Assembly: GCA_965199975.1 (NCBI GenBank)
Contig: OZ241340.1
Location: forward strand, 515,939 to 539,938
Source: Caulobacteraceae bacterium
GTDB lineage: Bacteria > Pseudomonadota > Alphaproteobacteria > Caulobacterales > Caulobacteraceae
Length of the DNA: 24,000 nucleotides
Direction: 5' to 3'
Below the pieces are notes generated by a model. It saw only the letters and a program-made list of their open reading frames with translations. It was not told the origin of the DNA and did not search any database. Of this stretch, positions 1-24,000 are shown one piece after another (the stretch's first letter is position 1; every line of letters starts with the position of its first letter). Made by a program: the position numbers and the translations under genes.

Positions 1-157
1 AGCGCGCGGCGGCGGCCTTGGCCATGGCCGCCAGCGTGTCGCCGGTGGAGTCCGACACCAGGTGCACGTGCAGGTAGGCCGCCAGCCGCTTGGACCGCGG
101 GGGGGGTGCGGCGGGCGGCCGCTGCGACAGTGCGGCTGAGGACGAAGGGTCGGACAT
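1..157 (-). CDS. DUF299-family kinase/pyrophosphorylase (pyruvate,phosphate dikinase / PEP synthase regulatory protein-like), 5' part only; gene runs off the left edge
   Basis: Reverse-strand translation from ATG (CAT at 155-157) gives MSDPSSSAALSQRPPAAPPPRSKRLAAYLHVHLVSDSTGDTLAAMAKAAAAR. The HLHLVSDSTGET-type motif is the hallmark N-terminus of DUF299/PpsR proteins. It is absent from the ORF track because there is no stop inside the window. An in-frame GTG at 67 is an alternative start. Confidence 0.65.
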   Translation of the reverse strand, partial: MSDPSSSAALSQRPPAAPPPRSKRLAAYLHVHLVSDSTGDTLAAMAKAAAAR

Positions 158-368
158 CTCGGCGCGGCCTCCGCTCCGCGCTGTGGACGGGCGCGCACAC
201 AACGCCCTTTCGCCGCCCGCGCCAAGGCGTGGGCGGGAGAACGCCCGCGGGGGCGCCGTCGTCCTCCCGCATGTGCAGTCGCGGCTGCGACGCCGCGCCG
301 CGCCGCGCGGGATGCACCACGGCCGTCCCTGCGACATCGGTTCGGCTGACTCCAGGCGCGGCCTGGCG

Positions 369-384
369 TTTACGAGTTGTTAAC
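369..384. promoter_or_regulatory. CtrA-box-like site TTTA-N7-TTAAC
   Basis: TTTACGAGTTGTTAAC has one mismatch to the CtrA full site TTAA-N7-TTAAC. Such a site is rare in DNA this GC-rich. Confidence 0.3.
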
Positions 385-385
385 G

Positions 386-394
386 CTCTCCACA
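386..394. promoter_or_regulatory. DnaA-box-like 9-mer CTCTCCACA
   Basis: 7/9 match to TTATCCACA with the CCACA core intact, directly abutting the CtrA-like site at 369-384. A second weaker candidate, TGTGGACGG at 182-190, is on the other strand sense. Confidence 0.3.
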
Positions 395-421
395 GACATC
401 GCCGCATTCGCGCCTGGAATG

Positions 422-437
422 TTAAGAAAGTGTGAAC
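422..437. promoter_or_regulatory. CtrA-box-like site TTAA-N7-TGAAC
   Basis: TTAAGAAAGTGTGAAC has one mismatch to TTAA-N7-TTAAC and lies 53 bp from the first site. Confidence 0.3.
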
Positions 438-467
438 GCGCCACGTCGCGCACGGTATGACCGCCGG

Positions 468-485
468 GTCGTCCCCGTCGTCCCC
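468..485. repeat. Perfect tandem 9-mer GTCGTCCCC x2
   Basis: Read directly: GTCGTCCCC (468-476) followed by GTCGTCCCC (477-485). The TCCCC core is reminiscent of weak DnaA W-box-type motifs described for Caulobacter (from memory). Confidence 0.9.
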
Positions 486-502
486 GACCTTTCTTCCTTC
501 GT

Positions 503-526
503 TTCTCGAAGAGTCCTTCTAGAAGA
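503..526. repeat. Twin 10-mers TTCTCGAAGA / TTCTAGAAGA, including the perfect palindrome CTTCTAGAAG
   Basis: 503-512 and 517-526 are 9/10 identical with a 14-bp phase. 516-525 is a perfect 10-bp palindrome. The pair is flanked by a pyrimidine run (488-500) and a purine run (521-543). Confidence 0.9.
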
Positions 527-595
527 AAAGATAAGGAGAGAGGCCGCAGCCACGGCAGGCTTGAGCGGGGGGGAGCCGGCGGGCTAAGTCGCCCC

Positions 596-1675
596 ATGAC
601 CTCCGCCGCCCCGGCGAACCCGCCCGTTCCGCCATCGGCGCCTTTGGCCCGGCCCGCGCTCCTGCGCGTGCTGGCGGGCGAGCGCACCCGGCGGCCCCCC
701 GTGTGGTTCATGCGCCAGGCCGGTCGCTACCTGCCCGAGTACCGCGCGCTGCGGACCACCGCGCCGGACTTCGTGAGCTTCTGCCTCGACCCGGAGAAGG
801 CGGCCGAGGCGACGCTGCAGCCCATGCGCCGCCTGCCGTATGACGCCGCCATCGTCTTCGCCGACATCCTGCTCATCCCCAAGGCGCTGGGCCAGGAGGT
901 GCGCTTCGAGGCCGGCGAGGGGCCGCGGCTGGGTGCGCTGCCCGACGTGCGCGCCATGGCCGACCTGGCGCAAGGCGCGGGCGCAGCGCTCTCGCAGGTG
1001 GGCGAGACGCTGAGCCGGGTGCGGGGCGCCCTGGAGCCCGAGCGCGCGCTGATCGGCTTCGCCGGCGCTCCGTGGACGGTGGCGACCTACATGCTGCAGG
1101 GCCGTGGCGGCGAGCGCGACGCCGCCATCGCCCGCGCCTACGCCGAGCCCGAGGCGATCGATGCGCTGCTGGACGTGCTGGTCGAGGCCTCGGCGCACTA
1201 CCTCCTCATGCAGGCGAAGGCCGGCGCCCAGGCGCTGCAGCTGTTCGAGAGCTGGGCCGAGGGCCTGGCGGAGGACCTGTTCGACCGGTTGGTCACGGGC
1301 CCCCACGTGCGCCTGATCGCCCGCCTGCGCGAACTGGGGTGCGACCTGCCGGTGATCGGCTTCCCCCGCGGGGCCGGCGCCCTGGTCGAGGGCTACGCCG
1401 CCGCCGTCCCCGTGCAGGGGATCGGGTTGGACACCCAGGCGCCCGCGGCGCTGGGCCGGCGGCTGCAGGCGCAGGGCTTGGCCATCCAGGGCGCGCTCGA
1501 TCCCATCCTGCTGCGCGCCGGCGGCCAAGCGCTCGACCGGCGGGTGGGCCAGCTGCTGGAGCAGTGGGGCGAGGGCCCCTACGTCTTCAACCTGGGCCAC
1601 GGCATATGGCCCGACACGCCGATCCCGCACGTCGAGCGCGTGCTCGCCCGCATCACCGCGGCGGGTGCGCCGTGA
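596..1675 (+). CDS. hemE: Uroporphyrinogen decarboxylase
   Basis: 359-aa ORF. PPVWFMRQAGRYLPEYR is the uroporphyrinogen decarboxylase signature. The stop TGA at 1673-1675 overlaps the GTG of the next gene (GTGA). Confidence 0.97.
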   Translation: MTSAAPANPPVPPSAPLARPALLRVLAGERTRRPPVWFMRQAGRYLPEYRALRTTAPDFVSFCLDPEKAAEATLQPMRRLPYDAAIVFADILLIPKALGQEVRFEAGEGPRLGALPDVRAMADLAQGAGAALSQVGETLSRVRGALEPERALIGFAGAPWTVATYMLQGRGGERDAAIARAYAEPEAIDALLDVLVEASAHYLLMQAKAGAQALQLFESWAEGLAEDLFDRLVTGPHVRLIARLRELGCDLPVIGFPRGAGALVEGYAAAVPVQGIGLDTQAPAALGRRLQAQGLAIQGALDPILLRAGGQALDRRVGQLLEQWGEGPYVFNLGHGIWPDTPIPHVERVLARITAAGAP

Positions 1676-2769
1676 GCGATCCCCGCGAGGGCCGCAAGGT
1701 CGCGGTGGTGCTGTTCAACCTCGGCGGCCCCGACAGCCTCAAGGCGGTGCGGCCCTTCCTGTTCAACCTGTTCCGCGACCGGGCCATCATCGGCCTGCCG
1801 GCCATCGCGCGCCTGCCCCTGGCGGCGCTGGTCGCCTTCACCCGCAACAAGGAGGCGAGGGGCAACTACGCCCACATGGGCGGCTCCACGCCCCTGCTGC
1901 GCGAGACGCAGGCGCAGGCGCAGGCGCTGGAGGCGGCGCTCGCCGGCGCGGGCCGCCCTGGCGACGAGGTGAAGGCCTTCATCGCCATGCGCTACTGGAC
2001 GCCCTTCACCGAGGACGCCGCACGCGAGGTGGCGGCCTGGGGGCCCGACGAGGTCGTGCTCCTGCCGCTCTACCCGCAATTTTCCACGACCACGACGGCG
2101 AGCTCGCTCATGGCCTGGCGGCGCGCCTACAAGGGCCCGGGCCGCTCCCGCACGGTCTGCTGCTGGCCGACGCTGGACGGCCTGATCCAGGCCCACGCCG
2201 ACCATCTCGTCGGGGTGTGGGAGGGGGCGGGCAAGCCCGACGGCCTACGCCTGCTGTTTTCGGCCCACGGTCTGCCGGAACGGGTGATCGAGGCGGGGGA
2301 CCCCTACCAGTGGCAGGTGGAGCGCACCTGCGCAGCGGTGGTCGACCGGGTGCGCGGGCGGCTCGGCGGCGAGAGCGGCGTGGTCGATTGGCGCGTCTGC
2401 TACCAGAGCCGGGTCGGGCCGCTGAAGTGGATCGGCCCCTCCACCCCCGAGGCGATCGAGACGGCCGCCGGCGAGGGCATGGGGGTGATGATCACGCCGA
2501 TCGCCTTCGTCTCCGAGCATGTGGAGACACTGGTCGAACTCGACCGGGACTATTCCGAGCTGGCTGAGAGCCTGGACGCCCCGCACTACCTGCGCGTGCC
2601 GGCGCTGGGCGTGGCGCAGACCTTCATCGCCGGCTTGGCCGAGATGGTGCATCGTGCGCTGCGCCGAGACGACGACGTGGAGAGCGACAGCGAAGTGCGC
2701 ATTTGCCCCGCCGAGTTCGGCCGCTGCCCTGCCCGCTTCGGCCAAAAGTCGGCCCAGGCGAGGGTGTGA
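1672..2769 (+). CDS. hemH: Ferrochelatase
   Basis: Same frame as ORF 1072-2769, whose first ~200 codons are a stop-free run inside hemE. The start is taken at GTG 1672 (VSDPREGRKVAVVLFNLGGPD), a typical ferrochelatase N-terminus. LLFSAHGLPERV is the ferrochelatase signature. 365 aa. Confidence 0.94.
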   Translation: MSDPREGRKVAVVLFNLGGPDSLKAVRPFLFNLFRDRAIIGLPAIARLPLAALVAFTRNKEARGNYAHMGGSTPLLRETQAQAQALEAALAGAGRPGDEVKAFIAMRYWTPFTEDAAREVAAWGPDEVVLLPLYPQFSTTTTASSLMAWRRAYKGPGRSRTVCCWPTLDGLIQAHADHLVGVWEGAGKPDGLRLLFSAHGLPERVIEAGDPYQWQVERTCAAVVDRVRGRLGGESGVVDWRVCYQSRVGPLKWIGPSTPEAIETAAGEGMGVMITPIAFVSEHVETLVELDRDYSELAESLDAPHYLRVPALGVAQTFIAGLAEMVHRALRRDDDVESDSEVRICPAEFGRCPARFGQKSAQARV

Positions 2770-3233
2770 TGGGCGATCCTTACGACTGGTTGCGGGGGCT
2801 GCACATCCTGGCGGTGATAGCCTGGATGGCGGGCCTGCTCTACTTGCCGCGGCTCTACGTCTATCACTTCCGCACTGCGCCAGGCTCCGAGACGGATGCG
2901 ACCTTCCAGGTGATGGAGCGCCGGCTGCTGCGTGGGATCATGAACCCGGCGATGATCGTGACGTGGGCGTTCGGCCTGACCTTGATCTGGTACGACTCGA
3001 CCTACCGCTTCGGCAGCGCCGCCAAGTTCCTCGGCCAGCCGTGGATGAGCGCCAAGCTGACGGCGGTCGTGCTGCTGACGGCCTTCCACATGTACCTAGC
3101 GGTCGCGCGCAAGCGCTTCGCCGCGGGGAGCTACCCCCGCACCGAACGCTTCTGGCGCTTCGCCAACGAGGTTCCGGCGGTGCTGGCGGTGGTCGCCGTG
3201 TTGGCGGTGACGACGGAGTTCATGAGCCGCTAG
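2769..3233 (+). CDS. hemJ: HemJ-family protoporphyrinogen IX oxidase (UPF0093 membrane protein)
   Basis: Frame of ORF 2703-3233. The start is taken at ATG 2769 (MGDPYDWLRGLHILAVIAWMAGLLYLPRLYVYHF), sharing 1 nt with the hemH stop (TGATG). It is a multi-TM protein with the conserved His-containing first helix of HemJ, and it sits directly after hemH. Confidence 0.88.
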   Translation: MGDPYDWLRGLHILAVIAWMAGLLYLPRLYVYHFRTAPGSETDATFQVMERRLLRGIMNPAMIVTWAFGLTLIWYDSTYRFGSAAKFLGQPWMSAKLTAVVLLTAFHMYLAVARKRFAAGSYPRTERFWRFANEVPAVLAVVAVLAVTTEFMSR

Positions 3234-3245
3234 GAGCTGTACAAT

Positions 3246-3281
3246 CTCCGAGGTCCCCGGCGAACACCGGGGTCCTCGGAG
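3246..3281. terminator. Bidirectional terminator-like hairpin between convergent hemJ and the M13 peptidase gene
   Basis: CTCCGAGGTCCCCGG (3246-3260), loop CGAACA, CCGGGGTCCTCGGAG (3267-3281). 14 of 15 positions pair (one central T-T mismatch). There is no clear U-tract. Confidence 0.55.
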
Positions 3282-3294
3282 CGGAAAGATCAGC

Positions 3295-5358
3295 TCACCA
3301 AGTATGCACCCGGTCCGCCGGGGCGATGTAGAGCTTGTCGGATGGCTTGACGTCGAAGGCCGTATACCAGGCGTCCACATTGCGCACGACGGCGTTCACC
3401 CGCGCTTCGTTGGGCGAGTGCGGATCGGTGTGGATCTGCTGGATCAGCGCGTCTTCCCGGCTCTTGCCCCGCCACACCTGCGCCCAGGCCAGGAACACCC
3501 GCTGGTTGCCGGTCAGCCCGTCGATCACCGGTGCGGGCTTGCCCTTCAGTGAGGCGTGATAAGCGTCCAGCGCCAGATTGATGCCGCCCGAGTCGGCCAT
3601 GTTCTCGCCCATGGTGAGCGCGCCGTTGATGTGCTCGCCCGCCGGGACGGAGGCCAGCGTGTAGGTGTCGTACTGGTGACCCAGCACGTCGGTCCTGGCC
3701 TTGAACTTGACCGCGTCCTGCGCCGTCCACCAGTCGGCGAGCACGCCCTGGCCGTTGGACTTGCGGCCCTGGTCGTCGAAGCCGTGGGTCATTTCGTGGC
3801 CGATCACCCCGCCTATGCCGCCGTAGTTCACCGCCGGGTCGGCGCGGGCGTCGAAGAAAGGCGGCTGCAGGATCGCCGCGGGGAAGACGATCTCGTTCAT
3901 GGTCGGGTTGTAGTAGGCGTTCACCGTCTGAGGCGTCATGCCCCATTCCTGGCGGTCCACCGGCTTGTGCAGGCGGTCGCGCCGGTAGGCCCACTCGAAG
4001 GCGCGGCCGCGCTCGGCGTTGCCGTAGGCGTCCTCGGGCTTGATGGTGAGGCCGGAGTAGTCTTTCCACGTGTCGGGGTAGGCGATCTTGACGTGGAAGG
4101 CGGCGAGCTTGGCCAGGGCCGCCTGCTTGGTGGAAGGCTCCATCCAGGTCAGCTTCTCGAGCCGGGCGCGGAAGGCGGTCTTGAGGTTGCCGACCAGCTC
4201 CAGCATCTGCGCCTTGGCTTCCGGCGGGAAGTAGTCCTTCACGTAGATCTGGCCCACGTCCTCGCCCACCGTGGCGTTGGTGACGGCGACGCCGCGTTTC
4301 CAACGTGTCTGCAGTTCGGGCTGGCCGGCCAGCGTCTTGTTGCGGAACTGGAAGCGGGCCTCGACGAAGCGGGCCGGGAGCACGCTCGCCATGTTCTCGG
4401 TGATGTTGAAGGCCAGCCACGCCTGCAGCACGGGCACGGGCGTCTTGGCGAAGATGGCCGCCTTGGTGGGGAAGGCGGTGTTGTCGGTCAGGATCACGTC
4501 GCTCTCGCCGCCGAGGTCGGCGGCGGCCATGAAGGCGCGCCAGTCGAAGCCCGGCGCCTGCTGGGAGAGCGCGGCGATGGTGGTGGCGTTGTAGGTCTTG
4601 TCGCGGTCGCGCTGCTCGGCCCGGTCCCAGCTGGCGCGGGCCATCTGCGTCTCGAAGGCGAGGATCGCCTGGGCGTTGGCCTGCGGGTCGGACCACCCGG
4701 CCAGGGTCAGCATCTGGGCGATGTAGGGCACGTAGGCGGCGCGGGCCGCAGTGAACTTCGGCGTGTCCTTGAGGTAGTAGTCCTTGTCGGGCAGGCCCAG
4801 GCCGCCCGTGCGCATGTAGATGGCGTAGCGCTCGGGGTGCTTGGCGTCCTGCTGCACCGAGACGCCGAACACCGAGTCCGAGGCCTGGTGGTGATCGCCC
4901 ATCAGCGCGGCGATCTTGGCGAGGGTGTCGGCGCGTTTCACCCGCTGCAGGTCGTGGAGCAGGGGCGCGGCGCCCGCCCTGTCGATCGCCGCCTCGTCCA
5001 TGAAGGCGTGGTAGGCCGCGCCAGCGCGGCCCTCGGGCGTGGTGGGCGCCAGGTCCTTGGTCGAGGCCTGCTCCAGGATGGCGTGCACGCGGTTCTCGGA
5101 CAGCACGCTCAGGATGTCGAAGGCGCCGAAGCGGGTTCGGTCGCTGGGAATGTCCACGCGCTTGAGCCAGTCGCCGTTGGCGTAGCGGAAGAAGTCGTCG
5201 CCCGGCTTAACGGCGGGGTCCTCGCCCGACTTGTCGAAGCCCCAGGTCCCGTAGTGCGGGGTGGTCGTGCCGGGATCGAGCGGGTTGGCCGGCTGCGCCG
5301 CGGCGGCGCCTGCCAGGAGCGCGAGAGACGAGGCGGCGGCGAGGGCGGTCAGGCGCAT
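3295..5358 (-). CDS. Secreted M13-family zinc metalloendopeptidase (neprilysin/PepO-like)
   Basis: 687-aa ORF with signal peptide MRLTALAAASSLALLAGAAAAQ, zinc motif HEMTHGFD (HExxH) and downstream GENMADSGG (ENxADxGG), typical of peptidase family M13. Confidence 0.93.
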   Translation of the reverse strand: MRLTALAAASSLALLAGAAAAQPANPLDPGTTTPHYGTWGFDKSGEDPAVKPGDDFFRYANGDWLKRVDIPSDRTRFGAFDILSVLSENRVHAILEQASTKDLAPTTPEGRAGAAYHAFMDEAAIDRAGAAPLLHDLQRVKRADTLAKIAALMGDHHQASDSVFGVSVQQDAKHPERYAIYMRTGGLGLPDKDYYLKDTPKFTAARAAYVPYIAQMLTLAGWSDPQANAQAILAFETQMARASWDRAEQRDRDKTYNATTIAALSQQAPGFDWRAFMAAADLGGESDVILTDNTAFPTKAAIFAKTPVPVLQAWLAFNITENMASVLPARFVEARFQFRNKTLAGQPELQTRWKRGVAVTNATVGEDVGQIYVKDYFPPEAKAQMLELVGNLKTAFRARLEKLTWMEPSTKQAALAKLAAFHVKIAYPDTWKDYSGLTIKPEDAYGNAERGRAFEWAYRRDRLHKPVDRQEWGMTPQTVNAYYNPTMNEIVFPAAILQPPFFDARADPAVNYGGIGGVIGHEMTHGFDDQGRKSNGQGVLADWWTAQDAVKFKARTDVLGHQYDTYTLASVPAGEHINGALTMGENMADSGGINLALDAYHASLKGKPAPVIDGLTGNQRVFLAWAQVWRGKSREDALIQQIHTDPHSPNEARVNAVVRNVDAWYTAFDVKPSDKLYIAPADRVHTW

Positions 5359-5457
5359 GGGCGGGGAAGTCTTCCTGAGACGAGGGGTTGTTACGATTTA
5401 ACCCCAGGTCGCGCCCCCGGCACAAGTCCGGCGGCGCAGATTACGTCGATGCAACGC

Positions 5458-6801
5458 TCACACGGGGTCTTCCAGGCTGAACTGCCGGGCCTCATCGTCA
5501 TACGCGTAGAGTTCGGCGTAGCGGCCCCACTGGATGGCCGCCGACATGGTCTCTTCGGCGTAGTCCTCGCTCATGTAGTCCTCCAGCTCCTCGGAGAACC
5601 TGGTGTAGGGCGCGCGATGGGTGGGCCGCTCGTCGAGCACGCGGCGGATGGTGGCGACGATGGGCACGTTGGCGACCAGGTGCTCCGCGAACAGGCGCTT
5701 GCGCGCATCGGTGTCGTCGCCCGCGAACCTGCGGCCCGCATCGGTGAGGCGGATGTCGCCGTGCGCCACCTCGGCGAAGCGCAAGAGCTGCAGGGTCTCG
5801 GCGATGGGGAAGAGGTCGTCCACCTCCAGCGCCAGCTCGTCGCTGAGTTCGGGCAGGTCGGCCTTGCCGTTGAAGGGCTCGGCCACCAGCGACTCCAGCA
5901 GGCCCGAGAGGAGGTTGGTGGAGACGGCCGGCAGGGCGCGGGCCACGCCCACCGGCTGGCTCGACGTATCGGCCGCCCGTCCCGGTCCCTGCGGGTTGGT
6001 CATGCGGCCGTAGACCTCGTCCACCAGCGCGCGGAAGCGCGGGTCGGTGCGCGAGCGCGGGTGCGCCAGGTCGATGGCGATCTCGGCGGCCACGCAGCCG
6101 GGCTGGGAGCGGAAGATCAGCACCCGGTCGCACATCAAGACCGCCTCCTCGATGTTGTGGGAGACGAGGAGGATGGAGCGCAGGGGCAGCTTGCCCTCGA
6201 TCCACAGATCGATCAGGTCCGTGCGCAGCGTCTCGGCGGTCAGCACGTCCAACGCCGAGAAGGGCTCGTCCATCAGCAGCAGCTCGGGCTGCATCACGAG
6301 GCCGCGGGCGAAGCCGACGCGCTGGCGCATGCCGCCGGACAGCTCCTTGGGATAGGCGTTCTCGAACCCGTCCAGCCCGATCAGGTCGATGGCCTGCAGG
6401 GCGCGGGAGTGGCGTTCGGAGGCGGGCACGCCCAAGGGCTCCAGCCCGATCTCCACGTTCTCCTGCACGGTGAGCCAGGGGAACAGGGCGAAGCTCTGGA
6501 ACACCATGGCGATGCCCTCGGAGGGGCCCGTCAGCGGGCGCCCGCGCCACAGCACCTCGCCGCCGGCGGGCGGCACTAGGCCGGCGATGATGCGCAGCAG
6601 GCTCGACTTCCCCGAGCCAGATCGGCCCAGCAGCCCCACGATCTCGCCGGAGCGGATCGCCATGTCGACGCCCTCGAGGACCAGGAGGTCGGCGCCGCCG
6701 GTGCGGGGGTACTTCTGCGTCAGGTCCTGCACCTGCAGCAGGGCCTCGGGCTTGGGGCGGGAGGCCTCGCCGGCGGGGCGGGTCAGGGTGGTGGCGGCCA
6801 T
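5458..6801 (-). CDS. ABC transporter ATP-binding protein (NitT/TauT-like) with a ~190-aa C-terminal extension domain
   Basis: 447-aa ORF with Walker A GRSGSGKSS, signature LSGGMRQRV and Walker B LLLMDEPFSALD. The extra C-terminal domain (…FNGKADLPELSDELALEVDDLFPIAETLQLLRFAEV…) is the kind I recall being annotated as 'AAA-associated'. SD-like GAGG lies upstream of ATG 6801. Confidence 0.92.
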   Translation of the reverse strand: MAATTLTRPAGEASRPKPEALLQVQDLTQKYPRTGGADLLVLEGVDMAIRSGEIVGLLGRSGSGKSSLLRIIAGLVPPAGGEVLWRGRPLTGPSEGIAMVFQSFALFPWLTVQENVEIGLEPLGVPASERHSRALQAIDLIGLDGFENAYPKELSGGMRQRVGFARGLVMQPELLLMDEPFSALDVLTAETLRTDLIDLWIEGKLPLRSILLVSHNIEEAVLMCDRVLIFRSQPGCVAAEIAIDLAHPRSRTDPRFRALVDEVYGRMTNPQGPGRAADTSSQPVGVARALPAVSTNLLSGLLESLVAEPFNGKADLPELSDELALEVDDLFPIAETLQLLRFAEVAHGDIRLTDAGRRFAGDDTDARKRLFAEHLVANVPIVATIRRVLDERPTHRAPYTRFSEELEDYMSEDYAEETMSAAIQWGRYAELYAYDDEARQFSLEDPV

Positions 6802-6807
6802 GTCACC

Positions 6808-8562
6808 TCACTCAGAGCGCAGGCGCTTGGCGCCCCAGGCGAACACCGGCTCCCAGAACAGCCGATTGAGCAGCACCACGTAGACCACCATGACCACCGT
6901 GCCCAACACCACGCGCGGCATGTCGGCCGAGGTGTTGGCGTTGGCGATGTAGGCGCCCAGGCCGTGCGCTTGGAGCTTGGTCGTGCCCCAGTTGGCGACC
7001 TCGGCCACCACCGAGGCGTTCCAGGAGCCGCCGACAGCGGTGATGGCCCCGGTGACGTAGGCGGGGAAGATGCCTGGCAGGATCACCTTGGCCCACCAGG
7101 CGAAGCCCTTGATGCGCAGGGAGGCCGCCGCCTCCAGGAGGTCGGCCGGGAAGGCCGAGGCGCCGGCCACCACGTTGAACAGGATGTACCATTGGGTGCC
7201 CAGGATCATCAGCGGCGAGAGCCAGACGTCGGGCGCGAGATGGAAGGTGACGATGGCCACCGCCGCCAGCGGGAAGAACAGGTTGGCCGGGAAGGCGGCC
7301 AGGAACTGCGCCACGGGCTGCACCGCCGCCGTCCACTTCGGGCGCAGGCCGACCCACACCCCGATCGGCACCCAGATCAGGCTGGCGATCAGCACCAGCA
7401 CCATGACGCGGATGAGGGTGAAGCCGCCCAGCGCCGCCACCCAGCCCACCTCGCGCCATTGCACTTCGGTGGCGATGAAGGCGATGGACTTCCACGCCGC
7501 CAGCGCCGCTAAGGCCGCGATGAGGCCGTACCAGGCCCAATCCACCCAGCGGCTGGAGAGCACCCTCCCCACCGGCGGCGTCACGCTCATCGGTCGCCCG
7601 AAGCGCACCGAGGCGAGCGAAGTCAGCACCGAGCCCGCCGGTTTCAGAACCCGGCGCGCCAGGGCGGCGCGGCGCATGAAGTCGAGCGCCCACGATCCGG
7701 TCTCCTCCCGTGTCCCGGGTCCGCCCGCGTCGGCGCGGAAGCGCTGCGACCAGGCGACGAGCGGTCGGAACAGCAGCTGGTCGTAGGCCAGGATGACCAC
7801 CAGCATGGCCAGGAGCGCCCAGCCGATGGCTCCCAGGTTCTTGTGCAGTATGGCCACGGCCACATACGAGCCGATGCCCGGCAGCTGGATGTGGATGGCG
7901 CCGACGTCGAAGGCCTCGCTCTGCACCACGAAAAACCAGGCGCCCGACATTGAGATCATCATGTTCCAGATCAGCTGGGGCGCGGCGAAGGGCGCCTCCA
8001 GCGTCCACAGCCTCCGCCAGGCGCCCAGGCGCAGGCTGTCGGAGAGCTCGACCAGGTCCTTCGGCAGGGTGCGGCACGAGTAGTAGAAGCTGAACACCAT
8101 GTTCCAGGCCTGGCTGGTGAACACCAGGAACACCGCGCCGAGCTCCGCCCCCAGCGTGCGGCCGGGGAAGAGGCCGAGGAAGAAGGCCAGCGTCAGCGCC
8201 TGGAAGGCCAGCACCGGCACGCTCTGCATCACGTCGACCAGCGGAATGATCACCATCTCAGCGCGCCGACTCTTGGCCGCCCAGTAGCCGAGCACGAAGG
8301 TGGCGATCAGTGACAGCGCCATGGCCGCGAACATCCGCAGCGTGGTGCGCAGCGCGTACTCGGGCAGGAAGCGCGGATCGAGGCTGATCTGCGGTCCGGC
8401 GGCGGGCAGCGCGGTGAGCGTCTGGCGCCCGCCCAGCGCGATAAGGGTGAAGACGCCGATGACCAGCAAAAAGACCGCCGCGTCCGCCGCCGAGAGCCGC
8501 GCGCGGGGCGCCCGCCAAGCCGACGGCAGGCGCATGGCGAAGGCGGGCGTCTGCAGCGGCAT
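6808..8562 (-). CDS. ABC transporter permease, duplicated (two fused transmembrane modules)
   Basis: Frame of ORF 6808-9768, but the upstream part is a stop-free run through the helicase 3' end. The start is taken at ATG 8562 (MPLQTPAFAMRLPS…), preceded by GGGAGGG. The 584-aa protein has two NitT/TauT-type permease modules. Its stop lies 6 nt before the ATPase start. Confidence 0.88.
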   Translation of the reverse strand: MPLQTPAFAMRLPSAWRAPRARLSAADAAVFLLVIGVFTLIALGGRQTLTALPAAGPQISLDPRFLPEYALRTTLRMFAAMALSLIATFVLGYWAAKSRRAEMVIIPLVDVMQSVPVLAFQALTLAFFLGLFPGRTLGAELGAVFLVFTSQAWNMVFSFYYSCRTLPKDLVELSDSLRLGAWRRLWTLEAPFAAPQLIWNMMISMSGAWFFVVQSEAFDVGAIHIQLPGIGSYVAVAILHKNLGAIGWALLAMLVVILAYDQLLFRPLVAWSQRFRADAGGPGTREETGSWALDFMRRAALARRVLKPAGSVLTSLASVRFGRPMSVTPPVGRVLSSRWVDWAWYGLIAALAALAAWKSIAFIATEVQWREVGWVAALGGFTLIRVMVLVLIASLIWVPIGVWVGLRPKWTAAVQPVAQFLAAFPANLFFPLAAVAIVTFHLAPDVWLSPLMILGTQWYILFNVVAGASAFPADLLEAAASLRIKGFAWWAKVILPGIFPAYVTGAITAVGGSWNASVVAEVANWGTTKLQAHGLGAYIANANTSADMPRVVLGTVVMVVYVVLLNRLFWEPVFAWGAKRLRSE

Positions 8563-8624
8563 GAGCCCTCCCTGATCGTCGCTATGCGGGCGCGAGGCCG
8601 CGGCTATGGTGCGTCCTCGGCCCC

Positions 8625-11486
8625 TTACGCGGGGTGCGCGGGAGCGGCAAGCGAGCCCGGCCCCACGAAAGCCGCCACCTGCTCGATCGCCTCCACGAGC
8701 CCCACGCGCTGCACGTCCACCCCTTCCGGCAGGCCGCTGAACAGGCGGGTGGGGGCGGCCGCGTCGAGCATGACGAAGACGCCCCTGTCGTCGGCGCGGC
8801 GGATCAGGCGGCCGAAGGCCTGGGCGATGCGGGCGCGGGCCAGGGCGTCGTCGTAGGCGCGGCCGCCGAAGCGTTCGCGCCGGGCCTTGTGCAGGAGGTC
8901 GGGGCGCGGCCAGGGCACGCGGTCGAAGCACAGCAGCCGCAGCGAACGGCCCGGCACGTCCACCCCGTCGCGGATGGCGTCGGTGCCGAGGAGGCAGCTG
9001 TCCTCCTCGGCGCGGAACACGTCCACCAGCGCGCCGGCCTCCAGCGGGTCCACGTGCTGGGCGTAGAGCGGCAGCCCCGCCTCGCCCAGCGGCGCGGCGA
9101 TCCGGTCGTAGACGAGGCGCAGCCTGCGGATGGCGGTGAACAGGCCCACCGCGCCGCCGCCCGCGGCCAGGAACAGCTCGCGCATGGCGGCGGCGACCTG
9201 GCGCGGGTCGTCCTTGCCCACGTCGGTGACCACCAGCGCGCGGGCGTGGGCGGCGTAGTCGAACGGCGAGGCCAGCCGCAGCAGCTTGGGCGCGTCGGCC
9301 AGGCGCGCGGCGCCGGTGCGCATCTCGGCCAGGGCGAAGGGGCTGTCGTGGCCGGGGTCGGACAGGGTGGCGGAGGTGACCAGCACCCCGTGCGCGGGCT
9401 TGAGCACGGTCTCGGCCAGGGGCTCGGTGGGGTCGACGAAGTGGCGGCGGTAGGCGGCGTCGGCGGTGCGGTTGAAGGCCCACACGCTCTCGAACCAGTC
9501 GACGAAGTGCGGATCGTCCGCACCCTGATCGAGCTGGCGCAGCATGCCGCGCCAGGCGGGCAGCTGCACCCGCGCCCGCCGTTCCAGCCCACGCAGGGCG
9601 CCTTCGATGCGGGCGCGCGAGCCGGTGTCGAGGTCGTCCGCCTCCTCGTCGAGCAGGTCCTCCAGCGTCTTGGCCAGCTGCAGCAAGGGCGTTTCCAAGG
9701 CGGCCAGCGCCGAGGCGGCGGCGGACGCCGCTGCGGAGACGGCGTCGACGGGCGGACGGGCGGCGCACTCCTGGCCGCCCTCCGCCTGGCCCCGCGCGCC
9801 TTCGGCGCGGGCGCGCACCTGGTCGAGCACCGCCGCCAGGAACGCCTCCACCGGGCCGATCGGGCGCGGCGGCAGCATGTCGCCATCCATGTCGGGCGGG
9901 GGCGCGATGCGGCCGCTCCAGCCCTCGCCGGGGAGGGCTGCGGCGGCGCGGACGGCCGCGGCCAGCATGTCGCGCGCACCCTCGTGGTCAGCCAGCACCT
10001 CGGAGAGCCGCGTGTCGAGCCCCCGCCCGCGGCGGCGACCCTCGGGCCCGCGGATCCAGCGGCGCAGCTCGGCCGCCTCCTGGCCGGAGAGGCAGGCGGA
10101 AAAGGCGCTGTCGGCGGCGTCGAACAGGTGGTGGCCCTCGTCGAACACCAGGCGCTTCAGCCGCGCGGTCTCGCCGTCCTGGCGCCGCCGCCCCTGGTCG
10201 AAGGCGGCCTGGCTCAGCACGAGCGCGTGGTTGGCGATGACGAGGTCGGCGCGGCGCGAGGCGCGCACCGCCTTCTCCACGAAGCAGGTGCGGTAATGGG
10301 CGCAGCCGGCGTGCACGCACTCCCCGCGCCGGTCCATCAGGTTGGCGGGGCCGGCCTGGGCGAGCGACCCCACGGCGAACAGGGTGGGCAGCCAGGCGGG
10401 GAAGTCGCCGCCGGTCATGTCGCCGTCGCGGGTGGCGCGCAGCCAGCGGGCGACGAGGCCCACGCCCACCGCGTCCGCCCCGCCGGTGGCCGCGCCCGCG
10501 GCCAGATCCTGGTAGTTGAGGAGGCACGCGTAGTTCTCGCGCCCCTTGCGCACCACCGCCTTCTTGGCGTGCACCTCCGGGTCGGGGAAGACGCTGCGGC
10601 TCTCCCGCTCGATCTGGCGCTGCAGGGCGCGGGTGTAGGTCGAGACCCACACCGCCGGCCCGTTCTGCTCCGCCCACAGGCTGGCCGGGGCGAGATAGCC
10701 CAGCGTCTTGCCGACGCCCGTGCCCGCCTCGGCCAGCATCAGGCGCGGCTCACCCTCGCGCTCGCGTGGCGAGAAGGCGTGGGCGGCCTCGGCGGCGTAA
10801 TTCGCCTGCGCCGCGCGCGCCTCGTCCAGCCCCGAGCGGGCGAGGAGGTCGGCGAGCCGCGCCTGCGCCCCCTCGGGCGTCACGGCCTGCGAGCCCGGCT
10901 GCCCCTGCGGCGCCTCGTCCTCCCACTCCGGCAGGCGCGCCCACACGTCGAGGCCGTTGCCGCGCAGCCGCCCGTGCTCGCGGCTGGCCAGCGCCTCGCG
11001 CACCCGCGAGCCCCAGGCCCAGCCGGCGCGCTCCAGGTGCAGGGCGGCGGCCAGCGCCTCCTCGCGGGAGGGGAGGGGGCTTTCGGCCAGCTCGTCCAGC
11101 AGCAGGCGCGCCGCCTCGCGCAGGGCCGCCGCCTGCTCGGGTGCGGTGCGCGGCTCCGCCAGCCCCAGCGCCCGGGCGAGGCCCACGGGCGAGGGCGCGC
11201 ACGGCCGCGCGGGGCGGGCGAAGGCGTAGAGCTCCAGTGCGTCGAAGATGTCGGGCGAGCGCGGCGGCGCCGAGAGCCCCAGCCGCCGCGCGGTGAGGCT
11301 GGCGTGCGCCACTAGCGCCGGCTCGCGCTGCAAGGCGTGGCGGGCGGCGCCTGGGAGGAGGTCGCGCGCCGGCCCCTCGCCGTCGTCGATTGCGGCGCGG
11401 GGTCCGGGCAGCACCACGATCGCCGTCGGCAAGGCCACGGAGGGCGCGGCCGTCTCGGTCAGCGATGCGGCGTCGGGCGCGTCCAC
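8625..11486 (-). CDS. DinG/XPD(Rad3)-family ATP-dependent DNA helicase with a long N-terminal extension
   Basis: 953-aa ORF starting at GTG 11486. Walker A is AEAGTGVGKT and the DEAH-type box is FDEGHH. Four Cys lie between them (NYAC … GECVHAGCAHYRTC), as in the Fe-S domain of DinG/XPD helicases. Confidence 0.88.
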   Translation of the reverse strand: MDAPDAASLTETAAPSVALPTAIVVLPGPRAAIDDGEGPARDLLPGAARHALQREPALVAHASLTARRLGLSAPPRSPDIFDALELYAFARPARPCAPSPVGLARALGLAEPRTAPEQAAALREAARLLLDELAESPLPSREEALAAALHLERAGWAWGSRVREALASREHGRLRGNGLDVWARLPEWEDEAPQGQPGSQAVTPEGAQARLADLLARSGLDEARAAQANYAAEAAHAFSPREREGEPRLMLAEAGTGVGKTLGYLAPASLWAEQNGPAVWVSTYTRALQRQIERESRSVFPDPEVHAKKAVVRKGRENYACLLNYQDLAAGAATGGADAVGVGLVARWLRATRDGDMTGGDFPAWLPTLFAVGSLAQAGPANLMDRRGECVHAGCAHYRTCFVEKAVRASRRADLVIANHALVLSQAAFDQGRRRQDGETARLKRLVFDEGHHLFDAADSAFSACLSGQEAAELRRWIRGPEGRRRGRGLDTRLSEVLADHEGARDMLAAAVRAAAALPGEGWSGRIAPPPDMDGDMLPPRPIGPVEAFLAAVLDQVRARAEGARGQAEGGQECAARPPVDAVSAAASAAASALAALETPLLQLAKTLEDLLDEEADDLDTGSRARIEGALRGLERRARVQLPAWRGMLRQLDQGADDPHFVDWFESVWAFNRTADAAYRRHFVDPTEPLAETVLKPAHGVLVTSATLSDPGHDSPFALAEMRTGAARLADAPKLLRLASPFDYAAHARALVVTDVGKDDPRQVAAAMRELFLAAGGGAVGLFTAIRRLRLVYDRIAAPLGEAGLPLYAQHVDPLEAGALVDVFRAEEDSCLLGTDAIRDGVDVPGRSLRLLCFDRVPWPRPDLLHKARRERFGGRAYDDALARARIAQAFGRLIRRADDRGVFVMLDAAAPTRLFSGLPEGVDVQRVGLVEAIEQVAAFVGPGSLAAPAHPA

Positions 11487-11585
11487 CTGCGCAGGTTAGG
11501 CGCGTCGACGCGAAAACGGAACGGGAACGCGTTTCGCCAAGCCTGTCGCTGCCGAAGCGGCGCATGGCATGGCAGGAGGCCCCTT

Positions 11586-12245
11586 ATGATTTTGCACCTT
11601 TTGGCTGCGGCCGTCCTTTCTGCTTCTCCATCGATGTCCTGCTCAGCCGACGCGTCGCTCATGACATTGAATGTGCGCCGCTTTGATCAGATGCTCGGCT
11701 CTGGATGGCGCCCGCTCGGCGATAACCCCGGATGCGAGGCGGCGGCCGCGGACCTGATCGCAGCCTACCGAAAGCGGAACGCCAATGCGCTTGTCGAAGG
11801 GTCTCCCGCCGACATCCGCGGGCTGAATTGGCACGAGGCGCAGCTTCGCGCCGCCGCCGGGCAGACGCCGGAGGCGATCGCCCTGTTCCGGAGAAGTCGC
11901 CTTGATATCGATCCTGCGCGCCGGCTCTACGCAGACGCCACTCTCGCCTTTCTGAGCCGAAACCTTTCCGCCCTGCGAGACGTGCGCGAGCGGCTGACCG
12001 CATTGCCCAAGCCCGAGTGGTGGGACTCGGCCGTGCTGCAAGTTCCGCCGGAGCATCGGCCCGTCTGGCCGGAGCACCTGTCGGAAGTGGATGGATTCAT
12101 CGCCTGCTGGGACAAGCCCTACGCACAGGCCTACGCCTACGCCTGTCGGCCGAAACCTTCAGGGGCGGCCACCCCGCCACACACCGGGCAAGCCGGATCG
12201 GGGCCGACGCGCACGGTGCGGCTCTCGCCGGCGAGGCCGTCGTAG
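11586..12245 (+). CDS. Hypothetical secreted protein of atypical composition
   Basis: Frame of ORF 11337-12245. The start is taken at ATG 11586, preceded by AGGAGG (11574-11579) with a 6-nt spacer. The N-terminus MILHLLAAAVLSASPSMSCSADA is signal-peptide-like. Many codons end in A/T, unlike the neighbours. I recognise no family motif. The last ~36 codons run antisense through the moeB 3' end. Confidence 0.6.
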   Translation: MILHLLAAAVLSASPSMSCSADASLMTLNVRRFDQMLGSGWRPLGDNPGCEAAAADLIAAYRKRNANALVEGSPADIRGLNWHEAQLRAAAGQTPEAIALFRRSRLDIDPARRLYADATLAFLSRNLSALRDVRERLTALPKPEWWDSAVLQVPPEHRPVWPEHLSEVDGFIACWDKPYAQAYAYACRPKPSGAATPPHTGQAGSGPTRTVRLSPARPS

Positions 12246-12910
12246 ATCAGCAGACGTCCGGTCAGTGGCGCGCCTGCGCCGGTGACGAGCTTCACCGCCT
12301 CCAGCGCCATCATCGAGCCGATCACCCCGGCCAAGGCGCCCACCACGCCCACCGCGGCGCAGGTCTCGGCCTCGGGCGGGGTCTCCGGCACCAGGCAGCG
12401 GTAGCAGGGACGGCCGGTGAAGACGCCCACCTGCCCGGTCCAGCGGCCCAGCGCGCCGGTCACGAGCGGGACGCCCGCCGCCACACAGGCGGCGTTGACG
12501 GCGAAGCGGGTGGCGAAATCGTCAGTGCCGTCGAGCACGAGGTCCCAGCCGGCGATGACGGCGGCGGCCGTGTCCTGCGTCAGCGCCAGGGCGTGGGTCT
12601 CCACGTCCACCTGCGGATTGAGCGCGGTCAGCGCGCGGGCGGCGCGCTCCACCTTCGGCGCGCCCACGTCGGCGGTGATGTACACCACCTGGCGCTGCAG
12701 GTTGGAGAGCGAGACCACGTCTGGGTCCACAAGCCCCAGCGTCCCCATCCCCGCCGCCGCCAGGTACAGCGCCGCGGGCGCGCCGAGGCCTCCCGCGCCC
12801 ACCACCAGCACCCGCGCGCGCTTCAGCGCCTGCTGGCCGGGGCCGCCCACCTCGCGCAGCACGAGGTGGCGGGCGTAGCGCTCGACCTCGGAGTCGGAGA
12901 AGGCGGGCAT
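12137..12910 (-). CDS. moeB: MoeB/ThiF-family E1-like adenylyltransferase (molybdopterin-synthase adenylyltransferase-like)
   Basis: 257-aa ORF: ERYARHLVLREVGGPGQQAL, VLVVGAGGLGAPAALYLAAAG nucleotide loop, LQRQ, and CYRC … CPVC zinc motif. MoeB and ThiF cannot be distinguished by eye. Confidence 0.88.
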   Translation of the reverse strand: MPAFSDSEVERYARHLVLREVGGPGQQALKRARVLVVGAGGLGAPAALYLAAAGMGTLGLVDPDVVSLSNLQRQVVYITADVGAPKVERAARALTALNPQVDVETHALALTQDTAAAVIAGWDLVLDGTDDFATRFAVNAACVAAGVPLVTGALGRWTGQVGVFTGRPCYRCLVPETPPEAETCAAVGVVGALAGVIGSMMALEAVKLVTGAGAPLTGRLLIYDGLAGESRTVRVGPDPACPVCGGVAAPEGFGRQA

Positions 12911-12916
12911 GCGGGA

Positions 12917-13966
12917 CTAGAGGCGCAGCGCGACGGCCAAGCCGCCCGCCGCCAGGCCGAACGCCACCACGCCGGCCGTGATGGCGGCGAGCAGGCGCGG
13001 CGGGAAGGCGCGCGACACCATCGCCATCGAGGGCAGGCTGATGGGCGGCAGCGTCATCAGGAGCGCACCGGCCGGCCCGGCGCCGACGCCCAGCGCCAGC
13101 ATGGCCTGAATGATCGGCGCCTCTCCCGCCGTCGGGATGACGAACAGGGCGCCGGCGACGGCGAAGCCGACGATCCAGGGCAGGGTGTTCCCCACCTCCG
13201 GCCCGAGCACGGGGAAGAGCCACGCCCGCGCGGCGCCCAGCAGCAGGACCAGCACGACGTATTCCGGCACGAGGCGCACGGTCATGCCGGCGAGGATCAC
13301 GAGCCAGCGACGCAGGGGCGAGCCCATCGTTGCGGGCGCAGGCTCCTGCACCGCCGCCTCGGCCGCCGCGGCGTCGTCGGGTGAGGCCAGGCGGTCGGCC
13401 AGCACGCCCAGGCCCAGCACCATGGCCACGCCGAGCACCAGCCGCAGCGCCGCCCAGCGCCAGCCGAGCACGAAGCCGATGAACACCAGCGTCGCCGGGT
13501 TCAGCACGGAGTTGCCCAGCCAGAAGGCCACCGACGCTCCGGCCGACGCCTTCTGCCGCCGCAGGCCCGCCACGATGGGTGCGGCGCAGCAGGTGCACAT
13601 CATCCCTGGCAGGGCGAGCATGCCGCCCGCCACCGTCGTCCCGAAGCGCGCCGCTCCGAGCCGTCGCGCCACCCAGCCCGTCGGCAGGAGCGCCTGCACC
13701 CCCGATCCCAGCAGCAGGCCCAGCACCATCGCCTGCCAGATCGCCTTGCCATAGGCCGCCGCATAGCCCAGCGCCGCACCCCACGACGCCGCCGGCGGAT
13801 GCGCCGCCTTTCCCGTGAGGATGGAGCCGCCGATGGCGTGGGTATGCGCCGCGGTGAGCGCCTTGCCCCAGTAGGGCTGCCACTTCACGTAGGACAACCC
13901 GATCACCGCCACCGCGACGAACAGGATCCAAGCGGGCGGCGGGGCGATGCGGCGGGCGACGGCCAT
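12917..13966 (-). CDS. Predicted permease, COG0701 / ArsP-like (DUF318) family
   Basis: Frame of ORF 12917-14350. The start is taken at ATG 13966 ([27 protein letters not shown]…), just before the first TM helix. The 349-aa polytopic protein carries an intramembrane cysteine cluster [17 protein letters not shown]. Its stop lies 6 nt before the moeB start. Confidence 0.82.
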
Positions 13967-14057
13967 GAACCACGGCCTGCACGAGAAACCCGCGGCGCGG
14001 AAGGGCGCCTGGCCTCCGCGCTTGCGGCCTCGCGCCGACGCCGCCACATGGCCCGCC

Positions 14058-14614
<557 letters not shown>

Positions 14615-14618
<4 letters not shown>

Positions 14619-15088
14619 CCTACGGCTTCCGCCGCGTGACGCCGGCCGACCTGCCGATGGCGAACGGCTGGATCGCCATGCCCGAGGTCGCCCGCTGGTG
14701 GGATGCGCCGCTTGAGCTCGACGATCTCGCCGCCGCCGACCACCGGCTTTGGATCGTCGATCTCGACGGGCGACCGTTCGCCTTCCTCCAGGACTATGAC
14801 CCGCACGCGCAGCCGGGCCACCCGTTCGCCCACCTGCCGCCGGCGTCGCGCGGGATCGACCAGTTCATCGGCGAGCCGGAGATGCTCGGGCGCGGCCACG
14901 GCTCCGCCCTGATCGCCGCCTTCGCCGAACGGCTGTTCGCCGAAGGCGCGCCCGCCGTCGGCGCCGACCCGCACCCCGACAACGCCCGCGCGATCCGCGC
15001 CTATGTGAAGGCGGCCTTCACCGCTGACGCCGCTCCGCGCGAGACCCCCTGGGGCGCAGCCCTCCTCATGACCAGGCGTCGTCCATGA
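14615..15088 (+). CDS. GNAT-family N-acetyltransferase (AAC(6')-Ib / Acetyltransf_8-like) inserted between hslV and hslU
   Basis: Frame of ORF 13799-15088. The start is taken at GTG 14615, overlapping the hslV stop (GTGA). [30 protein letters not shown] … [20 protein letters not shown] contains the acetyl-CoA loop. 157 aa. The stop overlaps the hslU ATG (ATGA). Confidence 0.85.
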
Positions 15089-16392
15089 CCGAGCACACTC
15101 CTCGCGAGATCGTCTCCGAGCTAGACCGCTTCATCGTGGGCCACGCCGAGGCCAAGCGTGCGGTGGCCATCGCGCTGCGCAACCGCTGGCGCCGCCGCCG
15201 CCTGCCCGCCGACCTGCAGGACGAGGTGACGCCCAAGAACATCCTGATGATCGGCCCTACCGGCGTGGGCAAGACCGAGATCGCGCGGCGCCTCGCCAAG
15301 CTCGCGGGCGCGCCCTTCATCAAGGTGGAGGCCACCAAGTTCACGGAGGTGGGTTATGTCGGGCGCGACGTGGAGCAGATCATCCGCGACCTGGTGGAGG
15401 CCGCCCTCCTCATGGTGCGCGAGACCCGCCGCGCCGCCGTCCACGCCAAGGCCGAGGGCGCCGCCGAGGGCCGCATTCTTGATGCGCTCGTGGGCGCGAC
15501 CGCCGGCGCCGCCACCCGCGACAGCTTCAAGGCCAAGCTGCGCGCCGGTGAGCTGGACGACAAGGAGATCGAGCTGCAGCTGGCCGACGCCGGCGGCGCG
15601 CCGCTGATGGACATCCCCGGCCAGCCCGGCGGCTCCTTCGGCATGATCAACCTGTCGGACATGATGTCCAAGGCCATGGGCCAGACCCGCACCAAGACGC
15701 TGAAGACCACCGTACGCGCCGCCTGGGCGCCGCTGACCGCCGAGGAGGGCGACAAGCTGGTCGACCAGGACGCCCTGCAGCGCGAAGCCGTCGACCTGGC
15801 GCAGAACGACGGCATCGTGTTCATCGACGAGATCGACAAAGTGGCGGCTGCGCCTGAACGCCGCGGCGGCGATGTCAGCCGCGAGGGCGTGCAGCGCGAC
15901 CTCCTGCCGCTGATCGAGGGTACGACGGTGTCGACCAGGTATGGCGCGGTGAAGAGCGACCACGTGCTGTTCATCACCTCGGGCGCCTTCCACGTCTCCA
16001 AGCCGAGCGACCTCCTGCCCGAGTTGCAGGGGCGCCTGCCGATCCGCGTGGAGCTCAAGGCGCTGACCCGCGACGACCTGCGCCGCATCCTCACCGAGCC
16101 CGAGGCCAACCTCGTGCGCCAGCAGCAGGCGCTGATGCGCACCGAGGGGCTGGAGCTGGAGTTCACCCCCGATGCGATCGAGGCCCTGGCCGACGCGGCG
16201 GTGGAGGTGAACAGCCGCACTGAGAACATCGGCGCGCGCCGCCTGCAGACGGTGATGGAGAAAGTGGTGGAGGCGCTCAGCTTCTCCGCCGGCGAGACCA
16301 CCGAGATGCGCGTGACTGTCGATGGCGCCTATGTGCGCGAGCGGGTGGGGGCGCTGTCGCAGGACGCTGACCTGAGCCGGTTCATCCTGTGA
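15085..16392 (+). CDS. hslU: ATP-dependent protease HslVU, ATPase subunit
   Basis: 435-aa ORF with [21 protein letters not shown], Walker [16 protein letters not shown] and Walker [10 protein letters not shown]. Confidence 0.97.
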
Positions 16393-17084
16393 ACGACGGG
16401 GGCGATACGTCGGCGTCGGTGAGCTGGCGCGACGCCCACGGCTCCCTGCGCTCCTTCGGGCGGCTCAAGTCACGCCCGATCAAGCCGCGGCAGGCGGAGC
16501 TCCTGGAGAGCCTTCTGCCGCGCCTGGCCGTCGATCTCGCCGCGCCACAGCTGGGCGAGGACGAAACCTGGCTGGAGATCGGCTTCGGCGGAGGCGAGCA
16601 CCTGGCCGAACAGGCCGCGCGCCACCCCGACGTCCGGCTCCTGGGGGCCGAGCCCTTCCTCAACGGCGCCGCCTCGGCGCTGCGCCATATCGACGAACGC
16701 AGGCTGCACAACGTGCGCCTGCACGTGGGCGATGCGCGCGACCTCCTCGCCGCCCTGCCCGATGCCGGCCTGGCGCGCGTGTTCATCCTCTTCCCCGACC
16801 CGTGGCCCAAGGCGCGCCACCGCAAGCGGCGCCTGGTGCAGGCGCAGGTGGCTCGCGACTTGGGCCGGGTGCTGGGGCCCGGGGGGCGGCTGCGCTTCGC
16901 CACCGACTGGGCCGACTACGCCGACGAGGCGCTGCTCACCCTGCGCGCCGAGCCGACCCTGCGCTGGTCGGCGCGGGAGGCGCACGACTGGCGCATCCCC
17001 CCCGAAGACCACGTGACTACGCGCTACGAAACCAAGCGGCTGGGCGATGGCGCGCCGGTGTTCCTCGACTTCGTCCGGCGCTGA
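16389..17084 (+). CDS. trmB: tRNA (guanine-N7)-methyltransferase
   Basis: 231-aa ORF. GTG 16389 overlaps the hslU stop (GTGA). Motifs: [14 protein letters not shown]-binding motif and [15 protein letters not shown] TrmB signature. Confidence 0.92.
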
Positions 17085-17100
17085 CGGGGGGCTCAGCGCC
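17077..17100. terminator. Hairpin built from the convergent trmB and hisE stop codons
   Basis: GGCGCTGA (17077-17084), loop CGGGGGGC, TCAGCGCC (17093-17100): an 8-bp perfect stem. TGA of trmB pairs with TCA (the complement of the hisE TGA). Confidence 0.35.
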
Positions 17101-17422
17101 CGCGCGCGGCCTTCTCGTCCAGCCCCGAAACGCCCGCGCGGCGCTCCAGCTCGGCGGCCACCGAGTCCGGCGTCACCTCCGCGGCGGCGAGAAGCACGAG
17201 CCAGTGGTAGAGCATGTCGGCGCTTTCCGCCGCCAAGCCCGCGGCGTCGCCCTGGGCGGCGGCGATGCACGTCTCCACCGCCTCCTCGCCGAACTTCTTG
17301 GCGCAGCGCCCGACGCCCCCGGCCAGGAGGCTGGCGGTGTAGGAACCGGCCGTGTCGGCGCCGCGGCGCGCCTCCACCGTTTGCGCCAGGGCGGAGAGGG
17401 CCGCCAGCAGCCTCTCCATCAC
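17093..17422 (-). CDS. hisE: Phosphoribosyl-ATP pyrophosphatase
   Basis: 109-aa ORF: (M)[19 protein letters not shown] … SYTASLL … KKFGEEAVE … MLYHWLVLL. The start is either GTG 17422 or ATG 17419; both overlap the hisF stop (GTGATG). Confidence 0.92.
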
Positions 17423-18210
17423 GCCGCCGCCTTCAGGCTTCGCCGCACGGGCACGCCCGCTGCAGCGAGCGCGGCCTTGGCCTCATCGACGCCGATCTCG
17501 CCGAAGTGGAAGACGCTGGCGGCCAGCACGGCGTCGGCCCCGCCCTCGCGCACGGCCTCGACCATGTGCGCCGCCGAGCCCGCACCGCCCGAGGCGATCA
17601 CCGGCACGCCGACCGCGGAGGTGACGGCCCGCAGCAGGGCCAGGTCGTAGCCCGCCTTCGCCCCGTCGCGGTCCATGGAGGTGAGGAGGATCTCGCCCGC
17701 GCCCTTGCCGACCGCCAGGCGGGCGTAAGTGACGGCGTCAACCCCGGTGGCGCGCCGGCCGCCGTGGGTGAAGATCTCCCAGCGCGCGCCACCCGGCCCG
17801 TCGGCGACCCGCTTGGCGTCGACCGCCGCCACCACGCATTGGGCGCCGAAGGCGTCGGCGCAGCGCGCGAGCACGTCGGGATCGGCCACCGCGGCGGAGT
17901 TGATCGACACCTTGTCGGCGCCCGCCCGCAGCAGCGCGCGCGCGTCCTGCACCCCGCGCACGCCCCCGCCCACGCCCAACGGCATGAAGCACACGTCGGC
18001 GGTGCGCGCGATCACGTCGAGCAGCGCGCCACGGCCCTCGTGGCTGGCGGCGATGTCGAGGAACATCAGCTCGTCGGCGCCCGCGGCGTCGTAGGCCTGC
18101 GCCTGCTCGACCGGGTCGCCCGCGTCGCGCAAGGCGACGAACTGGACCCCCTTCACCACGCGCCCGTCCTTGACGTCGAGGCAGGGGATCACGCGCGTCT
18201 TGACGCTCAC
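17419..18210 (-). CDS. hisF: Imidazole glycerol phosphate synthase, cyclase subunit
   Basis: Frame of ORF 17419-18459. The start is taken at GTG 18210 ([24 protein letters not shown]), overlapping the hisA stop (GTGA). 263 aa. Confidence 0.94.
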
Positions 18211-18929
18211 GCCACAGCCTCCAGCGCCGCAGCGGGATCGATGCAGCCGGCGTAGAGCGACTTGCCAAGGATGGCGCCGGCGATCGGCGCGCCCGGCCGC
18301 GCCTTCAGCGCCAGGAGGTCGTCCACCGAGGCTATGCCGCCCGAGGCGATCACCGGGATAGCCACTGCGTCGGCCAGCGCGCCGGTGGCCTCGACGTTGA
18401 CGCCTTCCAGAGTCCCGTCGCGACCGATGTCGGTGATGATCAGGGCCGCGACGCCGCAATCCTCGAAGCGGCGCGCCAACTCCGCCGCCGTCAGCGCCGA
18501 AGCTTCGGCCCAGCCGGAGATGGCGACGCGGCCGTCGCGCACGTCGATCCCCACGGCGATGCGGCCGGGATGGGCGCGGGCCGCCTCGCGCACGAGATCG
18601 GGGTCGCGCACTGCGGCGGTTCCGAGGATGACGCGCGACACACGCGCCTCAAGCCAGCGTTCGATCCCCGCCCGATCGCGGACGCCCCCGCCAAGCTGCA
18701 CAGGCGCGTCGGTGGCGGCGAGGATGGCGGAGACGGCAGGGGCGTTGGCGCTGGCTCCTGAGAAGGCGCCGTCGAGGTCGACGACGTGCAGCCAAGGAAA
18801 GCCCTGCTGGCGGAAGCGGCGCGCCTGGTCGGCGGGGTCGTCGTTGTAGGTCGTGGCCTGCGCCATGTCGCCCTTGACGAGCCGGACGCAGCGGCCGCCC
18901 TTCAGGTCGATGGCGGGATAGAGAATCAT
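18207..18929 (-). CDS. hisA: 1-(5-phosphoribosyl)-5-[(5-phosphoribosylamino)methylideneamino]imidazole-4-carboxamide isomerase
   Basis: Frame of ORF 18207-18968. The start is taken at ATG 18929 ([22 protein letters not shown]). 240 aa. Confidence 0.93.
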
Positions 18930-18981
18930 GCGGGCACCTAGGGCAGGTGAGGCGGCGCGATCAAGCACGCGCGCGCGAACC

Positions 18982-19005
18982 GGCGCGACCCCTGCGGGTC
19001 GCGCC
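18982..19005 (-). terminator. Terminator-like hairpin downstream of the YeaQ-like gene
   Basis: GGCGCGACCC (18982-18991), loop CTGC, GGGTCGCGCC (18996-19005): a perfect 10-bp stem starting 9 nt past the stop at 19014. There is no U-tract. Confidence 0.5.
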
Positions 19006-19013
19006 GCCCCGCA

Positions 19014-19265
19014 TCAGGTGCGCCGCACCACCATGTGATACAGCACCAGGACCACGATCGAGCCGATCACAGCCACGAGGAGACTGTAGAGGTTGAGCCC
19101 GGTCACGCCCGAGTGTCCGAAGAAGCTGAAGATGTAGCCGCCGACGACAGCGCCGACGACCCCGAGCACGATATCGAGGAGGAGGCCCTCACCCGATTTG
19201 TTGACGATCTTGCTGCCGATGAAGCCGGCGACGAGGCCCAGGATGAGCCAAGCGATGATGCCCAT
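19014..19265 (-). CDS. GlsB/YeaQ/YmgE-family (transglycosylase-associated) small stress membrane protein
   Basis: 83-aa ORF: MGIIAWLILGLVAGFIGSKIV…LLLDIVLGVVGAVVGGYIF is the family pattern. AGGA lies 9 nt upstream of the ATG. The start is 12 nt after the upstream gene's stop. Confidence 0.88.
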   Translation of the reverse strand: MGIIAWLILGLVAGFIGSKIVNKSGEGLLLDIVLGVVGAVVGGYIFSFFGHSGVTGLNLYSLLVAVIGSIVVLVLYHMVVRRT

Positions 19266-19277
19266 GTGCGTTGATCC

Positions 19278-19574
19278 TTACTTGCGGACGAAGACGGTCT
19301 TGCGGCCGCCGCGGAGCATGAAGCCGAGCACGGCGCCGACGGCCAGCGTGATCGCAAGCGCCTGGAGCGGCTGCTCCTTGGCGTAGCTCTCAACCTCGTC
19401 GTACACGTCCTGCGCACGATCCTTGGCCTGGCCCAACGCGTCCTGCGCCGAGCCGAAGGCCTGGTCGGCCTTGCCCTTGGCTTGGCGCCCCGCGTCGCCG
19501 GTGAGACCGCCCCAGGCGTCCTCCACCTTGCCGCCGGCCTTCTTGAGGCCGCCTTCGATCCGATCTTCGCTCAT
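19278..19574 (-). CDS. CsbD-like stress protein fused to a C-terminal membrane anchor
   Basis: Frame of ORF 19278-19616. The start is taken at ATG 19574 (MSEDRIEGGLKKAGGKVEDAWGGLTGDAGRQAKGKADQAFG) with GGAGA 6 nt upstream; ATG 19580 is an alternative. The C-terminus PLQALAITLAVGAVLGFML is a TM helix. Confidence 0.8.
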   Translation of the reverse strand: MSEDRIEGGLKKAGGKVEDAWGGLTGDAGRQAKGKADQAFGSAQDALGQAKDRAQDVYDEVESYAKEQPLQALAITLAVGAVLGFMLRGGRKTVFVRK

Positions 19575-19615
19575 GGTCATTCTCCGAACAGCCTCAAGCA
19601 GGCTTCGCCGCACCA

Positions 19616-19640
19616 AACGCGCTCAGCCGACCTGCGATCC
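19616..19640 (-). promoter_or_regulatory. Possible general-stress (EcfG-type) promoter GGATC-N16-CGTT
   Basis: On the minus strand, GGATC (19640-19636), 16 nt, then CGTT (19619-19616), about 40 nt upstream of the CsbD-like start. It has one mismatch to GGAAC-N16-17-CGTT. Confidence 0.25.
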
Positions 19641-19729
19641 ACAAAATTGCACGTTTGTATGGAACAACGGCGCGGACGGCCCATATTCCCTCTGCGCGGA
19701 TATGCCGTGCGACCGTCCTGGAGGCCGTC

Positions 19730-20356
19730 ATGGGCCTGATCGTCTTTCCCGCCCTGGTGTCGGACGCGGACCCCGCCGACCTCACCGCCAGCTTCCCCGA
19801 CTTCGCCGATCTGTCCGTTCGCGCCGCCAGCCCGATCGAACTTCTCCTGCGCGCGCGAGAGCGCCTGACGCAGGTGCTGCGCGATCTGGAGAAGGCGGGC
19901 GACGCCTGGCCCACGCCCTCGACGCTGGCCGAGGCCCGGGCGAGCGCTCCGGACCATCCGGGCTCGGTGGTGTGGGTCGACGTCGAGGTCGAGGACACGC
20001 CGGTGCGCGTCACCATCTCGATCGGCGAGCGCCTGCTCGCCCGCATCGACGCGGCCGCCGAGGAGCACGCCATGACCCGCTCGGGCTATCTTGCGGCCGC
20101 CGCGCGCCGCCAGATCGGCGTGGGCGGCTCGCCGCTGGACGGCGCCACCGGCCAGCGCATCTACGAGGAGGTCGCCGCCGCCGGCCGCCGCATCCAGGAG
20201 ACGCTGGGGCCCGAGTCGCCTGTCGGTCGCACCCTCGCGGAACTGGACACCATCGCGCTGGACGGGCTGCGCCGGGTCGCCAACGGCGTCTCCGGGGCGA
20301 TGCGGGGCCGCCCGCAGCCGCGCCGACCCGATCCGCCCCAGCCCGACGCGCACTGA
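19730..20356 (+). CDS. HicB-family antitoxin-like protein (HicB fold + ribbon-helix-helix) with a long C-terminal tail; no HicA partner
   Basis: Frame of ORF 19655-20356. The start is taken at ATG 19730, preceded by GGAGG and a 5-nt spacer. MGLIVFPALVSDADPADLTASFPDFADLSVRAASPIELLLRARERL matches the HicB N-domain pattern. VRVTISIGERLLARIDAAAEEHAMTRSGYLAAAARR is an RHH. About 75 further residues have no recognisable motif. Confidence 0.78.
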   Translation: MGLIVFPALVSDADPADLTASFPDFADLSVRAASPIELLLRARERLTQVLRDLEKAGDAWPTPSTLAEARASAPDHPGSVVWVDVEVEDTPVRVTISIGERLLARIDAAAEEHAMTRSGYLAAAARRQIGVGGSPLDGATGQRIYEEVAAAGRRIQETLGPESPVGRTLAELDTIALDGLRRVANGVSGAMRGRPQPRRPDPPQPDAH

Positions 20357-20364
20357 AGGCGCCC

Positions 20365-20398
20365 CGGCGCGCCGCTCGCCGGCCGTGGCGGCGCGCCG
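20365..20398 (+). terminator. Terminator-like hairpin after the HicB-like gene
   Basis: CGGCGCGCCGC (20365-20375) pairs perfectly (11 bp) with GCGGCGCGCCG (20388-20398) around a 12-nt loop. It starts 9 nt after the stop. There is no U-tract. Confidence 0.45.
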
Positions 20399-20444
20399 TG
20401 GCGCAGGGCTGCGAAATCGTGCGAAGCTCGTATGATGACGCCGG

Positions 20445-20470
20445 GTAACCGCTTAGCCTGCGGCGACGAA
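20445..20470 (+). promoter_or_regulatory. ECF sigF-type promoter GTAACC-N16-CGAA upstream of the ECF sigma gene
   Basis: GTAACC (20445-20450), exactly 16 nt, then CGAA (20467-20470). This matches the motif I recall for Caulobacter sigF-dependent promoters. CGAA ends 14 nt before ATG 20485. Confidence 0.5.
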
Positions 20471-20484
20471 CACGCTGGCGCCGG

Positions 20485-21042
20485 ATGACCCTCGCCGAAC
20501 CCGACCTAAAGCGCTGGCTGCTCGCGGGCCTGGATGGCGACGCCGTCGCCTACAGGCGTCTGCTGGAGGCGTTGCGGCGCGGCCTCACGCCCTTTTTCCG
20601 GCGCCGCATGGGGCGCGACGTCGGCGAGGTGGAGGACCTGGTGCAGGAGACTCTCATCGCGGTGCACGCCAAGCGCGCGACCTTCGACAGGTCCCAGTCG
20701 GTGAGCGCCTGGGTCTACGCCATCGCCCGCTACAAGCTGATCGACCACTACCGCCGCAGCGGTCGGCGCGTGCACGTGCCGCTCGAAGAAGCGGGCGAGC
20801 TGTGGGTCGCCGACGAGAGCGCCGCCGTCGATGCGCGCCGCGACATCGAGCGCGGCCTGGCCGACCTGCCCGAGCGCGCCCGCGACCTCGTGCGCAGCGT
20901 CAAGCTGCAGGAGGTTCCGGTCGCCGAGGTGGCGGCGCGCACGGGCATGTCGGAGGGGGCGGTGAAGGTGGCGGTTCATCGCGGGTTCGTGCGCCTGGCC
21001 GCCCGCATGCGGCGCGACGAACCGGCGGAGGGCGACCGGTGA
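20485..21042 (+). CDS. sigF: ECF (sigma-70 family) RNA polymerase sigma factor, sigF/ECF16-like
   Basis: 185-aa ORF with region 2 (EDLVQETLIAVHAKRATFD…WVYAIARYKLIDHYRR) and region 4 (LPERARDLVRSVKLQEVPVAEVAARTGMSEGAVKVAVHRG). The stop overlaps the start of an NrsF/DUF1109 gene (GTGA). Confidence 0.88.
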   Translation: MTLAEPDLKRWLLAGLDGDAVAYRRLLEALRRGLTPFFRRRMGRDVGEVEDLVQETLIAVHAKRATFDRSQSVSAWVYAIARYKLIDHYRRSGRRVHVPLEEAGELWVADESAAVDARRDIERGLADLPERARDLVRSVKLQEVPVAEVAARTGMSEGAVKVAVHRGFVRLAARMRRDEPAEGDR

Positions 21043-21677
21043 GCGACGACCTGATCGGGCGACTCGCGGCGGACCTGCGGCCCGTGCCGCGCTTGGCGGT
21101 GGCGCGCCGGCTGGCGGTGGGGCTGGGCCTGGGCGCGCTGGGTTCGGCCCTGCTCACCTGGGCGACGCTGGGCTTCCGGCCGGACATGCCGCAGGCCATG
21201 CGCGAGGCGATGTTCTGGGTGAAGCTGGCCTACACCCTGGCGATCGGCGGCGTGGCTCTATGGGCCTGCGAGCGGCTGGCGCGGCCCTCGGGCGCCGCCG
21301 GGCGCCGCGCCGTCTGGCTCGCCTTGCCGGTGGTCGCGGTCGTGAGCTTCGCCGCGTCGGAGCTGCTGCGCGCGCCGGCGCCCATGCGAATGCCGATGAT
21401 CATGGGGAGCTCGTCGCAGGTGTGCCCGTGGTGCATCGCAACCTTCTCCCTGCCGCCGCTCCTGGGTCTGATCTGGGCGGTGCGGGGCCTCGCGCCGACG
21501 CGGCTGCGGCTGACGGGGCTGATGATCGGCCTGGCCGCCGGCGGGATGGGCGCGAGCGTCTACGCCCTGCACTGCCCGGAGCCGACGGCGCCCTTCCTGG
21601 CGGTCTGGTACACCCTGGGCATCGCCACCGCCGCGGCGATCGGCGCGGCCATAGGCCCGCGCCTGCTGCGCTGGTGA
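21039..21677 (+). CDS. nrsF: NrsF-family (DUF1109) membrane anti-sigma factor
   Basis: Frame of ORF 20802-21677. The start is taken at GTG 21039 (VSDDLIGRLAADLRPVPR…), the typical DUF1109 N-terminus, followed by six hydrophobic segments. Cys motifs are CPWC and HCPEPTAPF. 212 aa. Confidence 0.85.
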   Translation: MSDDLIGRLAADLRPVPRLAVARRLAVGLGLGALGSALLTWATLGFRPDMPQAMREAMFWVKLAYTLAIGGVALWACERLARPSGAAGRRAVWLALPVVAVVSFAASELLRAPAPMRMPMIMGSSSQVCPWCIATFSLPPLLGLIWAVRGLAPTRLRLTGLMIGLAAGGMGASVYALHCPEPTAPFLAVWYTLGIATAAAIGAAIGPRLLRW

Positions 21678-21690
21678 GGCGCCTGCGCCC

Positions 21691-22683
21691 TCAGGGGATG
21701 GGGGCGGGCTCGGCGGTCGGCGAGGGGGCGTTCGGGTCGCCGTAGGTTAGCGAGAGGAACACGTCCTCCAGGTCAGGCTCCTCGGTGGCCAGGTCCTTTA
21801 TGCGCACGCCGGCGGCGCGCACCGCCGCCAGCACCGCCTCTACGCTCGCACCCTCGGCCTTGAAGGTGATGGCGAGGCGCCCGTCAGGCCGCAGCTTGGC
21901 GTCGAAGCCCTGGACGGCCGGCGCGGCGGCGAGCGCCTCCTCCGGCGTGATCACCACCGCGCGGGTGTCGAGGCGACGCAGAAGGTCGCGCGTAGGCTCG
22001 CAGGCCACCACCTGGCCGTGGTTGACGATGGCGATGCGGTCGCACAGCGCCTGCGCCTCCTCCAGGTAGTGGGTGGTGAGCACGATGGTCACGCCCGCGG
22101 CGTTCAGCTCCTGCACGTAGGCCCACAGCTGGCGGCGCAGCTCCACGTCGACGCCGGCGGTGGGCTCGTCGAGGATCAGCACCGGCGGGCTGTGCACCAT
22201 GGCCTTGGCCACCATCAGGCGTCGCTTCATGCCGCCGGAGAGCTGGCGCACGTAGGAATCCGCCTTGTCGCCCAGGCCCAGCGCATTGAGGATCTCCATG
22301 GTGCGCCGCTCGCGCTTGGGCACGCCGTACATGCCCGCCTGCACCTCCATGCTCTCGCGCGGCGTGAAGAAGACGTCGGCCGCCAGCTCCTGGGGCACCA
22401 CGCCGATGGCCGAGCGCGACGAGCGGGGGTGCTGGTCGATGTCCATACCCCACACCGAGACCTGCCCTTCCGTCTTGGTGACGAGGCCGGCCAGGATGTT
22501 GATGAAGGTCGACTTGCCCGCCCCGTTCGGACCCAGGAGGCCGAACATGGAGCCCCGGGGAATGGCCAGATCCACCCTGCGCAGCGCGGTCTTGGCCGGC
22601 GCGCGGGGGCTGGCGGTGTAGGTCTTGACCAGCCCCTGCGCCTCGATGGCGAAGTCGGGCAGGGACGAGGAGGACGAGCTCAT
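21691..22683 (-). CDS. ABC transporter ATP-binding protein (ABC-2 / YadG-like exporter type), no adjacent permease gene
   Basis: 330-aa ORF with Walker A GPNGAGKST, signature LSGGMKRRL and Walker B VLILDEPTAGVD, plus a C-terminal accessory domain. Confidence 0.9.
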   Translation of the reverse strand: MSSSSSSLPDFAIEAQGLVKTYTASPRAPAKTALRRVDLAIPRGSMFGLLGPNGAGKSTFINILAGLVTKTEGQVSVWGMDIDQHPRSSRSAIGVVPQELAADVFFTPRESMEVQAGMYGVPKRERRTMEILNALGLGDKADSYVRQLSGGMKRRLMVAKAMVHSPPVLILDEPTAGVDVELRRQLWAYVQELNAAGVTIVLTTHYLEEAQALCDRIAIVNHGQVVACEPTRDLLRRLDTRAVVITPEEALAAAPAVQGFDAKLRPDGRLAITFKAEGASVEAVLAAVRAAGVRIKDLATEEPDLEDVFLSLTYGDPNAPSPTAEPAPIP

Positions 22684-22715
22684 GCGGGCGGGATCGGGGG
22701 CTTTCAGCGGCGCGT

Positions 22716-22744
22716 TTGACGCCCGCCGCGGCCGCGCCTAGGTA
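22716..22744 (+). promoter_or_regulatory. Sigma-70-like promoter candidate TTGACG-N17-TAGGTA
   Basis: TTGACG (22716-22721; TTGACGC fits the alphaproteobacterial -35 TTGACGS), 17 nt, then TAGGTA (22739-22744). It lies about 70 nt upstream of the zf-CHCC start. Confidence 0.35.
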
Positions 22745-22812
22745 GGCCGCTGCGCCCTGCCTCACAAGCGGTGGCGGGCCTTTGCGCAGCGTCGCCCGGA
22801 GCCACCCACACC

Positions 22813-23067
22813 ATGCGGCCCGACCTCCTCGCCGTGGACGCCCCCTCCGGTCTCGAGCCTGCCGAGGTCGTGCGCGTCGACACCCACCGGGTCTGGTGCG
22901 ACGGCGGCGAGGGCGCGCTGGGCCATCCGCGCGTCTACATGGAGATGGGCGCCTCGGGCTTCGTCGAGTGCGGCTACTGCGACCGGCGCTTCGTGCTGAA
23001 CGGCCATCCGCACGACGAGAGCCTGCGGCTGGACCCCGCCGACTGGCAGGGCGCCGCCGGCGCCTGA
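22813..23067 (+). CDS. zf-CHCC zinc-finger protein (NDUFS6-like small protein)
   Basis: Frame of ORF 22771-23067. The start is ATG 22813 (GTG 22771 is possible). VWCDGGEGALGHPRVYMEMGASGFVECGYCDRRFVL gives the C…H…C-x2-C pattern. Confidence 0.8.
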   Translation: MRPDLLAVDAPSGLEPAEVVRVDTHRVWCDGGEGALGHPRVYMEMGASGFVECGYCDRRFVLNGHPHDESLRLDPADWQGAAGA

Positions 23068-23069
23068 GG

Positions 23070-23098
23070 CGCAAGCGCCGCGAGGGGCGGCGCTTGCG
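23070..23098 (+). terminator. Strong hairpin between the zf-CHCC and MmcB-like genes
   Basis: CGCAAGCGCCG (23070-23080), loop CGAGGGG, CGGCGCTTGCG (23088-23098): a perfect 11-bp stem starting 3 nt after the stop. No U-tract follows (AAAGGAAC). Confidence 0.45.
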
Positions 23099-23128
23099 AA
23101 AGGAACGCAGCGGGAACATGCTGCCCGC

Positions 23129-23620
23129 ATGGACGATGCGTTCGCGCTCCCCCCCGACACGGAGATCCTGGGGGTCGAGTCGCCGGCGGTCCTCTACGCC
23201 GACCTCGCCTCGCGCCCGGCCATCACCCACCGGGTCACCCGCGGCGCCGCGCGGCTCCTCACCGGGCTGGGCTACGCGCCGGTGGCCGAGGTTCCGCTGC
23301 CCAACGGGCGTCGCGCCGACCTGATGGCGCTGGGCGCGAAGGGCGAGATCGTCATCGTCGAGGTGAAGAGCGGGCTGGCGGACTACCGCACCGACGCCAA
23401 GTGGGCGCACTACGGGCCCTACTGCGACCGCTTCTTCTTCGCCGTCGATCCGGACTTCCCCCGCGCCGCGCTGCCGCCGGGGCCGGGCCTTATCGTGGCC
23501 GACGGCTTCGGCGGCATGGTGGCGATCGAGGCGCCGAACCAGCCGCTCGCGTCGGCGCGGCGCAAGGCGCTCACCCTGCACCTGGCGCGCCTGGCGGCCT
23601 GGCGGGCGCTGAGCGCCTAG
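23129..23620 (+). CDS. mmcB: MmcB-family DNA repair protein-like (PD-(D/E)xK nuclease-fold)
   Basis: 163-aa ORF. RRADLMALGAKGEIVIVEVKSGLADYRTDAKW…YCDRFFFAV gives a D…E-x-K arrangement, as I recall for MmcB-like proteins. Confidence 0.78.
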   Translation: MDDAFALPPDTEILGVESPAVLYADLASRPAITHRVTRGAARLLTGLGYAPVAEVPLPNGRRADLMALGAKGEIVIVEVKSGLADYRTDAKWAHYGPYCDRFFFAVDPDFPRAALPPGPGLIVADGFGGMVAIEAPNQPLASARRKALTLHLARLAAWRALSA

Positions 23621-23848
23621 GCGCCGCCAAAGTCTCCGGATGCGAGGGCGCATCGCTCCGAAGCTTGATCGCTTCGAGCGCCAGGCCAGGTCGTGCGAGA
23701 GGGCGTGGCTGTTGCGGGCGGCGGCAGCGCGGCCTCACCTCCGACGGGTCGCCGTAATGGCGCCCCGAGGAACGGCTTCTTATGTTGACAGCGACGGGCC
23801 AGTGGCCCGTCGTGCCGCTCTAGGTGAGGTGCTCGAAGGCCAATGCGG

Positions 23849-24000
23849 ATGAATTTGCGCAGTCTGCTCGTCTGGGGGGCGCTGCTCGCCGTCCTGGTGA
23901 TGATGTTCTATGGCGTGATGCGCCACGGCGCCGGCGACGGCGGCACGGTGGAGGATGTCACGTATTCTCAGATGTTGGCCAAGATCAACGGCAATGAGAT
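23849..24000 (+). CDS. ftsH: ATP-dependent zinc metalloprotease FtsH, N-terminal fragment running off the right edge
   Basis: ATG 23849 with GAAGG 9 nt upstream. MNLRSLLVWGALLAVLVMMFYGVMRH…VEDVTYSQMLAKINGNE fits the FtsH N-terminus (first TM helix, then the …SYSQF… periplasmic segment). It is not in the ORF track because there is no stop in the window. Confidence 0.72.
   Translation, partial: MNLRSLLVWGALLAVLVMMFYGVMRHGAGDGGTVEDVTYSQMLAKINGNE

Follow-up and report, generated by a model that had tools for sequence, protein, structure and literature searches.

The intergenic gap at positions 158–595 of the window (the whole 24-kb stretch of DNA analysed here) is very likely a chromosomal replication origin homologous to Cori, the origin of Caulobacter crescentus. 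We also expect, on balance, that it is an origin on which CtrA acts. The DNA comes from an uncultured, deep-branching Caulobacterales bacterium, a relative of Caulobacter with 72% G+C. Cori has been mapped between hemE and CC0001/DUF299 (PMC6393856; PMC1914354), and the gap has the same flanking genes in the same orientation (PMC6393856). An origin had been proposed here in a preliminary description, and the proposal was supported by synteny, by homology of the gap core (E=1.1e-9) and by a skew switch in relatives. We regard the find as correct but ordinary, because origins of this kind and position are well known. The locus would be a divergent example of the Cori family and no new kind of system, and it would anchor the replication arms and coordinate zero of this uncultured, G+C-rich Caulobacterales genome.

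Gene neighbourhood and composition of the gap

The features of the gap and its surroundings, with the strand where one applies, were:
1–157, minus strand: 5′ end of a DUF299/PpsR-like gene (pyruvate phosphate dikinase/PEP synthase regulator), start codon at 155–157; left border of the proposed origin
158–595: intergenic gap between the DUF299/PpsR-like gene and hemE; proposed Cori-type origin
182–190, minus strand: DnaA-box-like TGTGGACGG, with the core TCCACA on the minus strand
348–352: GANTC (GACTC), CcrM-type methylation motif, with a second in the gap at 511–515
369–384, plus strand: CtrA-type site 1, TTTAC-N6-TTAAC (TTTACGAGTTGTTAAC)
386–394, plus strand: DnaA-box-like CTCTCCACA, core TCCACA, 2 bp from CtrA-type site 1
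422–437, minus strand (best PWM strand): CtrA-like site 2, TTAA-N7-TGAAC, one mismatch from the full site
431–438, reverse-oriented: TGTGAACG, the right half of CtrA-like site 2, equally readable as a DnaA box
468–486, plus strand: tandem head-to-tail 9-mers GTCGTCCCC/GTCGTCCCC(G), putatively a weak W-box-like (TCCCC-core) DnaA-box pair adjoining the candidate unwinding region
482–541: pyrimidine tract followed by an A+T-rich block, candidate DNA-unwinding element; least stable duplex, conserved in relatives
561–590, plus strand: hemE promoter-like element, TTGAGC(G) at 561–567, a 15-nt spacer and GCTAAGTC at 583–590
596–1675, plus strand: hemE (uroporphyrinogen decarboxylase), Pfam URO-D 1e-95; right border of the proposed origin
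1672–2769: hemH, downstream of hemE, Pfam Ferrochelatase 4e-99
2769–3233: hemJ, downstream of hemH, TIGR00701 match

The divergent borders given earlier, hemE starting at 596 on the plus strand and the DUF299/PpsR-like gene at 157 on the minus strand, were upheld by Pfam and NCBIfam matches. The full DUF299/PpsR-like gene, in L081, scored 322 bits against NCBIfam PRK05339 (cut-off 225) and matched Pfam Kinase-PPPase. Leftward from it, as had been predicted, lay maf, aroE, coaE and dnaQ, all four on the minus strand, and the same DUF299-maf-aroE-coaE-dnaQ cluster flanks Cori. The divergent DUF299/hemE pair was found in all 54 loci of Caulobacterales-type relatives where both genes had been located, and in 48 loci from other Alphaproteobacteria. 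Relatives with more than 73% hemE identity were not found in the searched genome or metagenome contigs. An identical hemE is present on a contig of more than 1 Mb, and a protein encoded in the window also occurs in the metagenome runs ERR13475221, ERR13475222 and ERR13475225, candidate read sets for the metagenome of assemblies ERZ24825755/6. An OmpR-family regulator 6 kb to the left of the gap was considered as a CtrA candidate and rejected (112 bits against a cut-off of 350).

The left half of the gap (158–365) was 78% G+C and lineage-specific, and the right half (366–541) formed the conserved core. This core had been described as the most A+T-rich stretch of the window, and the most A+T-rich 180-mer was indeed 369–548, with the most A+T-rich 55-mer at 487–541. 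A hand count of about 58% A+T in 486–540 proved exact (58.2%, against 27.7% for the window). Duplex stability reached its lowest value in the 24 kb at 482–541 for 60-mers, 502–541 for 40-mers and 508–537 for 30-mers. The 482–541 block, on the hemE side, was 58–60% A+T, and its position and character were kept in relatives; Cori has a 40-bp AT-rich region adjoining hemE (PMC1914354). The strand-asymmetric pyrimidine/purine block noticed earlier was also recovered, with 76% pyrimidine in 487–520 and 85% purine in 521–547. Three mechanical ORFs of 97–113 aa overlapped the gap. Since none of the three had a Pfam match or a coding-type GC3 signal, the earlier statement that 158–595 holds no credible ORF stands.

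DnaA-box-like motifs and CtrA-type sites

The DnaA-like and tandem motifs read from the sequence in the preliminary description (TGTGGACGG at 182–190, CTCTCCACA at 386–394 and two tandem copies of GTCGTCCCC at 468–485) were all in place, and they fell on blocks conserved in relatives. The 386–394 box lies on the conserved block TTnTCCCCGCnATTCACAG, and its CA at 393–394 was invariant in an alignment of 28 sequences and conserved in 54. In the tandem pair T472, C473, C474 and C476 were invariant in the 28 aligned sequences; the relatives' consensus there, GGTTATCCCCG followed by TCATCCCCGG, is a weak-DnaA-box pair too. TGTGAACG at 431–438 aligned with the conserved CTGGGGAC of relatives. The 182–190 box matched the left-hand conserved box of relatives, CCTGTGGACG in the alignment consensus. 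Its exact counterpart in them is ambiguous, because MAFFT placed the conserved left box on window positions 137–144 (TGAGGACG) and 182–189 on the next TGGGGA box.

The TCCACA core hexamer occurred twice in the gap (P=0.018) and TCCCCG also twice (P=0.06). An exact G-box TGATCCACA or an exact W-box, defined as TCCCCA (PMC4285127), was not found in the gap. The degenerate boxes (TCCACA twice, TCCCCG twice and TGTGAACG) sit on the conserved box columns of relatives and are putative DnaA sites. By eye only, no clean DnaA-trio array or 3-nt register was seen after the tandem boxes.

The suggestion that the gap is possibly CtrA-controlled had rested on two sites with one mismatch each, TTTA-N7-TTAAC at 369–384 and TTAA-N7-TGAAC at 422–437. 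Both were present, above chance, but both are imperfect and the gap has no perfect CtrA site. A search of the 24 kb, covering both strands, for TTAA-N7-TTAA with up to one mismatch gave two matches where 0.06 were expected, and the gap contained both; in dinucleotide shuffles the pair had P=0.0002 for the gap alone and P=0.001 for the A+T-rich core. Site 1 was the sole match in the 24 kb to TTWW-N7-TTWW (0.03 expected), a published loose CtrA rule (PMC1914354). With a PWM built from relatives' sites it scored 20.2 bits, against 3.5 for the best position outside the gap, and it aligned with the perfect CtrA sites of L001 and L007, two relatives in which, as in the window, a CtrA site abuts a DnaA-like box. 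Site 2 scored 21.6 bits, counting the T-rich spacer of the family.

CtrA is general in Caulobacterales. Perfect CtrA sites were concentrated in the relatives' gaps, with 73 in 26.3 kb of gap against 1 in 802 kb of flanks (an enrichment of more than 2000-fold), and the two imperfect sites of the window lie in the same zone. Because both of them are imperfect, CtrA control can only be inferred; given an origin, we think it fairly likely that CtrA acts on the gap.

Alternatively, the gap could be an origin on which CtrA no longer acts, with control by DnaA availability alone and the two sites either decaying relics or mere neighbours of DnaA boxes. We consider this unlikely, though a good deal is consistent with it. 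Both sites score below the lowest PWM training site (23.0 bits). The central CtrA site kept in most relatives is a decayed TTCG-N7-CCAG at 341–355 in the window. Site 2 does not fit the TTWW-N7-TTWW rule, and relatives have a DnaA-type box in the columns of its right half. Three relatives lack any CtrA-like site, and the window lacks the DUF299-proximal half in which Caulobacter has ccnA and a CtrA box. C. crescentus itself can do without the CtrA sites of Cori in minimal medium (PMC6393856). However, both sites of the window outscore all other positions in the 48 kb of strand searched by more than 15 bits, site 2 retains the family's T-rich spacer, and site 1 retains the layout of L001 and L007. 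CtrA has been reported to bind imperfect halves (PMC1914354). The exact 16-mer of site 1 was also found in four further hemE/DUF299 gaps but at no other place in the 2.2 Mb searched, a recurrence in origin gaps that looks like selection and not decay.

The four gaps sharing the 16-mer TTTACGANTTGTTAAC were those of L031, L033, L116 and L065. It recurred without change between hemE and DUF299 in Maricaulis-like and Rhizobiaceae genomes, and in the Maricaulis-like loci it lay beside the DUF299 start codon and not centrally. It is conceivable, and we would rate it as doubtful, that this 16-mer (TTTAC-GAnTTG-TTAAC, 369–384) is an old, widely shared element of alphaproteobacterial origins. On that view it would be a CtrA-type operator with a fixed spacer, or a different protein would bind there, and it would not be a Caulobacter box in decay. 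Freshwater and marine caulobacters would then be less likely to have come to use CtrA independently, and this lineage would have a natural minimal Cori, with two variant sites clamped on DnaA boxes and neither a perfect CtrA box nor the ccnA half.

Homology and GC skew among relatives

A profile was built from the non-coding gap cores of the 54 relatives, with the window excluded, and searched with nhmmer. It gave a single match in the 24-kb window, at 366–536 (E=1.1e-9, 31 bits). Leave-one-out searches recovered the gap in 54 of 54 relatives, and the score of the window was among the weakest (31 bits, against 18–111 in leave-one-out). The left half of the gap showed no homology to the left half of most relatives. 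The conserved blocks coincided with the DnaA-like boxes, the tandem TCCCC pair, the A+T-rich block and a promoter-like CTTGAGC. Two strains that are 99.6% identical had only three differences in the gap, none of them in a motif.

GC3 skew was analysed by a regression with separate terms for gene strand and chromosome arm. The arm coefficient in relatives was +0.049 (bootstrap CI 0.039–0.061), which gives origin polarity at the gap, and it was positive in 30 of 33 Caulobacterales loci and 25 of 26 others (55/59). Gene strands in the relatives were 209 minus and 148 plus on the left, and 266 plus and 59 minus on the right. In the 43-kb composite of the window itself, neither raw nor cumulative GC skew switched at the gap, since skew there goes with gene strand. 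The arm coefficient of these 43 kb was −0.013 (CI −0.044 to +0.017), and +0.02 with the span reduced to ±10 kb; it lies within about 1–1.4 sd of the relatives and is not positive evidence for an origin.

That lack of a switch in its own 43 kb would fit a gap that is only a divergent hemE/DUF299 promoter-regulatory region, perhaps CtrA-regulated, with the origin elsewhere, for example after rearrangement. The conserved promoter-like element at 561–590 would fit as well. CtrA boxes are also promoter elements, usually at −35 (PMC11264516), and hemE and COG1806 have parted from the origin in lineages such as Wolbachia (PMC1914354). We nevertheless find a promoter without an origin improbable. The DUF299-maf-aroE-coaE-dnaQ / hemE synteny is fully intact, the conserved blocks are DnaA-box-like, and the least stable duplex of the window lies directly beside a pair of weak boxes. 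A skew switch of origin polarity is present at the gap in 55 of the 59 related loci. Moreover, a plain promoter would not keep 170 bp of non-coding homology at 60–73% hemE protein identity. Short A+T-containing motifs might also have come together by chance in an ordinary spacer with somewhat more A+T, a suspicion that arises as all the motifs are degenerate and short motifs are easily found by eye. This reading is highly implausible and already contradicted by the profile match (E=1e-9), the shuffles that preserve local composition (P=0.0002 to 0.001) and the position of the motifs on conserved columns; the cluster is more than chance.

For an origin on which CtrA acts, we suggest the following course of events. 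DnaA would load cooperatively on weak boxes, those at 182–189 and 431–438 facing one way and those at 386–394 and 468–486 the other, and would open the adjacent pyrimidine/A+T-rich block at 482–541, where computed stability is the lowest in the 24 kb. Phosphorylated CtrA would bind 369–384 and probably 422–436. Each of them adjoins or overlaps a DnaA box (386–394 and 431–438), so bound CtrA would keep DnaA out and block replication during the G1 or swarmer stage, as it does in C. crescentus. Transcription from the hemE promoter at 561–590 would run away from the opened block and may help it to open, as is reported for Cori. Forks would depart both ways, and judging by their strands the first genes on each side would be co-oriented with them.

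Comparison with known origins and accessory elements

Besides its flanking genes, the gap shares with Cori an A+T-rich block of about 40–60 bp on the hemE side with a hemE promoter, here putative, at its edge (PMC1914354). Its candidate weak DnaA boxes on TCCACA and TCCCC cores and its candidate CtrA-type TTAA-N7-TTAA sites, of which one lies beside a DnaA-like box, resemble those of Cori (PMC4285127; PMC1914354). Unlike Cori, it lacks the exact G-box and W-box, has two imperfect CtrA sites in place of five strong ones, has no detectable DUF299-proximal half holding ccnA and its CtrA box, and has no supported IHF site. Caulobacter-like loci (L008, L017, L024, L025 and L027) have, within the A+T-rich block at about −110 to −125, a CtrA site that the window also lacks.

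The gaps of Brevundimonas, Phenylobacterium and Caulobacterales MAGs (L001–L027, L082–L111), where the origins are predicted, have cores homologous to that of the window (E=1e-9). Their blocks follow one another as in the window: a central CtrA site, a DnaA-like TCCCCG/TCCACAG block, a TYATCCCCG pair, a pyrimidine tract, the A+T-rich block, CTTGAGC and hemE. L001 and L007 share with the window the module TTAA-N7-TTAAC-N4-TCC(A/C)CAG. The gap segment of the window differs in having the lowest A+T of the set (29%, against 31–53%). As a divergent member of the family, the gap would show that the hemE promoter persists together with the DnaA-like TCCACAG block and, next to the unwinding region, the TYATCCCCG pair. 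It would likewise show that such an origin can do without perfect CtrA boxes, without the half that bears ccnA and without a CtrA box inside the A+T-rich block.

Further afield, the hemE/COG1806 locus of Rickettsia prowazekii and Maricaulis-like and Rhizobiaceae loci have hemE/DUF299 borders as in the window (PMC1914354), and a GC3-skew switch was found in 25 of 26 hemE-linked loci of other Alphaproteobacteria. Perfect CtrA sites were rare in these other gaps, with 4 of 48 containing one, in contrast to 47 of 54 in Caulobacterales. A review states that most other origins in Alphaproteobacteria show no CtrA sites and that marine Caulobacter probably came to use such sites independently (PMC4468827). 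With a generic oriC such as that of E. coli the gap shares a cluster of DnaA-box-like motifs that face both ways and lie beside or on either side of an A+T-rich unwinding region. It differs from it in lacking the high-affinity box TTATCCACA, in not adjoining dnaA or dnaN and in carrying putative repressor sites for a response regulator.

An IHF site is an accessory and not a defining feature of a Cori-type origin. The sole match to the IHF consensus in the gap (370–382) had two mismatches, and the consensus was not enriched in the window (9 matches, 14 expected). A 9-nt identity, TAACGCTCT, to a published C. crescentus IHF string was rejected as an IHF site, being neither significant nor conserved. 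A ccnA within the origin is known only from Caulobacter (PMC8959179). A profile of the ccnA-bearing left half found nothing in the window, and no relevant Rfam match to a ccnA-like small RNA was obtained. A hairpin at 352–366, before site 1, was rejected as a ccnA-like sRNA since it was no stabler than controls across 46 loci.

The two GANTC motifs, against 0.35 expected in the gap (P=0.05), are weak evidence. A scan of positions 1–900 for E. coli-type promoters and terminators found nothing. The element at 561–590 resembles the Caulobacter sigma-73 consensus, which we take to be TTGACGS...GCTANAWC, and its CTTGAGC was nearly invariant across the 28 aligned sequences. Because the element, with GCTAAGTC, ends 6 nt before the hemE ATG, the hemE mRNA is probably leaderless or nearly so.

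Position, gene context and composition of the gap

The gap between the divergent DUF299/PpsR-like gene and hemE (window 158-595) is very likely the chromosomal replication origin. Its identification as a Caulobacter-type origin in the preliminary description was supported by synteny, by a profile match at 366-536 and by conserved blocks. The gap is a divergent addition to the Caulobacter-type origin family, an identification that is correct and not surprising. The motifs reported there were all present at their coordinates when window 1-1800 was read.

Features of the gap and its flanks (window coordinates, strand, element, basis)
ends at 157, minus: start of the DUF299/PpsR-like gene, a 52-codon fragment (full gene in locus L081: NCBIfam PRK05339, 322 bits)
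182-190, minus: TGTGGACGG, DnaA-box-like (sequence reading)
369-384, plus: site 1, TTTA-N7-TTAAC, CtrA-type (sequence reading)
386-394, plus: CTCTCCACA, DnaA-box-like (sequence reading)
422-437, minus: site 2, TTAA-N7-TGAAC, CtrA-like (sequence reading)
468-485, plus: GTCGTCCCC, two tandem copies (sequence reading)
596-1675, plus: hemE (Pfam)
1672-2769, plus: hemH (Pfam)

The window has a G+C content of 72.3%. Its hemE had no match above 72-73% identity in genome and metagenome collections, the best being MAGs of Caulobacterales, Brevundimonas, Phenylobacterium and Caulobacter. An identical hemE protein is encoded by the ENA metagenome contig ERZ24825755:k141_42666 (125 kb), which is a strain-level variant of the window, since the two are 99.6% identical. 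Within the gap they differed only at 214, 218 and 547, and in none of the motifs. The contig supplied the left flank, where maf, aroE, coaE and dnaQ, proposed earlier as a check, were found beyond DUF299; all five genes are minus-strand. The origins of Caulobacter and Rickettsia are described as having the same cluster beside them (PMC1914354). Housekeeping genes to the right of the gap (hslUV, his genes, ftsH, polA, ruvC) point to the main chromosome.

Among the 48 substitutions between window and contig, 31 were packed into 226 bp (9576-9801) of a DinG/YoaA-like helicase gene (8625-11486, minus strand), suggesting a patch of recombination or a segment that varies between strains. An ECF-type sigma factor gene (20485-21042) has a HicB-like antitoxin gene (19730-20356) just upstream and an NrsF-family anti-sigma gene (21039-21677) directly after it.

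The absence of a credible ORF from the gap was confirmed: three mechanical ORFs had neither a family match nor coding-type composition. The hand count of 58% A+T for 486-540 came to 58.2% when computed. The most A+T-rich 55-mer of the window was 487-541 (60% A+T) and the most A+T-rich 180-mer 369-548 (45%), while the weakest duplexes of the whole window by nearest-neighbour calculation were 508-537 (30-mer), 502-541 (40-mer) and 482-541 (60-mer). The left half of the gap is lineage-specific, with 78% G+C. A perfect 10-nt inverted repeat, TCCAGGCGCG / CGCGCCTGGA (351-360 and 409-418), flanks site 1 and the DnaA-like box, and 352-366 holds a smaller palindrome, CCAGGC-GCG-GCCTGG.

Conserved blocks and CtrA-type sites

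The divergent DUF299/hemE pair was found in 54 Caulobacterales-type loci and 48 other alphaproteobacterial loci. Conserved non-coding blocks occurred in fixed order across the aligned gaps, as read from gap alignment A1 with the window placed on profile columns.

Conserved blocks, from DUF299 to hemE
Block 1, near DUF299: reverse-oriented CCTGTGGACG box and TGGGGA boxes
Block 2: central full CtrA site
Block 3: TTnTCCCCGCnATTCACAG
Block 4: CTGGGGAC, reverse
Block 5: GGTTATCCCCG, then a second TCATCCCCGG
Block 6: pyrimidine tract and A+T-rich block
Block 7: CTTGAGC ... TTTAAG before the hemE ATG

A profile HMM of the non-coding gap cores of the 54 relatives, built with the window excluded, matched the window significantly only once (366-536 on the plus strand, E=1.1e-9), and leave-one-out profiles recovered the gap in 54/54 relatives. 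A profile of the DUF299-proximal half recovered 48 of the 54 and matched neither the window, whose left gap half is 158-365, nor its nearest relatives L001, L004 and L083. Recognisable conservation in the window's gap is thus confined to the right half. The three relatives have apparently also lost the DUF299-proximal half, the part that holds the small-RNA gene ccnA in Caulobacter. A sub-threshold Rfam match to the Caulobacter sRNA CC1840 within the DUF299 coding region (36-123, minus strand; 26 bits, gathering score 50, E=0.31) is probably due to chance.

CTCTCCACA aligned with the relatives' TCCACAG block, whose CA is invariant, the tandem GTCGTCCCC with their TYATCCCCG pair (TCC-C invariant in 28 sequences), TGTGAACG (431-438) with their CTGGGGAC, and the A+T-rich block with theirs. 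TCCACA, TCCCCG and GANTC each occurred twice in the gap, a modest enrichment (P=0.018, 0.06 and 0.05), and no exact G-box (TGATCCACA) or W-box (TCCCCA) was found there.

A both-strand search of the 24 kb for TTAA-N7-TTAA with at most one mismatch gave two sites (0.06 expected), and the gap holds both. Dinucleotide-preserving shuffles gave a mean of 0.013 such sites for the gap alone (P=0.0002), and P=0.001 for the A+T-rich core alone. The looser published rule, TTWW-N7-TTWW (PMC1914354), matched the window once, at site 1 (0.03 expected). Perfect TTAA-N7-TTAA sites numbered 73 in 26.3 kb of relatives' gaps and one in 802 kb of their flanks, and were present in 47/54 Caulobacterales gaps against 4/48 from other alphaproteobacteria. 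The spacer of the 70 unique perfect Caulobacterales-gap sites was non-random (consensus GTTAA-GGTTTCG-TTAAC, T-rich centre). With a weight matrix trained on these 70, 422-436 (site 2) scored 21.6 bits and 369-383 (site 1) 20.2, compared with 23.0 for the lowest training site and 3.5 for the next-best window position. Counted from hemE codon 28, the two sites lie at -308 and -255, in the zone of the relatives' sites (-350 to -250). Where most relatives keep the central CtrA site, the window aligns a decayed version, TTCG-N7-CCAG.

Site 1 aligned with perfect sites of L001 and L007, with the shared layout TTAA-N7-TTAAC, four bases, TCC(A/C)CAG. The C. crescentus origin follows a matching rule, with a CtrA site overlapping a G-box or lying next to one (PMC6393856; PMC4468827). 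The site-1 16-mer, TTTACGANTTGTTAAC, was unchanged in four other gaps, those of three Maricaulis-like loci (L031 at 9591, L033 at 9557, L116 at 9569), where it precedes the DUF299 start codon by about 25 nt, and of one Rhizobiaceae MAG (L065 at 9814). It was absent from the rest of the 2.2 Mb of fetched DNA on both strands. Site 2 keeps the family spacer, fails the TTWW rule and has its right half on a DnaA-type column; its identity is ambiguous.

Cori, the C. crescentus chromosomal origin, has G-box, W-box, CtrA and AT-rich elements (PMC4285127, PMC6393856, PMC4468827, PMC1914354), and one half of it carries ccnA (PMC8959179). Unlike Cori, the gap has no perfect CtrA site (none in the whole window), no CtrA site in its A+T-rich block and no supported IHF site, and the window has no counterpart of the ccnA-carrying half by left-half profile, Rfam and hairpin checks.

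Strand asymmetry

Raw skew in a 43-kb window composite showed no switch at the gap. Since third positions of the coding strand are C-rich, raw skew tracks gene orientation; gene strand and chromosome arm were therefore both entered as predictors in a regression of plus-strand GC3 skew. Gene orientation dominated, with a strand coefficient of -0.11 to -0.14 over all loci and the window genes; plain GC-skew plots therefore mask the replication signal in these genomes. The arm coefficient in relatives was +0.049 (bootstrap 95% interval 0.039-0.061), positive in 30/33 Caulobacterales and 25/26 other loci, which are related to one another and hence not independent samples. Its sign is the polarity expected of an origin and not of a terminus, and the estimate is conservative since crude gene-caller errors would bias it downward. 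Relatives' gene strands also diverge from the gap (left, 209 minus and 148 plus; right, 266 plus and 59 minus). In the window, the arm coefficient for called genes was -0.013 over 43 kb (interval -0.044 to +0.017, allowing either sign) and +0.02 at +/-10 kb, within about 1-1.4 sd of the relatives (their sd 0.044).

Predicted operation and the putative hemE promoter

Given an origin, CtrA control is reasonably likely. Binding, opening and cell-cycle control are carried over from Cori by homology to a gap characterised by composition, conservation and position. Weak boxes facing both ways would load DnaA, which would then unwind 482-541 beside the tandem pair. CtrA~P bound at 369-384, and probably at 422-436, would keep DnaA off 386-394 and 431-438, and the hemE promoter at the right edge would fire away from the opened DNA.

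TTGAGCG-N15-GCTAAGTC (561-590) aligned with the relatives' promoter-like block, the near-invariant CTTGAGC ... TTTAAG directly before the hemE ATG. In the window (561-595), GCTAAGTC ends 6 nt before the ATG, and the placement of CTTGAGC and GCTAAGTC suggests that the hemE mRNA is leaderless. The spacer of this element contains seven consecutive G (567-573).
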